Shown here: positions 1 through 64,000 of the stretch, one piece after another
Layout: every line of letters begins with the position of its first letter
Numbering within the stretch: the first letter of the stretch is position 1
Assembly (NCBI GenBank): GCA_021769295.1
Contig: JAETTD010000011.1
Span: forward strand, 134-64,133
Direction: 5' to 3'
Source: Bacillota bacterium
GTDB lineage: Bacteria; Bacillota; Clostridia; Peptostreptococcales; Anaerovoracaceae
Length of the DNA stretch: 64,000 nt
The notes under the pieces: model-generated
Database searches by the model: none
The model's input: the letters and a program-made list of their open reading frames with translations, nothing else
What the model was told of the DNA's origin: nothing
Made by a program: the position numbers and the translations under genes

Positions 1-60
1 AAATTATTATCAAAAAATTGTTAGATTATTTATATTGATTCTAATTTGATATGTGTAGTT

Positions 61-94
61 TAGACTCCATATTCGAAAGTGGATATGGAGTCTA
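61..94 (+). terminator. Stem-loop, possibly the terminator of a gene lying upstream of the window
   Basis: Perfect 12-bp inverted repeat TAGACTCCATAT (61-72) / ATATGGAGTCTA (83-94) with a 10-nt loop, followed by TATTTA. The T-tract is weak. Confidence 0.3.
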
Positions 95-124
95 TATTTA
101 ATAAGTTAAATAAAAGGGAGAATT

Positions 125-964
125 ATGAGCAACCAAAGAAGCGCAAGCAACAAGAACAATAGAAAAAAAACTCCTGCAAGACCAAAGAAGCGAAAATATG
201 CCGATGACCGCACACCTACGGTTAAAAAAATCGACCGTGTGTGTAAAGTCTTGGCTTTTGTTTTAGCGGCTCTTCTGATAGCCAACGTGCATGTTCTCGT
301 GGGCGGCGGCGGATATGACGATACTGAAATCGTACCGGTTTTGGGAATTGCCGACAGTAAGGTGGAAACCGACGTAATGGAGCCGGAAATCAAGGCAAAG
401 AGCGCAGTATTCACCAAAACGAATGGAAGCTATGAAGAGGGAGATGTTGTTCAGTACTTCGACGGTAAATATAATCCCGTGAGAAGAATTATTGAAATCT
501 CGGAGGACGAAAAAACTTATACTCTGCTCGGGGATAACGAAGCTACCTCGGATTCCGTAAAAGTAAAGGCCGAAGATATAAGAGGAAAAGTTATTTTCAG
601 CTCAAAGAGCCTGTATGGGTTTATGAAAGTCTATCATACGACATTAGGCGCTGCTATTACCATGGTAATATCCATGCTTCTGATTGTAATGGGAGATATT
701 CTGATGTTTAAAAAGCGAAAAGCCGCTCTTAAGGAGAGACGAGAAGCGCAGGCAAGAAAAGAGGCACGAAAGCTTAAAGTTAAGCAGGGTATAGAAGAAG
801 CCGGAGCTGCAGAAGAGGAAAACCCTATCGAAAAGCGCCGCGCCGAAAAAGAAGCCAAGCTTCAAAAAGAGCGTGCTGAAATTGCTGCCGAAATGAAGGA
901 AATCCAAAAGAAGATGAAAGCTGAAGAGCAAGAATTAAAACAGGGAAAGAGAGGTAAAAAGTAA
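125..964 (+). CDS. Membrane protein related to SipW/ER-type (S26B) signal peptidase, apparently lacking the catalytic dyad, with a Lys/Glu-rich C-terminal tail
   Basis: 279-aa ORF with AAGGGAG 4 nt before the ATG. Basic N-terminus plus a TM helix. Motifs TDVMEPEI, GDVVQY, NPVRRIIEI and LLGDNEATSDS resemble the S26 boxes, but Val and Arg sit at the Ser and His/Lys positions. A second TM helix is followed by a K/E/A-rich tail. Confidence 0.6.
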   Translation: MSNQRSASNKNNRKKTPARPKKRKYADDRTPTVKKIDRVCKVLAFVLAALLIANVHVLVGGGGYDDTEIVPVLGIADSKVETDVMEPEIKAKSAVFTKTNGSYEEGDVVQYFDGKYNPVRRIIEISEDEKTYTLLGDNEATSDSVKVKAEDIRGKVIFSSKSLYGFMKVYHTTLGAAITMVISMLLIVMGDILMFKKRKAALKERREAQARKEARKLKVKQGIEEAGAAEEENPIEKRRAEKEAKLQKERAEIAAEMKEIQKKMKAEEQELKQGKRGKK

Positions 965-1308
965 TGCTTGACGTGATTATCTATATCTGTGCTTACCTTT
1001 CGGGTCTGTTCTTTGGAGTGATGATTTTTACGATTATCGAGAATTCATCCAAAGGTTTCAGACAGTTTGTAAGAAAACTATGCCAAAAGATTCCTTTCTA
1101 CTTCAGAAGAATTATTATGTGGGTGGCATTGATTGTATTTGCCATAGTCGGATATTTCTTCCTCGGCTGGGGAATGACGCGCGGAGGTCTTATCTGTGGT
1201 ATGCTGGGCGGTGTATTTATGTACTTTAAGGCAGGCGTAACCATGGGAAATAACCCTGACCCTTATAACAAAGAGCGCAAAAAAAAGATGAAAAAGTTAA
1301 AAAAATAA
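964..1308 (+). CDS. Small integral membrane protein (about 3 TM) with a Lys-rich C-terminus
   Basis: 114-aa ORF whose ATG overlaps the upstream stop (TAATG, 962-966). Hydrophobic segments at LDVIIYICAYLSGLFFGVMIFTII, IIMWVALIVFAIVGYFFLGW and GLICGMLGGVFMYF. Followed by a terminator. Confidence 0.55.
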   Translation: MLDVIIYICAYLSGLFFGVMIFTIIENSSKGFRQFVRKLCQKIPFYFRRIIMWVALIVFAIVGYFFLGWGMTRGGLICGMLGGVFMYFKAGVTMGNNPDPYNKERKKKMKKLKK

Positions 1309-1321
1309 AAGCGAAAATATA

Positions 1322-1345
1322 GGGGCTGTTTTGCAGCCCCTTTTT
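1322..1345. terminator. Bidirectional rho-independent terminator between convergent genes
   Basis: GGGGCTG (1322-1328) / CAGCCCC (1334-1340) stem with a 5-nt loop and TTTTT at 1341-1345. An A/T-rich tract on the other side serves the minus-strand LysE gene. Confidence 0.8.
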
Positions 1346-1347
1346 GA

Positions 1348-1962
1348 TTATATGATAAGTTGTATAAAACTCCATAAAAGTTTAAATCCGTAGAAGATTA
1401 TTACCACTCCGCATACTATGTTTATGATTCTCAATGTCTTATCAGTAAACTTGGCGCTGAAAAGAGAAATAATCGTCGATATGGATAAGAACCAGATAAC
1501 CGATGCAGATGCAAATCCCCCCACAAAGAAGAAATCCGTGCCTGCCGGCAAAGTGGCCTTAAATGCTCCAAGCATCATGCTTCCGTCTATAAGAGCCTGA
1601 GGGTTGAACCATGTGACCACGCAGGCGGTGGTTATTACCTTTAGAATAGGAACGTTGACGTCTTTGCTCGTATCTACGGTATCATCCTTGGAACGGACAA
1701 GGCCGATACCAATCCATATTACTATTAAGCTTCCCACCAGAAGGACTATCATTTCAAGCCATACGGAAGCCTCCATTAAGGCTCCTATTCCGAAGAAGCA
1801 GGCAAGTCCGAGGGTGACGTCAAAGAAGATTACTATGAGAGCCGTCAGGTAGACCCTGGGTTTAGGCTGTGTAAGCGCTGTGTTGATTACAAATAAATTT
1901 TGAAGGCCGATAGGGGCAACATATGCAAGGCCCATGGTCAGCCCTTGAAGGTAAATGTCCAT
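1348..1962 (-). CDS. LysE/ArgO-family amino-acid exporter
   Basis: 204 aa and about 6 TM. The N-terminus YLQGLTMGLAYVAPIGLQNLFVIN is typical of the LysE family. GGAGG RBS. Confidence 0.85.
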   Translation of the reverse strand: MDIYLQGLTMGLAYVAPIGLQNLFVINTALTQPKPRVYLTALIVIFFDVTLGLACFFGIGALMEASVWLEMIVLLVGSLIVIWIGIGLVRSKDDTVDTSKDVNVPILKVITTACVVTWFNPQALIDGSMMLGAFKATLPAGTDFFFVGGFASASVIWFLSISTIISLFSAKFTDKTLRIINIVCGVVIIFYGFKLLWSFIQLII

Positions 1963-2087
1963 TCTTTATTCCTCCATACTCTGAAAAATATATTTACTCT
2001 TAAAATTTTACCTGATATAATTATATTACTATTTATACGCCATATCAAGAGTGCAAAAAAAAGCAACTAAGTAAGGAGGAACTTACT

Positions 2088-2447
2088 ATGATAGAGACCC
2101 ATTACGACTGTCCGTGTTTGGAAAACTGCCCATTGAGCTATGCCATGTCTATAATAGGCGGTAAGTGGAAGATGCAAATACTTTGTACCCTCAACAATCA
2201 TGGCACACTGAGATACAACGAACTCAGAAAGAAGATGACCGGAATATCCAATACCATGCTGGCGAGCGCATTGCGTGAGCTTGAAGAAGCAGGACTGGTG
2301 CAAAGGGTAGAGTATCTGGAGGTGCCTATAAGGGTAGAATATTCGTCAACGGAGGTATGCGACAGGCTTATGCCTGTGCTCGAATCTCTCAGCGATTGGG
2401 GAGAAGAAATGATGAGTATGGCTAAAGAAAAGGGTAAGGAGGAGTGA
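2088..2447 (+). CDS. HxlR-family winged-helix transcriptional regulator
   Basis: 119 aa. [22 protein letters not shown]...LRYNELRK...[19 protein letters not shown] matches the HxlR signature. Divergent from the exporter. AAGGAGG RBS. Confidence 0.85.
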
Positions 2448-2448
2448 G

Positions 2449-3201
2449 ATGAAACTGGTTTCGTGGAACGTCAACGGGCTGCGCGCCGTCATGGGCAAAG
2501 GCTTCATGGATTTTTTCAGCGCAGCGGATGCCGATATCTTTTGCCTGCAGGAAACCAAGCTGCAAGAAGGCCAGATAGAAATGGATTTACCGGGATATTA
2601 TCAGTACTGGAATTACGCTGAGAAAAAGGGATATTCGGGTACAGCGGTATTTACCAAGATAAAGCCCATTTCGGTAACTTACGGAATAGGCATGGAAGAG
2701 CATGACAGGGAGGGCCGGGTGATAACCCTCGAGTTTGAGGACTTTTACTTTATTACGGTTTACACTCCCAATTCGCAGGATGAACTTAAGCGCCTTGAGT
2801 ATCGCATGAAGTGGGAGGACGACTTTCTCGCATATATTAAAGGTTTGGAAGAAAAGAAGCCCGTGATATACGCAGGAGACTTAAATGTGGCAAGACTGGA
2901 AATAGATATAAAAAATCCTAAGACAAACCGCCGTAATGCTGGATTTACGGATGAAGAACGCGGCAAAATGGAGAATGTGCTCGCAAACGGATTTATAGAT
3001 ACTTTCAGGTATTTTTATCCCGAAAAAGAATCGGTTTATTCGTGGTGGTCATACAGGTTTAAAGCCCGTGAGAGGAACGCGGGTTGGAGAATAGACTACT
3101 TTATTGCGTCCCGGGGCTTGAAGGACAGGCTTAAAGATGCTAAAATTCATACAGATATATTGGGCTCGGATCACTGCCCGGTAGAACTTGACATCGTGTA
3201 G
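2449..3201 (+). CDS. xth: Exodeoxyribonuclease III (AP endonuclease)
   Basis: 250 aa. Motifs [25 protein letters not shown] and C-terminal GSDHCPV. Confidence 0.92.
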
Positions 3202-3210
3202 GAGGATAAC

Positions 3211-3993
3211 ATGAAAAAGATAGGATTTATAGGAATGGGAAATATGGCTCAGGCTATGGTCAGAGGTTTTACCCAATCGGAAAAAATAAACGGCCGGGAT
3301 ATATACGCCTTTGCGCCAAATCAGGAAAAACTGATAAAAAACTGCGGTATATTGGGCATCAATCCTTGCGCAACTGCAGCGGAAGCAGTGGAAAAGAGCG
3401 AAATGATTTTTATGGCATGCAAGCCTTATCAGATAGATGACGTAATAAAAACTCTCGGCTCCAAGCTGGGGGGAAAGTCCATAGTTTCTGTTGCCGCAGG
3501 CTGGGATTTTGACAGATACAGAAAGGCATTGCCTGAAAGTACAAAAGTGCAGTGCATTATGCCTAACACACCGGTATCGGTGTCAAAGGGCGTGCTGCTA
3601 ATTGAGGAAGAAAATGATTTACCCGAAGAAGACCGTAATTTCCTCTTAGAGCTGCTTGAAAGCGTAGGAAAGGTCATAGAACTGCCAAGCCGCCTTATGG
3701 AGGCAGGAAGCGCTGTTTCGGGCTGCGGTCCGGCTTTTATGGATATGATAATAGAAGCTATAGGAGACGCAGCGGTCAAAAATGGAATTCAACGCAAGCA
3801 GGCTTACGAAATGGTGTGCCAGACCATGATAGGCAGCGCAGAACTGCAGCTTAAAACCGGAATTCATCCGGGACAGCTTAAGGACAATGTCTGCTCGCCG
3901 GGCGGAACTACCATAAGAGGAGTAGCCGCTCTTGAAGAGGCAGGCATGAGGTCAGCATTTATAAAAGCCATAGACGCTGTAATAAAGGGATAG
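3211..3993 (+). CDS. proC: Pyrroline-5-carboxylate reductase
   Basis: 260 aa. Rossmann motif [13 protein letters not shown]. The C-terminal [15 protein letters not shown] is typical of P5CR. Confidence 0.9.
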
Positions 3994-4079
3994 CTTTGCA
4001 TGTAAACCCTCCTGTGAATAGTTTTTCGGAATATGGGAAAAGTATCCTAAAGAAGACTATTTATATGCGGAGGGATAAA

Positions 4080-4613
4080 ATGGAGTTAAAAAATTCTAAA
4101 ACCGAGGCTAATCTTATGGCAGCCTATTCGGGAGAATCGCAGGCGAGAAACAAATACAGCTTCTATGCCGGAGTGGCAAAAAACGAGGGCTATGAGCAGA
4201 TAGCCGCCATATTTGAAGAAACGGCCCATAACGAAAAAGAGCATGCAGAGATTTGGTTCAAGCTCCTTGGAGGCATAGGAACCACACCGGATAATCTGCT
4301 TGCAGGCATTGCGGGCGAAAACTACGAATGGACTGTGATGTACGACCAGTTCGCCAAGGAAGCAGATGAAGAAGGCTTCACCGAAATTGCCGCCAAATTC
4401 AGAATGGTGGCAGCTATCGAAAAGACTCACGAGGAAAGGTATCAGGCGTTGCTTGATAATGTGAAAAAGGGAGAGGTATTTAAAAAGCCTGAAGAAACTT
4501 TATGGAGATGCAGAAACTGCGGTCACGAGTATTACGGCACGGAAGCACCGCAGATATGCCCTGTATGCGAGCATCTTCAATCCTACTTTGAAGTAAAACC
4601 TGAAAATTATTAA
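4080..4613 (+). CDS. rbr: Rubrerythrin
   Basis: I start at ATG 4080, preceded by GGAGGG. The ORF-track TTG at 3996 adds a non-homologous extension. Di-iron ExxH motifs ([22 protein letters not shown]) plus a C-terminal rubredoxin-like CRNCGH...CPVCEH. Confidence 0.9.
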
Positions 4614-4695
4614 GAGACTGAGGAGAGCCCTTTTTATAGAAGCTCTCCTCATAATATATATGGAATTTGATATCCGGCAGAGTTTGTGCTAAAAT

Positions 4696-5178
4696 ATGCC
4701 TATGAATACAGACTATATGGAGACGCCGCTGGGCATTCTCAGGATTACGGCTGAAAACGGCAAGATTAAAGAGATACACTCTATGAGAAAGGATGAACCA
4801 CGCTCGGAAACCACATGCAGAGATTGGATTATTGAGGAGGCGGAAAAGCAACTGTCCGAGTATTTTGACGGAAAGCGCCGGAACTTTGAACTGGAACTGG
4901 ATTTCAGTTCGGGAAGCGAATTTCAGCAAAAAATATGGAAAGTCCTTTCGGAGATTCCTTATGGAAAGACTCTGTCCTATGGGCAGGTTGCAAGGTTGGC
5001 GGGAAATCCAAAGGGAAGCAGAGCCTGCGGCAATGCGGTGGGAGCCAACCCATTTTTAATCGTAATACCGTGTCACCGTGTTATAAAGGGTGACGGAAGC
5101 ATAGGCGGCTTTGGAGCAGGTATTGAAAAAAAGAAAATTTTATTCGGAATCGAAGGAATAGAGTTATGCAAAAAATAA
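4696..5178 (+). CDS. ogt: Methylated-DNA--protein-cysteine methyltransferase
   Basis: 160 aa. Active-site motif IVIPCHRVI and helix-turn-helix YGQVARLAGNPKGSRACGNA. Confidence 0.88.
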   Translation: MPMNTDYMETPLGILRITAENGKIKEIHSMRKDEPRSETTCRDWIIEEAEKQLSEYFDGKRRNFELELDFSSGSEFQQKIWKVLSEIPYGKTLSYGQVARLAGNPKGSRACGNAVGANPFLIVIPCHRVIKGDGSIGGFGAGIEKKKILFGIEGIELCKK

Positions 5179-5849
5179 GAGAGCTGCTGTTTGAGCAGCA
5201 GGATTTAAAATACAGGGATTTTCACAGCAAACTTGTTCCCAATATAGATAAAGAGCGCATAATCGGAGTCAGAACTCCCGTAATGAGAAAGCTGGCCAAA
5301 AAACTGGCAAAGGAACAGAACTTTAAAGAGTTTATGGCGGAGCTTCCTCATTATTACTACGAAGAAAATAACCTTCACGGTTTTCTGATAGGGGAGGTAG
5401 CCAAGACGCCCAAAGAGGCTCTTGAAATGATAGATGAACTGCTGCCTTATGTGGACAACTGGGCGACATGCGATTGCCTGCCTCCTAAGATTTTAAAAAA
5501 AGACCTTGAACTTCTTCGCCGGACCATAATGCCGTGGCTTGAAAGCAAACAGGTGTACAGAGTGAGGTTTGCCATAGTGGCGATGCTGCAATTTCTGCTG
5601 GAAGAAGGGTTTAAACAGGAGGATTTGACGAAGCTGGCTGATATAAAATCCGATGAATATTACATAAACATGGCCATTGCATGGTATTACAGCTTTGCGC
5701 TGATTAAACAATACGACTGCGCCGTAAAGCTGATTGAATCTAAAAAGCTGGATAAGTGGATTCAAAACAAATCCATTCAGAAAGCCATAGAAAGCTATCG
5801 GATAAGCCCGGAGAAAAAGGCTTACCTGAAGACTCTTAAAATTAAGTAG
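5166..5849 (+). CDS. DNA alkylation repair protein (AlkC/AlkD-like HEAT-repeat family)
   Basis: 227 aa. The start overlaps ogt by 13 nt. The N-terminus DLKYRDFHSKLVPN...IGVRTPVMRKLAKKL is typical of the family. Confidence 0.78.
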   Translation: MQKIRELLFEQQDLKYRDFHSKLVPNIDKERIIGVRTPVMRKLAKKLAKEQNFKEFMAELPHYYYEENNLHGFLIGEVAKTPKEALEMIDELLPYVDNWATCDCLPPKILKKDLELLRRTIMPWLESKQVYRVRFAIVAMLQFLLEEGFKQEDLTKLADIKSDEYYINMAIAWYYSFALIKQYDCAVKLIESKKLDKWIQNKSIQKAIESYRISPEKKAYLKTLKIK

Positions 5850-5865
5850 AAGAGAGGTAAGATAT

Positions 5866-6471
5866 ATGGAATACATAGGAGATGTAATTTATGATTACGC
5901 CGGCGGCCTGTACATAAACATGACAAATAAATGTCCGTGCAGATGCGAGTTTTGCATAAGGGATATGGTGGATTCTCTCGGAGAAGCGGACAGCCTGTGG
6001 CTCAAGAGAGAACCTTCGCCGGAGGAAGTGCTTCAGCTTATTGAAGAGACGGATTTAAGCAGATATGATGAAGTGGTGTTTTGCGGCTACGGCGAGCCGA
6101 CCGAAAGGCTGGACTTGCTCCTTGACGTATGCGACTACGTAAAAGAAAATACGAGCCTGAAAACACGGCTTAACACCAACGGTCTTTCGGACCTGATATA
6201 CAAAAGAAGCACTGCTGCGGATTTTAAGGATAAACTTGACGCAATCTCCATAAGCCTTAATGCGCCTACGGCAGAAAAATACGACAGGCTCTGTCATCCG
6301 AAGTTCGGAGAGGACGCCTTCAAAGCCATAATAAAATTTACGGAGGACGTAAAAAAGTACGTGGATGATGTCACCATGTCCGTCGTGGGAAGCAGCATAA
6401 GCGCCGAAGATATAAAGGAATGCGAGATTATCGCTACCCAAAAATTAGGGGTAAAATTCAGAGTACGTTAG
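5866..6471 (+). CDS. Small radical SAM protein (TatD-associated type)
   Basis: 201 aa. CX3CX2C cluster motif in NKCPCRCEFC, and GYGEPT. The family assignment is from memory of the TIGR04038-like N-terminus. Confidence 0.78.
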   Translation: MEYIGDVIYDYAGGLYINMTNKCPCRCEFCIRDMVDSLGEADSLWLKREPSPEEVLQLIEETDLSRYDEVVFCGYGEPTERLDLLLDVCDYVKENTSLKTRLNTNGLSDLIYKRSTAADFKDKLDAISISLNAPTAEKYDRLCHPKFGEDAFKAIIKFTEDVKKYVDDVTMSVVGSSISAEDIKECEIIATQKLGVKFRVR

Positions 6472-6482
6472 AGAGGGGAAAG

Positions 6483-7217
6483 ATGAAGAAACAATACAGA
6501 CACGAAAGATGCATTAACACCTATGAAGGTGACCACAATAAAATAGTAAGGGCATCCGGATTGCTGCAAGAGATGCAGGAGGCCGGAAGACTTCAGATGA
6601 AAGTTCAAAAACCGTCATATGAAGACTTGCAAAATGAGGGAAAAACCTTGATGCTCAGCCGATTGGATATGGAGGTATACGAGCCGGTATATGTAGGCGA
6701 AACAATAACGGTATCTTCATGGCCGTGCGAGAGCAGCAGAGCCACGTTCCTGCGTTGTTACGATATACAAAAGGATGGACGTGTACTGGCTGAAATTGCA
6801 AGCCAGTGGGCCCTTGTAGACATGGAAAGCAGAAAGGTTCTGAAGACAGACGAAGTGGATTTTTCCAATTATTATGTGGGAGAATACAAGGAACTGTACA
6901 GGGGAAAGCTTAGAATACCTAAAGATGAATCCTTTGAAGAGGTTGAAAAGTATAAGGTAAGATATTCCGATTTGGATTCCAACGGCCATATGAACAACAC
7001 CTATTATCTCGACGTACTGAGCAACCACATTCCTGAGCTGGCTGCAGGCGGGTATATGGTCAAATCCGTCAGGGTGCATTACAGCAAGGAAGCTCCTTAT
7101 GGGGATGTGATTACCGTATTCAGAGCAAAGCCTGACGAAAGCAGATATATATTCAAGACAGTCAAGGAAAGCGGAGAGCTGAACTTGGAAGCCGAGATAG
7201 TTATAAAGGCTGTTTAG
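6483..7217 (+). CDS. Acyl-ACP thioesterase
   Basis: I start at ATG 6483 (GAGAGGGGAAAG RBS) rather than the ORF-track 6420, which overlaps the previous gene. Double hot-dog architecture with RYSDLDSNGHMNNTYYLD. Confidence 0.78.
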   Translation: MKKQYRHERCINTYEGDHNKIVRASGLLQEMQEAGRLQMKVQKPSYEDLQNEGKTLMLSRLDMEVYEPVYVGETITVSSWPCESSRATFLRCYDIQKDGRVLAEIASQWALVDMESRKVLKTDEVDFSNYYVGEYKELYRGKLRIPKDESFEEVEKYKVRYSDLDSNGHMNNTYYLDVLSNHIPELAAGGYMVKSVRVHYSKEAPYGDVITVFRAKPDESRYIFKTVKESGELNLEAEIVIKAV

Positions 7218-7246
7218 GAGATGAATTTAATTCAGAGCCAAAAACA

Positions 7247-7480
7247 AGACTGCCGTAAATCTTAAATTTTCTTTGAATTGCGGCATTTTGACCGCAGTGA
7301 TAAGGCTCAAATTGCCGTAAAGTTCTCAATTTCTTTTAAATACGGCATTTTATAAGCCGTAGGAAGGGTGAAACTGCCGTAAATTTGAAATTTTTCTTAG
7401 TTTCCGGCATTTTGGCGGGAAATAAGGTAGCAAAAGTGCCGCAAATGGGAGATTTCCTTAAATTTGCGGCACTTTACAAT
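7247..7480 (+). repeat. Array of four hairpin units phased at 62 nt (TGCCG...CGGCA family)
   Basis: TGCCG at 7251, 7313, 7375 and 7437. CGGCA at 7281, 7343, 7405 and 7467. The period is exactly 62 nt and the arm offset is exactly 30 nt. Spacers carry ATAAGG. Confidence 0.9.
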
Positions 7481-7525
7481 TCAGACGATTGCGGTGGCAC
7501 CATTTCTGAAAATGTACGATTCTTA

Positions 7526-10429
7526 CTATTCTATGGATTTTAACGACTCTGCCATGCTTATTTTATTGAGTTTGCGCCTCATTACAAGGTTGACAATCAT
7601 CGCAAAGACGAAAGTTCCCAGAACTCCCAGAACATAGCTGAGAAGGGTAATGTGGACATCAAAGCTGAGCAAGTCGATTTTGATTTTTTCCATTACGAAT
7701 CTGTGGAGCCAGCAGCCCAGAGGCAGCCCCACAAGGGCTGAAATTGCCGTCAGAGTGATGTTTTCCCTGAATACGTACTGAGCAGTCTCATTCTGATAAA
7801 AGCCGAGAACCTTGATAGTAGCGATTTCTCTGATACGTTCGGTTATGTTTATATTGGTCAGATTATATAGGACTATGAACGCCAAGGCTCCGGCACACAG
7901 AACTACCAGCGCGATTACATAGTCAAGGCTTTTCATCATGTTGGTGATGCGGGCCTTGAAATCTTCCGTAACAGATACGGAGGAAACACTTTCGGCATCC
8001 ATTAAAGCGGCGCCGATTTCGTGGCGGGAAAGCTCTGCGTCATCTTCCCCGGCTGCCTGTGTACCGAGAATAAAGGCAGTGTTTATTTCGGGAGCGCCCC
8101 AAGCCGAGCGGTAGGTAGCGTCATTTATGTACAGATAGTTATATACGTAATTGTCGCATAAGCCGGTTATTTTTACGGTGAGAGCATTCTGTTCGCTGTC
8201 ATAAACCGTGAGGCTGTCTCCCTTCTTTACTCCGAGAGTATGGGCAAGATTGCTGTTTATAATTCCCTCGCCTTCGCCCGGATATTCAAGCCGGCCGTCG
8301 TCGTTATGAAGGTCGATGAATTTGTCTATAGGATTATCGTCGTCGCAGACTATTAGGTTTACGGATTTTACCTGCCCGCCGGTTCTTGCATCTACTGAGC
8401 CCGAGTATATAAAGAGGCATTGCTCTATGTATTCTTTGTTTTCCTCTGCAAAGGCAGACTGATCCTCCGGCGTAAGGCCGTGGTTAAAGAGAACTTCGTA
8501 ATCCACATGGTATATCTCATCATATTGCATGGACACCACATTTTTAATTGAGTCCCTGATACCCAGACCTGTTATCAAAAGGGCGGTACATCCGCATATG
8601 CCCAGTATCATCATGAAAAATCTTTTCTTGTATCTGAATACGTTTCTGACGGAGACCTTCTGCAGGAATTTCAGGCGATTCCACACAAAGGGAATTTTTT
8701 CAAGGAAAATCCGCTTGCCTGCCGAAGGGGATTTTGGCCTGATAAGCTGGGCAGGAACTTGGGAAAGTTCGTGATAGCAAGCGTACAATGTGGTTCCGAC
8801 AGAGCATATGAGGGCTGCAAGAAGAGCAAAACCGCCCAGAAGCCAGTCAAAGACAAATATAACTTCTGAAAAACCGTACATCATCTTGTACGCCTCCCAG
8901 ATTACCCATGTAAATATATATGTGCCTGCAAAGAATCCGCCGACTCCACCGATGAGAGCGGAACTTGCCGAATAAAATATATATTTGCTCAGTATTTGGT
9001 TCCTGCTGTATCCGAGAGCCTTTAAGACTCCTATCTGGGTACGTTGTTCTTCAATCATGCGGCTCATGGTGGTCATGCATACCAAGGCTGCTACCAAAAA
9101 GAAGAATATAGGAAAAACTTTGGCAATTCCCTCAACTATACCGGTATCGTTATCAAAGCACACATATCCCACATTGGTCTGTCTGTCCAAAACATAATTG
9201 TCAGGATATTCGATGGCGTTTATATCTTTTTTTGCATCTGTCAGCTTTTTTTCGGCATCTGATATCTTTGCCCTGCCGTCCGCAAGCTCTGATTTTGCAT
9301 CGGCTATTTGAGCCATACCGCTGTTTATTTCGGATTGCTTTAAATCAAGCTGCGCCTTTGATTCTTCGAGAGTTTTCCATGCGCTGTCAAACTGCAGGTC
9401 AAGGGCTGATTTTTGGAATAAATATTCTTCCTCCGTAATGGCTCCGGAGCTGTAATATAATTGGAGCTGTCCGTATGCCGCATCTTTTTCTTTCTCATAT
9501 TGCGAAAGGCCGGAGTTGTATTCTGCCAAACCCTCATCCAAAAGCTGTTGACCACGTTTAAGGTCGGACTCGTTGACCGAGATTTCAGACTGAGCTTTTT
9601 GAAGCTGAGCTTTTTTGTCTGCCAGTTCCGATTCTGCATCCGACACCTTTGCATAAGCTTCGTCCACGATTGCATCGTAACGCCTTTGAGCACAGCTTTC
9701 CAATGCGTTTTCAAGAGGTTCTTTGGCATCCTCCGATATTGACTTGTATTGGTCGCTGAAGATAAATGCTTCCTTATCCAGTTTTACGTAAATTTCCGTA
9801 AAAACATCTGAACTGAAACCAGATTGGGGAATCAGCACAAAGGAAGATATGCTTCCGTCTCCTATGGAAGATGAGCCTCTTTCGAAGTTGAGGTACAGGG
9901 GCGAATCAGCCAGACCGGTTAATGTATAGGAATCATAGGTCAGCATATCAAGGGTGTCTTCCTTGTTGGTTGAATCTATTAAGATTTCTTTGCCTATGTC
10001 TTCTTTGGTAAAATACCTGGAATCTCCGAGACACTCATTTCCCCTCTGAGGCATTTTGCCTGCCACAAGATTGGGGGTGTTGATTTTTTCGGAGATTGCC
10101 ATAAACTTTGAAACCACGGCTCCCGCATCATCATCCTTTATGGTTATCAACACATCGGAGGAATAGGAACCTTCGGCAGTCTTTACTCCGTCTGTCGAAT
10201 TTACGGTTTCCACATCGCAATCCTCAAGCCCCAGAGTTGAAATCAGCCGATAGTCATAAAAATTATGTTTATGCAGATATGTATTGCCGGTTTCAAGAAA
10301 TGCCGACTTGCAAACTTTAAGGCCCGAAAAAAAACCCACTCCAAGAGCGACTATGGCAAGAATCGCAAACCACCGGCCAAAGCTTTGACGGATTTCTCTT
10401 ATGGTAGATTTAAACATAACACCTTTCAT
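7526..10429 (-). CDS. ABC transporter permease with duplicated FtsX/MacB-type domains and a large coiled-coil extracytoplasmic domain
   Basis: 967 aa. TM1 is followed by an extracytoplasmic region of about 390 aa with heptad-like segments (AESELADKKAQLQKAQSEI..., AKSELADGRAKISDAEKKLTDAKKDI). Two 4-TM FtsX modules follow. The gene sits 18 nt downstream of its ATPase. Confidence 0.88.
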   Translation of the reverse strand: MKGVMFKSTIREIRQSFGRWFAILAIVALGVGFFSGLKVCKSAFLETGNTYLHKHNFYDYRLISTLGLEDCDVETVNSTDGVKTAEGSYSSDVLITIKDDDAGAVVSKFMAISEKINTPNLVAGKMPQRGNECLGDSRYFTKEDIGKEILIDSTNKEDTLDMLTYDSYTLTGLADSPLYLNFERGSSSIGDGSISSFVLIPQSGFSSDVFTEIYVKLDKEAFIFSDQYKSISEDAKEPLENALESCAQRRYDAIVDEAYAKVSDAESELADKKAQLQKAQSEISVNESDLKRGQQLLDEGLAEYNSGLSQYEKEKDAAYGQLQLYYSSGAITEEEYLFQKSALDLQFDSAWKTLEESKAQLDLKQSEINSGMAQIADAKSELADGRAKISDAEKKLTDAKKDINAIEYPDNYVLDRQTNVGYVCFDNDTGIVEGIAKVFPIFFFLVAALVCMTTMSRMIEEQRTQIGVLKALGYSRNQILSKYIFYSASSALIGGVGGFFAGTYIFTWVIWEAYKMMYGFSEVIFVFDWLLGGFALLAALICSVGTTLYACYHELSQVPAQLIRPKSPSAGKRIFLEKIPFVWNRLKFLQKVSVRNVFRYKKRFFMMILGICGCTALLITGLGIRDSIKNVVSMQYDEIYHVDYEVLFNHGLTPEDQSAFAEENKEYIEQCLFIYSGSVDARTGGQVKSVNLIVCDDDNPIDKFIDLHNDDGRLEYPGEGEGIINSNLAHTLGVKKGDSLTVYDSEQNALTVKITGLCDNYVYNYLYINDATYRSAWGAPEINTAFILGTQAAGEDDAELSRHEIGAALMDAESVSSVSVTEDFKARITNMMKSLDYVIALVVLCAGALAFIVLYNLTNINITERIREIATIKVLGFYQNETAQYVFRENITLTAISALVGLPLGCWLHRFVMEKIKIDLLSFDVHITLLSYVLGVLGTFVFAMIVNLVMRRKLNKISMAESLKSIE

Positions 10430-10447
10430 AATAATACACCTTTCGTT

Positions 10448-11152
10448 TTACCACTCTATCTGTTCTATAGGAGTAGGGTTGTCGTTTGTTTCAACTGAAG
10501 CCACGGCTCCGTTTTTTACGTGTATTATGCGGTCTGCCATAGGTGCTATTGCCTGGTTGTGAGTTATGATTACGACGGTCATTTGAGTCTGGCGCGCCGT
10601 GTCCTGAAGCAGTTTAAGGATAGATTTGCCCGTATTGTAGTCAAGGGCTCCCGTAGGCTCGTCACAAAGCAGCAGTTTCGGATTTTTAGCCAAGGCACGT
10701 GCTATTGCCACTCTTTGCTGCTCTCCTCCCGAAAGCTGGGAAGGAAAGTTGTTAAGGCGGTGAGAAAGACCTACCTTGTCGAGAGCCTCTTTTGAATCCA
10801 TGGGCTCTTTGCATATCTGGGTAGCGAGTGAAACGTTTTCAAGAGCCGTAAGGTTCTGCACCAGATTATAAAACTGAAATACAAAACCTATATCGTATCT
10901 TCTGTAGGTTGTAAGTTCTCTTTGCGTATATTTGGATATTTCCCGGCCGTCAAGCCATACTTTGCCCGAGGTAAGGGTGTCCATGCCGCCGAGTATGTTG
11001 AGCAGCGTGGTCTTTCCCGCACCGGAGGGGCCTACTATAACGCATATTTCACCTTTATAAATTTCAAAATCAGCGTCGGTTAAAGCTTCTATCGAAACCT
11101 CTCCCATTTGATAAACCTTTTTTACATGTTCAAACTTTACAAACGCCTCCAT
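10448..11152 (-). CDS. ABC transporter ATP-binding protein (MacB/LolD-like)
   Basis: Start moved to ATG 11152 (GGAGGCG RBS). Walker [10 protein letters not shown], signature LSGGEQQR, Walker B LLLCDEPT. Confidence 0.92.
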
Positions 11153-11199
11153 GTGAGTCGCCTCCGCACTTCTATATATTTGAAGCAATTATACCACGA

Positions 11200-12318
11200 C
11201 TAAGGCCTTTTTAAAAGCACTAAGCGGTGTTTCCAAGCTGAAAAAACGGTGAAAAAACCGACAACAAGCATGGCGAGAGTTCCTATAACCACAGGGTAGG
11301 ATTCGAAAGCTACATACTCAACGTTTGTCATAAGCAGCAATGATGCAAGGCCCAGCGGAAAGAATATCATTACTCTGCACAGGTTCTGGTGAAAGGCGGC
11401 AGGACCGAGGAGGTAGTAAGTTAATAGGGAACATATTATGGGTGCAGACGTGAGCAGGGCGCCGAACACAAAGCACCCTACGTACGCCATAAAGGTTCCC
11501 GTTTTATAAAAACCTACGCTCATTACCGAAATTTCCGATAAAAACAAGAGCAAAATGCAGCCGCTGTAAATTCCCTTTTTATCCGTAAATAAAGCCACGA
11601 GAGCGGGGCCCAGAACCATTCCCCCATGTATCAAAAGGATACCGGCTTTGTCGTATGAAAGGGAGTAGACAGAGCCTATGGAATACAATACATCCATGTA
11701 CCCTATGCGGCATACTACGGCAACGGAGACGGCAATAAAAAGAAAAAACAGGCATGATTTAACACGACTTTTTCTTGCATGGGAAGAATGGCTCATATTT
11801 TCTTCGAAATTGATTAAAATAGGTTCATCCAAAAATACCATGGAAGAGAAGAGCATCAGAATCACAGAGCATAAAATTGCAACAAAGGGTCTGAAAGCGA
11901 GCAGCAATGCAAATCCGAAACCAAAGAGCACCGATAAAGAGAATACTAAACCGAACACCAGAGTCTTGCTTATGCGGAACCAGCCCACGATTATGTTGGG
12001 AGCGAGGACAAAGAGCAATCCTCCGGCGCTTGCACCAAGGAGTATTGAACCGATATATTCTATAGGCGTATTTTTCCAGTATGCAGAGAGAAACATTGCA
12101 TAATTGGCTACAAGTCCGGTGAAGCACACCCAAAATCTGAAGGACAGGCAATTATAAAAAGAGCGGGCAATGGGTATACCTATAACAGAAGAAAGAAGGA
12201 GCACCGGAAATGTTTCTTCGGAATTGGCTGAAAACACGAATCCCAAAGCCGGAGCGAGTATAAAAAACAGGCCTATGATGTTCTTTGAACCGTAAAAAAA
12301 TTTAAGCAAAGTGAGCAC
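11200..12318 (-). CDS. Polytopic membrane protein (about 10-12 TM, MFS-like topology), function unknown
   Basis: 372-aa hydrophobic ORF, first gene of the apparent operon with the ABC pair. I recognise no diagnostic motif. The start is GTG. Confidence 0.6.
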   Translation of the reverse strand: MLTLLKFFYGSKNIIGLFFILAPALGFVFSANSEETFPVLLLSSVIGIPIARSFYNCLSFRFWVCFTGLVANYAMFLSAYWKNTPIEYIGSILLGASAGGLLFVLAPNIIVGWFRISKTLVFGLVFSLSVLFGFGFALLLAFRPFVAILCSVILMLFSSMVFLDEPILINFEENMSHSSHARKSRVKSCLFFLFIAVSVAVVCRIGYMDVLYSIGSVYSLSYDKAGILLIHGGMVLGPALVALFTDKKGIYSGCILLLFLSEISVMSVGFYKTGTFMAYVGCFVFGALLTSAPIICSLLTYYLLGPAAFHQNLCRVMIFFPLGLASLLLMTNVEYVAFESYPVVIGTLAMLVVGFFTVFSAWKHRLVLLKRP

Positions 12319-12384
12319 CTCAAATTATTAAAATACTTTTAAAAGTAGTATTTTTCGGCAGAAAAACATTATACTTTGCATTTT

Positions 12385-12413
12385 TTGTAAAAACATGATA
12401 TTATTTCTATAAT
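12385..12413 (+). promoter_or_regulatory. Sigma-A-type promoter of the small membrane-protein gene
   Basis: TTGTAA (12385-12390), 17-nt spacer, TATAAT (12408-12413), about 24 nt before the ATG at 12437. Confidence 0.6.
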
Positions 12414-12436
12414 TTATACTTGGTGAGGACAAGGTT

Positions 12437-12664
12437 ATGAAGGAATTCTTGGAGGAAAAACTGCATATAGTCCACGACGGCATTCTGCATGTAAATGAGG
12501 TTATAGCTTTTGCTCTCGTAACAGTGATCGTAATCCTTCTGATAGTTGTGATAAAGGATTTGGTTAGGCTTGCCGAGAACAAGGTGCAGAAACGCAAAAA
12601 GACCATATTCAGTCATCGCAGGAACAGGTACAAAAACCGCATAGGAAAGAAAAACAAGTTTTAA
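12437..12664 (+). CDS. Small single-TM protein with a basic C-terminal tail
   Basis: 75-aa ORF with its own promoter and terminator. TM segment VIAFALVTVIVILLIVVI, then a K/R-rich tail. I recognise no homology. Confidence 0.5.
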   Translation: MKEFLEEKLHIVHDGILHVNEVIAFALVTVIVILLIVVIKDLVRLAENKVQKRKKTIFSHRRNRYKNRIGKKNKF

Positions 12665-12677
12665 AACGGTATGTAAT

Positions 12678-12700
12678 CCCCGCATTATGCGGGGTTTTTT
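12678..12700 (+). terminator. Rho-independent terminator
   Basis: CCCCGCA (12678-12684) / TGCGGGG (12688-12694) with a 3-nt loop and TTTTTT at 12695-12700. Confidence 0.85.
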
Positions 12701-12715
12701 ATTGCCTTAATCAGA

Positions 12716-13777
12716 CTAAAAGCTGATTCCGTTGGTGTCGCAGCATTGGCATGTTATACCCTGTGAAACCGAAGATCTCACTTCGCCGCAGCAGCAGTTG
12801 TCTCTGTCTTCAAAACAATCGGCATGGTCAGGATTGCAAGGGTTGCACTGACCTACGTCGTCACACGGAATTTCAACCTCACGGGCATTCAGTCTGAACA
12901 GCGACGGTCTTGTCACCTGAAGATTTACCTTAGGAGTCACCACCAGAGAACCTGTGAGAGTGAGCATGCAGTTGTTGTTTGAGCAAGTTACGGACAGATT
13001 AGGGTTGAGTATTGCAGCACAGGCGTCAAAATCAAACAGCAGTGAAGGCGCTACGCCTGCAACCTGACATGGAATTTCAACGCCGCAGAATGCAAAGGCT
13101 GCTCCGCCTGCTATTGTGAAAGGCGAACCTTCTGTCGTTCTGAAGCATACTCTGAATTGACATGCAGTGCCGTTGTCAAAGACGGTACCTTCAAGGACTA
13201 TGGTGGCGTCGAGCTGCCAAGGTCCGTCGGGAGAAATGAGCACGAAATTTCCCGGGCAAGGATTTTCGCAAGGCGACTTGCAAGGGCACTTGGTTATTTC
13301 GGACATTATGCCGCTCAGGTCTCCCAGATACTGATTTCCGCTTCTTGCAATGTCTGTAATTGCCATTCCGTCTACCGTAACTCTGCTTGCCGGCAAAGAA
13401 GCCGCCGGAGCTATGTCAAAGGAGTGAACGATTACAAAGGCATTGGTGATATTGAAGGTGGAGTTCTGAGAAAGTCCCACGTTGCAGCAACAGCCGCAGT
13501 TCTGTGACTGGCGGGTGTTTCCGCATCCGCATCCGTTTCCGCAGTTGCAGTTACAATCGCATCCGCAGTTGCAGTCACACTGACGGCACCTGTCGTGCTC
13601 GGCGTTTTCGCATACGTTATCGCCGATGCTCAGTTCCTGTGAGAAATTATTCTGATTTGCGGTAATGGTAGCAAGTATGGGAGAAGCGGTTTCCTGATTA
13701 TTGTAAAAAATCTTGGTCAGATAAACGAGATTTTCGTCGTGGTTTGTACATTCGCAATTGTTTTGTGAAAAATTCAT
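12716..13777 (-). CDS. Cysteine-rich protein of unknown function (38 Cys in 353 aa, with a (CxC)n tract)
   Basis: Long uninterrupted ORF with an AGAGAGGA RBS about 8 nt before the ATG. No signal peptide or TM helix. Contains CRQCDCNCGCDCNCNCGNGCGCGN and NCGCCCN, C-terminal CNPCNPDHADC...NCCCGE...CQCCD, and a beta-rich central region. Confidence 0.7.
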   Translation of the reverse strand: MNFSQNNCECTNHDENLVYLTKIFYNNQETASPILATITANQNNFSQELSIGDNVCENAEHDRCRQCDCNCGCDCNCNCGNGCGCGNTRQSQNCGCCCNVGLSQNSTFNITNAFVIVHSFDIAPAASLPASRVTVDGMAITDIARSGNQYLGDLSGIMSEITKCPCKSPCENPCPGNFVLISPDGPWQLDATIVLEGTVFDNGTACQFRVCFRTTEGSPFTIAGGAAFAFCGVEIPCQVAGVAPSLLFDFDACAAILNPNLSVTCSNNNCMLTLTGSLVVTPKVNLQVTRPSLFRLNAREVEIPCDDVGQCNPCNPDHADCFEDRDNCCCGEVRSSVSQGITCQCCDTNGISF

Positions 13778-13872
13778 ATTCTAAAATCCTCTCTTTAAAT
13801 AAATTGGGATAATACAATATATGCTTTCCTTATTTTGGTGGTGAAATAATCTTAAAAAATCCCTAAAAACTA

Positions 13873-13905
13873 TTGATAAGTGTTAAAAAGTGGTGTATAG
13901 TGGTG
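13873..13905 (+). promoter_or_regulatory. dcw (mraZ) promoter overlapped by phased GTGKTR direct repeats (candidate MraZ operator)
   Basis: TTGATA (13873-13878), 17-nt spacer, TATAGT (13896-13901). GTGTTA, GTGGTG and GTGGTG start at 13880, 13890 and 13900, i.e. exact 10-nt phasing. Confidence 0.6.
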
Positions 13906-13960
13906 ATATAAAATATGGTTTACACTCAATCGGAGTGGCTTTGAAAGGCGGGAGCATCTC

Positions 13961-14392
13961 ATGTTCATGGGAACTACTTACAATTCCATAGATGAAAAGA
14001 ACAGAATGATCGTTCCTGCAAAGCTGAGAGCAGGGCTCGGCAACCGCTGCATTCTGACAAAGGGCCTCGACCGCTGCCTGTACATTTACACGGCAAAGGA
14101 CTGGGAGACTCAAATGGAAAAAATATCAAAGCTTCCCGAGTCAGACCCTAAAGTCAGAGCGTTCATAAGACATTTCTGTGCCAACGCCGTAGAGTGTGAA
14201 TTCGACAAACAGGGAAGAATCGTAATTCCGCCGGTGCTTAAAGGATATGCCGGAATTGAAAAAGAACTGGTAACCATGGGCGCCATGTCCAAGATTGAGG
14301 TCTGGAGCAAAGACGTGTGGGATTCGCCTGATAACGAAAACAAAATGGAAACAGAAGATTTTGCCAACGCACTGGCAGAATACAATTTCTGA
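13961..14392 (+). CDS. mraZ: Transcriptional regulator MraZ
   Basis: 143 aa. Starts MFMGTT and has two SpoVT/AbrB-like DxxxR repeats (DEKNRMIVPAKLR, DKQGRIVIPPVLK). Confidence 0.93.
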   Translation: MFMGTTYNSIDEKNRMIVPAKLRAGLGNRCILTKGLDRCLYIYTAKDWETQMEKISKLPESDPKVRAFIRHFCANAVECEFDKQGRIVIPPVLKGYAGIEKELVTMGAMSKIEVWSKDVWDSPDNENKMETEDFANALAEYNF

Positions 14393-14410
14393 TAGAGGAG
14401 GCTCTCACAT

Positions 14411-15358
14411 ATGGAATTTAAACATGCCCCTGTGCTGTTTGAACAGTGTATAGAGGGTCTTGACATAAAAAAAGACGGCATATATGTAGACGGCACGCTG
14501 GGAGGCGGAGGTCACAGCGCCGGAATATGCCGCAGGCTGAGCGAAAAGGGGACGCTTATAGGCATCGACAGAGACAGGGATGCGATCGATGCCGCTTCAA
14601 AAAGGTTAGAAAAATATTCATGCAATAAAATCTTTGTTCAAAGTAACTATTCCGACATAAAACAGGTTTTAGAGGACTTGGGAATAGACGGAATAGACGG
14701 GGCTTTGCTGGATTTGGGAGTGTCTTCATTTCAGTTGGACAACCCTGAGAGAGGGTTCTCTTATATGAAAGATGCTCCCCTCGATATGAGGATGAGCCGT
14801 GACGATGAGCTGACTGCGGCAGACATCGTAAACGAATATGATAAAAAGGAACTTACAAATATAATCTCCGGATACGGAGAAGAACGGTGGGCTTCCAGGA
14901 TTGCGGAGTTCATAGTCAGAAAAAGAGAGGACAAGCCCATAGAAAGCACTTTTGAGCTTGTGGACGTAATCAAGGCGGCAATCCCCGCATCGGCAAGGAG
15001 AACAGGTCCTCATCCCGCAAAGAGAACATTTCAGGCCATAAGGATTGAGGTCAACGATGAGCTTGCACAGCTTAAAAATGCCACAGAGGATTTTTGCGAC
15101 GTGCTTAATGAAGGCGGCAGGCTCTGTATAATCACTTTCCACTCGTTGGAAGACAGAATAGTAAAAGATATATTTAACAGAAGAGCAAATCCGTGTACAT
15201 GCCCGAAGGAATTTCCTGTCTGCGTATGCGGCAAAATTGCGGATATTGAGAAAATTACGGGAAAGCCCGTAATTCCGTCAAAAGAAGAGACTGAAGAGAA
15301 TCCCAGAGCCAGAAGCGCCAAACTGAGGATTGCAGAAAAAATCAGAAACGAAAAATAG
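14411..15358 (+). CDS. rsmH: 16S rRNA (cytosine1402-N4)-methyltransferase
   Basis: 315 aa. Motifs [15 protein letters not shown] and [10 protein letters not shown]. Confidence 0.95.
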
Positions 15359-15373
15359 TTATTGAGGGACAAA

Positions 15374-15844
15374 ATGGCAACAGCAAGAAGAGCGTATACA
15401 TCTGAATATTATTATAACGCTGCACCGCAGACTCAGCCGGAGAGAGTCAAGAGGACAAGAAAGAGACCGGAAATAAATACAGGAAGACAGCAGGAAAAAA
15501 AGCCGCAAAGCGGTACTCTGTCTTCTGCAAACCTGCGTGTTCTCGTATTTGCCGTTTTGGCCATAGGCATAATGCTGATAGGCATAGTGGTTGTCAATGC
15601 ACAGGCGGCCAAGCTTCAATATTCCATAAATCAGCTGAGAAACGAAAACAACATCATTGAAAACGAAAATGATATGATGAAGATAAAGATGGATACGAGC
15701 ACAGGCATAAATCAGCTTGAGACGTACGCCGTCGAGGAACTGGGTATGCATTATCCTCAGGGCAGCGAATGCGTACACCTCTCTTCCGTAGCGGAATCGG
15801 AGGGCAGCCTTGCCGACCTTATAAGGCAAAAGGCTTACGAATAA
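15374..15844 (+). CDS. ftsL: Cell division protein FtsL-like (septum formation initiator)
   Basis: Position between rsmH and the PBP gene. One TM helix (LRVLVFAVLAIGIMLIGIVVV) followed by a coiled coil (LQYSINQLRNENNIIENEN). I start at ATG 15374. Confidence 0.7.
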   Translation: MATARRAYTSEYYYNAAPQTQPERVKRTRKRPEINTGRQQEKKPQSGTLSSANLRVLVFAVLAIGIMLIGIVVVNAQAAKLQYSINQLRNENNIIENENDMMKIKMDTSTGINQLETYAVEELGMHYPQGSECVHLSSVAESEGSLADLIRQKAYE

Positions 15845-15966
15845 TTGAAAGCATTTAACAATATACATAGTTTTGTGGAAATAACTTCATATAAAAAAGC
15901 CGGATAACTTAATAATAAAATTAATAATCCGGCTTTCTATATATCATCAGGGAGCATAGATTAAAT

Positions 15967-17949
15967 ATGAAACATACACCTGTAAAGGTAATTAACAAAA
16001 AAAGGATAGCCATAGGGTTCATAGTCATAGCAGTTCTTATGATTTTGCTTGCTTTCAGAGTTGCATGGATTCAGATAGTGGATGCAGACGAACTAACGGA
16101 AAAAGCCATAGGACAGCAGACCAGCGACATCCCTATAAAAGCCAAAAGAGGAGTAATATACGACAGAAACGGCAAGGAACTGGCCACAAGCGTGACGTGT
16201 TATTCCGTATGGGTCAGACCGGCGGAACTTGCCGAGAACAAAACCGATGATGAAATAGCTCAGGTCGCACAGGATTTGGCTCCCATAGTCGGCATGGAAC
16301 CTGATGAGGTAAAAACCAAACTGGTAAAGGAACAGGCCCTTGTTAAGATTGCCCAGTATCTTGAAAAGGAAACGGCAGATCAAATCAGAGAACTTAACAT
16401 ACCGGGCATATCCCTGTCGGAAGACACAAAAAGGTACTATCCTCTCGGCAACTTTGCCTCCCAGCTTCTCGGAAGCGTTACGGTAGACAATACCGGAAGG
16501 ACGGGAATAGAACTTGAATATGACCAATACTTAGGAGGAATAGCCGGAAGGTGGGTAAAAAATACCGACGTTACCGGCAATGAGCTTGTAGACGGCTCGG
16601 AAGAATATTTTGAGGCACAGGACGGACTTAATGTGGTATTGACCATAGACGAGGCCATACAGTATTATGCAGAGAAAGCATTGGAAGAAGGCATGGAAAA
16701 GACCGATGCGGACAGAATAATGTGCCTCATTATGGACCCTCAGACCGGAGAGATTCTTGCGAGCGCCATAACTCCCGGATTTGACCCCAACAATGCAACG
16801 GAACCTTGCGATGAAAAGGAAAGAGAAGCTTTTGAGGAACTTGAGGAAGAGGACCAGATGAGCTATCTTTTCAAGATGTGGAGAAATCCAATAGTCAGCG
16901 ATACTTATGAGCCGGGTTCGACCTTTAAGCTCATTACGGCGTCTTCCGCTTTGGAAGAAAAGGTCATTTCGCCTACGGATACCTTTACATGCGATACTAA
17001 AGTTACGGTGGCCGGTGTAACACTTCATTGCTGGAGCACCAGGGACCATGGAACTCAGACCATAAAAGAGGCTCTCGGAAATTCGTGCAACCCGGCTCTG
17101 GCAAAGGTTGCCGGAAAAATGGGTGCTACGACGTTTTATAAATATATAGAGCTTTACGGAATCACAGAAAAAACGGGAGTGGATTATCCGGGAGAAACCA
17201 GCTCGATAATGTATAACCTTGAGGATGTGGGCCCTGTTGAGCTTGCGACAATGGGATACGGACAGAGTATTTCCCTTACTCCGATACAGCTCTTGACTGC
17301 CGTATGTGCCATAGGCAACGGAGGAGACCTGCTGCAGCCGAGATACGTAAAAGCTCTTACGGATTCCGACGGAAAAGTGGTAGAGCAGTTTAAGACCAAG
17401 GTAGTGAGAAAAGTAATTTCGGAAGATACCGCAGCAGAAATGCGTGAGGCCATGGAATATGTAGTGGCCGAGGGCGGAGGCGGAAACGCCAAGATACCCG
17501 GCATGAGAATAGGAGGCAAGACAGGAACCGCAAACAAAGTCGAAGGCGGAAAGTACGGCGATTATTATTACAGTTCCTTCTTGGGTATGGCTCCCATGGA
17601 TGACCCTAAGGTTGCCATATTGGTAATCGTAGACAGTCCTAAGGGTTCATACTACGGTTCCCTTACGGCGGCTCCGATAGCCAAGAGCATATTGGAAGAC
17701 ACTCTGAGGTACCTGAACATTGATCCTCAGTATACGGATGAAGAAAAGGCTGCTATTGAAGGTAACTACACCATAGTGCCTGACGTAACAGGCAAAGAAT
17801 ACAGCGAGGCTGCCGGCATAATAGCGGGCTGCGAGCTTGGATACAGCAAACCTGAGGGAGCGGGCGATGAGTTTATCGTGGCGGCCCAGTATCCTGCGGC
17901 AGGAACAAAAGTTAAACGAGGCTCAAACGTATATGTATACAACCAATAA
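15967..17949 (+). CDS. Class B penicillin-binding protein (FtsI/PBP2B/SpoVD family) with a C-terminal PASTA domain
   Basis: 660 aa. Motifs SxxK (GSTFK), SxN (NSCN) and KTG (GGKTGTA). The C-terminal ~60 aa resemble a PASTA domain (VPDVTGKEYSEA...). Confidence 0.92.
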   Translation: MKHTPVKVINKKRIAIGFIVIAVLMILLAFRVAWIQIVDADELTEKAIGQQTSDIPIKAKRGVIYDRNGKELATSVTCYSVWVRPAELAENKTDDEIAQVAQDLAPIVGMEPDEVKTKLVKEQALVKIAQYLEKETADQIRELNIPGISLSEDTKRYYPLGNFASQLLGSVTVDNTGRTGIELEYDQYLGGIAGRWVKNTDVTGNELVDGSEEYFEAQDGLNVVLTIDEAIQYYAEKALEEGMEKTDADRIMCLIMDPQTGEILASAITPGFDPNNATEPCDEKEREAFEELEEEDQMSYLFKMWRNPIVSDTYEPGSTFKLITASSALEEKVISPTDTFTCDTKVTVAGVTLHCWSTRDHGTQTIKEALGNSCNPALAKVAGKMGATTFYKYIELYGITEKTGVDYPGETSSIMYNLEDVGPVELATMGYGQSISLTPIQLLTAVCAIGNGGDLLQPRYVKALTDSDGKVVEQFKTKVVRKVISEDTAAEMREAMEYVVAEGGGGNAKIPGMRIGGKTGTANKVEGGKYGDYYYSSFLGMAPMDDPKVAILVIVDSPKGSYYGSLTAAPIAKSILEDTLRYLNIDPQYTDEEKAAIEGNYTIVPDVTGKEYSEAAGIIAGCELGYSKPEGAGDEFIVAAQYPAAGTKVKRGSNVYVYNQ

Positions 17950-17991
17950 AAATAATATTAGATAAGCCGGAAACCCCGGCAAGAGGAAGGT

Positions 17992-19476
17992 ATGAAGCTT
18001 AAATCTCTTCTTGAATCCCTGGACTTTCAAAGGGTCACAGGCACTCTGGATAAAGAGGCGAAAGCATTGGTATACCATTCAGACAAGGCTGTTAAAAATT
18101 CGGTGTTTTTTGCTATCGAAGGGCAGCTGAAAGACGGGAGAGATTATATCGGCGAGGCTGTCTCAAAAGGAGCGGATACCGTCGTAATACAAAAAGACGC
18201 AGAAATTGAAAATACTATAAAACCGGAAGTCACCGTAATAAAGGTGGAGGATGTCAGGAAAGCTCTTGCCCATATGAGCGCAAGGTTTTATGATAACCCT
18301 TCCGAAAAGATGCTCGTAATAGGCGTTACGGGTACAAAAGGGAAGACCAGTACCGTATTTATGATAAGGCAGATACTTGAAGATGCCGGAATCAAAACCG
18401 GAATCATCGGCACCGTTTTTGTGGGCTACGAAGGAAACCTGCAAAATGCGTCGGCGACCACACCTCAGTCATATGAAATTCAGAAGGCAATGAAAGAGAT
18501 GTATGATGAGGGCTGCAAGGCGGTGGTCATGGAAGTGTCTTCCCAAGGCTTAATGCAAAGCAGGGCAGAAGATATAAACTTTGACATAGGAATATTTACC
18601 AATATTACTCCGGACCACATAGGCGCCGGCGAACATGAAAATTTTGAAGAATATCTTTTCTGGAAAAGCACCCTGTTTAAAAAGTGCCACAGGGCAATAA
18701 TAAACATAGACGACCCTCACTGGAAAGATGTAATAAAGGGTGCGGACCTGGAGCAGACCGTATTTTTCGGAAAGAGCGAAGAGGCTGACTTCAGATACAG
18801 GGATGTAAAACTGTGGTCTGAAAAGGGCCTGCTGGGTATAGAATACCTTTTAGAGTCAAAGAGCCCCTGCGGAGACGGCAGCACGAGAAAAATCCTTTTA
18901 GATATACCGGGCAGATTCAACGTGCAAAATTCTCTTGCAGCCATTGCTGTAACCAAGTCTCTCGGAATACCGTGGAGTGTAATTGAAGAAAGCCTTAAAA
19001 AAGTTCGGATACCGGGCCGTGTGGAAAGGATTCCGACATCGGGAGATTTCACCGTTCTGGTGGATTATGCTCACAACGGAATTTCTCTGAAAAGCCTTAT
19101 GGAGAGTCTGAGAGAATATGAGCCGGAAAGAATCATTCTGGTCTTTGGATGCGGAGGAAACAGAGATAGAAACAGGCGCTTTGAAATGGGAAAAGCAGCC
19201 ATGGAGACGGCGGATTTTATAATAGTCACTTCCGACAACCCGAGAAGGGAGAATCCGCTGAGCATAATAGATGACATTACCGGCGTAATGAAGTTTCAGG
19301 AGAAAGCCATACTGGCCATACCCGACAGGAGAAAGGCCATTGAAAGGGCTGTAAAAGAAGCACGATGCAAAGATATCGTCGTTATCGCAGGCAAGGGTCA
19401 CGAAACGTATCAGATAATCGGAGATGATATAAGGCACTTTGATGATAAAGAAGTCATTTTATCTTTAGGAGAGTGA
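17992..19476 (+). CDS. murE: UDP-MurNAc-L-Ala-D-Glu--2,6-diaminopimelate ligase
   Basis: 494 aa. GVTGTKGKTS P-loop. The DNPR motif (SDNPRRENP) indicates meso-DAP specificity. Confidence 0.95.
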   Translation: MKLKSLLESLDFQRVTGTLDKEAKALVYHSDKAVKNSVFFAIEGQLKDGRDYIGEAVSKGADTVVIQKDAEIENTIKPEVTVIKVEDVRKALAHMSARFYDNPSEKMLVIGVTGTKGKTSTVFMIRQILEDAGIKTGIIGTVFVGYEGNLQNASATTPQSYEIQKAMKEMYDEGCKAVVMEVSSQGLMQSRAEDINFDIGIFTNITPDHIGAGEHENFEEYLFWKSTLFKKCHRAIINIDDPHWKDVIKGADLEQTVFFGKSEEADFRYRDVKLWSEKGLLGIEYLLESKSPCGDGSTRKILLDIPGRFNVQNSLAAIAVTKSLGIPWSVIEESLKKVRIPGRVERIPTSGDFTVLVDYAHNGISLKSLMESLREYEPERIILVFGCGGNRDRNRRFEMGKAAMETADFIIVTSDNPRRENPLSIIDDITGVMKFQEKAILAIPDRRKAIERAVKEARCKDIVVIAGKGHETYQIIGDDIRHFDDKEVILSLGE

Positions 19477-20867
19477 AAGCAGTGAAAGAATTTACCATAG
19501 AAGAAATTGCAAAGGCGACAGGCGGAGAGATTTTAAAAGGCCGTAAGGATGACAGGGTGAGAGGCTTTTCCATAGATTCGAGAGAAGTGAAACCGGGTCA
19601 AATGTTTTTTGCAATTAAAGGAGAAAACAACGACGGTCACGATTATATAACTCAAACGATGTCAAAAGGGTGTAGCAGCATAGTCATATCCGACGAAAAA
19701 AGGGCAGAAGAACTGAAGGATGATGATGTAAACGTAATTCTTGTGAAAAACACCACCAAAGCGCTGCAGGATTTGTCAAAGTACTATCTGAACCTGCTGC
19801 CCCTCAAGAAAAAAATAGGGGTGACAGGAAGCGTGGGAAAGACCAGCACAAGAGATATGATGTACTACGTCGCATCTACGAAATACAAGACCGGGAGAAA
19901 CAAGAAAAACTATAACAATGCTCACGGTCTGCCTCTTTCCATATTGGATTTTGATGAAGATACCGAAATCGCAGTCCTTGAAATGGGAATGGACGCCCCG
20001 GGAGAAATAGAGCTTTTGACTGAAATCGTGCGGCCTGACATAGCCATAATAACAAAGATTGCAGAAGTCAATATCGCCATGATGAAGAACTTAGACAATA
20101 TACTTAAAGCTAAAATGGAGATAACTTCGTTTTTTGATGAAAATTCCGTTTTAGCTGTAAACTCATCCTGTCCTTATCTTACTCCGGAAAAGGTTTCAGG
20201 CAGATACAGGCTTGTAACCGTAGGAGAAACGGAAAAGGAAGATTACAGGGTAACGGATATTTGCGATTTTGGCGATAAAGGTATAAAATACACATTGAGC
20301 CGAAATCATAAACAGTATGATATAGAGCTTTCCACCGCCGGAGCTCACAACGCCTTCAATGCGTCTCTTGCAATAGCTGTAGGTGAGCTCATAGGAGTAA
20401 GCCCCGAAGAAGCGGCGGAGGGATTAAAGAGAGCCGAGCTGACGGGAAAAAGGCTTAGAATATGCGAAAAAAACGGCATAAAAGTAATAGATGACACTTA
20501 TAACGCATGTGAAGATTCGGTAAAGTCCGCTATAGATACCTTGGCGGCGGCAGAGGGCAGCCGGAAGATAGCCATACTGGGCGACATATTGGGATTGGCG
20601 AACAGAGCAGAGGCATGCCACAGCTCTGTCGGAAGATACGCTGCTCAGAAAAACATCGACCTTTTGGTTGCCGTGGGAGACGATGCCCGATATTACGCCG
20701 AAGGCGCAAAGGAGAGCATGGAAGAAAGCAGAGTTATGTTTTTTGCCGAAAAAGATGACTTTTTAAAGGTTAAAAACAGCATTATCAGAGCCGGCGATGT
20801 GATTCTTGTAAAAGCATCGAGAGGCATGGAAATGGAAAAGATAGTAAACGAGATTTTAGAAGGATAA
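19473..20867 (+). CDS. murF: UDP-MurNAc-tripeptide--D-Ala-D-Ala ligase
   Basis: 464 aa with P-loop GVTGSVGKTS. The start could be GTG 19473 or GTG 19482. It overlaps the murE stop. Confidence 0.92.
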   Translation: MKAVKEFTIEEIAKATGGEILKGRKDDRVRGFSIDSREVKPGQMFFAIKGENNDGHDYITQTMSKGCSSIVISDEKRAEELKDDDVNVILVKNTTKALQDLSKYYLNLLPLKKKIGVTGSVGKTSTRDMMYYVASTKYKTGRNKKNYNNAHGLPLSILDFDEDTEIAVLEMGMDAPGEIELLTEIVRPDIAIITKIAEVNIAMMKNLDNILKAKMEITSFFDENSVLAVNSSCPYLTPEKVSGRYRLVTVGETEKEDYRVTDICDFGDKGIKYTLSRNHKQYDIELSTAGAHNAFNASLAIAVGELIGVSPEEAAEGLKRAELTGKRLRICEKNGIKVIDDTYNACEDSVKSAIDTLAAAEGSRKIAILGDILGLANRAEACHSSVGRYAAQKNIDLLVAVGDDARYYAEGAKESMEESRVMFFAEKDDFLKVKNSIIRAGDVILVKASRGMEMEKIVNEILEG

Positions 20868-20883
20868 AAAGTAAGGAGACAAA

Positions 20884-21873
20884 ATGGAATCATTGATATT
20901 CCCGATAACAGCATTATTTGCAGCATGGGTTTTGGGAGCGCTGCTCACCAAGATGCTGATTCCTTTTCTGGAAAAAAAGCAATTCAGACAATTTGTAAGA
21001 GATGAGGGACCTCAGTCACACCTTAAAAAGACAGGTACGCCGAGTATGGGAGGCATAGCCATTATTACGGCTTCTTGCGTCTGTTCTCTGGCGGTGGCGC
21101 TTGTAGCGCATGTTTTTACCGTTGAACTTGCCGCAGTCCTTGTGGCTATGATTCTGTTCGGCACCATAGGCTTTATAGACGATTACGAAAAAGCCGTAAA
21201 AAAGAACAATCTGGGGTTAAGCCCAAAGCAGAAGATAGTTATGCAGCTTGTGTATTCGCTGGCTTTCGGAATTTTTGCGATGTTCTTTTCTGGAAACGGT
21301 ACTGCGGAAGGCAGTGCAATTTGGATTCCGGTAGCGGATGTGACCATAGACCTTGGGATATTTTATATTCCGTTTATAATATTTGTAATGATTGCATTCA
21401 GCAATGCGGTAAATCTTACGGACGGTCTGGACGGTCTTGCATCAGGGGTTACATCTCTGGTTGCCTTTTTTATGGTGGTGGCAGCGACCTTTTTCGGATA
21501 TGCAGGCCAGCCAATAGTATTCGGAGCCGTAGCGGGAGCTTGCCTGGGATTTCTTGTATTTAACAAAAACCCGGCAAAGATTTTCATGGGAGATACAGGA
21601 TCCATGGCTCTCGGAGGAGTGCTGTCAGCAGGAGCCATAATGATGAAAATGGAATTTTTGCTTGCGGTGGCGGGACTTGTATATGTCATAGAAGCGCTGT
21701 CTGTGGTTTTGCAGGTAACCTATTTTAAAAAGACGAAGAAGAGGATTTTTAAAATGGCTCCCATTCATCATCATTTTGAGCTTTGCGGAATGAGCGAGAA
21801 AAAGGTTGTGGCCATGTTTTGGGGATTTGCGACTTTGTCATGTCTGCTGGCAATAGTTCTCATGCATATATAA
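20884..21873 (+). CDS. mraY: Phospho-N-acetylmuramoyl-pentapeptide transferase
   Basis: 329 aa and about 10 TM. Motifs NAVNLTDGLDGLA and PIHHHFE. Confidence 0.96.
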   Translation: MESLIFPITALFAAWVLGALLTKMLIPFLEKKQFRQFVRDEGPQSHLKKTGTPSMGGIAIITASCVCSLAVALVAHVFTVELAAVLVAMILFGTIGFIDDYEKAVKKNNLGLSPKQKIVMQLVYSLAFGIFAMFFSGNGTAEGSAIWIPVADVTIDLGIFYIPFIIFVMIAFSNAVNLTDGLDGLASGVTSLVAFFMVVAATFFGYAGQPIVFGAVAGACLGFLVFNKNPAKIFMGDTGSMALGGVLSAGAIMMKMEFLLAVAGLVYVIEALSVVLQVTYFKKTKKRIFKMAPIHHHFELCGMSEKKVVAMFWGFATLSCLLAIVLMHI

Positions 21874-21903
21874 ACCAATTTGACCGGAATTGAGGTAATG
21901 ATT

Positions 21904-23283
21904 ATGGATAATATCAATTTAAATAACATAAGAAATAAAAGAGTTTTAATAGTCGGAATGGGAAAATCGGGAGTTGCCGCAACACAGGCGATGCTCAAGC
22001 TGGGAGCGCAGGTTACCATTCAGGATTCCAAAGAGGAAAGCAAGGTTGACGCCCAGCTGCTCAATTTTCTGAGAGGAAAGGGAGTTACCATGTGCATGGG
22101 GGAAATTCCTGAAGATATGAGTTCATTTGATATGCTCATTCTGAGCCCCGGAGTGGACCCGGAACTGGCCTTTATCGAAGAAGCAAAGAACAGCGGCGCC
22201 GAAATCGTAGGCGAACTGGAAATAGCCTACAGAGTCGCAAGAGGGAATTTTATAGCCATAACGGGCACCAACGGAAAGACGACCACCACTACTTTGGTAG
22301 GTGAAATTTTCAAAAAGGCCGGAAGGAGCACTCATGTGGTGGGCAACATCGGAGTTGCCGTAATTTCAAAGGCTCTCGAAACCACCGAAGATGACTGGCT
22401 TGTGACAGAAACCAGCAGTTTTCAGCTTCAGACGACCAAATATTTCAAACCTGTCGTATCGGCAATTCTGAATATTACGCCGGACCACCTGAACAGACAT
22501 CACACTATGGAAAATTACGGCTTGGCAAAAGCCAATGTCTTTGCCAACCAGGATGAAACCGGATATTGCATAATAAACGGAGACGATGAACTCTGCCGCA
22601 GGTTATCGGAGAAGTGCAAGGCAAAGGTAATAGAGTTTTCTTCGACCAGGGAACTTGGCGAAGGAGCTTTCGTAAAGGGCGAAAAGCTAATAATCGCCAA
22701 TGAAAAGGGTGAGCTTGTTGAGCTGTGTGACAAAAGCGATTTGCAGATCATAGGAAAACATAATGTCGAAAATGCGCTGGCTGCTGCGGCAATCTGCTAT
22801 TTTGCAGGTATCGATGAAAGGGTGATTGCAGAGACTCTCAAAACTTTTAAGGGTGTTGAGCACAGGATAGAGTACAGCGGCATGATAGACGGAGTCAGGT
22901 TCTACAACGATTCCAAGGCTACCAATGTTGACGCAGCCCTTACTGCCCTAAGGGCCATAGAAAAAAACGTGGTGCTCATAGCCGGAGGCGACGGCAAGAG
23001 CCAGGATTTTAAACCTTTTATAAAGAACTTCAACGGAAGCGTTAAACATATGATACTGCTTGGAAGGGACGGCAAAATCATAGCGGAGGCAGCGGATAAA
23101 GAAGGCTTTAAATCCTATACCTATGCCAAAGATATGGAAGAATGCGTCAAAAAAGCCTTTGAAATTGCAGAAGAAGGTGACACGGTGCTTCTGTCTCCTG
23201 CATGCGCAAGCTGGGATATGTATGACAACTTTGAACAGCGCGGCAATCATTTTAAAGAAATCGTTGCCAGATTAGGCAATTAA
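21904..23283 (+). CDS. murD: UDP-MurNAc-L-alanine--D-glutamate ligase
   Basis: I start at ATG 21904, 7 nt after GAGGT. Motifs VGMGKSG and ITGTNGKTTT. Confidence 0.95.
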   Translation: MDNINLNNIRNKRVLIVGMGKSGVAATQAMLKLGAQVTIQDSKEESKVDAQLLNFLRGKGVTMCMGEIPEDMSSFDMLILSPGVDPELAFIEEAKNSGAEIVGELEIAYRVARGNFIAITGTNGKTTTTTLVGEIFKKAGRSTHVVGNIGVAVISKALETTEDDWLVTETSSFQLQTTKYFKPVVSAILNITPDHLNRHHTMENYGLAKANVFANQDETGYCIINGDDELCRRLSEKCKAKVIEFSSTRELGEGAFVKGEKLIIANEKGELVELCDKSDLQIIGKHNVENALAAAAICYFAGIDERVIAETLKTFKGVEHRIEYSGMIDGVRFYNDSKATNVDAALTALRAIEKNVVLIAGGDGKSQDFKPFIKNFNGSVKHMILLGRDGKIIAEAADKEGFKSYTYAKDMEECVKKAFEIAEEGDTVLLSPACASWDMYDNFEQRGNHFKEIVARLGN

Positions 23284-23291
23284 GGAGCAAT

Positions 23292-24458
23292 ATGAGAAAA
23301 GCCAAAAAAGCAAAAACTGAATCGGAGAAGAGCAAGAAAAGATTCCGGCTTAAGCTGCCTAAAGAGGGCAGGAGCGGGGACCTGTGGCTGGTATTGCTGA
23401 CGGTGATTCTGACGGTTTTCGGAACGGTTATGATTTTCAGCGCAAGCTATTACAAGTCTATCAGCGAAGCCGGCGACCCCTATGTATACCTTAAAAGACA
23501 GGCAATATGGGTCATCGCCGGATTTATAGGCATGTGGATTCTGTCAAAGATAGATTATCACATATGGGGCAGGCTGTATAAAGTAATACCCGTAGTGTGC
23601 GTAGTGCTTTTAGCTCTGCTGTTTACTCCCCTTGGACGTGAGGCGGGAGGCGCCGTAAGATGGATTGCCATAGGACCTATCACCATAATGCCGGGCGAAA
23701 TCGCAAAGCTGGGTCTGATAATCTTTGTGGCCGGTTATTTTGACAGGTATTCCAAGCGAGCCGGAGATTTTTGGCGAGGTGTGGTTCCCGTAGTTGCGCT
23801 CGCAGCGGTATATGCGGGACTGATAATGAAACAGCCCAATATGTCTACGGCATTTACCGTGGTGTTTATAGCAGGCGGAATGCTTTTGGTAGCGGGAGTC
23901 AAATGGAGGCATCTCGGAATTCTGGCAGGAGCTGCTGGAGTTGCAGGCGTAGGATTGATTTTCATGGATTCTGAAGGATACAGATTCGCCAGATTTACCA
24001 GCTTCCTTGACCCTTTTGCAGATGCGCTGGGAAACGGATGGCAGGTGGTTCAATCACTTCTGGCCATGGGAACCGGCGGCCTTACGGGTCTTGGACTCGG
24101 CAACAGCATACAGAAGAATCTGTATCTGCCTGAGCCTCAAAACGATTTTATCCTGGCAATAATCGGAGAAGAACTGGGATTTATCGGAATACTGGGACTG
24201 ATGATAGTCTACATGGTGCTCATCTGGAGAGGCTGCCATGTTGCAATAAATGCTGCCGACTATATGGGAATGATGATGGCTGCGGGCATAACCATAATGA
24301 TAGGAATTCAGGTGGTTATGAATATAGCCGTAGTAACATCGTCCTTCCCTCCTACAGGTATCATCCTTCCTTTCGTAAGTTACGGAGGAAACGCATTGTT
24401 GATATTTATGGGAGCTATGGGAGTACTGCTTAATATTTCAAAATCTTCTGACTTATAG
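23292..24458 (+). CDS. ftsW: SEDS-family peptidoglycan glycosyltransferase FtsW/SpoVE
   Basis: 388 aa and about 10 TM. The position in the dcw cluster and the LPFVSYGG motif support the call. Confidence 0.9.
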   Translation: MRKAKKAKTESEKSKKRFRLKLPKEGRSGDLWLVLLTVILTVFGTVMIFSASYYKSISEAGDPYVYLKRQAIWVIAGFIGMWILSKIDYHIWGRLYKVIPVVCVVLLALLFTPLGREAGGAVRWIAIGPITIMPGEIAKLGLIIFVAGYFDRYSKRAGDFWRGVVPVVALAAVYAGLIMKQPNMSTAFTVVFIAGGMLLVAGVKWRHLGILAGAAGVAGVGLIFMDSEGYRFARFTSFLDPFADALGNGWQVVQSLLAMGTGGLTGLGLGNSIQKNLYLPEPQNDFILAIIGEELGFIGILGLMIVYMVLIWRGCHVAINAADYMGMMMAAGITIMIGIQVVMNIAVVTSSFPPTGIILPFVSYGGNALLIFMGAMGVLLNISKSSDL

Positions 24459-24463
24459 GTGAT

Positions 24464-25582
24464 ATGATGAGAGTAATCGTTACAGGAGGAGGCACGGGAG
24501 GACATATATATCCGGCTCTTGCCATTGCAGACAAATTTAAAGAAATCGATTCATCAACTGAAATTCTGTATGTAGGCTGCTACGAGGGCATTGAAAAAGA
24601 AGTGGTGCCCAAGAGCGGATATGATATGGAAATCGTGGACGCACGCTGGATTGAAAAGAAGACCCCGGGTCAGATGATAAAGACCGGAGTGCGTGTGGCA
24701 AAGGGAATACATGAGGCAAAGAGAGTTATAAAAAAATTCAAACCCGATGTCATAATCGGAACGGGAGGTTACGTTTGTTTTCCGGTACTCGTGGCAGGAC
24801 ATACGCAGAAGTGCCTTTGCTATCTCCACGAGCAGAACGCTTATCCCGGCCTTGCCAACAGAACTCTCGAAAAATACGTTAAAAACATATTTTTGGGATT
24901 TCCCGATGCGTCTCAGTATTTTAAGGAACCGTCAAAGCATGTAAATGCAGGAAATCCCGTAAGAAAAAACTTTTTCCGGATAAGCAAGCAGGAAGCGCGC
25001 AGAAAGCTCAATATTCCGCAGGACGATTTTGTGGTATTTACCTTCGGAGGAAGTCTGGGAGCGCCTAAAATCAACGAAGTTGCAGTGGAACTTGTGCAGC
25101 TCTTTAACGGTCATGAAGATGTGAGCATGATTATGGGCACAGGCAAGTGGTACTACGATGAGATAATGGGAGAGATTACCAAGAAAGGTACTGATATAAA
25201 AGAAAATATAAGGGTAAAAGATTACATTGAAAACATGGATTTGCATTTGCTTGCCTGCGATGTGGTAATAAGCCGTGCGGGCGCTTTGTCGGTGGCTGAA
25301 ACGACCGTAAGCGGAAAAGCGGCAATCCTGATACCTTCTCCCCATGTGACGGGCAATCATCAGTATTACAACGCCAAAGCCGTTGCAGACAGAGGCGGAG
25401 CGATTTTGATAGAAGAGAAGGATTTGCAAATTCAGAAAGTTGTGGAAGATGTCCTTCGCCTTAAAAACAATCCAGACATGCTTGCGGAAATGTCAAAAGC
25501 CAGCAGGGCGTGCGCCCCGGATAAGGCTCTTGACATAATCTGCGGTAAAATCATATCGGATTATGAAAGTTTAAAGAGATAA
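24464..25582 (+). CDS. murG: UDP-GlcNAc:lipid I N-acetylglucosaminyltransferase
   Basis: 372 aa with the N-terminal G-loop TGGGTGGHIYPALA. Confidence 0.95.
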   Translation: MMRVIVTGGGTGGHIYPALAIADKFKEIDSSTEILYVGCYEGIEKEVVPKSGYDMEIVDARWIEKKTPGQMIKTGVRVAKGIHEAKRVIKKFKPDVIIGTGGYVCFPVLVAGHTQKCLCYLHEQNAYPGLANRTLEKYVKNIFLGFPDASQYFKEPSKHVNAGNPVRKNFFRISKQEARRKLNIPQDDFVVFTFGGSLGAPKINEVAVELVQLFNGHEDVSMIMGTGKWYYDEIMGEITKKGTDIKENIRVKDYIENMDLHLLACDVVISRAGALSVAETTVSGKAAILIPSPHVTGNHQYYNAKAVADRGGAILIEEKDLQIQKVVEDVLRLKNNPDMLAEMSKASRACAPDKALDIICGKIISDYESLKR

Positions 25583-25593
25583 GTATGAACAGT

Positions 25594-25627
25594 CGGGCGG
25601 CCGAAAGGCCGCCCGGCATTATTTTTT
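25594..25627 (+). terminator. Rho-independent terminator after murG, inside the dcw cluster
   Basis: CGGGCGGCC (25594-25602) / GGCCGCCCG (25607-25615), GAAA loop, then GCATTATTTTTT. Confidence 0.85.
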
Positions 25628-25651
25628 GGTTCCATGCCAAGTCATAGACCG

Positions 25652-25708
25652 GCGACAACATAGGTGTACATAATATCTGCCGACCTTGCACCGAAATATG
25701 TCAAATCG
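25652..25708 (+). repeat. Third (partial) copy of the ACAACAyAGGTkTACATAATAyC module
   Basis: GCGACAACATAGGTGTACATAATATCTG...CCTTGCACCGAAAT aligns by eye with 60587-60645 and 43098-43150. Confidence 0.75.
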
Positions 25709-25805
25709 ATAACATAATCCCGGGAACTTTTAACATAATTTCGTGAATTCACGAAAACATGTTGCCAGGGGAGATACCCGCAGTATACAAAAATTGCCAA
25801 ACCAT

Positions 25806-25905
25806 GGTACAAAGTATACGGGAACGCCGAAAAGGTATACCGGCGGTATACACATGAGCCAAATCGGTATACAAAGTATACGAAAACCTAAAATATGTAT
25901 ACCGC
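25806..25905 (+). repeat. GTATAC-dense 100-nt element, copy 1
   Basis: GTATAC at 25814, 25835, 25846, 25867, 25876 and 25897, plus 25783 upstream. By eye about 87% identical to 48095-48193 in the same orientation. Confidence 0.9.
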
Positions 25906-26005
25906 ACGGCCGCCACGGCCCGAGCCACATCCCGTAGCCGCCCCTCCACCCTTCACACTGTACGTGCCTTTCACATACTATGAAGATAGAATCGGGAGGT
26001 GTTTT

Positions 26006-27286
26006 TTGTTGGAAAGTTACTACATAGAAGGTGGCGTGCCTCTGAGAGGCGAATACAGAATAAAGGGAGCCAAAAATTCTGCTCTGCCTGTTATGGCAGC
26101 AACCGTATGCAGAGGCGGCGTATATGAAATATACGACTGTCCACGCATAGGCGACGTGTTCGCCATGGAAGAAATTCTAAAAGCATTGGGCGCTAAAACC
26201 AGGTGGGAAAAGGATTGTATCATAGTAGACAGCAGAGGGATCAACGAATTCGCCGTTCCCGAGAATCTTATGGCAGAAATGCGTTCATCTGTTTTTCTCA
26301 TGGGAAGCTTGCTTGCAAGGAGCGGAGAGGCGATAATATACAGACCCGGAGGATGCAACATAGGTAAAAGACCGATAGATATACATATAGACGGCCTTGA
26401 ACAGCTGGGATTTGAAGTTGAAAGCGACGACGAAAGAATTTCGTGCAAAGGAACATGCAGAGGAGGAAAGATAACCCTTGCCTATCCCAGCGTGGGAGCA
26501 ACCGAAAATCTGATTATGGCAGCTTTGGCAGGAAACGGAGACACCATAATAGAAAATTGCGCCACTGAGCCGGAAATTGCGGATTTGCAGGGATTTCTGA
26601 GAACCGGCGGATTTCAGGTTTTCGGTGCCGGAACCGATACGATTTTTGTTAAGGGAGCAGGGAGAGAAAGCAGAAATCAGGGCCCTGAGAACATGATGTA
26701 TTTCATATTGGAAGACAGGATAGAAGCAGCCACTTATATGGCGGCAGTCTTGGGAACGAGGGGAAGAGCGGCCTTTCGGAACATAAGACCTGAGATTATG
26801 AGAGAAGTTCTTGGCTGCTTTGAACGAATGGGAGCGAGAGTCAGGACCTTTGAAAATACCATAGAAATCTGGTCGCCGGGCAGGCTGAAAAGCCCGGGAA
26901 TAGTAGTTACCCAGCCATATCCGGGGTTTCCGACCGACTGCCAGCCTCAGCTTATGACATTATGCTCCGTAGCGAAGGGGCTTACTACGGTGCGGGAAGA
27001 AATTTTCGAGAGCAGATTTACCCATAAAAATGATTTGATTAAAATGGGCGCAGATATTGAAACTTGCGGTAAAAATGCTATAATAAAAGGAGTTGAAACT
27101 CTGCAGGGAAGCGAAGTCTGCGCCCGCGATTTGCGTGGAGGCGCAGCTCTTATACTGGCAGGCCTTATGGCTGAAGGCACAACCGTCATAAACGACGCTT
27201 TTCATGTGCAGAGAGGATACGAGGATTTGGAAAAAGGACTTAACTCTTTAGGTGGAATCATTGAAACAAAAAGAAAAAAAACGTAG
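26006..27286 (+). CDS. murA: UDP-N-acetylglucosamine 1-carboxyvinyltransferase
   Basis: I start at TTG 26006, 6 nt after GGGAGG. The ORF-track ATG at 25895 reads through the GTATAC repeat. Motifs KGAKNSALPVMAA and active-site RPGGCNIGKRPID (Cys type). Confidence 0.9.
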   Translation: MLESYYIEGGVPLRGEYRIKGAKNSALPVMAATVCRGGVYEIYDCPRIGDVFAMEEILKALGAKTRWEKDCIIVDSRGINEFAVPENLMAEMRSSVFLMGSLLARSGEAIIYRPGGCNIGKRPIDIHIDGLEQLGFEVESDDERISCKGTCRGGKITLAYPSVGATENLIMAALAGNGDTIIENCATEPEIADLQGFLRTGGFQVFGAGTDTIFVKGAGRESRNQGPENMMYFILEDRIEAATYMAAVLGTRGRAAFRNIRPEIMREVLGCFERMGARVRTFENTIEIWSPGRLKSPGIVVTQPYPGFPTDCQPQLMTLCSVAKGLTTVREEIFESRFTHKNDLIKMGADIETCGKNAIIKGVETLQGSEVCARDLRGGAALILAGLMAEGTTVINDAFHVQRGYEDLEKGLNSLGGIIETKRKKT

Positions 27287-28007
27287 AAAGTCAAAAATGA
27301 GTCCTCTTGTAAAACTGCTCATAGTGATAGCTCTCGGAGTGGGGCTTTACTTCTTTGCATCGTCATCTTTTTTTGACGTGACGGAATTTGAAGTAAAAGG
27401 CAACGTATACTACAGCGAGGATGAAATCTTAACCATGGGCAACTGCAAGACAGGAGGCAATATATTCTGGGGTTCAGGCTGCGGCGACATTAAAAAGCGC
27501 CTCGAAAAGGACGCCTATATGGAAAAGGTAAAGGTTAAAAGAATACTTCCCGACAAAATTTCCATAGAGCTTACCGAAAGAACTCAGATTGCTGCCGTCG
27601 TTTACGGAGAAAATTATGTGGTGGTAGACGCCGGGGGAACGGTGCTGCGTAAGACGGAGGCAGAGCCGGAGCTTACCCTGATTTACGGTCTTACCATAAG
27701 CAAACTTGAGGTAGGGCAACTTATAGAAGCGGAGCAGAAAGTTTTACTGAGACAGACGTTGGAGATGCTCGATATAATGAGCAAGTCGGATATGTATTTC
27801 AAAAAGATAGAGATTTCCGACGCCGGCGTCAAGGCATATGTGCTTGACTATCTCATCTGTAAAGGCACTCCTCAGAGCATCATGAAGGCTATGGAGGAAG
27901 GCAACCTGCAAAAAGTAGTCAAGGGACTTTTCGACATAAATATCGAAAGAGGAACTATAAAAGTGAGCGGTGAGGAATATATTTCCTTCGACCCTACTTT
28001 AGATTGA
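27252..28007 (+). CDS. ftsQ: Cell division protein FtsQ/DivIB (POTRA domain)
   Basis: Basic N-terminus, one TM helix (LVKLLIVIALGVGLYFF) and a POTRA-like segment (FDVTEFEVKGNVYYSEDEI). The start is uncertain: GTG 27252 overlapping murA, or ATG 27297. Confidence 0.8.
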   Translation: MESLKQKEKKRRKSKMSPLVKLLIVIALGVGLYFFASSSFFDVTEFEVKGNVYYSEDEILTMGNCKTGGNIFWGSGCGDIKKRLEKDAYMEKVKVKRILPDKISIELTERTQIAAVVYGENYVVVDAGGTVLRKTEAEPELTLIYGLTISKLEVGQLIEAEQKVLLRQTLEMLDIMSKSDMYFKKIEISDAGVKAYVLDYLICKGTPQSIMKAMEEGNLQKVVKGLFDINIERGTIKVSGEEYISFDPTLD

Positions 28008-28104
28008 AAAACATCAAAAAAACCCTAAAAATTAGTGTAAATATCCACTGATATATGATACAATAAAAAAGATAATCGGGAATACCAAGGAGGAAGTATT
28101 TAAG

Positions 28105-29259
28105 ATGCTACAGATTGAGACAGAAATGGAAAAAGCGGCAGTCATTAAGGTAATCGGCGTTGGCGGCGGCGGATGCAATGCGGTGAACCGCATGGTGGAA
28201 GCAGGCCTGCAGGGAGTCGAGTTTATTGCCGTTAATACAGATAGACAAGCCTTAAACAGGTGTTTGGCAGAGACCAAAATTCAGATAGGAGAAAAGCTGA
28301 CCAGAGGACTGGGCGCAGGAGCCAATCCCGAGGTGGGCCAGAGAGCGGCAGAAGAAACTTTGGATGAGATAACCGGCATAATGGACGGGGCAGATATGAT
28401 TTTCGTTACCGCAGGTATGGGAGGCGGAACAGGAACAGGAGCTGCGCCTATTATCGCCAAAGCCGCAAGAGATATGGGAATACTCACGGTAGGCGTCGTT
28501 ACAAAACCTTTCTCTTTTGAAGGAGCCAAGAGAAGAAAACAGGCTGAGCTGGGTATCAGCTTCTTAAAGAGATATGTGGATTCTCTCGTAGTGGTACCTA
28601 ACGATAAATTGCTTCAGAATTGCGAAAGAAACACCTCCATGCTGGATGCTTTCCGCATGGCCGACGACGTTTTGAGACAGGGCGTTCAGGGAATTTCGGA
28701 TTTGATTTCCGACTTCGCTTTGATCAATGTGGACTTTGCGGATGTTAAGTCGGTAATGACGGACAGAGGCATTGCACACATGGGAACAGGAAAAGGAACA
28801 GGCGAAAAGAGAGCGGAAAGCGCTGTCAAATCTGCCATCGAGAGTCCGCTTCTCGAAACTACCATTGCGGGAGCAAAGGCTATTCTCCTCTATGTTTCCG
28901 GCGGATACGACCTGGGAATGCTTGAAGTCAGCGAAATCGCAGGTATGGTTGAGGAACAGGCAGACAGAGACTGCATCCTGATATTCGGAGCTGCCGTAAA
29001 CGAAGATATGGATGACGAAATCGCAATTACGGTTATCGCAACCGGATTTGACGAAGGACTGGAGAAAGAAGAAGCGGAGGCTGCCCCTTCGGTAGGTCTT
29101 GAAAAGAAGAAACCCGACGTTCAGGAACCTGCAAAATCGGAAGAAGTGATATTTGGCGAAGTTGAAGGATTGAGCGGAACCGAGCGTACATTGCAGGATA
29201 TACTCAGCAGTGAAGAAGGCGGCACATCAAAGTTCGAGATTCCGGATTTTCTAAAATAG
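28105..29259 (+). CDS. ftsZ: Cell division GTPase FtsZ
   Basis: 384 aa. Tubulin signature [10 protein letters not shown] and [26 protein letters not shown]. Confidence 0.98.
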
Positions 29260-29268
29260 AAATTTAAG

Positions 29269-29291
29269 GAGCCGGTTTAGACCGGCTCTTT
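29269..29291 (+). terminator. Terminator after ftsZ
   Basis: GAGCCGGT (29269-29276) / ACCGGCTC (29281-29288) with a 4-nt loop and a short TTT tract. Confidence 0.6.
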
Positions 29292-29324
29292 GTGATAGAT
29301 ACCGAAGAGATTGTACGGATAAAA

Positions 29325-30113
29325 ATGACAGTGATTACTTCTAAAAACAATCAGGTTTACAAAAAATTTCAAAAACTTCTTGCAAAGAAATACAGAGACA
29401 GAATGGGGCTTTACATTATCGAAGGTGAAAACCTTATCGAAGAAGCGATAAAGAACGGAGCCCATGTGGAAGAAGCGCTGGTAAGAGCCGGCGACGAAAG
29501 CAAACTGCCCTGCGGCTTGGAGCAAGACAAGATATTTACAATCGAAAGAAATCTGTTTAAAGAGCTGTCCCGAACGGAAACCAGCCAGGGAATCATGGCC
29601 GCAGTCAGCAAACCGGAGTTTCACCGGGAGGATTTTACGAAAAACTGTGAAGGAAAGAACTTCGTCGTTCTGGACAGGCTGCAGGACCCGGGAAACATCG
29701 GTACGATTATAAGAACGGCAGATGCTGCCGGATACGGTCTTGTGGTTGCCATGAAAGGGACCGCTGATTTGTTTTCCCCCAAGGTGGTCAGGGCTGCCGC
29801 AGGCTCACTCTTCAGAGTGCCTGTGTTATTTTTGGACGATGAAGACAGTCTGATTGAATTTGCGAAAGCTGCAGGCAAAAAACTTGTTGCGACCTGCTTA
29901 GAGGACAGCAGATACTATTACGAAGAGAATTTGAGCAGCGACATCGGGCTGATTATAGGTAACGAAGGAAACGGAATCAGAGACAGCCTTATGGAAAAGG
30001 CGGATATAAAGATAAAAATACCCATGAAGGGAAACATAGAGTCACTGAACGCATCTGTGGCGGCGGCGATTATAATGTACGAATCGGTAAGAACCGGAGC
30101 ACGGAAAGCGTAA
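29325..30113 (+). CDS. TrmH/SpoU-family RNA 2'-O-methyltransferase (YsgA-like)
   Basis: SpoU motifs LQDPGNIGTIIRTADAAG, GNEGNGI and IESLNASVAAAIIMYE. It lies immediately upstream of pheS, as ysgA does in Bacillus. I start at ATG 29325. Confidence 0.85.
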   Translation: MTVITSKNNQVYKKFQKLLAKKYRDRMGLYIIEGENLIEEAIKNGAHVEEALVRAGDESKLPCGLEQDKIFTIERNLFKELSRTETSQGIMAAVSKPEFHREDFTKNCEGKNFVVLDRLQDPGNIGTIIRTADAAGYGLVVAMKGTADLFSPKVVRAAAGSLFRVPVLFLDDEDSLIEFAKAAGKKLVATCLEDSRYYYEENLSSDIGLIIGNEGNGIRDSLMEKADIKIKIPMKGNIESLNASVAAAIIMYESVRTGARKA

Positions 30114-30150
30114 GTGACGATTAAATAAATTCAACATTGAGAGGTACAAC

Positions 30151-31173
30151 ATGCAAGAGAGACTTAAAAAAATTCTGGAAGAATCGAGAGAGCAGCTGAA
30201 AAAAGCGGCTTCATTGCAGGATGCAGAAGAAACGAGAATTAAAGTGCTTGGCAAAAAAGGTGAGCTTACGGAAATTCTGAGGTCCATGGGCAAGCTGTCG
30301 CCTGACGAAAGAAAGGAACTGGGTCAGGCTGCCAATCAGGTAAGAGCGGAAGTGGAAAAGATGCTTTCCGACACGGTCAATAACCTGAAGGAAAAGGCAA
30401 AAGAGGCAAAGTTTAAAGCCGAAGCCATAGATGTTACGGAACCGGGTAAAACATACAAGCTGGGAACCAAGCACCCTATCACCATTACTATTGAAGAAAT
30501 TGCAAAAGTGTTTAAATCAATGGGATTTTCACTGGCAGAAGGACCTGAAGTCGAAACTGTCTTTTATAACTTTGATGCCCTCAATGCAGACCCTTATCAT
30601 CCGGCCAGAGACTGGACGGATACGTTTTACATAAATGATGAAATCTTGCTCAGAACACAGACCTCACCTGTACAGGTAAGGACCTTGCTGAGCCAGAAAC
30701 CTCCTATCAGAGTATTTGCGCCGGGAAGATGTTTCCGCTGCGATACTCCTGACGCAACTCACTCACCTATGTTCCATCAGGTCGAGGGACTGGTAGTCGA
30801 CGAGGGAATAACCATGGCAGACCTTAAAGGCGTGTTGGACAGCTTTGCAAAGCAGATGTTCGGCTCTGACACAAGAACAAAGTTCAGACCGCACCACTTC
30901 CCGTTTACGGAGCCGTCCGCAGAAATGGATGTTTCATGCTTTAAGTGCGGCGGAAAAGGATGCAGGGTATGCAAAGGCAGCGGCTGGATTGAAATCTTGG
31001 GCTGCGGCATGGTTCATCCGAGCGTTCTCAGAGTAGGCGGAGTAGACACGGAGAAATATACGGGATTTGCTTTCGGAATGGGCGTAGAGAGAATAGCAAT
31101 GCTCAAATACGGAATCGATGACATAAGATTGCTCTATGAAAACGATATGCGTTTCATCGAGCAGTTCAAATAG
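30151..31173 (+). CDS. pheS: Phenylalanine--tRNA ligase alpha subunit
   Basis: 340 aa with class II motifs (FRCDTPDATHSPMFHQVEG, GFAFGMGVERIAM). Confidence 0.97.
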   Translation: MQERLKKILEESREQLKKAASLQDAEETRIKVLGKKGELTEILRSMGKLSPDERKELGQAANQVRAEVEKMLSDTVNNLKEKAKEAKFKAEAIDVTEPGKTYKLGTKHPITITIEEIAKVFKSMGFSLAEGPEVETVFYNFDALNADPYHPARDWTDTFYINDEILLRTQTSPVQVRTLLSQKPPIRVFAPGRCFRCDTPDATHSPMFHQVEGLVVDEGITMADLKGVLDSFAKQMFGSDTRTKFRPHHFPFTEPSAEMDVSCFKCGGKGCRVCKGSGWIEILGCGMVHPSVLRVGGVDTEKYTGFAFGMGVERIAMLKYGIDDIRLLYENDMRFIEQFK

Positions 31174-31185
31174 GAGGCATGAAAT

Positions 31186-33648
31186 ATGATAGTTTCACTT
31201 GAATGGTTAAAAGATTATACAGATATAAACGTCAGCCCTGAAGAATTCTGCGACAGAATGATAATGTCCGGTTCCAATCTTGAAACGTTGGAAAACGTAG
31301 GCCGTGACATGGAAAAGGTCGTAGTGGGCAAAATAGTTAAAATAGAAAAACATCCCGATGCCGATAAGCTTGTAGTCTGTCAGTTGGATGTAGGGGAAGA
31401 AGAACCTGTGCAGATAGTGACAGGCGCTCCCAACGTGTTTGAGGGAGCCTATGTGCCGGTTGCTCTGAACGGAAGCAGGATTCCTGGACCCCTTCACGGA
31501 CAGCCTAAAAAAGAGGGCGGAGTAAAGATAAAGGCAGGTAAGCTGAGAGGCGTTGAGTCCAACGGAATGCTGTGCTCCTTCGGAGAACTGGGATTTCAGG
31601 ATAAAGTCGTTCCGGTAAATCAGAGAGACGGAATATGGATTTTGGGAGGAGAATATCCTCTGGGCATGGACTTTGCAGAAGCCCTGAAGCTTAAGGATTC
31701 CATAATAGACTTTGAGATAACGCCTAACAGACCTGACTGTCTTTCGATGCTGGGTATGGCCAGAGAAGCGGCAGCCACATTTGAGGAAAAGGTTTCATAT
31801 CCCGACACCAAGTGTACCACAGAAGAGGGAAATGCCGCCGATTTTATAAACGTCGAAATAAAATCACCGCTCTGCAAGCGTTATGTGGCAAGAATAGTAA
31901 AAGACGTTAAAGTTGAAGATTCGCCTTGGTGGCTCCAGAGAAGACTTATACATGCAGGTATGAGACCTATAAATAACATAGTTGACATAACCAACTTTGT
32001 AATGCTCGAATACGGTCAGCCTCTCCACGCTTTCGACATCAACAGCGTTGCGGGACGCAAAATCGTAGTTGATACCGCAGAGGAGGGCGAAAAATTCACA
32101 ACCCTTGACGGAACCGAAAGAACTCTGGACGATAAGATGCTGATGATTCATGACGCCGAAAAATCCATTGCGGTTGCCGGAGTCATGGGCGGACTTAATT
32201 CGGAAATAGAAAAAGATACCAATACGATAGTTGTGGAATCCGCAAATTTCCTGGGTAATAGCGTAAGAACCACGGCAAAGAGACTGGGACTGCGTACAGA
32301 AGCGTCCTCACGCTACGAAAAAGGCATTGACCCTAATCTGTGTCATGCCGCCGCAGACAGAGTTTGCAGACTCATTGAGCTTATAGGCGCAGGAACTGTA
32401 GTTGGAGGCTGTGTAGACGTATATCCCAATGTGGAAGAAGCAAAGACGGTCCTCGGCAGGGTGAGCAGAATAAATAAGGTCCTCGGAATAAATATTTCAA
32501 GGGAAGAAATGGTCAAATACTTTGAAAACCTTGAAATGAAAGTAGAAGGCGAGGGGGATGAAATGTATGTAACTCCTCCTACCGTCAGACAGGACATAGA
32601 AATCGAAGAGGACTTGATTGAAGAAGTCGCAAGACTTTACGGCTACGACAAACTTCCTGTAACCATTCCTAAGGGAAATAACGAAGCTTCCCAGTCCTAT
32701 GAAAGAGACATCAAGGACTTGGCAAGAGAAACCATGTGCGCTCTGGGAGCCAATGAAATTCAGACTTATTCCTTTGTCAGCCCTAAGGGAGTGGACAACA
32801 TAAGAATAGATGAAGATTCATGGGAAAGAGCTTTTGTAAAAATTCTGAACCCTCTCGGAGAAGATACTTCGGTCATGAGAACCGTTTTGACCCCGAGCAT
32901 GCTGGAAGTGCTTGCAAGAAACTATTCAAGAAATATAGAGGCCGTACGCGCCTTTGAAATAGGAAATACTTTCATGTCGAACCTTATGGAGCCGGATAAG
33001 CTTCCTATCGAAAGCGACGCCATGTCCATAGGTTTTTACGGCAAGGATGAAGACTTCTTTACCCTCAAGGGAGCCGTAAGCGAGCTCCTCGAAAAGCTGG
33101 GAATCAAGGAAGTGGAGTTTGTAGCCGAAAAAGAATACGGCACCTATCACCCGGGCAGATGCGCAAGAATAATGACGCGGGAAGTGACATACGGAGAGAA
33201 CGGACCTGAGGAAGAGTTTGTTGAACTGGGAATAATGGGAGAAGTTCATCCTGATGTTACCGAAAAGTATGGAATAGGTACAAGATGCTACACGGCTGAA
33301 CTTATGCTCAACGTGATAACCGAGCTTGCCGATACCGAAAAAGCATATTCGCCGCTGCCTAAATATCCGGCAACTTCAAGAGATATAGCTCTCGTAGTAA
33401 ACGAGGATATGACAGTAGGCCAGATAGAAAAAGTAATTGAAAAAGCAGGCGGCAAAATTTTGAGAAAAGTAGAGCTGTTTGACGTTTACAGAGGACCTCA
33501 GGTTGGAGAAGGCAAGAAGAGCGTGGCCTTTGCCCTTACTTACAGGCACGATGACAAGACTTTGACCGACGAAGATGTAAATGCCGTACACAAGAAGATA
33601 CTTTCCAACTTAAAAGAAAAATTGGATGTTGTTCTCAGAGATATTTAA
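31186..33648 (+). CDS. pheT: Phenylalanine--tRNA ligase beta subunit
   Basis: 820 aa. N-terminal tRNA-binding (EMAP-like) domain, B3/4 and B5 domains, and a C-terminal FDX-ACB domain. Confidence 0.97.
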   Translation: MIVSLEWLKDYTDINVSPEEFCDRMIMSGSNLETLENVGRDMEKVVVGKIVKIEKHPDADKLVVCQLDVGEEEPVQIVTGAPNVFEGAYVPVALNGSRIPGPLHGQPKKEGGVKIKAGKLRGVESNGMLCSFGELGFQDKVVPVNQRDGIWILGGEYPLGMDFAEALKLKDSIIDFEITPNRPDCLSMLGMAREAAATFEEKVSYPDTKCTTEEGNAADFINVEIKSPLCKRYVARIVKDVKVEDSPWWLQRRLIHAGMRPINNIVDITNFVMLEYGQPLHAFDINSVAGRKIVVDTAEEGEKFTTLDGTERTLDDKMLMIHDAEKSIAVAGVMGGLNSEIEKDTNTIVVESANFLGNSVRTTAKRLGLRTEASSRYEKGIDPNLCHAAADRVCRLIELIGAGTVVGGCVDVYPNVEEAKTVLGRVSRINKVLGINISREEMVKYFENLEMKVEGEGDEMYVTPPTVRQDIEIEEDLIEEVARLYGYDKLPVTIPKGNNEASQSYERDIKDLARETMCALGANEIQTYSFVSPKGVDNIRIDEDSWERAFVKILNPLGEDTSVMRTVLTPSMLEVLARNYSRNIEAVRAFEIGNTFMSNLMEPDKLPIESDAMSIGFYGKDEDFFTLKGAVSELLEKLGIKEVEFVAEKEYGTYHPGRCARIMTREVTYGENGPEEEFVELGIMGEVHPDVTEKYGIGTRCYTAELMLNVITELADTEKAYSPLPKYPATSRDIALVVNEDMTVGQIEKVIEKAGGKILRKVELFDVYRGPQVGEGKKSVAFALTYRHDDKTLTDEDVNAVHKKILSNLKEKLDVVLRDI

Positions 33649-33659
33649 GGAGCGTTTTT

Positions 33660-34133
33660 ATGGAAAACAACAAGGCAAAAGTAAGAATTTACGGTCAGGA
33701 ATACACCATTGCGGGACAGAGAGACGAGGAGACCATAAGAGAGATTGCAGCTCACGTAAATGAGAAAATGCGGGAACTTGGCCGCAGTTTTTCTGTTGAC
33801 GGTCAGGGAACCCTTGCTGTTTTAACGGCTATAAACATAGCAGACGAATACTTTGAGGCAAAAGAAGAAATACGTAAACTTGAAGAAGTCAGAGAAAATC
33901 TTCAAAAAGATACGGAACATTATCTGAAACTGTGGGATGAAGCCAAGAAAAATTTCGCTCAGTATAAGGAGCAGGCGGCAAAGACCATGGAAGAGAAAAA
34001 AGAAAGCGAAGAAAAGTATAAGGAGCTGGAAGCACGCTGCAGCGAATTTGAAAATTCATTCTTTGATTTGCAGATGGAAAATTTGCAGCTGAAGAGCGAG
34101 CTTGAGAAGTACAAAAAAACTTATGGAATCTAA
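33660..34133 (+). CDS. zapA: Cell division protein ZapA with an extended coiled-coil C-terminus
   Basis: The N-terminal VRIYGQEYTIAGQRDEETIREIAAHVNEKM is the ZapA fold. The C-terminal ~80 aa are heptad-rich. Confidence 0.8.
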   Translation: MENNKAKVRIYGQEYTIAGQRDEETIREIAAHVNEKMRELGRSFSVDGQGTLAVLTAINIADEYFEAKEEIRKLEEVRENLQKDTEHYLKLWDEAKKNFAQYKEQAAKTMEEKKESEEKYKELEARCSEFENSFFDLQMENLQLKSELEKYKKTYGI

Positions 34134-36495
34134 AGCACTGAATATATTGGAGTACAATAAAATACTGAATATTCTGGCTGAACAAGCAAACTGCATGCCT
34201 GCAAGAAATATCTTGCAGGCATTGAGACCTATGACGAATGCGGCTCAGATCAGAGATGCCCTTAATGAGACGGAGGAAGCCGTAAGCGTTATTATACGCA
34301 AAGGCCCCGCTCCCCTCGGACAGATTTATGATATAGAGGACTGCCTTCACTTTGCAAGAAAGGGCGGAAGCCTGACCATGAGACAGTTGCTTCAGGTGCT
34401 CTATAATATTAAAGTTGCAAGCAACGTCATAACATTTCTAAAGAGCGATTTACCTGTGCTTCCCGCCATAGACGGTATACGGGAGGCACTTGTAACGTTT
34501 CCGCGCCTTGCCGAAAACATAGACAGGTGCATACTGTCGGAAGACGAAATGTCGGATAACGCTTCTCCTCAATTAAAAAATATAAGAAGAAGCATATCAA
34601 GGCAAAACGATGCTATAAAAAACAGAATAAACAATATATTAAACTCTGCTGACAACAAAACTTATCTTCAGGATTCCATAGTAACCATGCGTGACGGCAG
34701 ATACGTTATCCCCGTTAAGGCCGAACATAGAGGGAGATTTCCCGGAATCATACATGATCAATCTTCAACGGGAGCCACGGTGTTTATAGAGCCTCAGGTA
34801 ATTGTGAACCTGAATAATGAACTGCGTGAGCTTGAGCTGGCAGAACAGGTTGAAATAGAACGGATTTTGGCGGAGCTTTCTTCTGCCGTAGCAGAACATT
34901 TCCATGAAATAAGAAATAATCAGAAACTTCTCATAGCCCTTGACGTCATATTTGCCAAAGGCAAATTTGCCATGAAGATAAAGGGAGAAAAGCCGGAAAT
35001 CACAGAGAACGGAAGCCTTGTGCTGAAAGAGGCAAGACATCCTCTGATAGAGGCAAAGAAAGTGGTCCCTATAAATATATCGCTGGGAGAAGATTACACC
35101 ACCCTCGTCGTTACAGGTCCTAATACAGGAGGAAAAACCGTCACCTTAAAGACGGTAGGCCTTTTGGTTATGATGGCTCAAAGCGGCCTTGCGGTTCCTG
35201 CTGCTGCCAGCAGCAAGATACCCGTATTTGACCGTGTGTTTGCGGACATAGGCGATGAGCAGAGCATAGAGCAGAGCCTGAGCACCTTCTCGTCCCATAT
35301 GAAAAATATCGTCGAGATATTGAATTGCGTCGACGAAAACTCTCTGGTGCTGCTGGACGAACTGGGAGCCGGTACAGACCCGACGGAGGGAGCTGCGCTG
35401 GCGATTTCGGTTCTCGACAAACTTAAAACCGTCGGAGCATATACCGTTGCTACCACCCATTACAATGAGCTTAAAAAATATGCTATTTCCACGGAAGGTG
35501 TGGAAAACGGTTCTATGGAATTTGATGTCGATACCCTAAGCCCGACATACAGGCTGCTCACCGGTATTCCGGGAAAATCCAATGCTTTTGAGATTTCAAG
35601 AAAGCTGGGACTGTCAGATGAGATAATAGAAAGAGCATCAACCCTTCTCCAAAGAGGAGATATACAATTTGAAGAGGTTCTGGGCAAGATTGAAAGGGAC
35701 AGACGCAAAGCGCAGCAAGAGAGAGATGAGGCCATGGCCTTAAAGGCCTCCGTAAAGCGTAAGGAAGAAGAGATTGAAAAGCGCAGTGCGGAACTTGAAG
35801 AAAGAGAAAAGAAAATCATAGCTAAGGCCAAGGAAGAAGCAAGAGAAATATTAAAGGGAGCGAGGGAAACGGCAACAGATGTAAGCCGTGAACTTCGCAG
35901 ATTGAACAAGATAGAAAGCCTCGGTGAGAGGAACAGAAAATTCGATAAAAACAGAAGGCGTCTTAAAGAAGCCGAAGACAGCGTTGCGGAAAAACTCATA
36001 AAAAGAGTAAACCAAAGTCCTGTCAATGCTGATGAACTCAAAATAGGAGACAAGGTAAGGGTTTTGACTTTGGACCAGACGGGTGAGATTCTGACATTGC
36101 CGGATGAAAAGGGAGACCTGACTGTCAAAGTCGGAATAATGAAAGTAAACATAAATGTGGAAGACCTCATGTTTATTGAGACTGAGGACCGCACGGAAAG
36201 TTCAAAAAGCGGCAAATACGGAAAGCTGTATAAGTCGAAAGCTCAATCCGTATCGGTGTCGATTAACGTTCAGGGTGAAAATCTTGAAGATGCAATAATG
36301 GATGTGGATAAATATCTGGATGATGCGTACATGGCAGGCCTCAAAGAAGTTACAGTCATACACGGAAGAGGCGAAGGAATACTCAAAGAAGGACTGAGAA
36401 GCATTTTCAGAAGCCATAAGCATGTGGCGTCATTTAGAAAAGGCCGCTATAACGAAGGCGGAGACGGAGTAACGATAGTAACCTTGAAGGAGTAA
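34123..36495 (+). CDS. mutS2: Endonuclease MutS2 (Smr domain)
   Basis: I start at ATG 34123, which overlaps the zapA stop. Walker A GPNTGGKT, and a C-terminal Smr domain (VIHGRGEGILKEGL). Confidence 0.95.
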   Translation: MESKALNILEYNKILNILAEQANCMPARNILQALRPMTNAAQIRDALNETEEAVSVIIRKGPAPLGQIYDIEDCLHFARKGGSLTMRQLLQVLYNIKVASNVITFLKSDLPVLPAIDGIREALVTFPRLAENIDRCILSEDEMSDNASPQLKNIRRSISRQNDAIKNRINNILNSADNKTYLQDSIVTMRDGRYVIPVKAEHRGRFPGIIHDQSSTGATVFIEPQVIVNLNNELRELELAEQVEIERILAELSSAVAEHFHEIRNNQKLLIALDVIFAKGKFAMKIKGEKPEITENGSLVLKEARHPLIEAKKVVPINISLGEDYTTLVVTGPNTGGKTVTLKTVGLLVMMAQSGLAVPAAASSKIPVFDRVFADIGDEQSIEQSLSTFSSHMKNIVEILNCVDENSLVLLDELGAGTDPTEGAALAISVLDKLKTVGAYTVATTHYNELKKYAISTEGVENGSMEFDVDTLSPTYRLLTGIPGKSNAFEISRKLGLSDEIIERASTLLQRGDIQFEEVLGKIERDRRKAQQERDEAMALKASVKRKEEEIEKRSAELEEREKKIIAKAKEEAREILKGARETATDVSRELRRLNKIESLGERNRKFDKNRRRLKEAEDSVAEKLIKRVNQSPVNADELKIGDKVRVLTLDQTGEILTLPDEKGDLTVKVGIMKVNINVEDLMFIETEDRTESSKSGKYGKLYKSKAQSVSVSINVQGENLEDAIMDVDKYLDDAYMAGLKEVTVIHGRGEGILKEGLRSIFRSHKHVASFRKGRYNEGGDGVTIVTLKE

Positions 36496-36497
36496 AG

Positions 36498-36938
36498 ATG
36501 TATATAGTAAGCGGATGCCTTATGGGGCATAATTGTAAATATAACGGCGGAAACAATGAAAACAGCGAGGTAGTGGAATTTTGTAAAAATCATAAGTATA
36601 TGGTTGTGTGCCCCGAGAGGGCAGCAAATCTGCCATGCCCAAGACCTCCCGCAGAAAAGCGTGGAAACCGCATTGTCAATAAAAACGGCGAAGATGTAAC
36701 AGAAGCCTTTTTAAGAGGCGCCCGCCTGTCTTTAAATGCGTGCCTGAAAATGGCGCAGATATCGGGAGAAGAGATAGAAGGCGCAATTCTGAAAGCAAAC
36801 AGCCCTTCCTGCGGCAAAGGCAGTATTTATGACGGCACATTTTCGGGGACGCTGACAGAAGGAAACGGAGTGTTTGCTTCGATGCTTGAAAATATGGGAA
36901 TTGATGTGATTACTGAAAAGGAGAAAATAAAATGGTAA
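36498..36938 (+). CDS. DUF523 (YbbK/TudS-like) protein
   Basis: 146 aa. Motifs SGCLMGHNCKYNG, VCPE and NSPSCG are typical of DUF523. Confidence 0.75.
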   Translation: MYIVSGCLMGHNCKYNGGNNENSEVVEFCKNHKYMVVCPERAANLPCPRPPAEKRGNRIVNKNGEDVTEAFLRGARLSLNACLKMAQISGEEIEGAILKANSPSCGKGSIYDGTFSGTLTEGNGVFASMLENMGIDVITEKEKIKW

Positions 36939-38647
36939 ATTTCAAAGAAGAAATTGCAAAGATTATAGCTGAGCATGTTGACGGTCTTTCAGCAGAAGAA
37001 ATTCAGAGCATGGTTGAGATTCCTCAGGATACCAAAATGGGAGACTATGCATTCCCTTGCTTTAAATTGGCTAAGACTTTGAGAAAGGCGCCGCCTCTGA
37101 TCGCAGGAGATATTGCCGCAAAAATCGCTGAAAATCCAATATTTGAGCAGGTGCAGCAGGTTAACGCATATGTGAACATGTTCATCTCCAAAGAGGAGTT
37201 TGTGAAGGACGTGGTAGAAGAAGTGCTGCAGAAACAGGAAGATTTCGGCAAGAGCAATATCGGCGAGGGAAAGCCTGTAATAGTTGAATTTTCTTCGCCT
37301 AACATAGCAAAGCCGTTCCACATAGGACATATAAGAAGCACCGTAATAGGCAATTCCATAAATAAATTGTACAAGGCAATGGGATACGATGTTACCAGAA
37401 TCAATCATCTGGGAGATTACGGAACTCAGTTCGGAAAGATGATTTGCGCCTACAGACGCTGGGGCTGCAAGGAAGACGTGATAAAAGAGCCTATCAAGAC
37501 ATTGCTTCATTACTACACCAAGTTCCATGAAGAAGTTGAGACTCATCCTGAGCTCGACGATGAGGCAAGGGAGATTTTTGCAAGGCTCGAACATGGAGAA
37601 AAGGAAGAGACTGAGCTGTGGCAGTGGTTCCGTGATGAGAGCCTTAAGGAATTCAACAGAGTTTATAAGATGCTCGGCATCGAGTTTGATTCATACGCAG
37701 GTGAAAGCTTCTATTCCGATAAGATGCCCCGCATAGTGGAGATGCTTGAAGAAAAGGGACTTTTGCAGGAATCAAAAGGCGCTCAGATTGTGGACCTCGA
37801 ACCTTACGGTATGACGCCTGCGCTGATTAAAAAGTCCGACGGCTCGTCCCTTTACATTACAAGAGATATAGCGGCGGCCGTTTACAGAAAAGAACATTAT
37901 AATTTTTACAAAAATATATATGTTGTGGCGTCGCAGCAGAACCTTCATTTCCAGCAGTGGATTAAAATTATAGAACTTCTGGGATTTGACTGGGCAAAGG
38001 ATAATATCCACGTTCCTTTCGGACTGGTAAGTCTCGAAGAAGGCACCATGTCGACAAGACACGGCAGAGTCGTATTCCTCGAAGATGTTTTAAACAGAGC
38101 AGTAGAGCAGACGAGAGAGATAATCAAGGAAAAGGGAGTAAATACCGACAATATCGATGAAACCGCAAAGCAGGTGGGCATCGGAGCTGTTATATTCCAG
38201 GAACTTTCCAACAACAGGATTAAGGATTACGTGTTCTCGTGGGATAAAGTTCTGGACTTTAACGGAGAAACAGGTCCTTATGTACAATATACTCATGCAA
38301 GGGCCGCAAGCGTCCTTCGCAATGCGGGCGAAGCAGCGGCTAAAGCCGATGACATCAGCAATGTAAATCCTGAGTATATAATGAGCGAAAGCGCATATGA
38401 GCTTGCCAAACTCATATATGCGCTGCCTCAGACCATAATCGATGCAGGCGAAAAATACGAGCCTTCTGTGCTTACGAGACATATTGTCGATCTGGCGCAA
38501 AGCTTTAACAGATTCTATCATGATGAACATATACTGGTAGATAATGAAGAAGAAAAAATTTCAAAGCTGGCGCTTGTAAAGGCAGCTAAGATTGCCATAA
38601 AGAACGGACTTGCGCTCCTCGGTATGGAAGCGCCGGAAAGAATGTAA
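36932..38647 (+). CDS. argS: Arginine--tRNA ligase
   Basis: 571 aa. HIGH-type motif PFHIGHIRS, MSTRHG (KMSK-like) and a DALR anticodon-binding C-terminus. Confidence 0.96.
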   Translation: MVNFKEEIAKIIAEHVDGLSAEEIQSMVEIPQDTKMGDYAFPCFKLAKTLRKAPPLIAGDIAAKIAENPIFEQVQQVNAYVNMFISKEEFVKDVVEEVLQKQEDFGKSNIGEGKPVIVEFSSPNIAKPFHIGHIRSTVIGNSINKLYKAMGYDVTRINHLGDYGTQFGKMICAYRRWGCKEDVIKEPIKTLLHYYTKFHEEVETHPELDDEAREIFARLEHGEKEETELWQWFRDESLKEFNRVYKMLGIEFDSYAGESFYSDKMPRIVEMLEEKGLLQESKGAQIVDLEPYGMTPALIKKSDGSSLYITRDIAAAVYRKEHYNFYKNIYVVASQQNLHFQQWIKIIELLGFDWAKDNIHVPFGLVSLEEGTMSTRHGRVVFLEDVLNRAVEQTREIIKEKGVNTDNIDETAKQVGIGAVIFQELSNNRIKDYVFSWDKVLDFNGETGPYVQYTHARAASVLRNAGEAAAKADDISNVNPEYIMSESAYELAKLIYALPQTIIDAGEKYEPSVLTRHIVDLAQSFNRFYHDEHILVDNEEEKISKLALVKAAKIAIKNGLALLGMEAPERM

Positions 38648-38699
38648 AGAAGAATATAAAAGAGTAAGTGATTGAAACGATGGAAAGGAAATTTTAGAT

Positions 38700-39572
38700 A
38701 TGCGTTATGTCGGCGATATTTACAGACCGCCAAGCGAAGCTTACAGCTTGCTTGTTCAGGTTACCATAGGATGTTCTCACAACAAATGCACGTTTTGCAA
38801 TATGTTCAAGGAAAAACAGTTTAAAGTAAGAAAGCCGGAAGAAGTTCTTGAAGATTTGGCATGGGCAAGAAGCCATTATTCGAGAGTTGAAAAAATATTT
38901 CTCTGTGACGGCGATGCCTTGTGCCTTGCAAATCACAAACTTATAAGGATTCTCGACTATATAAGAGAACATTTTCCTGAATGCAAGCGTGTGACCACCT
39001 ACGGAAGAGCTACGGACGCATTGCGCAAAACTCCGGAAGAACTGCGTGAACTGAGGGAGCACGGCATGACCATGGTATATTTGGGAGCCGAATCGGGAAG
39101 CCAAAAAGTCCTTGAAATGGTCAATAAAGGCGAAACAAGAGAAGAACTTATCGAAGGAGTAAAGATGCTTGAAGCGGCAGGCATCCAAGCGTCTGTAACC
39201 TTTATAAGCGGTCTTGCAGGACCGGACCTGTGGGAGGAACATGCCGTGGAGACAGGCAAGATGATTGCCGAAATGAATGCATCATATGTGAGCCTTTTGA
39301 CACTTATGTTGCAACCCCCTGCGCCGCTGCTTGAGGACTACAGGTCAGGCAAGTTTAAGCTGCTTTCTCCGGAAGAAGTTCTGGCTGAAACCTGCCTCAT
39401 GCTCAAATATGCCAGACCTTCGAAACCGTGCGTATTCAGAAGCAATCACGCTTCCAACTACGTTTCGCTGCGGGGAAATCTGCCGATAGACAATGAAAAT
39501 ATGATAAAATCACTGAAGAGATGTATGGAAGACCGAGGTCTGCTAAAAGACGAAAGATTCAGGATGTTATAA
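38700..39572 (+). CDS. Radical SAM protein, function unknown
   Basis: 290 aa with IYRPPSEAYSLLVQVTIGCSHNKCTFC (CX4CX2C-like cluster motif). Confidence 0.85.
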   Translation: MRYVGDIYRPPSEAYSLLVQVTIGCSHNKCTFCNMFKEKQFKVRKPEEVLEDLAWARSHYSRVEKIFLCDGDALCLANHKLIRILDYIREHFPECKRVTTYGRATDALRKTPEELRELREHGMTMVYLGAESGSQKVLEMVNKGETREELIEGVKMLEAAGIQASVTFISGLAGPDLWEEHAVETGKMIAEMNASYVSLLTLMLQPPAPLLEDYRSGKFKLLSPEEVLAETCLMLKYARPSKPCVFRSNHASNYVSLRGNLPIDNENMIKSLKRCMEDRGLLKDERFRML

Positions 39573-39582
39573 GATTTGTAAA

Positions 39583-41082
39583 ATGAAAATTTTATTGACT
39601 ACGCTAAATTCTCAATATGTACATTCCAACCCTGCCCTCAAGTATCTTTATACCGTTGCGGCAGACACCGATAACGACGTAAGCATACGTGAGTTTACTA
39701 TCAACAATGAGGCTTCGTATATATACGGCGAACTTGTAAGAGCAAACTATGACATGGTTTGCTTTTCTTGCTACATTTGGAATATTGAAGAAATTAAGGC
39801 CATAGCTTCCGACTTGAAAAAGGCAAGACCGGGCATAAGGATATGCCTGGGCGGACCGGAAGTGAGCTTTGAAGGCCATATATTTGCCCTTGAAAATCCG
39901 TGGGTTGATTTTATATTGTGCGGAGAGGGAGAATACTCCTTTTACAGGCTGCTTGAGGTGCTGAAGGAAGACGGGCAGGCTCTGAACACCGTGCCGGGGC
40001 TCATATATCGTATGGAGGAAAAAATATATGTAAATCCCCAAATGGAGCCTTTGGACTTTAATACCGTTCCCTTTTTGTATTCGGTGCTCGAATGCGAAAG
40101 CGACAAGGTGGTCTATTACGAATCTTCAAGAGGGTGTCCTTTCAGGTGTTCTTATTGCCTCTCCTCCATAGAGAAAAGGGTAAGAGCCCTCGACGTGGAC
40201 AGGGTGAAAAATAACCTCAGATATTTTCTCTATAAAAATGTAATGCAGGTTAAATTTATCGACAGAACCTTTAACTACGACGAAGGCAGAGCTTATGAGA
40301 TATTTAAGTATCTGATAGAAAACGATAACGGTCATGCTAACTTTCACTTTGAAATATGTGCTGACCTGCTGACGGATAAAACCCTCGATTTGCTTGCAAA
40401 AGCAAGGAAAGGCCTGTTTCAGTTTGAAATAGGTATTCAGTCCGCAAACCCCGAAACGTTAAGGGCGATAAACCGTAAAGAAAATATCTATCCCATATTG
40501 TATAATGTAAAAAAGCTTTTGAGTTTGGGAAATATACATATACATGTAGACCTTATAGCAGGGCTTCCCTATGAGACTTATGAAATCTTTGCCAGGTCTT
40601 TCAACAAGGTTTACGCCCTCGGAGCAGACGCCTTTCAGATGGGATTTTTAAAGGTCCTCAAAGGTACGCCTATAGCCGCCGAGAGCAGAAAATACGGCAT
40701 CATATGGAGAGATAAAGCGCCTTACGAAATAATTTCAAACGACTGGATAAGCGCAGAGGATATGGTAAGGCTCAAAGAAATTGAGAAGATGCTGGGCATA
40801 TATTACAATCGCGGCGGATTTGAAAAGACTTTGCCTTATCTGATGAATGAGCTTGATGCAAAGCCCTTTGAGCTGTTTGAGATGATAGCGGAGTTCTATT
40901 ACGAAGGCGGCTACCAGCATAAAAACCGGAAAAAGGAAGAACAATACAGAATACTCAGAAAGTTTGCCATGAAAGCCGGCATACGTGAAGAAGAGGCGGA
41001 GAAAGTTTTAACGGAAGATTTGGAAAATACTTTTAACGCCGAAGAAGTAAAGCGATTTTTGAAAAAGGGATGGGAGATATAA
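39583..41082 (+). CDS. B12-binding-domain radical SAM protein (DUF4080-type C-terminus)
   Basis: 499 aa. The N-terminal MKILLTTLNSQYVHSNPALKYLY is the class B B12-binding fold. Cluster motif SRGCPFRCSYC. The C-terminal extension is typical of DUF4080 (from memory). Confidence 0.82.
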   Translation: MKILLTTLNSQYVHSNPALKYLYTVAADTDNDVSIREFTINNEASYIYGELVRANYDMVCFSCYIWNIEEIKAIASDLKKARPGIRICLGGPEVSFEGHIFALENPWVDFILCGEGEYSFYRLLEVLKEDGQALNTVPGLIYRMEEKIYVNPQMEPLDFNTVPFLYSVLECESDKVVYYESSRGCPFRCSYCLSSIEKRVRALDVDRVKNNLRYFLYKNVMQVKFIDRTFNYDEGRAYEIFKYLIENDNGHANFHFEICADLLTDKTLDLLAKARKGLFQFEIGIQSANPETLRAINRKENIYPILYNVKKLLSLGNIHIHVDLIAGLPYETYEIFARSFNKVYALGADAFQMGFLKVLKGTPIAAESRKYGIIWRDKAPYEIISNDWISAEDMVRLKEIEKMLGIYYNRGGFEKTLPYLMNELDAKPFELFEMIAEFYYEGGYQHKNRKKEEQYRILRKFAMKAGIREEEAEKVLTEDLENTFNAEEVKRFLKKGWEI

Positions 41083-41083
41083 T

Positions 41084-42100
41084 ATGGATATGATAAACAG
41101 AGAGGACAGAATCAGCGAATATCTGATTCCGCATTTGAACAACTATATATTTGACGAACTATCTGAAAATTATCTTAAAAAGGCAGGAATCGCAGACATA
41201 ATGACAGGTGTGCCGGTTCCCATAGACAAAAAAGAGTTGGAGAGCATATCCACCTTGTCCATAGCACGAAACATGGCTATGGTAATAGGATGCGACCCCA
41301 AATTCCAATACAGAGAAAATTATGTCGCATATATACTCAGAACTTTTGACAAGAGGTTTGCGCAAGGGTTGATTGCGGAAGGAGTGGAAGCGGCTCAGAA
41401 AAACGATTACGATTATGCATGCATTCAATTCAGAGCAGCTATGGTTATAGACCCCGAAAGCGTAGATGCGGTTTACTGTTACGGCCGTGCCTGCAAAGAT
41501 GCATATGAGCTTGGTGAGGAGGAAGACTTCATCGCAAGATTTAAGGCGGAATCCATAGAATCCTTTGAAGAGGTGACCCTGAGAAGACCCGATTTTGCCG
41601 AGGCCTATTATTTTTTGGGATACGGATACATAAATTTAGGATTATATGTAAAAGCTAAATTAACGTGGCAGGATTTTATAAAGCTTTCCGGAGATGAAGA
41701 AAAGAAGAAGGAAATTGAGGAAAGACTGTCCCTGCTTGATGAGCCGGTTGAAATTGAAGAGGGATACAATTTTATCCTTTCGGGCAAATTTCAGGAAGGC
41801 ATCTCAATACTGTCCAAATATACCGAAAGCCGCTTTAAGGACTGGTGGCCGCTGTGGTACTATTTAGGCGTTGCCCATATGGGTCTGGGAATGCCGGAAG
41901 ATGCCATAGATGAGTTTAAAAAAGTGCTGACAATTTCTCCGAGCAATATAGAAACCATGGAGGAACTCATCAAGGCATATGAGGAAACGGGAAACCAAGA
42001 AGCGGTTAAAAAGTACAGAAATAAGATTGCTATAGTAAAGGAAAATATTGAAAAAGACCGTCTTGAAGCCGTGAAAAGTAAAAGTGAAAAATTATCATAA
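41084..42100 (+). CDS. TPR-repeat protein
   Basis: 338 aa with repeated A/Y/G-patterned helical pairs (AEAYYFLGYGYINLGLYVKA, WYYLGVAHMGLGMPEDAIDEF). The start lies 1 nt after the radical SAM stop. Confidence 0.72.
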   Translation: MDMINREDRISEYLIPHLNNYIFDELSENYLKKAGIADIMTGVPVPIDKKELESISTLSIARNMAMVIGCDPKFQYRENYVAYILRTFDKRFAQGLIAEGVEAAQKNDYDYACIQFRAAMVIDPESVDAVYCYGRACKDAYELGEEEDFIARFKAESIESFEEVTLRRPDFAEAYYFLGYGYINLGLYVKAKLTWQDFIKLSGDEEKKKEIEERLSLLDEPVEIEEGYNFILSGKFQEGISILSKYTESRFKDWWPLWYYLGVAHMGLGMPEDAIDEFKKVLTISPSNIETMEELIKAYEETGNQEAVKKYRNKIAIVKENIEKDRLEAVKSKSEKLS

Positions 42101-42106
42101 TTTTGC

Positions 42107-42135
42107 TTGACATTGCAGATATGATCGTGTATAAT
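42107..42135 (+). promoter_or_regulatory. Consensus sigma-A promoter of the tRNA cluster
   Basis: TTGACA (42107-42112), 17-nt spacer, TATAAT (42130-42135), about 30 nt before the first tRNA. Confidence 0.8.
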
Positions 42136-42167
42136 TATCAGTGTTGTCAGTAAATGACAACCGTTGT

Positions 42168-42242
42168 TCCAAGGTAGCTCAATGGTGGAGCACTCGGCTG
42201 TTAACCGATAGGCTGTGGGTTCGAGCCCCACCCTTGGAGCCA
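42168..42242 (+). tRNA. tRNA-Asn (GUU)
   Basis: Acceptor stem TCCAAGG/CCTTGGA, anticodon loop CTGTTAA, T-loop GGTTCGAGCCC, encoded CCA. Confidence 0.9.
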
Positions 42243-42249
42243 TTTTTTT

Positions 42250-42338
42250 GCCGGAGTGGCGGAATTGGCAGACGCACAGGACTTAAAATCCTGCGATCCT
42301 TACCGATCGTACCGGTTCGACCCCGGTCTCCGGCACCA
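42250..42338 (+). tRNA. tRNA-Leu (UAA), class II with long variable arm
   Basis: Acceptor stem GCCGGAG/CTCCGGC, anticodon loop CTTAAAA, long variable arm, T-loop GGTTCGACCCC, encoded CCA. Confidence 0.9.
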
Positions 42339-42404
42339 ACCCTTGGATTGGTTTTTTAGGAGACATATTTAAGGGATGGACCGAATACAATATAATATTG
42401 ATGA

Positions 42405-42480
<76 letters not shown>

Positions 42481-42490
42481 AGAATGTTCA

Positions 42491-42521
42491 AATCCCAACG
42501 CTTACAGCGTTGGGATTTTTT
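42491..42521 (+). terminator. Rho-independent terminator of the tRNA cluster
   Basis: AATCCCAACGC (42491-42501) / GCGTTGGGATT (42507-42517) with a 5-nt loop, then TTTT. Confidence 0.88.
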
Positions 42522-43062
42522 ATGTTTTTGGGCTGTTTTCAAAAATTAGCCGGTATTTAGCCACTCTTTATAACACTGCCTGCCACACATATTGAAAAAT
42601 CAACCGACTGTCGAAAATCCATTGAAACCAATAAGACCTTTTCAGATAATGTTGCCAAATAGGAAAGGAAACTCAAATACGGCTTGAAGTAAAATAGACA
42701 GCCCATGTGTTGAGCCCAAAGTAATAATCTTGCCGGTTATTTCGGAATCTTTATACTTATCTTTGCCTTCTTTTGGACTATACAATTTGCACTGAGAAAG
42801 CATAATGTAAAGCGAATGAATGAAAGCCTGTGCAACGTAAAAAAAGATGAATAATCACTCGCATCTACGCCGCCGTGAAAGGCAAAAGATCTTTTCGGCG
42901 GTATTTTTTCAGAAAGGACACTTTGAGCATGCAACGCTTTATACGTTTAAAAACTTAAAGAATTTTCTTTACCGGCTTTTGTTTAAGTGGTATAATAAAT
43001 AAAAGCGATTGTGTCGGCGTTGCCGTAAAAAGACGCAGGCAAAGAAGCTCTTATTGAGAGAG

Positions 43063-43331
43063 ATTGTTGGCGGATTTTTAAAGAAAGCCAAAAATGGACA
43101 ACACAGGTTTACATAATACCCGTAAATCCTGTGTCAAAACATAGCGGTGTTGGCTGTTTACAGGAAGCAGGGCATTTTGGACAACGGTTTTTGCGTTTTA
43201 TGTAGGCCGGTTTCCAAGACGAAGCACAAAAAGCCAACAAAACTGTATTTTACCACCGATAATTTACAGTTAATGGAAAAATTGTTGCCCGATTCGCAGA
43301 AATCGGCTCAAAAAGCCAACATTGCGCCGTA
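43063..43331 (+). repeat. About 270-bp GTTGGC/GCCAAC mosaic element, copy D
   Basis: Collinear by eye with 60556-60818. Shared blocks are GTTGG, CCAAAAAT, AGGTTTACATAATACC, CGGTGTTGGCT, TGTAGGCC, CAAAAAGCCAAC (twice), AATTTACA and terminal CGCCrTAG. Confidence 0.8.
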
Positions 43332-43401
43332 GTGTGTGATAGATTGATAAAATCCAGGCAGCAACCTGGCAACCCGGAGATAGCGGGACGAAAGGAGTAT
43401 T

Positions 43402-43722
43402 ATGGCAAAGCGTATTTCAAACGAGCGAAAAATCGGTATGTATCAAGCGATTATGGAACTTAAGGATTTAGACGAATGTTGTGCGTTCTTCGACGATTTA
43501 TGCGCAGCAACGGAGCTGAGAACGCTGGAACAGCGTTACGAAGTTGCCAGCATGCTTGACGACGAAAAAGTTTATACGGAAATCATGCAGGCAACCAACG
43601 CAAGCACTGCAACTATCAGCAGAGTGAAACGTATGCTGTATTACGGAACAGGATGCATCGGAGAAATCATCCGCCGTGTAAAAGAGAAAAACTCACAAGT
43701 GGCAGAGACCGCAAAAGAATAA
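43402..43722 (+). CDS. TrpR-like YerC/YecD-family DNA-binding protein
   Basis: 106 aa. LCAATELRTLEQRYEVASML...ATNASTATISRVKRML matches the YerC/YecD pattern. AAAGGAG RBS. Confidence 0.8.
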   Translation: MAKRISNERKIGMYQAIMELKDLDECCAFFDDLCAATELRTLEQRYEVASMLDDEKVYTEIMQATNASTATISRVKRMLYYGTGCIGEIIRRVKEKNSQVAETAKE

Positions 43723-43767
43723 AAAGAAGAAAAAGAATAAGCAAAAGAAAGGGAACACTGATTAGTT

Positions 43768-45507
43768 ATGAAGGAGATAATGTTAGGAAACAAAGCGCTC
43801 GCACGGGGACTTTATGAAGCCGGCGTAAGCGTTGTGTCCAGTTACCCCGGCACACCGAGCACCGAGGTGACTGAAGAAATAGCAAAATATGACGAGGTAT
43901 ACTGCGAATGGGCGCCCAACGAAAAAGTCGCCATGGAAGTAGCCTTCGGCGCTTCTCTCGCAGGAAAGAGAAGCTTCTGCGCAATGAAACATGTGGGACT
44001 TAACGTTGCAGCCGACCCGCTTTTCACCTGCTCATATACAGGCGTAAACGGAGGAATGGTAATATGCGTTGCCGACGACCCGGGAATGCACTCCTCACAG
44101 AACGAGCAGGACTCACGTCATCACGCAGTTGCGTCAAAGGTTCCTATGCTCGAGCCTTCCGACTCAGAAGAGGCTTACAGGTTTGCCAAGAAAGCATTTG
44201 AAATATCAGAAGAATACGACACCCCGGTAATAATAAAAATGTGCACGAGAATCGCTCATTCCCAGAGCGTAGTGGAAACGTCAGAACGCAAGGAGCCGGA
44301 GCAAAAGCCGTACATAAAAAACATCGCCAAGTATGTAATGATGCCGGCATACGCCATAAAGCGTCATCCCGTAGTCGAAGAAAGGATGAACAAGCTAAAA
44401 GACCTTGCAGAGGATGGTGAGTTCAACCGCATAGAAAAGGGAGACAAATCCCTTGGAATCATTACATCATCCACCTGTTATCAATACGCCAAAGAAGTGT
44501 TCGGAGACAAAGCCTGCATCTTAAAGCTGGGCATGGTCAATCCGCTGCCAGAAAAGCTTATCCTCGACTTCGCAGCAAGCGTCGACAAACTGGTGATAAT
44601 AGAAGAACTGGATCCGGTGATAGAAAATCACTGCAAACAGCTGGGACTTGAAGTCAGCGGAAAAGACATCTTCCCTGTGGAAGGAGAATTCAGCCAGAAC
44701 CTCATAGCCCAAAAACTGGGAGTAAAAGAACCAACTTTTACATCCCTCGACGAGACCATGCCTGTAAGGCCGCCTGTCATGTGTGCAGGATGTCCGCACA
44801 GAGGACTGTTTTACGTGCTGTCAAAGAACAAATGCACCGTACTGGGAGACATAGGATGCTATACTCTCGGCGCCGTAGCACCTCTTTCCGCCATGGAGAT
44901 GACATTGTGCATGGGCGCTTCCATAAGCTCAATACACGGATTCAACAAGGCCCTTGGAGAAGAAAGCGAAGGAAAGACGGTAGCTGTTATCGGAGACTCA
45001 ACCTTCATGCACTCCGGAATGACAGGCCTTGCAAACATAGCTTATAACCAGAGCAATTCTACCGTAATAATTCTGGACAATTCCATTACGGGAATGACAG
45101 GACACCAGCAAAATCCTACTACAGGTTACAATATAAAAGGCGACCCGGCAGGAAAAATAGATTTGGAGGCTCTCTGCAAAGCCATGGGATTTAACCGCAT
45201 AGCAGTGGTAGACCCTTATGACCTGGCAGAATGTGACAGAGTTCTCAAGGAAGAACTCAAAGCAAAAGAACCTTCCGTAATAATCAGCCGCCGGCCGTGC
45301 GCACTGTTAAAATATGTAAAGCATAATCCGCCTCTTAAAGCCGATGAAAAGAACTGCACAGGCTGCAAGTCATGTATGCGCCTTGGCTGTCCTGCCATAA
45401 GCATAAAGAATAAAAAAGCTGTAATCGACAATACCCTGTGCGTAGGCTGCGGAGTATGTATGCAGCTTTGCAAATTCGACGCATTGAAGCTTCAGGAGGT
45501 GAAATAA
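43768..45507 (+). CDS. iorA: Indolepyruvate:ferredoxin oxidoreductase alpha subunit
   Basis: 579 aa. TPP-binding region GDSTFMHSGMTGL and two C-terminal [4Fe-4S] motifs (CTGCKSCMRLGCP, CVGCGVCMQLC). An alternative start is ATG 43780. Confidence 0.92.
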   Translation: MKEIMLGNKALARGLYEAGVSVVSSYPGTPSTEVTEEIAKYDEVYCEWAPNEKVAMEVAFGASLAGKRSFCAMKHVGLNVAADPLFTCSYTGVNGGMVICVADDPGMHSSQNEQDSRHHAVASKVPMLEPSDSEEAYRFAKKAFEISEEYDTPVIIKMCTRIAHSQSVVETSERKEPEQKPYIKNIAKYVMMPAYAIKRHPVVEERMNKLKDLAEDGEFNRIEKGDKSLGIITSSTCYQYAKEVFGDKACILKLGMVNPLPEKLILDFAASVDKLVIIEELDPVIENHCKQLGLEVSGKDIFPVEGEFSQNLIAQKLGVKEPTFTSLDETMPVRPPVMCAGCPHRGLFYVLSKNKCTVLGDIGCYTLGAVAPLSAMEMTLCMGASISSIHGFNKALGEESEGKTVAVIGDSTFMHSGMTGLANIAYNQSNSTVIILDNSITGMTGHQQNPTTGYNIKGDPAGKIDLEALCKAMGFNRIAVVDPYDLAECDRVLKEELKAKEPSVIISRRPCALLKYVKHNPPLKADEKNCTGCKSCMRLGCPAISIKNKKAVIDNTLCVGCGVCMQLCKFDALKLQEVK

Positions 45508-45508
45508 A

Positions 45509-46075
45509 ATGACAAAAAATATTATGATTGTCGGAGTAGGCGGTCAGGGAACGCTGCTTGCCAGTAAAATTTTAGGTCAACTGATGCTTTCCGAAGGCTA
45601 CGATGTAAAAGTTTCCGAAGTTCACGGAATGAGCCAGAGAGGCGGAAGCGTAGTTACATACGTTCGCTTCGGAGAAAAGGTTTATTCACCGATAATAGAT
45701 AAGGGAGAAGCTGATTTTATAATAGCTTTCGAGCAGCTTGAAGCCGCAAGATACGTGGAATATCTAAAAGCAGACGGCCGCATTATAACCAACACCCAGC
45801 AGATAGACCCTATGCCTGTAATTACGGGGGCGGCAGAATACCCGGAAAACCTCATAGAAAGCATGAAAAACAAAGGCATTAACGTGGATGCTTTCGACTG
45901 TCTTGCCCTTGCCAATGAAGCCGGCTCCTCCAAGGCAGTAAATATCGTACTTATGGGCAGAGTCTCGAAATATTTTGATATACCCGTTGAAAAATGGGAA
46001 AAAGCAGTCGAAGAATGTGTTCCCGCAAAATTCCTTGAACTGAACAAAAAAGCATTTAAGCTTGGAAGAGGCTAA
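45509..46075 (+). CDS. iorB: Indolepyruvate:ferredoxin oxidoreductase beta subunit
   Basis: 188 aa with VGVGGQGTLLASKILG. The start lies 1 nt after the iorA stop. Confidence 0.9.
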   Translation: MTKNIMIVGVGGQGTLLASKILGQLMLSEGYDVKVSEVHGMSQRGGSVVTYVRFGEKVYSPIIDKGEADFIIAFEQLEAARYVEYLKADGRIITNTQQIDPMPVITGAAEYPENLIESMKNKGINVDAFDCLALANEAGSSKAVNIVLMGRVSKYFDIPVEKWEKAVEECVPAKFLELNKKAFKLGRG

Positions 46076-46100
46076 AAATAAATATAAGGAGAAGGACATC

Positions 46101-47408
46101 ATGAAAAGATACTACCAACCGGAAATTGAGACGATGCCTTTGGAACAGCTCAGGGAGCTGCAAAGCCAGAGGCTGGTAGCTCAAGTAAAACATGTATATG
46201 AAAATGTTGAATTTTACCGTAAGCGCATGGACGAAGCAGGCGTAAAACCTGAAGACATCCACGGCATAGAAGATCTGCACAAGCTTCCATTTATAGAAAA
46301 AGACGACCTTCGTGACCAGTATCCTTACGGACTTTTGGCAGTTCCTCTGTCAGACTGCGTGAGAATTCAGTCCACAAGCGGAACCACAGGCCGACGCGTA
46401 GTAGCTTTTTATACCCAGCACGACATAGACCTGTGGGACGAATGCTGTGCCAGAGCAATCGTTGCAGCAGGCGGAACCAAAGACGACGTATGTCAGGTCT
46501 GCTATGGCTACGGACTTTTCACAGGAGGTCCCGGCCTAAACGGAGGAAGCCACAAAGTCGGATGTCTGACCCTTCCTATGTCATCGGGAAACACAGACAG
46601 ACAGCTCATGTTTATGGAAGACCTGGAAGCTACAATCTTGTGCTGTACTCCTTCCTATGCATCATACCTTGGGGAAAACGTTGTTGAACGTGGACTTAAA
46701 GATAAAATTAAACTCAAAGCAGGAATCTTCGGTGCGGAGGCATGGACCGAAGAAATGCGCCGCGACATAGAAAACAAGCTTGGAATCAAGGCTTATGACA
46801 TATACGGCCTTACTGAAATTTCAGGACCGGGAGTATCCTTTGAGTGCGAGGAACAGACAGGAATGCACGTAAACGAGGACCACTTCATAGCTGAGATTAT
46901 CAATCCTAAGACAGGAGAAGTTCTGCCTGAAGGAGAAAAAGGCGAGCTGGTATTCACCTCCATAACCAAGGAAGCATTCCCGCTGATGCGTTACCGCACA
47001 AGAGATATATGCGTACTGTCACGTAAGAAATGCTCCTGCGGCCGTACTCACGTTAAGATGTCAAAACCTATGGGAAGAAGCGACGACATGCTTATTGTCA
47101 AGGGTGTAAACGTATTCCCGTCACAAATCGAAATGGTACTGCTCAAAAACGGCCTGACTTCAAACTACCAGATTATAGTAGACAGGGAGAAATATTCAGA
47201 TACGCTGGAAGTACGCGTAGAAATGACTCCGGAATTCTTTACAGATACCCTTACGGATTTGGCTCAGAAAGAAAAGGATGTCGTTGCGCAGCTTAAGAGC
47301 GTTCTCGGAATATACGCCGATGTAAAAATTGTAGAACCTAAGAGCATAGTCAGAAGCGAAGGCAAGGCCGTTCGCGTAATTGACCGTAGAAACTTATATC
47401 AGGGATAA
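46101..47408 (+). CDS. paaK: Phenylacetate-CoA ligase family protein
   Basis: I start at ATG 46101 (AAGGAGAAGG RBS). Starts MKRYYQPEIETMPLEQL and has the AMP motif STSGTTGRRVV. Confidence 0.9.
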   Translation: MKRYYQPEIETMPLEQLRELQSQRLVAQVKHVYENVEFYRKRMDEAGVKPEDIHGIEDLHKLPFIEKDDLRDQYPYGLLAVPLSDCVRIQSTSGTTGRRVVAFYTQHDIDLWDECCARAIVAAGGTKDDVCQVCYGYGLFTGGPGLNGGSHKVGCLTLPMSSGNTDRQLMFMEDLEATILCCTPSYASYLGENVVERGLKDKIKLKAGIFGAEAWTEEMRRDIENKLGIKAYDIYGLTEISGPGVSFECEEQTGMHVNEDHFIAEIINPKTGEVLPEGEKGELVFTSITKEAFPLMRYRTRDICVLSRKKCSCGRTHVKMSKPMGRSDDMLIVKGVNVFPSQIEMVLLKNGLTSNYQIIVDREKYSDTLEVRVEMTPEFFTDTLTDLAQKEKDVVAQLKSVLGIYADVKIVEPKSIVRSEGKAVRVIDRRNLYQG

Positions 47409-47421
47409 GGAGGAAGGAATC

Positions 47422-47853
47422 ATGACTATTAAACAGATTTCCATTTTTGCGGAAAACCGTCCGGGAGGCGTGCTCAATGTAGTGCAAGCTCTGGCAGGAG
47501 TTTCTGTGGATATCAGAGCCCTCAATGTGGCCGATACCAAGGATTACGGAATTATCCGCATGATTGTCAGCGATGCTGAAAAAGCCGAAAAGGTTCTTGC
47601 TGAAAACGGCGGCGTTTTCATAGTCAACGACGTAATAGGCGTAAGAATCCCGGATGCGCCGGGAGGACTTTCGGCCGTGCTTTCTCTGCTGGCAAAGAAA
47701 GGTGTAAATGTAGAGTATCTATATGCTTTCATAAACACCTCCGGCTCAAACGCATGCGTAGTGCTGCGTGTAAACGACAACGAATACGCCCAAAAGGTAT
47801 TGGTTGACGCAGGCATGTCCCTGCTCACCGATGACGACATAAAGAAACTGTAA
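47422..47853 (+). CDS. ACT-domain protein
   Basis: I start at ATG 47422 (AGGAGGAAGG RBS). Two ACT-like repeats (ISIFAENRPGGVLNV, GVRIPDAPGGLSAVL). This is the usual last gene of iorAB-paaK clusters. Confidence 0.85.
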   Translation: MTIKQISIFAENRPGGVLNVVQALAGVSVDIRALNVADTKDYGIIRMIVSDAEKAEKVLAENGGVFIVNDVIGVRIPDAPGGLSAVLSLLAKKGVNVEYLYAFINTSGSNACVVLRVNDNEYAQKVLVDAGMSLLTDDDIKKL

Positions 47854-47870
47854 ATTATGTAAATAAAAAA

Positions 47871-47894
47871 GAGGCCGTAGAGACGGCCTCTTTT
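47871..47894. terminator. Rho-independent terminator with flanking A- and T-tracts
   Basis: GAGGCCGT (47871-47878) / ACGGCCTC (47883-47890) with an AGAG loop. Preceded by AAAAAA and followed by TTTT. Confidence 0.85.
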
Positions 47895-47919
47895 GAGTTG
47901 TATTGCAGCTTTAGCGGTC

Positions 47920-47971
47920 GATTTGAGCACGGAGTGCTCAAATCAATAGACTACCGGCTATGCCGGTAGTC
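47920..47971. repeat. Two adjacent perfect hairpins with 3-nt loops
   Basis: GATTTGAGCAC-GGA-GTGCTCAAATC (47920-47944) and GACTACCGGC-TAT-GCCGGTAGTC (47949-47971). A 16-nt palindrome GGCTGCCATGGCAGCC follows at 47995-48010. Confidence 0.9.
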
Positions 47972-48094
47972 ATGATAAGCATCGCCGCCAACAGGGCTGC
48001 CATGGCAGCCTTGATGCCTTGCTCGCCTTGATGCCTTGCCGCATTACTGCTTTGTCGCCTTGCTGTCTTATGGATACCTTTCAAGCTAAACCCG

Positions 48095-48193
48095 GGTACA
48101 AAGTATACGAAAACCGGGAAAAGGTATACCTGCGGTATACACCTGAGCAAAACCGTATACAAAGTATACGAAAAATTAAAATCTGTATACCGC
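48095..48193 (+). repeat. GTATAC-dense element, copy 2
   Basis: GTATAC at 48103, 48124, 48135, 48155, 48164 and 48185. Collinear with 25806-25905. Confidence 0.9.
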
Positions 48194-48307
48194 CGCCGAT
48201 TGACCGACGCCGATTGGCCCCGATTGACCACCGATTGACCGCTGCTCCACCGCCGGGACGTACTGCCACAGCCTGTCCGCCACCGCCGGAGCTTTACCAC
48301 CGAAGCC

Positions 48308-49156
48308 TTACATGCCCAGCAATCCGGCGGCATTTTCGGAGAAAAACATCTCCTGCTCACGGTCCGTAAGGCCTATATTGCGAAAACGCTCCACATATAT
48401 GCCTTGGTCCTGCCAAGGAGAATCGGTGGCAAACAGGATGCGGGACATGCCGTGCTTTCTTGCAATACGCAAGAACTGCTCATCCGATAGGACAACGCTG
48501 CTGTATGGGTTTTGCTCAACCTCGGGATTCAGAGTTACCGGGCCGATAGAAAAAGAAGCGTCCATAAAGACAGGAGCGCCCGTAAGGTCCGATTCCACCT
48601 CGTTCCAGCAGTCCCAGCCGCCCATGTGAGCCAGTACAAGCTTGGCAGGCTGAACTTCCTTTACTACCCTTAAAATGCTTGAAACGGAAGCGTAGTTGCG
48701 GTCAAAAAGACCTATATCGATACCTGCGTGTATTGTAACTGTCAGGCCAAGCTCCGAGGCATAATCCAGAATCCTCATATTGCGGATGTCGCTGAAATCC
48801 GTATTTTGATATGCAGGATGAAGCTTGATACCGGGCACTCCCCGGTCAGCCAGCCGTTTTAACTCTTTCCGGTAGTTTTCGCAGTCCGGGTGCATTGCGC
48901 CAAAAGAAATTATACCTTTGGCTTTAAGCTCGTCAAAGCTTTCCGCTATGCGGGAATTTAGAGAGCTGACCTGTTTTGGGGAAGTAGCCACCGGGAGATT
49001 TACGCTTAAACCTATGCCGGATTTTTCCATGGAAGATAAAAGTCCCGCAGAAGTGCCGTCCGTATGATATGCCGTTCCCGAATTTCGGCTAAGAGAATAA
49101 AGGGCTCTTTCGGCGATAGAAGCCGGAAAAGTATGGGTGTGAAAATCTATAATCAT
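48308..49156 (-). CDS. Amidohydrolase-family metal-dependent hydrolase (TIM barrel)
   Basis: I start at ATG 49156, 5 nt after AGGAGG. The N-terminal MIIDFHTHTFP is an HxH metal motif. Later VTIHAG and LAHMGG motifs. Confidence 0.8.
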   Translation of the reverse strand: MIIDFHTHTFPASIAERALYSLSRNSGTAYHTDGTSAGLLSSMEKSGIGLSVNLPVATSPKQVSSLNSRIAESFDELKAKGIISFGAMHPDCENYRKELKRLADRGVPGIKLHPAYQNTDFSDIRNMRILDYASELGLTVTIHAGIDIGLFDRNYASVSSILRVVKEVQPAKLVLAHMGGWDCWNEVESDLTGAPVFMDASFSIGPVTLNPEVEQNPYSSVVLSDEQFLRIARKHGMSRILFATDSPWQDQGIYVERFRNIGLTDREQEMFFSENAAGLLGM

Positions 49157-49326
49157 AAAGCCTCCTGTTTTCACGTTAAAGATAATAAATAATAATAAAA
49201 GAAAAAATGCAAGCTGTCAATCTGTGTAAAGAGGGCCGCTGCGGTTGACTTTATGGGAAAACTATGGTATTTTATAATATATCAACATTTTAAAGCTTGA
49301 AAGTTAAAAAGATAAGAGGGATAACA

Positions 49327-50961
49327 ATGCCGGTTACAGATTTATTAGAACGGAATCACAAGCTATATGGCGATGAAGTAGCGCTCGTTGAGCTAAATCC
49401 GAGCTTGAAAGAGACAAAGAAAATCACATGGAAAGAATTTGATTTGGTTCAGCAGACTTCTTCCTCACCTTACAGAAGAGAAATAAGCTGGAGCGTGTTT
49501 GACGAAAAGGCAAACAGAGTAGCCAACATGCTTATCGAACGAGGAATAGGAAAGGGCGACAGAGTCGCAATCTTGATGTTTAACTGCCTTGAATGGCTTC
49601 CCATATATTTCGGAATTTTAAAGAGCGGAGCGATAGCCGTGCCCTTTAATTTCAGATTTGATGCCAAAGAAATAAAATACTGCGCAGATCTGGCAGAGGT
49701 GCAGGTTATATTCTTCGGACCGCAGTTTATAGGACGTATCGAATCCATAGAAGAAGAACTTAACAGAGGCCGCCTGCTCATCTATGTAGGAGACAGCTGT
49801 CCTACTTTTGCGGAAAGCTACCGTGAACTGGTGGCAGACTGCTCAAGCAGACCTCCTATGATAAGACTGGAAGACGAGGACGACGCCGCAATTTACTTCT
49901 CATCGGGAACCACAGGTTTTCCGAAAGCGATTTTACATAATCACGAAAGCCTTTTGCAGGCTGCACAAATGGAGCAAAAGCACCACCTTACAGGCCGTGA
50001 GGACACTTTCCTGTGCATTCCGCCCCTCTACCATACGGGAGCGAAGTTTCACTGGATGGGAAGCCTGTGTGCAGGAAGCAAGGCTGTTCTTCTGACAGGA
50101 ACGGAGCCGGAAACCATTCTTGAGACCATATCAAAAGAAAAATGCACAATAGTTTGGCTGCTGGTGCCTTGGGCTCAGGACATCCTCGAAGCCCTTGACT
50201 CAGGAAGAATAAAGCTTTCCGATTATGAGCTTGACCAGTGGCGCCTTATGCACATAGGAGCGCAGCCCGTTCCGCCGTCACTCATAAGACACTGGAAAGA
50301 ATATTTCCCTAAGCATCTTTATGATACCAACTACGGACTGTCAGAATCCACAGGTCCGGGATGCGTTCATCTTGGAGTTGAAAATATACATAAGGTGGGA
50401 GCCATAGGAGTGCCCGGATACCGCTGGGAATGTAAGATAGTCGGCCCGGACGACGAAGAAGTCAAGCAGGGGGAAGTCGGCGAACTGTGCGTCAAAGGCC
50501 CCGGAGTGATGACCTGCTATTATAACGACCCTAAAGCCACAGCTGAGGTTTTAAAGGACGGCTGGCTCTATACGGGAGACATGGCTATGCAGGACGAAGA
50601 CGGATTTTATTTCCTGGTTGACCGCAAAAAGGACGTAATAGTCAGCGGCGGAGAAAACATCTACCCTGTACAGCTTGAAAATTTCCTGTCGGGTTACAGC
50701 AAGATAAAGGACGTGGCTGTAATCGGCTTGCCTGATGCGAGACTGGGAGAAATCGCAGGAGCAATAATTTCATTGGTGGACGGAGCAGAGTGCAGCGAAG
50801 AGGAAATCAACGAGTTCTGCATGGGACTGCCTCGATACAAGAGGCCTAAGAAGATAATTTTCGCAGATGTGCCGCGCAATGCCACAGGCAAGATAGAAAA
50901 ACCTTTACTCAGAAAAATATACGGCGCAGAGCAGCTCGTAGCTCAGCAAAACCGCGGATAG
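49327..50961 (+). CDS. AMP-dependent acyl-CoA synthetase/ligase
   Basis: I start at ATG 49327 (AGAGGG RBS). AMP motifs YFSSGTTGFPKA, YGLSE and TGDMAMQDEDGFYFLVDRKKD. Confidence 0.9.
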   Translation: MPVTDLLERNHKLYGDEVALVELNPSLKETKKITWKEFDLVQQTSSSPYRREISWSVFDEKANRVANMLIERGIGKGDRVAILMFNCLEWLPIYFGILKSGAIAVPFNFRFDAKEIKYCADLAEVQVIFFGPQFIGRIESIEEELNRGRLLIYVGDSCPTFAESYRELVADCSSRPPMIRLEDEDDAAIYFSSGTTGFPKAILHNHESLLQAAQMEQKHHLTGREDTFLCIPPLYHTGAKFHWMGSLCAGSKAVLLTGTEPETILETISKEKCTIVWLLVPWAQDILEALDSGRIKLSDYELDQWRLMHIGAQPVPPSLIRHWKEYFPKHLYDTNYGLSESTGPGCVHLGVENIHKVGAIGVPGYRWECKIVGPDDEEVKQGEVGELCVKGPGVMTCYYNDPKATAEVLKDGWLYTGDMAMQDEDGFYFLVDRKKDVIVSGGENIYPVQLENFLSGYSKIKDVAVIGLPDARLGEIAGAIISLVDGAECSEEEINEFCMGLPRYKRPKKIIFADVPRNATGKIEKPLLRKIYGAEQLVAQQNRG

Positions 50962-50974
50962 ACTTGCAAACAGC

Positions 50975-51008
50975 AAGCCCCGCGGGCGACAGCCCGCGGG
51001 GCTTCTTT
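50975..51008 (+). terminator. GC-rich hairpin terminator after the acyl-CoA synthetase gene
   Basis: GCCCCGCGGGC (50977-50987) / GCCCGCGGGGC (50992-51002) with a GACA loop, then TTCTTT. Confidence 0.75.
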
Positions 51009-51015
51009 GATTATA

Positions 51016-51056
51016 TACCGCAAATAAGAATGCTTTGATGAACTACGGCATTTTTA
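51016..51056 (+). repeat. Single degenerate plus-oriented unit of the 62-nt hairpin family
   Basis: TACCGCAAAT...30-nt offset...TACGGCATTTTT followed by AAGGC. Same geometry as the units at 7247-7480. Confidence 0.6.
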
Positions 51057-51132
51057 AGGCTTGCCCGGGCATGAATCTTGCCCCTTGACCCATGGCTCTT
51101 GAATCTTGCCCCCTGACTCTTGAACGACAGCC

Positions 51133-51360
51133 CAAATGCCGCGTTTAAAGAAAAATCCGGCATTTCCGGCAGTTTTGACCCTTATCGACCGGCGAAAATG
51201 CCGCAATTAAAAACTTTTTCTTCGTTTCCGGCAGTTTAACCCGTCTTGAAGCCTTAAAAATGCCGTAACTGAAAGAATCTTCGGGATTTGCGGCAGTCCG
51301 ACCGTCCTTTAAGAGGTCAAAATGCCGTAACCGAGAGATTTTTTGAAATTTCCGGCAGTC
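51133..51360 (-). repeat. Array of four hairpin units phased at 62 nt, inverted relative to 7247-7480
   Basis: TGCCG at 51137, 51199, 51261 and 51323. CGGCA at 51167, 51229, 51291 and 51353. Units read AAAATGCCG...CGGCAGT, the reverse complement of the array at 7.2 kb. Confidence 0.9.
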
Positions 51361-51564
51361 GAGGCGATATCGGGACTATGTTGAGGCGATGTTGAAGCAG
51401 TGTGGACTATATCGAGACAGTGTGAGACTATGTTGAGGTGATGCCGAGTCAATAAAGAGCCTTGTGGGTGGCAGCAGTGTGATGCCGAGTCAACGTTGAG
51501 TCGCCCAAAAGGCCTGCCGCTTATAGTCGAGGCCTGTTGTACCTAATAGAAGGACGTGCCGTTG

Positions 51565-51640
51565 CCGGCCGAGGTTTGCTGAGACGCACCAATAGCCCCA
51601 CCGGCCGGGGTTTACTGAGACGCACCAATAGCCCCACCGG
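51565..51640. repeat. Tandem 36-nt direct repeat (2.1 copies) running into a 14-bp hairpin
   Basis: CCGGCCGAGGTTTGCTGAGACGCACCAATAGCCCCA (51565-51600) and CCGGCCGGGGTTTACTGAGACGCACCAATAGCCCCA (51601-51636) have 2 mismatches. The hairpin TAGCCCCACCGGCG / CGCCGGCGGGGCTA spans 51629-51660. Confidence 0.88.
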
Positions 51641-51679
51641 CGCCAGCGCCGGCGGGGCTATTTGATTCATAGACACCGG

Positions 51680-51709
51680 TAAAAAGACCTGCCGTCACCG
51701 GCAGGTCTT
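51680..51709 (-). terminator. Rho-independent terminator of the symporter gene
   Basis: AAGACCTGCCG (51684-51694) / CGGCAGGTCTT (51699-51709) with a 4-nt loop. A-tract at 51681-51685, which is a T-tract on the minus strand. Confidence 0.85.
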
Positions 51710-51727
51710 TCAATTCTTCTTATCAGG

Positions 51728-53260
51728 TTATTTTCCCAGAGCGGTTTTCTGAGCCACGCTGGTCGGTTTTTCGTAGCAGGCGAAAGTTTCTTCAACAAGC
51801 GCTGCATCCGGCTTCTTTGTTATCAGGCTTACCACAGGAACGATTACAAGTCCTGCAAGCATGGCTATGGAACCGCAGTTGATAGGGGAGCGCATTATCT
51901 CCGGAAGAACGGAAGGCGCCAGCATGTCCACTATCATGAGCACGGTGCCGAAAATGAAGGAAGCCCAGCACGCTCCGGCCGTCGTCTTTTTCCAATAGAG
52001 GGAATACAGGAACGGAGCCAGGAAAGCGCCTGCCAGCGCACCCCAGGATATGCCCATGAGCTGTGCGATAAATGTAATGGAACTCTTGTATTGAACAAGG
52101 GCAATTATAGCGGAGATTGCAATGAATACCACTATAAAGAAGCGTATCGTCAGGAGCTGTGACTTTTCTTTCATGTCCTTTACGATATTGTCCTTGATAA
52201 AGTCAATGGTAAGGGTTGAGCTTGAAGCGATTACCAGTGATGACAAGGTGGACATTGAAGCCGACAGAACCAGTATTACGACCAGAGCTATGAGGGCAGG
52301 GGAAAGGTTTTGCAGCATGGTGGGAATGATAGAATCATATCCGTTGGCTGCAACATCTACCTGATCGGAGAACAGTCTGCCGAAACCTCCAAGAAAATAG
52401 CAGCCTCCTGCAACCACAAGTGCGAACAATGTGGAAATTATAGTTCCTTTCTTTATAGAGGACTCGTCCTTAATGGCATAAAACTTCTGAACCATCTGAG
52501 GCAGACCCCATGTTCCAAGGGATGTGAGAATTACCACAAATAGCAGGTTCAGCGGATCAGGTCCAAAGAACGAAGCAAATATTCCCGGTGTTTCGGAAAC
52601 CGTTTCGTCGCTTATCTGAGCGAGGCCGGAAAGGGCCTCCATGAAGCCGCCTTTGCTCATCAAAACCGCCGCGATGATTGTTACGATACCGAACAGCATG
52701 ATGATTCCCTGTATGAAATCATTTATGGCGGTGGCCATATATCCGCCTGCGATAACGTAAATTGCAGTTAAAACAGCCATAAGCACGATGCATACCGAGT
52801 AATCGATGTTGAAAGCCATTCCGAACAGCCTGGAAAGACCGTTATATAGCGAGGCCGTGTAAGGAATCAGAAATACGAAAATAATGGCAGAAGCAACGAT
52901 TTTCAGCGGCTTGCTCTGAAACCTTTTGCCGAAAAACTGAGGCATGGTGGCAGAATCCAAGTGCTGCGTCATTATACGGGTTCTTCTGCCCAGAATAACC
53001 CATGCCAAAAGGGAACCTATGATAGCATTTCCTATGCCAGCCCACGTTGCCGCAATACCGTATTTCCAGCCGAACTGGCCTGCATATCCGACGAAAACCA
53101 CAGCCGAAAAATAGGATGTGCCGTAGGCGAAAGCCGTGAGCCAGGGACCTACGCTGCGGCCGCCCAGTACGAAACCGTTTACGTCGGTGGCATGTTTTCG
53201 GCAGTAAAGACCGATACCGACAAGTACGGCAAAATATATGACTAAAATAAGAATTTTCAT
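51728..53260 (-). CDS. Sodium:solute symporter (SSF family); substrate not assignable
   Basis: 510 aa and about 13 TM. The N-terminal VLGGRSVGPWLTAFAYGTSYFSAVVFVGYAG is typical of PutP/PanF-like SSF proteins. Confidence 0.88.
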   Translation of the reverse strand: MKILILVIYFAVLVGIGLYCRKHATDVNGFVLGGRSVGPWLTAFAYGTSYFSAVVFVGYAGQFGWKYGIAATWAGIGNAIIGSLLAWVILGRRTRIMTQHLDSATMPQFFGKRFQSKPLKIVASAIIFVFLIPYTASLYNGLSRLFGMAFNIDYSVCIVLMAVLTAIYVIAGGYMATAINDFIQGIIMLFGIVTIIAAVLMSKGGFMEALSGLAQISDETVSETPGIFASFFGPDPLNLLFVVILTSLGTWGLPQMVQKFYAIKDESSIKKGTIISTLFALVVAGGCYFLGGFGRLFSDQVDVAANGYDSIIPTMLQNLSPALIALVVILVLSASMSTLSSLVIASSSTLTIDFIKDNIVKDMKEKSQLLTIRFFIVVFIAISAIIALVQYKSSITFIAQLMGISWGALAGAFLAPFLYSLYWKKTTAGACWASFIFGTVLMIVDMLAPSVLPEIMRSPINCGSIAMLAGLVIVPVVSLITKKPDAALVEETFACYEKPTSVAQKTALGK

Positions 53261-53331
53261 AAAGATGTCGCTCCCTTCGTGTCTTCTTAGATTTTAAACT
53301 TTGAAGCTTTAAAGCTTTAAAAACATAATTT

Positions 53332-53360
53332 ACTCTACCACGCATTGTGTGGAATGTCAA
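53332..53360 (-). promoter_or_regulatory. Sigma-A-type promoter of the symporter gene
   Basis: On the minus strand: TTGACA (53360-53355), 17-nt spacer, TAGAGT (53337-53332). Confidence 0.5.
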
Positions 53361-53391
53361 TAAAATATTGAAAATATGTGGAGCGAACCGC

Positions 53392-54483
53392 CTAATTCAG
53401 CAGTATTTGGAGATTGCTTCTCAAACTCTTGAAGAAAAGACCGATAGATTTAAAAAGGATTTCACGGCTGTCATCGTCGAGACCCTTGAGGGAAGACAGA
53501 ACTATCCTTGCGTTTTCGGCGACATTGCTGTTCAGCTCCCTGAGAGTGTGGGCGCCCGTCTGTGATATGAGAGCATAAGCCGTGTCGACAAAAGCTTCCC
53601 TCTGAGCCGGAGTCATGTTTTTGACCCAGTCTTTGAGAGTGTGATCAAGAAATCTGCTGCTGTCGGTAACGTCTTTCAGCCGCTCGAAGCGATCTCTTGA
53701 AATTACCCACGAATAGACATCGTGCTGCATGAGACCGTTTCTCTCGACGCTTTTCAATATGGTATATTTTTCTTCATGCTCCAAAAGCATGCCGACTATG
53801 GAAGACTGGGGAATGAAAGTTATTATTTTACCGCAGATTTCTTTGTAGCCTTCGCTTTCCAGAACCTTTTCATCAAAACCGGGTCCGTCAAAATTGTATA
53901 CTTTTTCTATTCTGTTTTGAACGTCACGGTTGCAGAAAGCAGCAGAATAAGCGGCAAGATTGCCGCCCTTGGAATGACCGCCCGGTATTAGATTTCCCTT
54001 TAAACAGCGTGCGGCAGCCTCAATATATGCGACCGCAGACTGTTGCGCCGGAACGGGACATATAAAGCTCATGTTAAAATCCTCTTTCCAGCCTACGAGG
54101 GTGTTGTCCGTGCCTCTGTAAGAGATGAAATATAAGTCCTCGGATATTTTGACGGTGAGGGCAGAAAACTGTTTTTCCGAGCTTGCATCCCATTGATTTA
54201 TGTAACCGCACAGAGAAAGCCGGGAAAAGCGCGGGCTTTCCGATATCTTTTTCAGCATGAGCAAATCGCTGGTTTTGTATACCTTTTCAATGGCGCCCGG
54301 GTCATTGAGCAAGTCCTTGACAGCAGATTTTATGCTTACGCCGGTCAGAAAAGATTTAGGGACAATATTGTCAAAGGGGATGTATGAAAGGCGGGAAAGG
54401 ATGACCGCATCGACTTCGTTGAAATCACGCATTTTCAGAGAAAGGTCGCCCCGCCAGTCAAGATAATCTATTATATTGCTCAT
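53392..54483 (-). CDS. DUF2974 (Mbeg1-like) alpha/beta-hydrolase, lipase-like
   Basis: 363 aa. The N-terminal IIDYLDWRGDLS is typical of DUF2974. Nucleophile elbow GHSKGG. Confidence 0.75.
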   Translation of the reverse strand: MSNIIDYLDWRGDLSLKMRDFNEVDAVILSRLSYIPFDNIVPKSFLTGVSIKSAVKDLLNDPGAIEKVYKTSDLLMLKKISESPRFSRLSLCGYINQWDASSEKQFSALTVKISEDLYFISYRGTDNTLVGWKEDFNMSFICPVPAQQSAVAYIEAAARCLKGNLIPGGHSKGGNLAAYSAAFCNRDVQNRIEKVYNFDGPGFDEKVLESEGYKEICGKIITFIPQSSIVGMLLEHEEKYTILKSVERNGLMQHDVYSWVISRDRFERLKDVTDSSRFLDHTLKDWVKNMTPAQREAFVDTAYALISQTGAHTLRELNSNVAENARIVLSSLKGLDDDSREILFKSIGLFFKSLRSNLQILLN

Positions 54484-54557
54484 TTTTACCCTCCTTAATA
54501 TTCGTTTATTATATTGTTATAATCCAAAGTTTTAAAAGTGTCAAATATATTAACAAA

Positions 54558-54586
54558 TTGACAATGGAAAGGGCAGATGATATTAT
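54558..54586 (+). promoter_or_regulatory. Sigma-A promoter of the cobalamin-riboswitch operon
   Basis: TTGACA (54558-54563), 17-nt spacer, TATTAT (54581-54586). Confidence 0.7.
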
Positions 54587-54597
54587 ATAAAAATAAG

Positions 54598-54846
54598 TGA
54601 ATATAATGACCGAGGCAAAATCGGAAGCCGGTGTAAATCCGGCACTGTGTCTCAGCAACCGTGATATCTGCGAAAGGATTGGTGTTAAATCACAAGCCAC
54701 TAAAGAAGAATCTTTGGGAAGGCGTCCCGGTAGGGAGAGGATTAAGTCGGTAGACCTTGTTCCGGTCAATTAAGAAAGAATCTTCTGAGATGAGATGATG
54801 TAGATATGTTTATATGTAAGGCACCTCATGGAGAGGTGCTGTTTTT
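54598..54846 (+). promoter_or_regulatory. Cobalamin (B12) riboswitch with a terminator expression platform
   Basis: Conserved core GGAAGCCGGTGTAAATCCGGCACTGT, then AGCCACT...GGGAAGGC. B12-box-like AGTCGGTAGACCTTGT at about 54744. Terminator GCACCTC (54821-54827) / GAGGTGC (54833-54839) followed by TGTTTTT. Confidence 0.85.
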
Positions 54847-54861
54847 GTGGGGCAGAGTGAC

Positions 54862-56115
54862 ATGAATATTAAGAGCAACAAAAAACTGTTTAACGGAATA
54901 ATGGTAGGAATAATCGCTGTCATAATCGTCGGCGGAATAGCTGCGGTTGGAAGCATTAAGGGCTGGTTCGGAGGTTCCGAAGAATCCGCCGCAACGGTAA
55001 AAGACATCGCCGGCGTGGTAAGCATCGAACGAAAAGGCGTTTCCTTCAATTTGGATAAAGAAACCGAAGTTGAAGCAGGAGACATAATAAGAAGCAACGA
55101 AAAAGCCGGCGCCTCCGTCGATGCCAAACTTTCCGACATGGACATCAGCGAAAACACCGAGCTCAAAATAGACGGCTTTGACGGTGATAAAATGACCGCG
55201 GGATTGGAAAAAGGCGAGATATTCGTAACCACGGATAAAGATGATTTCGGCAAAATTTCTGCCCGGGGCAATGAAATAACCGCAACGGAATCGGTCTTTT
55301 CCGTCAATGTTCAGACCGGCTCAATGGGAATAAATGTCTTCAGCGGTGAAGTAACCATTGAAAAAGGAGAGCAGAAGGCTACAGCCAAGGCAGGAGAAGC
55401 CATAAGCGTAGTAGGAGATGAATTTTCCGTGGTTGAGCTTCAGGCAACATCCCTTAACGAGTTTAATATAGAAAAGGCAAAGAAGGCGGGAGAAGACCGT
55501 GAGCTTTGCTTCAGCGGCGAAGAATTGGATAAGGTTCTTGAAGACAGACAGAATGAGATTGACAAGGCCGCAGAAAGCAGCGAGGGTGAGGGCGAAGGCT
55601 CGGAAACCCAGCAGTCGAGCGGCAACGGAAGCGGCGGCAAAGGAAACTCATCAGGCAGCTCGTCTTCATCGGGAACAGCAACAACTCCTTCCGGAGGAGA
55701 AACTTCGGCATTGAAATGCACCATAGAAATAAGGTGCGACACGATATTAAACAATATGGGCGATTTGGAGCCGGGTAAGGAGGGATATGTTCCTTCAAGC
55801 GGCATTATATTAAGAACTACGACAGTAAACTTTACAGAAGGCGAAACCGCCTTTGACGTCCTCAACAGAATCTGCAAGGCGAGAGGAATTCAAATAGAAT
55901 ATTCATATACCCCTATGTACGGAAGCTACTACATAGAAGGAATAAACAATCTTTATGAATTTGACTGCGGACAGCAATCGGGGTGGATGTATAAAGTCAA
56001 CGGTTGGTTCCCTAACTACGGATGCTCAAGTTATACTTTAAAGGACGGAGATACCATAGTCTTCTGCTATACCTGCAAAGGCCTCGGAGCAGATGTGGGC
56101 GGTTCCGTCGGATAA
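54862..56115 (+). CDS. Membrane-anchored FecR-like / Gly-Ser linker / DUF4430 protein (candidate surface cobalamin-binding protein)
   Basis: I start at ATG 54862. N-terminal TM helix, FecR-like beta region (VVSIERKGVSF...AGDIIRS...GEIFV) and a low-complexity SSGNGSGGKGNSSGSSSSSG linker. The C-terminal DUF4430-like region reads YSYTPMYGSYYIEGINNLYEFDCGQQSGWMYKVNGW. Confidence 0.78.
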   Translation: MNIKSNKKLFNGIMVGIIAVIIVGGIAAVGSIKGWFGGSEESAATVKDIAGVVSIERKGVSFNLDKETEVEAGDIIRSNEKAGASVDAKLSDMDISENTELKIDGFDGDKMTAGLEKGEIFVTTDKDDFGKISARGNEITATESVFSVNVQTGSMGINVFSGEVTIEKGEQKATAKAGEAISVVGDEFSVVELQATSLNEFNIEKAKKAGEDRELCFSGEELDKVLEDRQNEIDKAAESSEGEGEGSETQQSSGNGSGGKGNSSGSSSSSGTATTPSGGETSALKCTIEIRCDTILNNMGDLEPGKEGYVPSSGIILRTTTVNFTEGETAFDVLNRICKARGIQIEYSYTPMYGSYYIEGINNLYEFDCGQQSGWMYKVNGWFPNYGCSSYTLKDGDTIVFCYTCKGLGADVGGSVG

Positions 56116-56124
56116 AGGAGATAT

Positions 56125-57021
56125 ATGCAAAACAGGGACACTTTTTCGGGCTATAATCCTATTATCAATTTCGTATTTTTTATAGGTGCGGTTATATTCG
56201 GGATGTTTTTCATACATCCCGGATTTTTGCTGTGTTCTTTTATCCTCGCTTTTGCCTATTATATAACGGTAAACGGAGTAAAAGGCTTTAAACTTCTATC
56301 GGGAATGATTGTCCTTTTTATAGTCCTCTCTGCTATAAGTCCGCTGTTTAACACTTACGGCGACCATGTGCTGTTTACATACTTCGGGGGAAGACATTAC
56401 ACATTGGAGGCTTTATATTACGGCATGGCTATATCGGCCATGTTTGTTACCGTAATAACATGGTTTGCTTCATATAATTCGGTTATGACCAGCGATAAGT
56501 TTTTATATATTTTCGGAAGGACGGCGCCTTCAGTATCCCTTGTGCTGTCCATGATAATGAGACTTATTCCCGGTTTTAAGAGAAAAGTTGATCAGATTGC
56601 CTCAGCGAGGAAGTGCGTTGGGAAAGCCGGAGAATTCGGGACAAAAAAAGAGCGGATCCGAAACGGCATGACCATAGTTTCCACTCTAACGACATGGGCC
56701 CTTGAGGGAGGCATAATAACCGCAGACAGCATGAGAAGCAGAGGTTACGGCAGCGGTAGAAGGAGCAGCTTTGCCGTATACAGGTTTGACAGCAGAGACA
56801 TACTCCTTCTGATCGTCATGATTATACTGATGACGGAAATAACCTTCTGCGGAATTATGGGCGGCGCCGGAGTCACTTATACGCCGACTCTTTATATAAC
56901 GGGAGCAGATAATATTTATACGATTGCAGGCATGGCGGGATATTTCGTATTTCTGGCTATACCTACAACATTGAACATAACGGAGGCAATAACATGGCAC
57001 ATTTTGAAATCAAGAATTTAA
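56125..57021 (+). CDS. ECF transporter transmembrane (T) component, CbiQ family, copy 1
   Basis: 298 aa, multi-TM, with the conserved ARKCVG / MRSRGYG coupling-helix motifs. Confidence 0.82.
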   Translation: MQNRDTFSGYNPIINFVFFIGAVIFGMFFIHPGFLLCSFILAFAYYITVNGVKGFKLLSGMIVLFIVLSAISPLFNTYGDHVLFTYFGGRHYTLEALYYGMAISAMFVTVITWFASYNSVMTSDKFLYIFGRTAPSVSLVLSMIMRLIPGFKRKVDQIASARKCVGKAGEFGTKKERIRNGMTIVSTLTTWALEGGIITADSMRSRGYGSGRRSSFAVYRFDSRDILLLIVMIILMTEITFCGIMGGAGVTYTPTLYITGADNIYTIAGMAGYFVFLAIPTTLNITEAITWHILKSRI

Positions 57022-58664
57022 ACTTTTCCTATCCGGCATCCAAGGGCAGAAAAGCGCTGAACAATATAAACCTAAACATAGAAAGAGGCGAATACATAAC
57101 CCTTTGCGGAAAAAGCGGAAGCGGAAAGACCACGTTGCTCAAACATTTGAAAAGCGTGCTGGCGCCTCATGGGACCATGACCGGAGAGATAATATTTGAG
57201 GGAAAACCCCTTGCCGAAGCGGATTTGAGAGAGCAGTCGAGCAAGATAGGATACGTGATGCAAAATCCGGACAATCAGATAGTTACGGACAAGGTTTGGC
57301 ATGAGCTGGCCTTTGGCCTCGAAAGCCTCGGAATGGACCAGAAGACCATACGCCTGAGGGTTGCCGAAATGGCAAGCTATTTCGGTATTCAGAGCTGGTT
57401 TCACAAAAATGTGTCAGAACTTTCGGGAGGACAGAAGCAGCTTCTTAATTTGGCGTCGATAATGGCCATGCAGCCTACGGTTTTGATTTTAGACGAGCCT
57501 ACCAGTCAGCTTGACCCTATAGCAGCCACAGACTTTTTGAATACGGTCAGAAAGATAAACCTGGAACTGGGAACTACGGTAATAATAACGGAACACAGGC
57601 TGGAAGACATTTTCCATGCGTCGGACAGAGTTGTGGTAATGGAAAAGGGCGAAATAATCGCAGCCGATACGCCTCGCAATATAGGCGCATTTCTGAAAGA
57701 AGAAAAAAATGAAATGTTTGCCGCCATGCCTACGCCGGTTCAGGTATATTACGGAGTGGAAAACGATTTGACATGCCCTCTGACCGTCCGTGAGGGCCGA
57801 AACTGGCTCAGCGAAATCTTTGAAGGCAGGGAGGTTAAAACCGATAAAACAGAAGAAAAGACTTTGCCCGAAAGGAAAGACGAAAATCCTGCCATACTTT
57901 TAAAAGAAGTATGGTTCAGATATGAGAAGGATGCTCCCGATGTTTTAAAGGGAGTCAACTTGGAAGTACCGAAGGGAACGTTGTTTGCCATAGTAGGAGG
58001 CAACGGCACCGGAAAATCCACTACCTTGAAATCGATATGCAATATATGCAAGCCTTACAGAGGAAAAGTTCTGATAGACGGAAAGCGCATAGAAAAATAC
58101 AGCTCAGCTCAGCTGTTTAAAGGAAATCTTGCCATGCTTCCTCAGGACCCTCAGAGTCTGTTTGTAAAGAAGACCGTAAAAGAGGATTTGGGGGAGATGC
58201 TTGATTCAGGCGTTGATAACAAAGAAGAAAAAATCAGCGAAGTTGCCGAAATATGCGATATTGCCCACCTTATGGACAGTCATCCTTACGATTTGTCCGG
58301 CGGAGAGCAGCAGAGGGCGGCCCTTGCAAAGGTTCTCCTCACAGAGCCTAAAATACTGCTTTTAGATGAGCCCACCAAGGGAATAGACAATTTCTTTAAG
58401 ATTAAATTTGCGGAGATATTGGATAAGCTTAAAGAAAAGGGAGTGACCGTTTTAATGGTTTCCCATGACGTGGAATTCTGCGCCAAGTATGCCGACATAG
58501 TGGGAATGTTCTTTGACGGAAACATAATAACCGCCAATACACCGGGCAGGTTCTTCTCGCAGAACAGCTTCTACACCACTGCGGCAAACCGCATGAGCCG
58601 TCACATATTTAAAAACGCAATTACAAATGAGGACGTGATTAAATTATGTCAAATGAACAAATAG
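56994..58664 (+). CDS. ECF transporter fused double ATPase (A1-A2)
   Basis: 556 aa with two ABC cassettes: GKSGSGKTT, LSGGQKQ, ILDEPT and [31 protein letters not shown]. Overlaps the T gene by 28 nt. Confidence 0.93.
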   Translation: MAHFEIKNLNFSYPASKGRKALNNINLNIERGEYITLCGKSGSGKTTLLKHLKSVLAPHGTMTGEIIFEGKPLAEADLREQSSKIGYVMQNPDNQIVTDKVWHELAFGLESLGMDQKTIRLRVAEMASYFGIQSWFHKNVSELSGGQKQLLNLASIMAMQPTVLILDEPTSQLDPIAATDFLNTVRKINLELGTTVIITEHRLEDIFHASDRVVVMEKGEIIAADTPRNIGAFLKEEKNEMFAAMPTPVQVYYGVENDLTCPLTVREGRNWLSEIFEGREVKTDKTEEKTLPERKDENPAILLKEVWFRYEKDAPDVLKGVNLEVPKGTLFAIVGGNGTGKSTTLKSICNICKPYRGKVLIDGKRIEKYSSAQLFKGNLAMLPQDPQSLFVKKTVKEDLGEMLDSGVDNKEEKISEVAEICDIAHLMDSHPYDLSGGEQQRAALAKVLLTEPKILLLDEPTKGIDNFFKIKFAEILDKLKEKGVTVLMVSHDVEFCAKYADIVGMFFDGNIITANTPGRFFSQNSFYTTAANRMSRHIFKNAITNEDVIKLCQMNK

Positions 58665-59386
58665 GAAAAGAAAACAGAAAAAAGGGGAGAGGATTCTGGC
58701 TGTCAATAATAGTCATGGTAATACTGATACCCCTGACCATAGGCATATCGTGGTATGTGGGTGACAGAAAGTATTATGTCGCCAGCGTGCTCATAATGGT
58801 ATACTCGATGCTTCCGTTTTTTGCAAGTTTTGAGAGAAGAAAACCGCAGGCAAGGGAACTGGTCACCCTGGCGGTAATGTGCGCCATTGCCGTAGCTTCG
58901 AGAGCCGCATTCGTATGGATTCCGAATTTTAAACCAATAGGTGGAATTATAATGATTACCGCCATGGCCTTCGGCCCTCAGGCGGGATTTATGACGGGCT
59001 CCCTGAGCATGATAGTCAGTGACATCATCTTCGGGCAGGGACCGTGGACTCCGTGGCAGATGTTCGCTTTCGGCCTTATGGGATTTATTTCGGGATTTTT
59101 GGCAAAGGCCGGCCTTTTGTCGAGGGAGAAGCCTTTGAGAAATGCGATAATAGGGTTTGTCATGATGGTGGTGATAACAGGACCTATACTTGATACATGC
59201 ACCATATTTACCATGGCTCAGATGATAAACACCGAGTCGGTGCTTGCCGTATACTTGGCAGGACTGCCAGTCAACATAAGTCAGGGCACGGCGGTTTTCC
59301 TGTGCCTGTTGCTGCTGACCAAGCCGATGATGGAAAAACTGGACAGAATTAAGATTAAATACGGGATGATGGAAGATGAAGTTTGA
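58646..59386 (+). CDS. ECF transporter substrate-specific (S) component (CbrT-like by context)
   Basis: 246 aa and about 6 TM. Lies inside the riboswitch-controlled ECF operon and overlaps the ATPase gene by 19 nt. Specificity is inferred from the riboswitch only. Confidence 0.68.
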   Translation: MSNEQIGKENRKKGRGFWLSIIVMVILIPLTIGISWYVGDRKYYVASVLIMVYSMLPFFASFERRKPQARELVTLAVMCAIAVASRAAFVWIPNFKPIGGIIMITAMAFGPQAGFMTGSLSMIVSDIIFGQGPWTPWQMFAFGLMGFISGFLAKAGLLSREKPLRNAIIGFVMMVVITGPILDTCTIFTMAQMINTESVLAVYLAGLPVNISQGTAVFLCLLLLTKPMMEKLDRIKIKYGMMEDEV

Positions 59387-60257
59387 TAGTTACCACCCGA
59401 CTATAAATTTAATATATTTCGCTTCTGCAATACTGTTTACCATATGTTTTGACCACCCTGCATGTGTGGCGGTAGCATATTTGAGCGCTTTTGCATATTC
59501 CGTAAAACTAAACGGTCGCAGAGCGGTTGTTTTTAACATATGCCTGATACCTTTTGTGCCGGCATACGGGGCGTGGTATGCTTATTACAATCATTTCGGA
59601 ACCACGAGCCTGAGACAGAACTTTATAGGCAATGATATAACTCTTGAGGCCCTGTGCTACGGAGCGATGATAGGCATAACCGTCATTACAGTTTTAATGT
59701 TCATGTCATGCATGTTCGCTGTTTTTTCGACGGACAAGGTGATTTATCTGTTTGGAAAAATATCTCCCAAACTGTCGTTGTTTTTATCAATACTTTTGAG
59801 AACGGTACCGAGGGTAAAGAAATATGCGGGACGCATAAACGTTGCGCAAAAAGGCATAGGCAGAGCTCCTTCACAAGGAAATATTTTCAGAAAAATCAAG
59901 AATTCGCTCAGACTTATATCTGTACTTATAACGTGGACATTGGAGAATTTTGTAGAGAGCGCCCAGTCCATGAAGTGCCGAGGATATTCGCTTAAAGGAC
60001 GTACGGCATTTTCAATATACAGGTTTGACAATCGTGACAGAAGCTTCGTAGTATCCATATTCTTTCTGCTCACCACAGTGGCGGCAGGCTGGGCTCTTGA
60101 CCAGACGAACATATACTATGACCCAAAGATTATAATGAACGAAGTTACCCTGTTGTCATATGTGTTTTACGTTGCATACGGAGTGCTTCTGCTATTGCCC
60201 ATGATTTTGCAGATAGCGGGAGAGATTAAGTACAAGAGACTGGCGCGGGCGGTTTAG
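59376..60257 (+). CDS. ECF transporter T component, CbiQ family, copy 2
   Basis: 293 aa. Paralogous to 56125-57021 (YHPTINLIYF vs YNPIINFVFF; AQKGIG vs ARKCVG; MKCRGYS vs MRSRGYG). Confidence 0.8.
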   Translation: MKFDSYHPTINLIYFASAILFTICFDHPACVAVAYLSAFAYSVKLNGRRAVVFNICLIPFVPAYGAWYAYYNHFGTTSLRQNFIGNDITLEALCYGAMIGITVITVLMFMSCMFAVFSTDKVIYLFGKISPKLSLFLSILLRTVPRVKKYAGRINVAQKGIGRAPSQGNIFRKIKNSLRLISVLITWTLENFVESAQSMKCRGYSLKGRTAFSIYRFDNRDRSFVVSIFFLLTTVAAGWALDQTNIYYDPKIIMNEVTLLSYVFYVAYGVLLLLPMILQIAGEIKYKRLARAV

Positions 60258-60330
60258 AGCATACCGAAGCCCGACATAAAAAGGCTTCATGCCAAATGCC
60301 GGGGTGGGGAAAAGTGACCCCATATCAAAC

Positions 60331-60472
60331 GTTGGCAGAATTTTGAAAAAGTCAGAATCTGCCAACAAAATCCAATGTGGCGCATGGATTTTCTGTGTCG
60401 AAAAATGTCGATGTTGTCGCTTTTTAAGAATCAGCAAAATTTGCCAACAGTTTTTTGGAAAAACTGTTGGCA
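60331..60472. repeat. GTTGGCAGA / TCTGCCAAC hairpins
   Basis: GTTGGCAGA (60331-60339) pairs with TCTGCCAAC (60358-60366) at a 30-nt GTTGGC-to-GCCAAC offset. A perfect 14-bp hairpin TGCCAACAGTTTTT-TGG-AAAAACTGTTGGCA spans 60442-60472. The 9-mer occurs again at 60585. Confidence 0.88.
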
Positions 60473-60555
60473 GATTTCCGGATTTCAGCCACGGCGACAA
60501 CATATGGGAAAATGTGGAAGAATATCCGACGAGAAATTTATATTTATTGTAAATA

Positions 60556-60818
60556 ATGTTGGTGAACTCTTGAAAAACCAAAAATCTGCCAACATAGGTT
60601 TACATAATACCTGATGGGCCTTCACTGAAATGTATCGGTGTTGGCTTTTTTTCGGTGCCGCAAAAAAATGGCCTACAAGTTTGACTTTTTTTGTAGGCCA
60701 ATTGCAGGGGAGAGGCTCAAAAAGCCAACGAAGCCCCCGGAACTCTCCCCAAATTTACAATTATTGGGATAAATGTTGGCTTTTCCAACGGTTCTCCTGC
60801 AAAAAGCCAACGCCATAG
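60556..60818 (+). repeat. About 270-bp GTTGGC/GCCAAC mosaic element, copy E
   Basis: Collinear with 43063-43331. Internal hairpins are GGCCTACAA/TTGTAGGCC (60670-60699), GGGGAGAG/CTCTCCCC (60707-60750) and GTTGGCTTTT/AAAAGCCAAC (60775-60811). Confidence 0.8.
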
Positions 60819-60845
60819 TCGCAGCCTTAGCATTTATTATAGACC

Positions 60846-60876
60846 CTAAAAAGAGGATGTCTTATGACACCCTCTT
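60846..60876 (-). terminator. Terminator of rodA (usable in both directions)
   Basis: GAGGATGTC / GACACCCTC stem with one mismatch and a TTAT loop. Flanked by AAAAA (60848-60852) and TTTTTTT (60875-60881). Confidence 0.75.
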
Positions 60877-60879
60877 TTT

Positions 60880-61986
60880 TTAGAATCTTATTGACTTACT
60901 GTTTATTCCTACGTTTAATATTATTCCGATTGAAATCATACTTGCTATTACAGAGGTTCCGCCGCCGGACATGAGCGGGAGAGTGATACCTGTTACAGGC
61001 ATTATGCCCATGGTCATGGCTATGTTTTCAAATATCTGGAAAAGGAACATAGAAGTGAATCCAACCACTATGAGGGCGCCGTATAAATCCAGGGCGTCTC
61101 TTATGACCGCAATGAACCTGTAGAGAAGGCCGCCGTAGAGCAGAATAAGTATTATGCCGCCCACAAAACCTAGTTCTTCAACTACCACCGAAAATATAAA
61201 GTCGGACTGCTGAACAGGTATGAAATCGAGCTCTTTCTGTGTTCCGTTAAAAAGTCCTTTGCCAAAGAAACCACCGGAGCCTATGGCAACCTTGGACTGC
61301 CATACCTGATAGTTACCCGGCAGGTTAAGGTTGTCGGGATGTAAAAAGGCTTCAATACGGTTTTTCTGGTAATCGCCAAGGAAGTTGTATATCACCGGAA
61401 GTGAAGCGACTGCTGCGATTATGGATTTTATGAGAATCTTGTAATCTATGCCTGCGAAGAATACCATAAACAGCCAGATTACCATGTAGACAAGAGCGCT
61501 GCCCAGGTCGTCTTTCAGAACTATCAGTATAATCGGGAGGGCATAAAGTCCCGCCAGCAAAACTCCACGGAATTTTTTTATATCTTCTCTGTGCACAGAC
61601 AGATAATTTGCCATAAGCAGTATAAAGAGTATCTTTACGAATTCCGAAGGCTGCAAGGTGGTTACGCCCAAATTTATCCATGCCCTTGAGCCGTATTGCT
61701 CTATGCCGAGTCCCGGTATATATACAAGCAACAGAATGATTATCGAAGCGATGTAAAGAGGCTTGCTCAATCCCTCAAAAAAAGTATATTCAAGATGCAA
61801 TACAAAAGTAAGGGCGACAAAGCCTATGATATAGGCGAGAGCCTGAACCCAGACAACTCTGCTGAGCACAAAACCGTTGTCGTACACGGTACTTTCGAGC
61901 ATAAGCAAACTTATGCATCCCAGAATCCCCACTAAAACAAGTATAAATTTGTCCGCCAGCTTAAGAGGCGCAAAAAAGTTTTTCAT
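60880..61986 (-). CDS. rodA: SEDS-family protein RodA/FtsW
   Basis: 368 aa and about 10 TM. Motifs DFIFSVVVEELGF and LPLMSGGGTS. This is a second SEDS paralogue outside the dcw cluster. Confidence 0.88.
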   Translation of the reverse strand: MKNFFAPLKLADKFILVLVGILGCISLLMLESTVYDNGFVLSRVVWVQALAYIIGFVALTFVLHLEYTFFEGLSKPLYIASIIILLLVYIPGLGIEQYGSRAWINLGVTTLQPSEFVKILFILLMANYLSVHREDIKKFRGVLLAGLYALPIILIVLKDDLGSALVYMVIWLFMVFFAGIDYKILIKSIIAAVASLPVIYNFLGDYQKNRIEAFLHPDNLNLPGNYQVWQSKVAIGSGGFFGKGLFNGTQKELDFIPVQQSDFIFSVVVEELGFVGGIILILLYGGLLYRFIAVIRDALDLYGALIVVGFTSMFLFQIFENIAMTMGIMPVTGITLPLMSGGGTSVIASMISIGIILNVGINSKSIRF

Positions 61987-62206
61987 TCCAAAATTATCCT
62001 TTTAAATATGTTTATCTTAGATATTATAGCCGTATTTCAGGCAAATATCAAGCGCCGTCTTGCTATTATCCGTTTTTCCGTATATATTAAAGGTAGCATC
62101 CTTGAAGGAAAACTGTATGTTTGATTACATCTCTGTTAAAGCCGGCTGTGCAGAAAAACCAAAAGGATATTAGCCGCAAAAGCCCCTGTTAAATTTGGAG
62201 GTAATT

Positions 62207-62878
62207 ATGATTAACATACTTGTCGTAGAGGATGATGAAAATCTCAACCGGATTATCTGTACTTATCTGGCTCGAAATAACTATAATGCGAAAGGCTGCA
62301 AAAATCCTGCGGAAGCATATGATGTGATGTATTCAGAGACGTACGACCTGATTATTTCGGATATCATGATGCCGAAAATAAACGGATTTGATTTTGCCAA
62401 AGAAATCCGGCAGAAGAATCCGGCAGTGCCCATACTGTTCATCACAGCCTTGGATGACTTGTCTTCCAAGCAAAAAGGATTTTATGCGGGAATTGATGAC
62501 TATATGGTAAAGCCTGTCGACATGGACGAGATGATTCTGCGAGTGGGAGCGCTTCTCCGCCGTGCCGACATTAAAAACGAAAACCGAATGGAAATCGGCG
62601 ACCTCGTTTTGGTTCGTGATGAGATGGCAGCCTACGTAAACGGCGAAGAAGTCCGCATACTGCCGAGAGAGTTTAATATTTTATATAAGCTGCTTTCACA
62701 TCCTAAAAAGATATTCACACGAAGCGAGCTGATAGATGAATACTGGGGCATGACAAACGACACGGGACTGCGTACCGTCGATGTATATATTACGAAGCTG
62801 CGAAAAGCTTTCGCCGACTGCAGAAGTTTTGAAATTGTCACCGTTCACGGGTTTGGGTATAAGGCGGTGTTGAAATGA
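62207..62878 (+). CDS. OmpR-family response regulator
   Basis: I start at ATG 62207, 5 nt after GGAGG. Receiver motifs VVEDD, LIISDIMMP and KP, plus a winged-helix C-terminus (VDVYITKLRKA, GFGY). Confidence 0.93.
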   Translation: MINILVVEDDENLNRIICTYLARNNYNAKGCKNPAEAYDVMYSETYDLIISDIMMPKINGFDFAKEIRQKNPAVPILFITALDDLSSKQKGFYAGIDDYMVKPVDMDEMILRVGALLRRADIKNENRMEIGDLVLVRDEMAAYVNGEEVRILPREFNILYKLLSHPKKIFTRSELIDEYWGMTNDTGLRTVDVYITKLRKAFADCRSFEIVTVHGFGYKAVLK

Positions 62879-63942
62879 GCTGGAAGAAACTGCTGGGACC
62901 GTTTAAGCGGGAAGACCCCCGTGTGACGGCGCCCATGATTTCATGGCATATCATTTTGATTATTTTAGGCATAATGATAATTTTTGTTACAGCTCAGACC
63001 TTTATCGTGGAAGCCTATCCGGACCGGATTGCCGCTATGGTAGGAGTTCTGGCATGCTATCTGATTTTTGTCTGTCTCCTTTTGACCGGGGTTGTCTGGC
63101 TGGTATGGAGGCAGACTACAGGCAAACCGCTTAGAATGATTGCAAGAGCTGCAAGAAACGTGGCGTCGGGTGACTTCGGCGTTCAGATTCGTTCTTCCCG
63201 TAAAAATAACAAGATGAACGAGATCGATGTACTGATTGAGGATTTCAACAAGATGACACAGGAACTTGCAGGAAATGAAATGCTGAAAAGCGACTTTATC
63301 TCCAATGTTTCTCATGAGATTAAAACTCCGCTGTCCATTATCCAAAGTTATACAAAAGCGCTAAAGGACGGCTATTCTACGCCGGAGCAGACGGAACAGT
63401 ATATTGATACGATTCTTGACGCTACCGAAAAACTGAACGTCATGATTGCCAATATCTTAAAGCTCAGCAAGCTGGAAAACCAGCAGATATTTCCGAAGCC
63501 GGAAACCTATCAGCTCGGCGAACAGCTTCGCCACTGCGCTCTGAATTTCATGGAAAAATGGCAGGCGAAAGCAATTGAGTTTGAAATTGATGTGGCGGAT
63601 GTTGCCGTGCATTATGACGCCTCCTTGCTGGAATTGGTCTGGAACAACCTTTTGTCAAACGCTGTCAAGTTTACAGACGAAGGCGGACGGATTTATCTTG
63701 TTTCAAAGGTGAAAGAGGATACCGTGTCGGTAACGGTAAAGGATTCGGGCTGCGGAATGGACAGTGAAACCTGCAATCGAATCTTTGAAAAATTCTACCA
63801 AGGCGATACTTCCCATGCTTCAGAGGGAAACGGGCTGGGATTGGCGTTGGTGGCCAAGATAATTGACATCATTGGCGGAAAGATTAAGGTAGAAAGCAGC
63901 CCCGGCACGGGAACAGTGTTTACCGTGGAATTAAATATTTAA
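62875..63942 (+). CDS. Sensor histidine kinase (2 TM, HAMP, HisKA, HATPase_c)
   Basis: 355 aa. H-box SHEIKTPLS, N-box NLLSNAVKFT, G-boxes DSGCGM and GLGLAL. Overlaps the regulator gene stop (ATGA). Confidence 0.92.
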   Translation: MSWKKLLGPFKREDPRVTAPMISWHIILIILGIMIIFVTAQTFIVEAYPDRIAAMVGVLACYLIFVCLLLTGVVWLVWRQTTGKPLRMIARAARNVASGDFGVQIRSSRKNNKMNEIDVLIEDFNKMTQELAGNEMLKSDFISNVSHEIKTPLSIIQSYTKALKDGYSTPEQTEQYIDTILDATEKLNVMIANILKLSKLENQQIFPKPETYQLGEQLRHCALNFMEKWQAKAIEFEIDVADVAVHYDASLLELVWNNLLSNAVKFTDEGGRIYLVSKVKEDTVSVTVKDSGCGMDSETCNRIFEKFYQGDTSHASEGNGLGLALVAKIIDIIGGKIKVESSPGTGTVFTVELNI

Positions 63943-63983
63943 GATGATAATTGAGAGGCTGTCGTCGCAGCCGACCGAATTGT

Positions 63984-64000
63984 AAAGTGCCGCAGATTTA
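63984..64000 (+). repeat. Start of another plus-oriented unit of the 62-nt hairpin family, truncated by the window edge
   Basis: AAAGTGCCGCAGATTTA matches the left arm of unit 4 at 7433 (AAAAGTGCCGCAAATGGG). Confidence 0.5.

What the first reader, a model, noticed from the sequence alone, without database searches (positions are those of the whole stretch)
7247..7480. Four exactly phased 62-nt hairpin units in a convergent spacer (TGCCG/CGGCA family)
TGCCG occurs at 7251, 7313, 7375 and 7437. Its complement CGGCA occurs at 7281, 7343, 7405 and 7467. The period is 62 nt every time and the arm offset is always 30 nt.

Each unit reads aa(C/T)TGCCG(T/C)AAA, then an A/T-rich variable loop of about 17-20 nt, then TT(G/A/C)CGGCA(T/C)TTT. 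A ~22-nt spacer containing ATAAGG follows. Stems are 7-12 bp, and unit 4 (AGTGCCGCAAAT / ATTTGCGGCACT) is a perfect 12 bp.

The arms and phasing are conserved while loops and spacers drift, so constraint acts on the pairing or arm sequence rather than on coding. The loops are too large and the T-tracts too short for classical intrinsic terminators. The imperfect repeats argue against CRISPR.

The same family recurs inverted at 51133-51360, as a single unit at 51016, and at the window end. It behaves like a REP/BIME- or BOX-like element, but I do not recognise it as a described family.
Basis: seen in the sequence. Interest (0 to 1): 0.62.

Follow-up and report, generated by a model that had tools for sequence, protein, structure and literature searches.

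The report
Mobile four-hairpin 62-nt intergenic repeat cassette
The four phased hairpins are one copy of an undescribed non-coding repeat (four 62-base units) found about 94 times between genes in this bacterium; in a closely related strain the same site instead holds an ordinary terminator, so this is REP/BOX-like mobile "junk-or-useful" DNA, not a gene switch.

Summary
Window 7247-7475 holds four TGCCG-N25-CGGCA units, each spaced exactly 62 nt from the next.

**Abundance.** The genome (2.26 Mb) has about 370 such units in 94 arrays. Of these, 72 span exactly four units, and 221 of 241 unit spacings are exactly 62 nt.

**Location.** The arrays are non-coding and concentrated at gene 3' ends. 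They occupy about 22% of convergent spacers, 3.6% of tandem spacers and about 1% of divergent spacers. They show no orientation bias.

**What is conserved.** The 12-nt inverted arms (AAAcTGCCGyAA) are conserved as sequence. A covariation test shows no compensatory changes. Loops and spacers drift at roughly the neutral rate.

**Evidence of gain and change.**
- A sister lineage about 93% identical in the flanking genes has an empty site here, holding a plain bidirectional terminator.
- At the window's second array, that lineage has three units instead of four, differing by an exact 62-nt indel.
- More distant relatives are empty at both loci.

**What was not found.** There is no match in 40 related genomes, 185,579 species representatives, JGI metagenomes, Rfam, plasmids or phages. 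There is no Y1/RAYT or TnpB gene, no general terminal inverted repeats and no target duplication.

**Verdict.** This is a lineage-restricted, mobile, BOX/BIME-like modular repeat. What mobilises it is unknown, and it may double as a terminator. Two other repeat families in this genome share the 62-nt unit length.

The parts
6483..7217 (+). Upstream flanking gene: acyl-ACP thioesterase, 244 aa as called in public assemblies. Its stop codon lies about 30 nt before the cassette.
   Evidence: The ORF is listed. One search gives the 244-aa product with Pfam PF01643/PF20791.
7245..7506 (+). Inserted repeat cassette: about 5 nt of left edge (AAGAC), four 62-nt units, and a conserved 35-nt tail. In a sister lineage this stretch is occupied by an ordinary terminator.
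   Evidence: BLAST homology to the sister-lineage contigs L082-L084 stops at window 7243/7244. For L082, which spans the site, it resumes at 7526. The family-A consensus covers this span.
7247..7289 (+). Unit 1 hairpin. Arms are 7247-7258 (AGACTGCCGTAA) and 7278-7289 (TTGCGGCATTTT), around an A/T-rich loop.
7309..7351 (+). Unit 2 hairpin (TGCCG at 7313, CGGCA at 7343).
7371..7413 (+). Unit 3 hairpin (TGCCG at 7375, CGGCA at 7405). It has a T:C mismatch next to the core.
7433..7475 (+). Unit 4 hairpin with a perfect 12-bp stem. Read on the minus strand it is hairpin plus UUUU, the most terminator-like unit, and it faces the FtsX gene.
7472..7506 (+). Conserved right tail CTTTACAATTCAGACGATTGCGGTGGCACCATTTC, shared by most family-A copies. 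Its second half resembles the start of a unit of the second 62-nt family.
7526..10429 (-). Convergent flanking gene: 967-aa FtsX/MacB-type permease.
   Evidence: The ORF is. assign Pfam PF02687 to the orthologue.
51133..51360 (-). Second four-unit array of the same family, in opposite orientation and strongly diverged in loops and spacers. The sister lineage has three units here.
51016..51056 (+). Solitary degenerate unit (left core TACCG) beside the second array. It is conserved in the sister lineage.
63988..64000 (-). Start of a third array (family A, minus orientation). It continues for three units beyond the window on contig C45.

Best explanation
The four hairpins are one copy of a lineage-restricted, non-coding, interspersed modular repeat. 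It is a cassette of four direct 62-nt units.

**Unit structure.** Each unit consists of:
- a pair of 12-nt inverted arms (AAAcTGCCGyAA ... TTrCGGCAtTTT);
- an A/T-rich segment of about 15-19 nt between the arms;
- a G+C-richer spacer of about 20 nt.

**Shown here.**
- The cassette has been gained as a block of about 260 nt at gene 3' ends. At this locus it took the place of the native bidirectional terminator.
- It changes copy number by whole units.
- It evolves fast outside the arms, while the arms, the 25-nt arm separation and the 62-nt phase are kept.

**Inferred.**
- The arms are a sequence-specific recognition site for an unidentified trans-acting protein. This could be the activity that copies or moves the cassette, or a host DNA-binding factor. 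The arms do not look like a generic RNA stem.
- Because each unit is a hairpin followed by a T-run on either strand, the cassette is tolerated where terminators sit. It probably serves as a weak, tandem, bidirectional terminator or 3'-end protector for the two convergent genes that lost their own terminator.
For: **Copy number and regularity**
- The genome has 373 pattern hits and 94 arrays of at least two units. Of these, 72 span exactly four units, and 221 of 241 spacings are exactly 62 nt.
- Lag 62 is the only outstanding self-similarity lag in the genome.

**Family structure**
- About 45-50 arrays are of the window's type. The 38 full-length ones average 80% identity with no indels.
- A further 27 four-unit arrays are below 65% alike, yet they keep the cores, the spacing and the unit number.
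- These diverged arrays show weak but significant positional homology (0 of 300 permutations reach it).

**Location**
- Contexts are 44 convergent, 39 tandem (21 co-oriented with the array, 18 opposite) and 2 divergent.
- About 43 of 193 convergent spacers carry an array, against 36 of about 1000 tandem spacers (counts).

**Sequence rather than pairing is conserved**
- 78.6% of cells pair, against 31-51% when the partner is slid.
- The covariation score is 0.085 against a shuffle mean of 0.092, and 415 of 500 shuffles are at least as high.
- There is no Y:R covariation among the independent arrays.
- Degenerate units have one-arm mutations only.

**Gain and loss**
- Two other samples carry the same junction (L071, L072).
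- A sister lineage, 92.9% and 91.5% identical in the flanks, has an 85-nt spacer holding the terminator AAAAGTCCCGATTTTAATCGGGACTTTTT instead of the array (L082).
- An 84%-aa relative and genome G006 are also empty at this site.

**Unit-number change and fast drift**
- At the second locus the sister lineage has three units, differing by an exact 62-nt indel.
- Unit identities there are 0.71, 0.87 and 0.73, against 93-94% in the flanking genes.
- An 89%-aa relative has only two terminators at that locus.

**Terminator substitution**
- No canonical terminator remains in 7218-7525.
- The array folds far better than shuffled sequence on both strands (z = -6.2 and -3.9).
- Only 13 of 86 gene ends facing an array keep a terminator-like hairpin before it, against 76 of 300 at array-free convergent junctions.
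Against: - No mobilising enzyme was identified. Y1/RAYT (PF01797) and TnpB (PF07282) are absent.
- The IS110 and rve transposase contigs show no TGCCG arms at their ends.
- No recurrent neighbouring gene was found.
- No target-site duplication is visible at the one clean filled/empty pair.
- Terminal inverted hairpin modules flank only about 5-7 family-A copies and none of the diverged arrays.
- Cores, spacing and unit number persist in arrays whose other positions are near saturation. A purely selfish, decaying element would not be expected to do this, so host-level selection is possible.
- The simple terminator scan does not call the units terminators, since their loops exceed 8 nt.
- The genome is a 61-contig draft. 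Multi-copy transposase genes could have been lost from it.
Confidence: 0.72

Rival explanations
1. Domesticated protein-binding platform. The eight arm half-sites lie alternately 30 and 32 bp apart, about three helical turns, and so all sit on one face of the DNA. Under this reading they form a phased docking array for a host DNA-binding or DNA-wrapping protein, for example a nucleoid-associated protein or an insulator of convergent transcription. The arrays would then be kept by host selection rather than by mobility.
For: - The arm sequence is conserved without covariation.
- The 25-nt arm gap, the 62-nt phase and the unit number of four are rigidly kept, even in arrays below 65% alike.
- Orientation is independent of flanking genes.
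- A/T-rich loops alternate with G+C-richer spacers.
- Two other repeat families in this genome also have 62-nt units built on palindromes.
Against: - No candidate protein was found, and no solitary operator-like arm sits upstream of a gene.
- The arrays are absent from all same-genus genomes tested and from sister species that share the flanking genes. Any such function is therefore dispensable and very young.
- Presence/absence and unit-number polymorphism fits selfish spread at least as well.
Confidence: 0.12
2. RNA-level element. The arrays would be selected mainly as transcribed tandem hairpins in 3' UTRs, acting as tandem intrinsic terminators or as barriers to 3' exonucleases, as shown for some REP and BOX elements. 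Alternatively they could be processed into small RNAs.
For: - Arrays sit directly behind stop codons. 85% of facing gene ends have no canonical terminator before the array.
- At this locus the native terminator is gone.
- Each unit is a hairpin followed by TTTT or GTTT on either strand.
- Folding z-scores are strong.
Against: - No compensatory stem changes are seen.
- Wobble pairs (G:T versus A:C) show no consistent strand preference.
- Loops of 15-19 nt and 8-12-bp A/T-rich stems are poor terminators.
- A five-base core that is invariant in about 93% of units is more than a stem would need.
- No Rfam family matched, and no expression data could be obtained.
Confidence: 0.1
3. Degenerate or atypical CRISPR-like array. 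The period of 62 would be a roughly 35-nt palindromic repeat plus a roughly 27-nt spacer.
For: The geometry resembles a repeat-spacer unit, and the arrays are short and dispersed.
Against: - Units within an array are only about 58% alike.
- The 'spacers' are conserved at about 80% between copies at about 45-50 different loci.
- The period is rigid rather than varying by 1-2 nt.
- The number of units is fixed at four.
- No phage or plasmid match was found for the array.
Confidence: 0.01
4. Local tandem duplication, or a chance palindrome cluster of no wider significance.
For: None beyond the tandem arrangement itself.
Against: - There are 94 arrays on 30-odd contigs.
- The shuffle expectation is 0.54 matches per window against 10 observed.
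Confidence: 0.01

Closest known systems
Pneumococcal BOX elements (boxA-(boxB)n-boxC)
   Same: Both are non-coding modular intergenic repeats of about 100 copies per roughly 2-Mb Firmicute genome. Both have an internal module repeated in direct tandem and optional end modules that can pair. Both are hairpin-forming, have no transposase of their own, and are lineage-restricted.
   Different: Here the internal unit is 62 nt and itself a palindrome, rather than the 45-nt boxB. The unit number is almost fixed at four instead of variable. End modules are present in only a minority of copies. Sequence relatedness to BOX was not tested, because no BOX model was available.
REP / BIME / REPIN elements of Proteobacteria, mobilised by RAYT (Y1 transposases)
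   Same: Both are extragenic palindromes of about 35 nt in hundreds of copies. Both cluster at gene 3' ends and between convergent genes and combine with other motifs into mosaics. Some known ones act as terminators or mRNA stabilisers.
   Different: Units here are in direct tandem at a rigid 62-nt phase, not in alternating orientation or inverted doublets. There is no GTAG/CTAC head. The loops are long (15-19 nt). No Y1/RAYT gene is present in the genome.
MITEs with internal repeats (e.g. Correia/CREE, RUP, ERIC; 'Chunjie' of Geobacter, recalled from memory)
   Same: Both are small non-autonomous blocks gained at intergenic sites, with many diverged copies. There is presence/absence polymorphism between close lineages.
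   Different: There are no general terminal inverted repeats, no target-site duplication at the filled/empty pair, and no partner IS with matching ends.
Other lineage-specific hairpin repeat families noted by this scan in Anaerovoracaceae genomes (unchecked AI notes e1-2018985, e1-1975785)
   Same: Both are tandem hairpin units of about 60-107 nt, lodged beside terminators or promoters, undescribed, and varying between strains.
   Different: They have different core sequences and unit lengths. Relatedness to the present family was not tested, and those notes are only leads.

Membership tests
REP/REPIN-RAYT system | A Y1 (IS200/IS605-like, PF01797) RAYT transposase gene in the same genome | tested here: not met
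   There are 0 matches in the 97%-complete assembly, while the control genomes give hits. Caveat: this is a draft MAG.
REP/REPIN-RAYT system | A short imperfect palindrome with a conserved GTAG/CTAC head, occurring singly or as inverted doublets | tested here: not met
   The arms read AAAcTGCCGyAA with no GTAG head. Units are direct tandem repeats at 62 nt.
REP/BIME (general class) | High-copy extragenic palindromes enriched at gene 3' ends and combined with other motifs in mosaics | tested here: met
   There are 94 arrays. About 22% of convergent spacers are occupied, against about 1% of divergent ones. Mosaics with G-rich, hairpin and second-family modules are seen.
BOX-type modular repeat | Distinct end modules flanking a variable number of tandem internal modules | tested here: inconclusive
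   End hairpin modules sit next to 27 of the 30 places where they occur, but both ends are present in only about 5-7 arrays. The internal unit number is mostly four, with a 3-versus-4 difference between lineages.
MITE | Terminal inverted repeats, a target-site duplication and a related autonomous IS | tested here: not met
   The diverged arrays have no flank inverted repeats. No duplication is seen at the filled/empty junctions. The long self-repeats are ICE genes, and the IS110/rve contigs lack TGCCG arms.
CRISPR array | Near-identical repeats separated by unique spacers of slightly variable length | tested here: not met
   Units are about 58% alike within an array. The 'spacers' are conserved between loci, and the period is fixed at 62.
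Intrinsic (Rho-independent) terminator | A G+C-rich stem, a loop of 3-8 nt and a following U-tract | tested here: inconclusive
   The consensus scan finds none in 6900-7800. The units have a 5-bp GC core inside an 8-12-bp stem, a 15-19-nt loop and TTTT. Unit 4 on the minus strand comes closest. Function was not measured.
Any Rfam RNA family | A match to a curated covariance model | tested here: not met
   Nothing reaches gathering threshold in the array. Only two chance-level miRNA hits appear at E of about 0.25-0.3.
Integron attC site | R''/R' boxes (RYYYAAC ... GTTRRRY) around an imperfect palindrome, bounding gene cassettes | tested here: not met
   By inspection of the unit consensus these boxes are absent. 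The units are contiguous with no cassettes between them. The attC consensus was recalled from memory.

The most novel reading that the evidence does not exclude
The rigid 62-nt unit is not an accident of one family. At least three repeat families with apparently unrelated core sequences occur in this one genome, and two of them are also absent from the 40 related genomes searched. They are the TGCCG-N25-CGGCA family, the CGTGAATTCACG family and the GTATAC-box family. All are built as a palindrome of about 35 nt plus a spacer of about 27 nt.

This would imply a single, still unknown, length-measuring machinery that generates, copies or reads such units. It could be a hairpin- or palindrome-specific recombination or copying system unrelated to Y1/RAYT transposases. 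Alternatively it could be a DNA-wrapping protein that selects for six-turn phasing. Either would amount to a new class of bacterial repeat system.
Probability: 0.12. Interest if true: 0.75.

Novelty: new variant of a known kind. Interest (0 to 1): 0.45.

Why it matters
Interspersed hairpin repeats (REP, BIME, BOX) are well studied in Proteobacteria and streptococci. They are barely described in anaerobic gut Clostridia.

This family makes up about 1% of a small genome. Its architecture is unusually strict: four units, a 62-nt phase, and invariant five-base cores in about 93% of units. It lacks the known REP mobilising enzyme.

There is also a clean natural experiment. In one lineage a terminator between two convergent genes has been replaced by the cassette. 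This makes two questions directly testable: whether such repeats can take over terminator function, and which protein reads the arms.

On the practical side, these arrays break short-read assemblies. At least nine contig ends of this MAG lie in them. Their unit-number and presence/absence polymorphism could serve as a strain marker.

Tried and rejected
**Known families and databases**
- Rfam gave nothing at gathering or lenient thresholds.
- blastn of the array against plasmids and phages gave no match.
- A literature search found no described family of this kind in Clostridia.

**Distribution searches**
- An exact two-unit pattern was run over 40 relatives, 185,579 species representatives and 241 million metagenome records.
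- The 40 relatives gave no match at all. The two collection scans gave only single chance matches in high-GC DNA.
- The collection scans may leave out records of the window's own genome or near-identical ones. The family does exist in other samples of this and a sister lineage.

**Other readings**
- The CRISPR reading was rejected because the 'spacers' are conserved across loci.
- RNA-structure covariation was tested and not found.

**Search for a partner gene or element**
- Y1/RAYT and TnpB searches were negative.
- The IS110 and rve contigs were inspected and are unrelated to the arms.
- A self-BLAST for a partner element found only conjugative-element genes on small contigs.
- Recurrent neighbour genes: none.
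- Solitary arms acting as an operator: none convincing.

**Relatives**
- An autocorrelation scan of 400 kb from two same-genus genomes found no lag-62 arrays.

**Dead ends**
- One orthologous locus in G006 was unreadable because it was masked with N.
- The first exact-protein look-up failed because my ORF start was too far upstream.

Full report
**1. The observation**

The pattern TGCCG-N(20-30)-CGGCA matches at 7251, 7313, 7375 and 7437, always with a 25-nt gap and always 62 nt apart. It matches again at 51137, 51199, 51261 and 51323. The window has ten matches against 0.54 expected from dinucleotide-preserving shuffles.

Aligned without gaps, the four units share 23 invariant columns. These are concentrated in two inverted arms and a short central A/T block. 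Tandem Repeats Finder misses the array because whole units are too diverged. The region has no ORF. It fills the convergent spacer between a gene ending at 7217 and one ending at 7526.

**2. Genome-wide picture**

The window is C45:134-64133 of a 61-contig, 2.26-Mb, 43% G+C assembly.

- The genome has 373 pattern hits.
- They form 94 arrays of at least two units. Of these, 72 span exactly four units.
- Of 241 neighbour spacings, 221 are exactly 62 nt. Most of the rest are about 124 nt, where one unit has a mutated core.
- Orientation on the contigs is even, 46 plus and 48 minus.
- An unbiased autocorrelation scan shows lag 62 as the only outstanding self-similarity lag in the genome.
- At least nine contig ends lie in arrays, so the true number is higher.
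- The arrays amount to about 1% of the genome.

**3. Anatomy**

The unit consensus is aaAcTGCCGTAAAt - A/T-rich segment of about 15 nt - AaTTaCGGCATTtT, followed by a G+C-richer spacer of about 20 nt. It is the same in the abundant subfamily and in the diverged arrays.

The 65 intact four-unit arrays align position by position. Units 1-4 are distinguishable, so the four-unit cassette, not the single unit, is what has been copied.

- About 45-50 arrays belong to the window's subfamily ('family A'). Its 38 full-length members average 80% identity, ranging from 68% to 90%, without indels.
- A further 27 four-unit arrays are less than 65% alike to anything else.
- Even these keep weak positional homology. 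Identity is 0.45 on the diagonal against 0.42 off it, and no permutation out of 300 reaches that difference.

Family-A copies often carry extra modules:
- a G-rich GGCGA-type stretch on the left;
- the tail CTTTACAATTCAGACGGTTGCGGCGACACCATTTC on the right;
- in a minority, outward-facing terminator-like hairpins (CCGACTTTTCAGTCGGCTGTGCGACAGCC plus a T-run) in inverted arrangement at both ends. This hairpin occurs 30 times, 27 of them beside family-A arrays, but both ends are present in only about 5-7 arrays. The diverged arrays have none.

The window's copy has the right tail but neither the left module nor the end hairpins.

**4. Sequence or structure?**

The inverted repeat is real. 78.6% of cells pair, against 31-51% when the 3' partner is slid. 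There is no covariation, however. The score is 0.085 against 0.092 in shuffles, and 415 of 500 shuffles are at least as high.

In the more independent arrays, the Y:R position beside the core does not covary (TA 65, TG 38, CA 15, CG 13). Units with a damaged core always carry a one-arm change, never a compensated pair. G:T versus A:C counts show no consistent strand preference.

About 93% of units keep all ten core bases while other positions are 20-55% diverged. I read this as conservation of the arm as a sequence, most simply a protein recognition site, rather than as a generic RNA stem. This is an inference.

The array does fold much better than shuffles on both strands (z = -6.2 and -3.9), as any palindrome array must.

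**5. Where the arrays sit**

These figures use crude ORF calls.

- 44 arrays lie between convergent genes.
- 39 lie between co-directional genes: 21 co-oriented with the genes and 18 opposite.
- 2 lie between divergent genes.

In proportion, about 22% of convergent spacers carry an array, against about 3.6% of tandem spacers (counts). So the arrays avoid promoters and ignore transcription direction.

Flanking genes are ordinary and unrelated to one another. Only 13 of 86 gene ends facing an array have a terminator-like hairpin before it, against 76 of 300 at array-free convergent junctions. This difference is modest, and the scan is strict.

**6. Distribution**

The two-unit pattern occurs 221 times in this genome. 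It does not occur at all in 40 relatives, including 17 species of the same genus. A scan of 185,579 species representatives and of the JGI metagenome contigs gave only single chance matches in high-GC DNA. Those collection scans may omit records of the window's own or near-identical genomes.

Four hundred kilobases from two same-genus genomes contain no lag-62 array of any sequence. There is no Rfam, plasmid or phage match.

**7. Close relatives: direct evidence of gain and change**

*The assigned locus.*
- The upstream gene is an acyl-ACP thioesterase. Two other samples carry the identical gene and junction. Their contigs break inside unit 1, as expected at a repeat.
- A sister lineage is 92.9% and 91.5% identical in the flanking 6 kb and 4.5 kb. 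It has only an 85-nt spacer containing a plain bidirectional terminator, AAAAGTCCCGATTTTAATCGGGACTTTTT (L082).
- Homology to the window stops at 7243/7244 and resumes at the FtsX stop codon at 7526.
- So about 260 nt (7245-7506) stand where the terminator was. No target duplication is visible.
- Two further samples of that lineage keep the terminator but have a different insertion behind it. That insertion resembles sequences found near contig ends in this genome.
- An 84%-aa relative (56-nt spacer) and genome G006 (65-nt spacer with a terminator) are also empty.

*The window's second array.*
- The same sister lineage, 93-94% identical in the flanks, has three units followed in phase by the solitary inverted unit.
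- The window's third unit is missing as an exact 62-nt indel.
- The shared units are only 71%, 87% and 73% identical.
- An 89%-aa relative has two ordinary terminators and no array there.

These comparisons show block-wise gain, unit-wise copy change, and roughly neutral drift outside the arms.

**8. What moves it?**

I could not find out.
- There is no Y1/RAYT gene and no TnpB.
- IS110-type and rve-type transposases sit on small contigs, but their ends show no TGCCG arms. One IS3-like end abuts a unit at the start of contig C28.
- Long self-repeats are conjugative-element genes.
- The assembly is a draft, so a multi-copy partner could be missing.

**9. Mechanism, with its status**

*Shown:* this is a dispersed four-unit cassette. 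It is gained and lost between close lineages, placed at gene 3' ends, and conserved in arm sequence and geometry.

*Inferred:* the arms are read by a protein. The cassette is tolerated, and perhaps useful, at terminator positions, because every unit is a hairpin followed by a T-run on either strand. At this locus it is the only candidate terminator for two convergent genes.

*Rivals:* a domesticated phased protein-binding platform, and a primarily RNA-level role. Neither can be excluded without binding or transcript data.

**10. Comparison with known systems**

It works like BOX and REP/BIME elements, but it is not a member of the REP-RAYT, MITE, CRISPR, attC or any Rfam family on the defining features tested.

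Its distinguishing traits are the palindromic 62-nt unit, the nearly fixed number of four units, and the rigid phase.

Two further families in this genome also use 62-nt units. One has the core CGTGAATTCACG. That shared unit length is the most intriguing unexplained point.

The taxonomic label Anaerovoracaceae comes from an earlier unchecked note. I did not verify it.

**11. Verdict**

This is a real and abundant repeat of an undescribed family: a new variant of a known kind of element. It is of moderate interest, mainly for its strict geometry, the missing mobilising enzyme, and the natural terminator-replacement experiment.

Noticed in passing
genome contigs, e.g. C6:120253-120500, C11:175-680, C32:53463-53660; in several family-A copies directly downstream of the TGCCG array: A second tandem repeat family also has exactly 62-nt units, usually about three per array and eight or more at the start of C11. 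It is built on the palindrome (TTT)CGTGAATTCACG(AAA) plus AACGTT. The pattern occurs 21 times in this genome and 0 times in 40 relatives.
   Followed up: partly
window 51380-51700 (beside the second array): Other repeat modules fill the 766-nt convergent spacer: a 36-nt tandem repeat (51565-51641, 2.1 copies, 95% identical), GACTATGTTGAGG-type motifs and a 21-nt CAAGATTCA-type repeat. All of them are absent from the sister lineage's 408-nt spacer (L076).
   Followed up: partly
30 places in the genome, e.g. C28:20620 and C28:20952; C51:43912 and C51:44279: A terminator-like hairpin module, CCGACTTTTCAGTCGGCTGTGCGACAGCC plus a T-run, occurs almost only next to family-A arrays (27 of 30). It lies inverted at the two ends and faces outward. 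A few full-length copies therefore look like elements of about 430 bp with terminal inverted repeats, often next to TATATA-rich flanks.
   Followed up: partly
L083/L084 (sister lineage, orthologous to window ~7250); own genome C43:9555, C47:61875, C20:164952: In two samples of the sister lineage, the site that is empty in L082 carries a different insertion starting CCATGCCAAATGTTGG.... Similar CCATGTCAAATGTTGG(C/G) sequences lie near contig ends in this genome, so this is probably the end of an IS-like element. The convergent spacer appears to be an insertion hot spot.
   Followed up: no
contig C28:1-121 and C60:1-30: The end of an IS3-like element (TAATGTGGTCCCCATTTAACGGACTC, next to an rve transposase on C60) directly abuts a TGCCG unit at the start of C28. 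This suggests an IS inserted into or beside an array.
   Followed up: no
contigs C2, C10, C18 (2.7-4.2 kb) and C14/C36: Several diverged copies (81-91% identical) of conjugative-element genes sit on small contigs that carry no arrays. They include a VirB6-like membrane protein, a lytic transglycosylase/NlpC-P60 protein, a large serine recombinase and a PemK-like toxin. They may reflect several ICEs or strain mixture in the bin.
   Followed up: no
L075 (JGI sample 3300010163), downstream of the symporter orthologue of window 51728-53260: An assembly with an essentially identical symporter diverges from the window inside the gene's terminator hairpin (after GACCTGCCG) and continues into unrelated sequence. 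It also has a different upstream neighbourhood that includes an IS3-type transposase. This looks like a rearrangement breakpoint at the terminator.
   Followed up: no
window 51650-51700 (minus strand: GACCTGCCGGTGACGGCAGGTC): The native terminator of the symporter gene contains the same TGCCG/CGGCA core as the repeat arms. The same is true in the sister lineage. This may be coincidence, or a hint about how the arms arose or what they target.
   Followed up: no

Follow-up and report, generated by a model that had tools for sequence, protein, structure and literature searches.

What role does a lone gene for a cysteine-rich protein play when it stands back to back with mraZ, beside the dcw cluster of an Anaerovoracaceae gut bacterium? 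The gene lies in the stretch of DNA analysed here (64 kb, hereafter the window), and an earlier, sequence-only reading had compared its product to disulfide-linked spore-surface proteins made in the mother cell or, alternatively, to a metallothionein-like metal store. Cysteine-rich self-assembling proteins serve as scaffolds of spore coats and exosporia and govern the resistance, adhesion and transmission of spores. Those known so far, ExsY/CotY, CsxA/CsxC and CdeC/CdeM, were described from few cultured species of Bacillus and Clostridium and do not resemble one another.

The cysteine-rich gene and its family

According to the ORF list and its translation, the coding sequence occupies positions 12716..13777 of the minus strand, from an ATG start to a stop codon at 12716-12718, and encodes 353 residues. 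Counting the composition of the translated ORF gave 38 cysteines (10.76%), to be compared with a mean of about 2% across the window's 55 longest ORFs; the next-highest ORFs reached 6.5% and 6.0%, at least one of them being antisense, and the top content among ORFs with a family match was 4.1%. All the cysteine motifs quoted previously were located in the translation (RCRQCDCNCGCDCNCNCGNGCGCGN, NCGCCCN, KCPCKSPCENPCPG, CQFRVCF, FCGVEIPCQ, CDDVGQCNPCNPDHADC, NCCCGE and CQCCD). The N-terminus is hydrophilic, and the peak 19-residue Kyte-Doolittle mean (1.66) fell on residues 239-257 (AGVAPSLLFDFDACAAILN), a segment with three Asp that the model shows as a beta strand, indicating that the protein has neither a signal peptide nor a TM helix. 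ORF, composition and hydropathy thus agreed with the earlier description of a 353-aa, 38-cysteine protein devoid of both, divergent from mraZ. A secreted adhesin was ruled out by the missing signal peptide.

The gene has an RBS of its own, as had been proposed: GAGAGGA (13787..13793, minus strand), read from the sequence about 10 nt 5' of the ATG, and either AGAGAGG or AATGAGGT is kept at this position in orthologous loci. On one side, beyond a 183-bp intergenic region, lies the divergent mraZ (13961-14392, PF02381) and on the other a convergent 75-aa ORF (12437-12664). A terminator scan and inspection of the sequence placed a single terminator-like, GC-rich hairpin between the convergent genes (12678..12694, assigned to neither strand). 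Its T-tract is on the plus strand, in line with its previous attribution to the convergent gene; as an intrinsic terminator it suits only that 75-aa plus-strand gene well, and it probably also ends the transcript of the cysteine-rich gene. No sporulation gene was recognised anywhere in the window, and downstream of ftsZ (28105-29259), where many spore formers have spoIIGA-sigE-sigG, there come a gene for a SpoU-type methylase, pheS, pheT and zapA; the sequence-only reading had been right on both counts. The PBP and the FtsW-like protein of the dcw cluster scored best against the SpoVD and SpoVE models, yet under the cutoffs, so these matches were taken as uninformative.

About 100 full-length homologues were found (33-72% identity, E 1e-42 to 1e-163), all unnamed, none with a Pfam or NCBIfam match, and nearly all encoded in uncultured Anaerovoracaceae MAGs. 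Carriers of the gene include Firmicutes bacterium CAG:145 (FR882595), UBA1702 (DCJK01), MGYG-HGUT-00711 and Anaerovorax sp. IOR16 (GCA_017168145). Their alignment contains 16 invariant and about 50 near-invariant columns, which together with the number of homologues indicates a conserved coding gene; a spurious ORF was ruled out by this conservation. Pfam and NCBIfam scans of the 353-aa protein at E<=10 returned zero families, a Pfam scan of ten distant homologues returned nothing, and neither did a profile search of PDB sequences at E<=10. The family is undescribed. Its cysteine content ranges from 6.6 to 14.4%, and the ORF is intact at all loci where the contig covers the gene. Core, start, RBS and promoter persist even between species in which the orthologues share no more than 33-55% identity.

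The gene is divergent from mraZ at every locus with sufficient flank, including those of Anaerovorax sp. IOR16 and another distant MAG, in which the other flank differs. At one locus (L059) an IS element lies between the gene and mraZ, and the gene is still present. Members of the window subfamily are lone genes adjoining the dcw cluster in every locus, with no partner genes nearby, and in the gut clade all genes flanking the locus are syntenic; this stable chromosomal synteny ruled out a phage or mobile origin. No recognisable sporulation gene was found within 10 kb on either side of 50 orthologues. A search of RNA runs with the sequence retrieved no run, and only four gut-metagenome DNA runs were found, with about 18% of its words.

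Predicted architecture of the protein

The AF2 model of the protein (overall pLDDT 78.9) predicted a beta domain interrupted by a long cysteine-rich loop. Residues 15-52 (13622..13735, minus strand) form an N-terminal beta segment conserved in alignments A1 and A2 (NLVYLxKIFYx...SPI...FxQxL), with strands at 16-30, 34-40 and 45-51 and a pLDDT of 95-98 over residues 21-50. In the model this segment packs into the conserved all-beta core, residues 105-300 (12878..13465, minus strand), for most of which pLDDT exceeded 90. The core holds a CPCxxxCxxxC knuckle at residues 164-174, and two of its strands, 245-266 and 269-296, are very long; in the alignment its residues F108, G137, G185, W187, G197, F208, G224, F228, A229, P236, C237, P282, F294 and E300 are invariant. 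Between both parts runs loop 1 (residues 56-100; 13478..13612, minus strand), a hypervariable Cys/Gly/Asn stretch with a (CxC)n tract whose pLDDT was mostly below 50 (block means 45-63) and which spans 12-81 residues with 4-19 Cys across 92 homologues. The DNA shows a weak 6-nt periodicity at 13520-13543. Behind the core, a variable Cys-rich linker leads to the terminal motif ACQCCDTNGYxF, here TCQCCDTNGISF (12719..12865, minus strand). In alignment A2, which represents the window subfamily, C305 and D306 of this region are invariant and G309, Q310, C311, Q344, C346, T348, N349, G350 and F353 near-invariant; the variable part (loop 2) ranges from 14 to 159 residues and from 1 to 37 Cys across homologues, and residues 328-353 were modelled with a pLDDT below 50.

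Foldseek comparison of this model with PDB and BFVD gave nothing meaningful (TM about 0.1). The best PDB matches, FadL, C. perfringens enterotoxin, HA70 and tetravirus capsids, had a probability of 0.11 or less, and one viral match had an E of 1.7e-4 but a TM of just 0.11. The model of P0156, a member of a sister subfamily (pLDDT 80.8), retrieved nothing from the PDB, where neither model matched at E<=0.001, and no SPOCS, CsxA, CdeC, jellyroll or Ena structure was among the PDB matches listed for the two models. As modelled, the all-beta core is without a detectable structural analogue in the PDB or among viral proteins, and the jellyroll or beta-solenoid for which a check had been suggested did not come up.

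A conserved promoter and the surroundings of distant homologues

The decisive result came from the region upstream of the gene, where an AC-17-CATATATT arrangement had previously been noted as a weak match to mother-cell promoters. Its position was as described (AC at 13842/13841): the putative promoter (13816..13843, minus strand) consists of a -35 CAC (13843-13841), a 17-nt spacer and the -10 element CATATATT (13823-13816), and is given as lying 46 nt 5' of the ATG. Its description as weak did not hold. The pattern CAC-N17-CATA[GT]A[ACT]T has a single match in the 64-kb window, with 0.08 expected; of 50 related loci, 34 contain a single copy of this strict form, in each case immediately 5' of the orthologue and on the strand of the gene, and the relaxed form nAC-N17-CATAnAnn is present in 36 of the 40 orthologous loci that could be evaluated. 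Across 14 spacer lineages, identity was 0.29 in the spacer versus 0.88 in the -10 and 0.87 in the -35 element. Judged by these alignments, CAC-N17-(G)CATATAnT reads as a phylogenetic footprint around a spacer whose identity has dropped to background. In L059 and L060, the most distant orthologues, the AC of the -35 element is shifted or missing.

The sigma-K consensus of C. difficile comprises a -35 AC, a spacer of 16-17 nt and a -10 element CATA---TA or CATATAAT (PMC3789822), and the promoter agrees with it in the AC, the spacer and the -10 element and lies at a suitable distance from the ATG. It should be considered that CATATAAT includes the sigma-A -10 hexamer TATAAT, and that a sigma-70 reading of the same stretch, TTCACC-18-TATATT, scores 9/12. 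The conserved bases, nevertheless, are the CAC and the C preceding ATATAAT, not a sigma-A -35 TTG. The CAC is also overlapped by GGTGGTG (13836-13842), and two more MraZ-box-like copies lie at 13890-13905; outside one clade, only CAC is kept and not CACCAC. Most likely, then, the gene carries a conserved late-sporulation promoter of the sigma-K type.

Further indications came from a distant sister subfamily (A3), which hhalign linked to the window family with a probability of 99.9%. A3 genes sit in low-GC, Clostridium-like contigs amid small SPOCS (PF12673)-like paralogues. Their other neighbours encode DUF11/CLIPPER proteins without signal peptide, one of them combining two DUF11 domains with SPOCS, small proteins with 8-13% Cys, and glycosylation functions. 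These clusters are exosporium-like. Anchors of DUF4183-DUF11-CsxA-like composition have been described (PMC12357932), CsxA and CsxC are Cys-rich SPOCS proteins (bioRxiv 10.64898/2026.09.03.749163), and the A3 surroundings mirror these exosporium and appendage anchor architectures. Scanning the A3 clusters for the sigma-K motif yielded some positive genes, such as the 2035-aa DUF11 gene of L056, but motifs of this kind are common by chance at 24-30% GC and were set aside as evidence. The A3 genes themselves have a different conserved upstream palindrome.

A probable spore envelope protein and its relation to known systems

Taken together, the gene product is probably a structural component of the spore envelope in an Anaerovoracaceae gut bacterium, belonging to the outer coat or to the exosporium. 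From the promoter and the genomic context we infer sigma-K dependence, a location on the spore, self-assembly and disulfide cross-linking. Late in sporulation, mother-cell sigma-K RNA polymerase would transcribe the monocistronic gene from CAC-N17-CATATATT, and the protein, devoid of a signal peptide, would remain in the mother-cell cytoplasm, where residues 15-52 and 105-300 would fold as an all-beta domain of about 240 residues. The folded protein would assemble round the forespore; its two flexible, length-variable Cys-rich loops and the conserved CQCC...NGYxF tail would contact adjacent subunits, and intermolecular disulfides would lock the assembly once oxidation became possible. Such a strategy of assembly followed by disulfide locking is documented for ExsY/CotY, CsxA and CdeC. 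The idea of a disulfide-linked spore-surface protein made in the mother cell therefore gained support from the promoter conservation and the A3 clusters; the particular families named for it fared worse (see below).

Counting against a spore envelope role are the lack of sporulation genes in the window and in the orthologue flanks, and of any sequence or fold link to a proven coat or exosporium family. Cultured Anaerovoracaceae, moreover, are mostly described as non-spore-forming. Possible non-sporulation had been raised before as a counter-argument and, as regards the absence of the genes, it stands; the objection is weakened, however, by the imaging of spores with F-ENA fibres in an uncultivated member of the Anaerovoracaceae (PMC12357932).

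A bolder version, which we regard as tentative and rather doubtful, would make the protein the first of a new structural class of spore envelope proteins, with a split beta domain of about 240 residues that has no PDB analogue, expandable (CxC)n cross-linking loops and a conserved C-terminal docking tail, making up the disulfide-locked layer that lies outermost on Anaerovoracaceae spores. In that case the gene's intact sigma-K promoter in at least 50 uncultured gut species would identify CAG-145, CAG-238, Fimisoma, UBA1702 and further lineages as cryptic spore formers, and the back-to-back position with mraZ, with a MraZ-box-like repeat on the -35 element, could link late sporulation to the regulator of the division cluster. 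Conceptually there is no surprise, as this kind of protein is already known; it is the family that is undescribed. Were the spore envelope role true, the principle of crystallising and then disulfide-locking would extend to another lineage and fold, the gene with its sigma-K promoter would offer a simple genomic marker of sporulation capacity in abundant gut taxa, and the protein would be a candidate for robust self-assembling materials.

Four other explanations were weighed. The sigma-K-type promoter speaks to timing only, and the product could be sporulation-specific without building a lattice or coat, acting instead as a subunit of an appendage or anchor, as an organiser of morphogenesis or in another late mother-cell role, with the Cys loops used for docking. 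The A3 homologues, adjoining giant DUF11/CLIPPER fibre-like proteins and SPOCS paralogues, would suit an appendage or anchor module, and the conserved C-terminal tail resembles a docking peptide. The window subfamily, nevertheless, stands alone beside the dcw cluster, without partner genes nearby, and a cysteine content of 6.6-14.4% with expandable loops typifies bulk cross-linked layers, which leaves this explanation unlikely, if the best of the four. Considerably less probable is a sporulation relic in lineages that have given up sporulation, either kept for a new role or in the course of being lost. Nearby sporulation genes are absent, sigE and sigG do not follow ftsZ, and SpoMAG predicted most Peptostreptococcales gut MAGs to be non-sporulating (PMC12536801); yet ORF, core, start, RBS and promoter are intact across orthologues of 33-55% identity, and a decaying relic would hardly hold a two-element promoter at exact spacing.

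Slightly more improbable still is a vegetative cytoplasmic metal or redox buffer of the metallothionein type, transcribed with the housekeeping sigma factor, whose (CxC)n loops would bind Zn, Cu, Cd or Fe. Its Gly/Asn-rich CxC, CC and CxxC arrays do look like metallothionein motifs, strict anaerobes have a reducing cytoplasm, the conserved CPCxxxCxxxC knuckle could bind metal, and the sigma-70-like reading would provide the promoter. The loops, however, vary 4- to 30-fold in length and Cys number, whereas beta core and promoter have been conserved, which disfavours this alternative; no metallothionein family matched at E<=10, and the promoter bases that are conserved are not those of a sigma-A -35 element. 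The least probable is a cell-division or envelope function co-regulated with the dcw cluster, suggested by the constant pairing with mraZ and the GTGGTG boxes on and near the -35 element, because the pairing can be plain inheritance where all flanking genes are syntenic, CACCAC is not kept beyond one clade, the IS element of L059 parted the gene from mraZ without gene loss, and the protein resembles no division protein.

Comparison with the characterised systems did not place the protein in the CotY, Ena, CsxA or metallothionein families. Ena subunits (DUF3992; F-ENA/DUF4183) are cross-linked through flexible Cys-bearing termini, to which the loops of the window protein can be likened, but they are jellyrolls of about 120 aa and the protein matched neither DUF3992 nor DUF4183 at E<=10. 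The Bacillus exosporium and crust proteins ExsY, CotY and CotZ (PF10612) self-assemble intracellularly and then form cooperative disulfides, as proposed here. The window protein is about twice the size of ExsY and CotY and has no PF10612 match at E<=10. CotY/CotZ and Ena, both named in the sequence-only reading, were set aside as its family. ExsY and CotY are small proteins, and their fold differs (bioRxiv 10.64898/2026.09.03.749163).

CsxA and CsxC, proteins of the SPOCS/DUF3794 beta fold, which forms strand-swapped trimers, from the exosporium and parasporal layers of Clostridium sporogenes and C. botulinum, self-assemble as disulfide-locked lattices, the behaviour proposed for the window protein, whose A3 homologues neighbour SPOCS-like paralogues. 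CsxA (25 Cys in 299 aa) is likewise Cys-rich, beta-rich and without signal peptide, and its internal CGGGCNCGCTC loop, in the sequence given by the PMC4942563 supplement, is comparable to that of the window protein. The latter, in contrast, has no PF12673 match at E<=10, and its core of about 240 residues compares with a 78-position SPOCS model. Hhalign gave probabilities of 2% (A2) and 0.3% (A3) against CsxA, and of 0.15% and 0.5% against a profile of 13 SPOCS-like paralogues; CsxA itself fails against that profile, indicating that such sequence tests are insensitive for SPOCS.

The remaining system is CdeC (CD1067), a cysteine-rich morphogenetic protein of the exosporium in Clostridioides difficile and Peptostreptococcaceae, which shares the order Peptostreptococcales with the window species and had also been suggested as the family. 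Against a CdeC alignment taken from the PMC7677010 supplement, A3 reached an hhalign score of 44 (probability 72-76%, global 90.5%; reversed control 21, shuffled controls 23 or less), and the alignment is collinear, matching ICTYMDVIxDE with AIExNRIFDT and STFVxPEiCLP with FNTLSAPICLP. Without the low-complexity N-terminus of CdeC the score fell to 28.6 (probability 10%), and A2 gave no signal (0.7-1%). As the match was confined to A3 and weakened without low-complexity sequence, we do not claim membership and treat CdeC as a possible remote homologue. In CdeC and A3 the Cys-rich region lies at the N-terminus, whereas in the window protein, which lacks the KKNKRR and HHH motifs of CdeC, it forms an internal, domain-splitting loop; the C-terminal CQCCDTNGYxF tail is, in turn, specific to the window family. 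Both proteins (405 aa for CdeC, 353 aa here) contain about 9-11% Cys, have no signal peptide and carry low-complexity Cys repeats (NPC and CCRQGKGK in CdeC; CxC, SPC and NPC in the window protein). The CdeC promoter has been mapped as sigma-K-dependent (PMC3789822), and its counterpart here is the conserved, putative sigma-K-type promoter of the window gene.

The gene, its family and its genomic neighbourhood

The reading frame at 12716-13777 (minus strand) was confirmed with its ATG start, its 353 codons and the ribosome-binding site GAGAGG ahead of the ATG, and its product contains 38 cysteines (10.76% of the residues) and every motif quoted in the sequence-only reading. Among the window's 55 longest ORFs cysteine averages about 2%, and it reaches at most 4.1% in those that a family match confirms as genes. 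The N-terminus is hydrophilic and the peak 19-residue hydropathy (1.66, residues 239-257) falls on a segment with three Asp that the model shows as a beta strand, so the protein has neither a signal peptide nor a transmembrane helix, as had been proposed. The gene is divergent from mraZ, which heads the cluster mraZ, rsmH, ftsL, PBP, murE ... ftsQ, ftsZ. On its other side lies a convergent 75-aa ORF (12437-12664, plus strand), and the hairpin at 12678-12694, with its T-run on the plus strand, is the sole terminator-like one between the two. This small product has a single hydrophobic helix and a strongly basic tail, is kept in most related loci at 36-67% identity, and belongs to no Pfam or NCBIfam family.

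Searching 5.8 billion proteins returned 97 relatives of the Cys-rich protein (E 1e-42 to 1e-163, identity 33-72%), nearly all full length and none with a Pfam domain; the sole name given to any of them was 'hypothetical protein [Firmicutes bacterium]'. The protein itself found no match in Pfam and NCBIfam at E<=10, nor among PDB sequences. The family is narrow, since only 105 proteins emerged when 1.84 billion representatives were searched exhaustively with a profile. A scan of GTDB species genomes yielded 50 loci, most from gut or faecal samples and labelled in their records mostly as uncultured Firmicutes/Clostridia MAGs; several carry the labels Anaerovoracaceae or Candidatus Fimisoma, others CAG:145, CAG:238 or UBA1702, and a few bins are recorded as Oscillospiraceae, Peptostreptococcaceae, Bacteroides or Absicoccus. 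Anaerovorax sp. IOR16 and other Anaerovoracaceae or Family XIII MAGs supplied members that are more distant. The conservation of these sequences indicates that the gene represents a real, conserved and unnamed family.

In every locus with enough flank, mraZ was found back-to-back with the Cys-rich gene. The other side, in most gut-clade loci, holds the 75-aa membrane protein, a 372-aa polytopic membrane protein (11200-12318, minus strand; 26-45% identity in relatives, no family match), and then an ABC ATPase with an unusually long, 967-aa FtsX/MacB-type permease (7526-11188, minus strand, downstream of the 372-aa gene); in one subclade the 75-aa gene is instead followed directly by an acyl-ACP thioesterase gene. 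This flank differs in Anaerovorax sp. IOR16 and a second distant MAG, both of which retain the mraZ linkage, and in the former an IS element (DDE_Tnp_1/DUF772 ORFs; locus L059, JADQTL010000011.1, 8227-9590) lies between mraZ and the orthologue. The linkage most likely reflects an inherited position beside a very stable cluster. In the Anaerovorax record murE also appears to be split into two ORFs.

Elsewhere in the window, a cobalamin riboswitch (54623-54755, plus strand, 58 bits) precedes genes for a FecR/DUF4430 protein, a 298-aa protein without family, a duplicated ECF-type ATPase, an ECF S-component-like protein and one more product without family, a locus likely to serve B12-related uptake. 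A tRNA cluster (Asn-GTT, Leu-TAA, Met-CAT; 42168-42480, plus strand) occupies an otherwise ORF-poor gap flanked by a radical-SAM/B12-rSAM/TPR trio (38700-42100) and indolepyruvate:ferredoxin oxidoreductase genes.

The upstream element and mraZ

An AC-17-CATATATT element had been noted upstream of the gene as a weak sigma-K/sigma-E match. It is present at that place, but the orthologue upstream regions show a conservation that does not fit the word weak, and which we consider the decisive new evidence. We found nAC-N17-CATAnAnn in 36 of the 40 evaluable upstream regions, at 35-48 nt from the ATG in most loci and at 74-78 nt in five; another match, in locus L023, lies 8 nt ahead of the called ATG, probably because the wrong start was chosen. 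In the position matrix (n=36) all five defined bases of CATA-A (C, A, T, A and A) are invariant, the -35 shows C-20 in 31, A-19 in 34 and C-18 in all 36 sequences, and a G at -1 ahead of the -10 element occurs in 28, while the 17-nt spacer varies freely. When spacers were clustered at 60% identity, identity between the resulting 14 lineages was 29% in the spacer (equal to background), 88% in the -10 octamer and 87% in the -35 trinucleotide. The stricter pattern CAC-N17-CATA[GT]A[ACT]T has one match in the 64-kb window (13816-13843, on the gene's strand; 0.08 expected) and exactly one in 34 of the 50 related loci (2-21 kb), each directly upstream of the orthologue. The two most distant orthologues retain the -10 element, with the -35 AC shifted or absent.

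Judged by its sequence, the conserved element matches the sigma-K promoter defined experimentally in C. difficile (PMC3789822). A sigma-70 promoter, TTCACC-18-TATATT, can be read over the same bases and scores 9/12, but it explains the conservation less well, because the TT of its putative -35 is poorly conserved (18/36 and 24/36) and the C ahead of ATATAAT is invariant, though irrelevant to sigma-A. mraZ has a good sigma-70-like promoter of its own, TTGATA-17-TATAGT (13873-13901, plus strand), whose -10 is overlapped by GTGGTG repeats with a 10-bp period (GTGGTGtataGTGGTG, 13890-13905, plus strand). Some 50 bp from these, a third copy, GGTGGTG (13836-13842, plus strand), shares bases with the -35 CAC of the divergent sigma-K-type promoter, and CTCCAC/CACCAC repeats occupy the same place in related loci, such as that of a distant orthologue (L060). 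The repeats at 13890-13905 look like an MraZ operator. A regulatory tie to MraZ is the less likely explanation of the linkage between the two genes.

Protein layout and comparison with known families

Alignments of 44 and 92 members agreed on the layout with an AlphaFold2 model of the window protein (mean pLDDT 78.9, pTM 0.74, 197 residues at pLDDT >= 90). A conserved N-terminal beta segment (residues 15-52, NLVYLxKIFYx...SPI...FTQQL) is followed by loop 1 (56-100), disordered, rich in Cys, Gly and Asn and holding the (CxC)n tract, and by a conserved all-beta core (105-300) with a CPCxxxCxxxC knuckle and two strands of unusual length (245-266 and 269-296); after the core come loop 2, a variable second Cys-rich linker, and a conserved C-terminal peptide, ACQCCDTNGYxF, for which the model shows disorder. 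Because the N-terminal segment is packed into the core (pLDDT 95-98), loop 1 is an insertion splitting one domain. Across the 92 homologues the core varies little (194-225 residues, 6-15 Cys) and the loops greatly (loop 1, 12-81 residues with 4-19 Cys; loop 2, 14-159 residues with 1-37 Cys), the whole protein spanning 298-493 residues with 24-71 Cys (6.6-14.4%). This pattern indicates that the scaffold is fixed and that the loops are low-complexity appendages to it that can expand, not a defined metal site.

Foldseek comparison of the model with PDB and viral models gave no credible analogue (TM ~0.1), and an independent model (pLDDT 80.8) from A3, a sister subfamily of 18 more remote relatives, gave none either. 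Membership of CotY/CotZ/ExsY or Ena/DUF3992, both suggested earlier, was not borne out by any Pfam match at E<=10, and the proposed metallothionein kinship likewise drew no metallothionein-family match there at E<=10. With CdeC (an alignment of 12 Peptostreptococcaceae sequences taken from the PMC7677010 supplement), A3 aligned collinearly (hhalign score 44, probability 72-76% local and 90.5% global; reversed control 21, twenty column-shuffled controls <=23), and the score fell to 28.6 (probability 10%) once the low-complexity CdeC N-terminus was removed. The window's own subfamily gave no signal against CdeC, even with the loop excised. On these alignments homology to CdeC is possible.

The distant subfamily and the spore surface

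The A3 relatives come from contigs with a GC content of 24-30%, one of them labelled Clostridium sp., and their match to the window family extends across the entire core (hhalign probability 99.9%, E 2e-33). They carry the Cys-rich region at the N-terminus and lack the C-terminal tail. Their neighbourhoods, seen in four independent contig sets (L051, L054, L056, L057), contain one or two A3 copies with a truncated integrase-like gene, several 157-171-aa paralogues whose PF12673 (SipL/SPOCS) matches range from weak to below threshold, one 392-aa SPOCS protein, 399/400-aa proteins with two DUF11/CLIPPER domains and a C-terminal SPOCS domain (31 bits), signal-peptide-less DUF11/CLIPPER giants of 1307-2035 aa, other small proteins whose Cys content is 8-13% (10-13% in tiny ones), and glycosyltransferase and NeuB-type sugar genes. 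The A3 genes are preceded by a conserved motif that includes a palindrome, GAATAA...TATAGATA..TATCTAT. We regard these clusters as putative exosporium or appendage loci; by analogy, the A3 homologues point to the spore surface, as the promoter does.

It had been noted that the 64-kb window shows no sporulation genes and that spoIIGA-sigE-sigG do not follow ftsZ, which we confirmed. The single class-B PBP of the division cluster (15967-17949, plus strand) has SpoVD as its best model (630.6 bits, below the cutoff of 688), and the FtsW-like protein (23292-24458, plus strand) has SpoVE (384.6 bits, below 448.8) and passes the FtsW cutoff; as a sporulation signal these scores are ambiguous. None of the RNA runs searched contains the gene's sequence. 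The objection that Anaerovoracaceae cannot sporulate is weakened because spores bearing F-ENA fibres have been imaged from an uncultivated member of that family (PMC12357932).

A spore-surface function, which we infer with moderate confidence, is the best supported reading. The protein would be expressed late in the mother cell under sigma-K and would assemble on the forespore, where its Cys-rich loops and tail would cross-link the assembled protein. It should be moderately interesting to those who work on spores or on how gut anaerobes are transmitted.

The family is new, with no structural match, and the functional kind proposed for it is already known. CsxA showed no sequence similarity by hhalign (sequence from the supplement of PMC4942563), nor did the profile of the SPOCS-like neighbours of A3; CsxA itself fails against that neighbour profile, so these tests are compatible with a shared fold. 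CsxA and CsxC are Cys-rich SPOCS-fold builders of exosporium and parasporal lattices (bioRxiv 10.64898/2026.09.03.749163), F-ENA anchors combine DUF4183, DUF11 and a CsxA-like domain (PMC12357932), and the features of the A3 clusters resemble those described for such clostridial exosporium and appendage loci.
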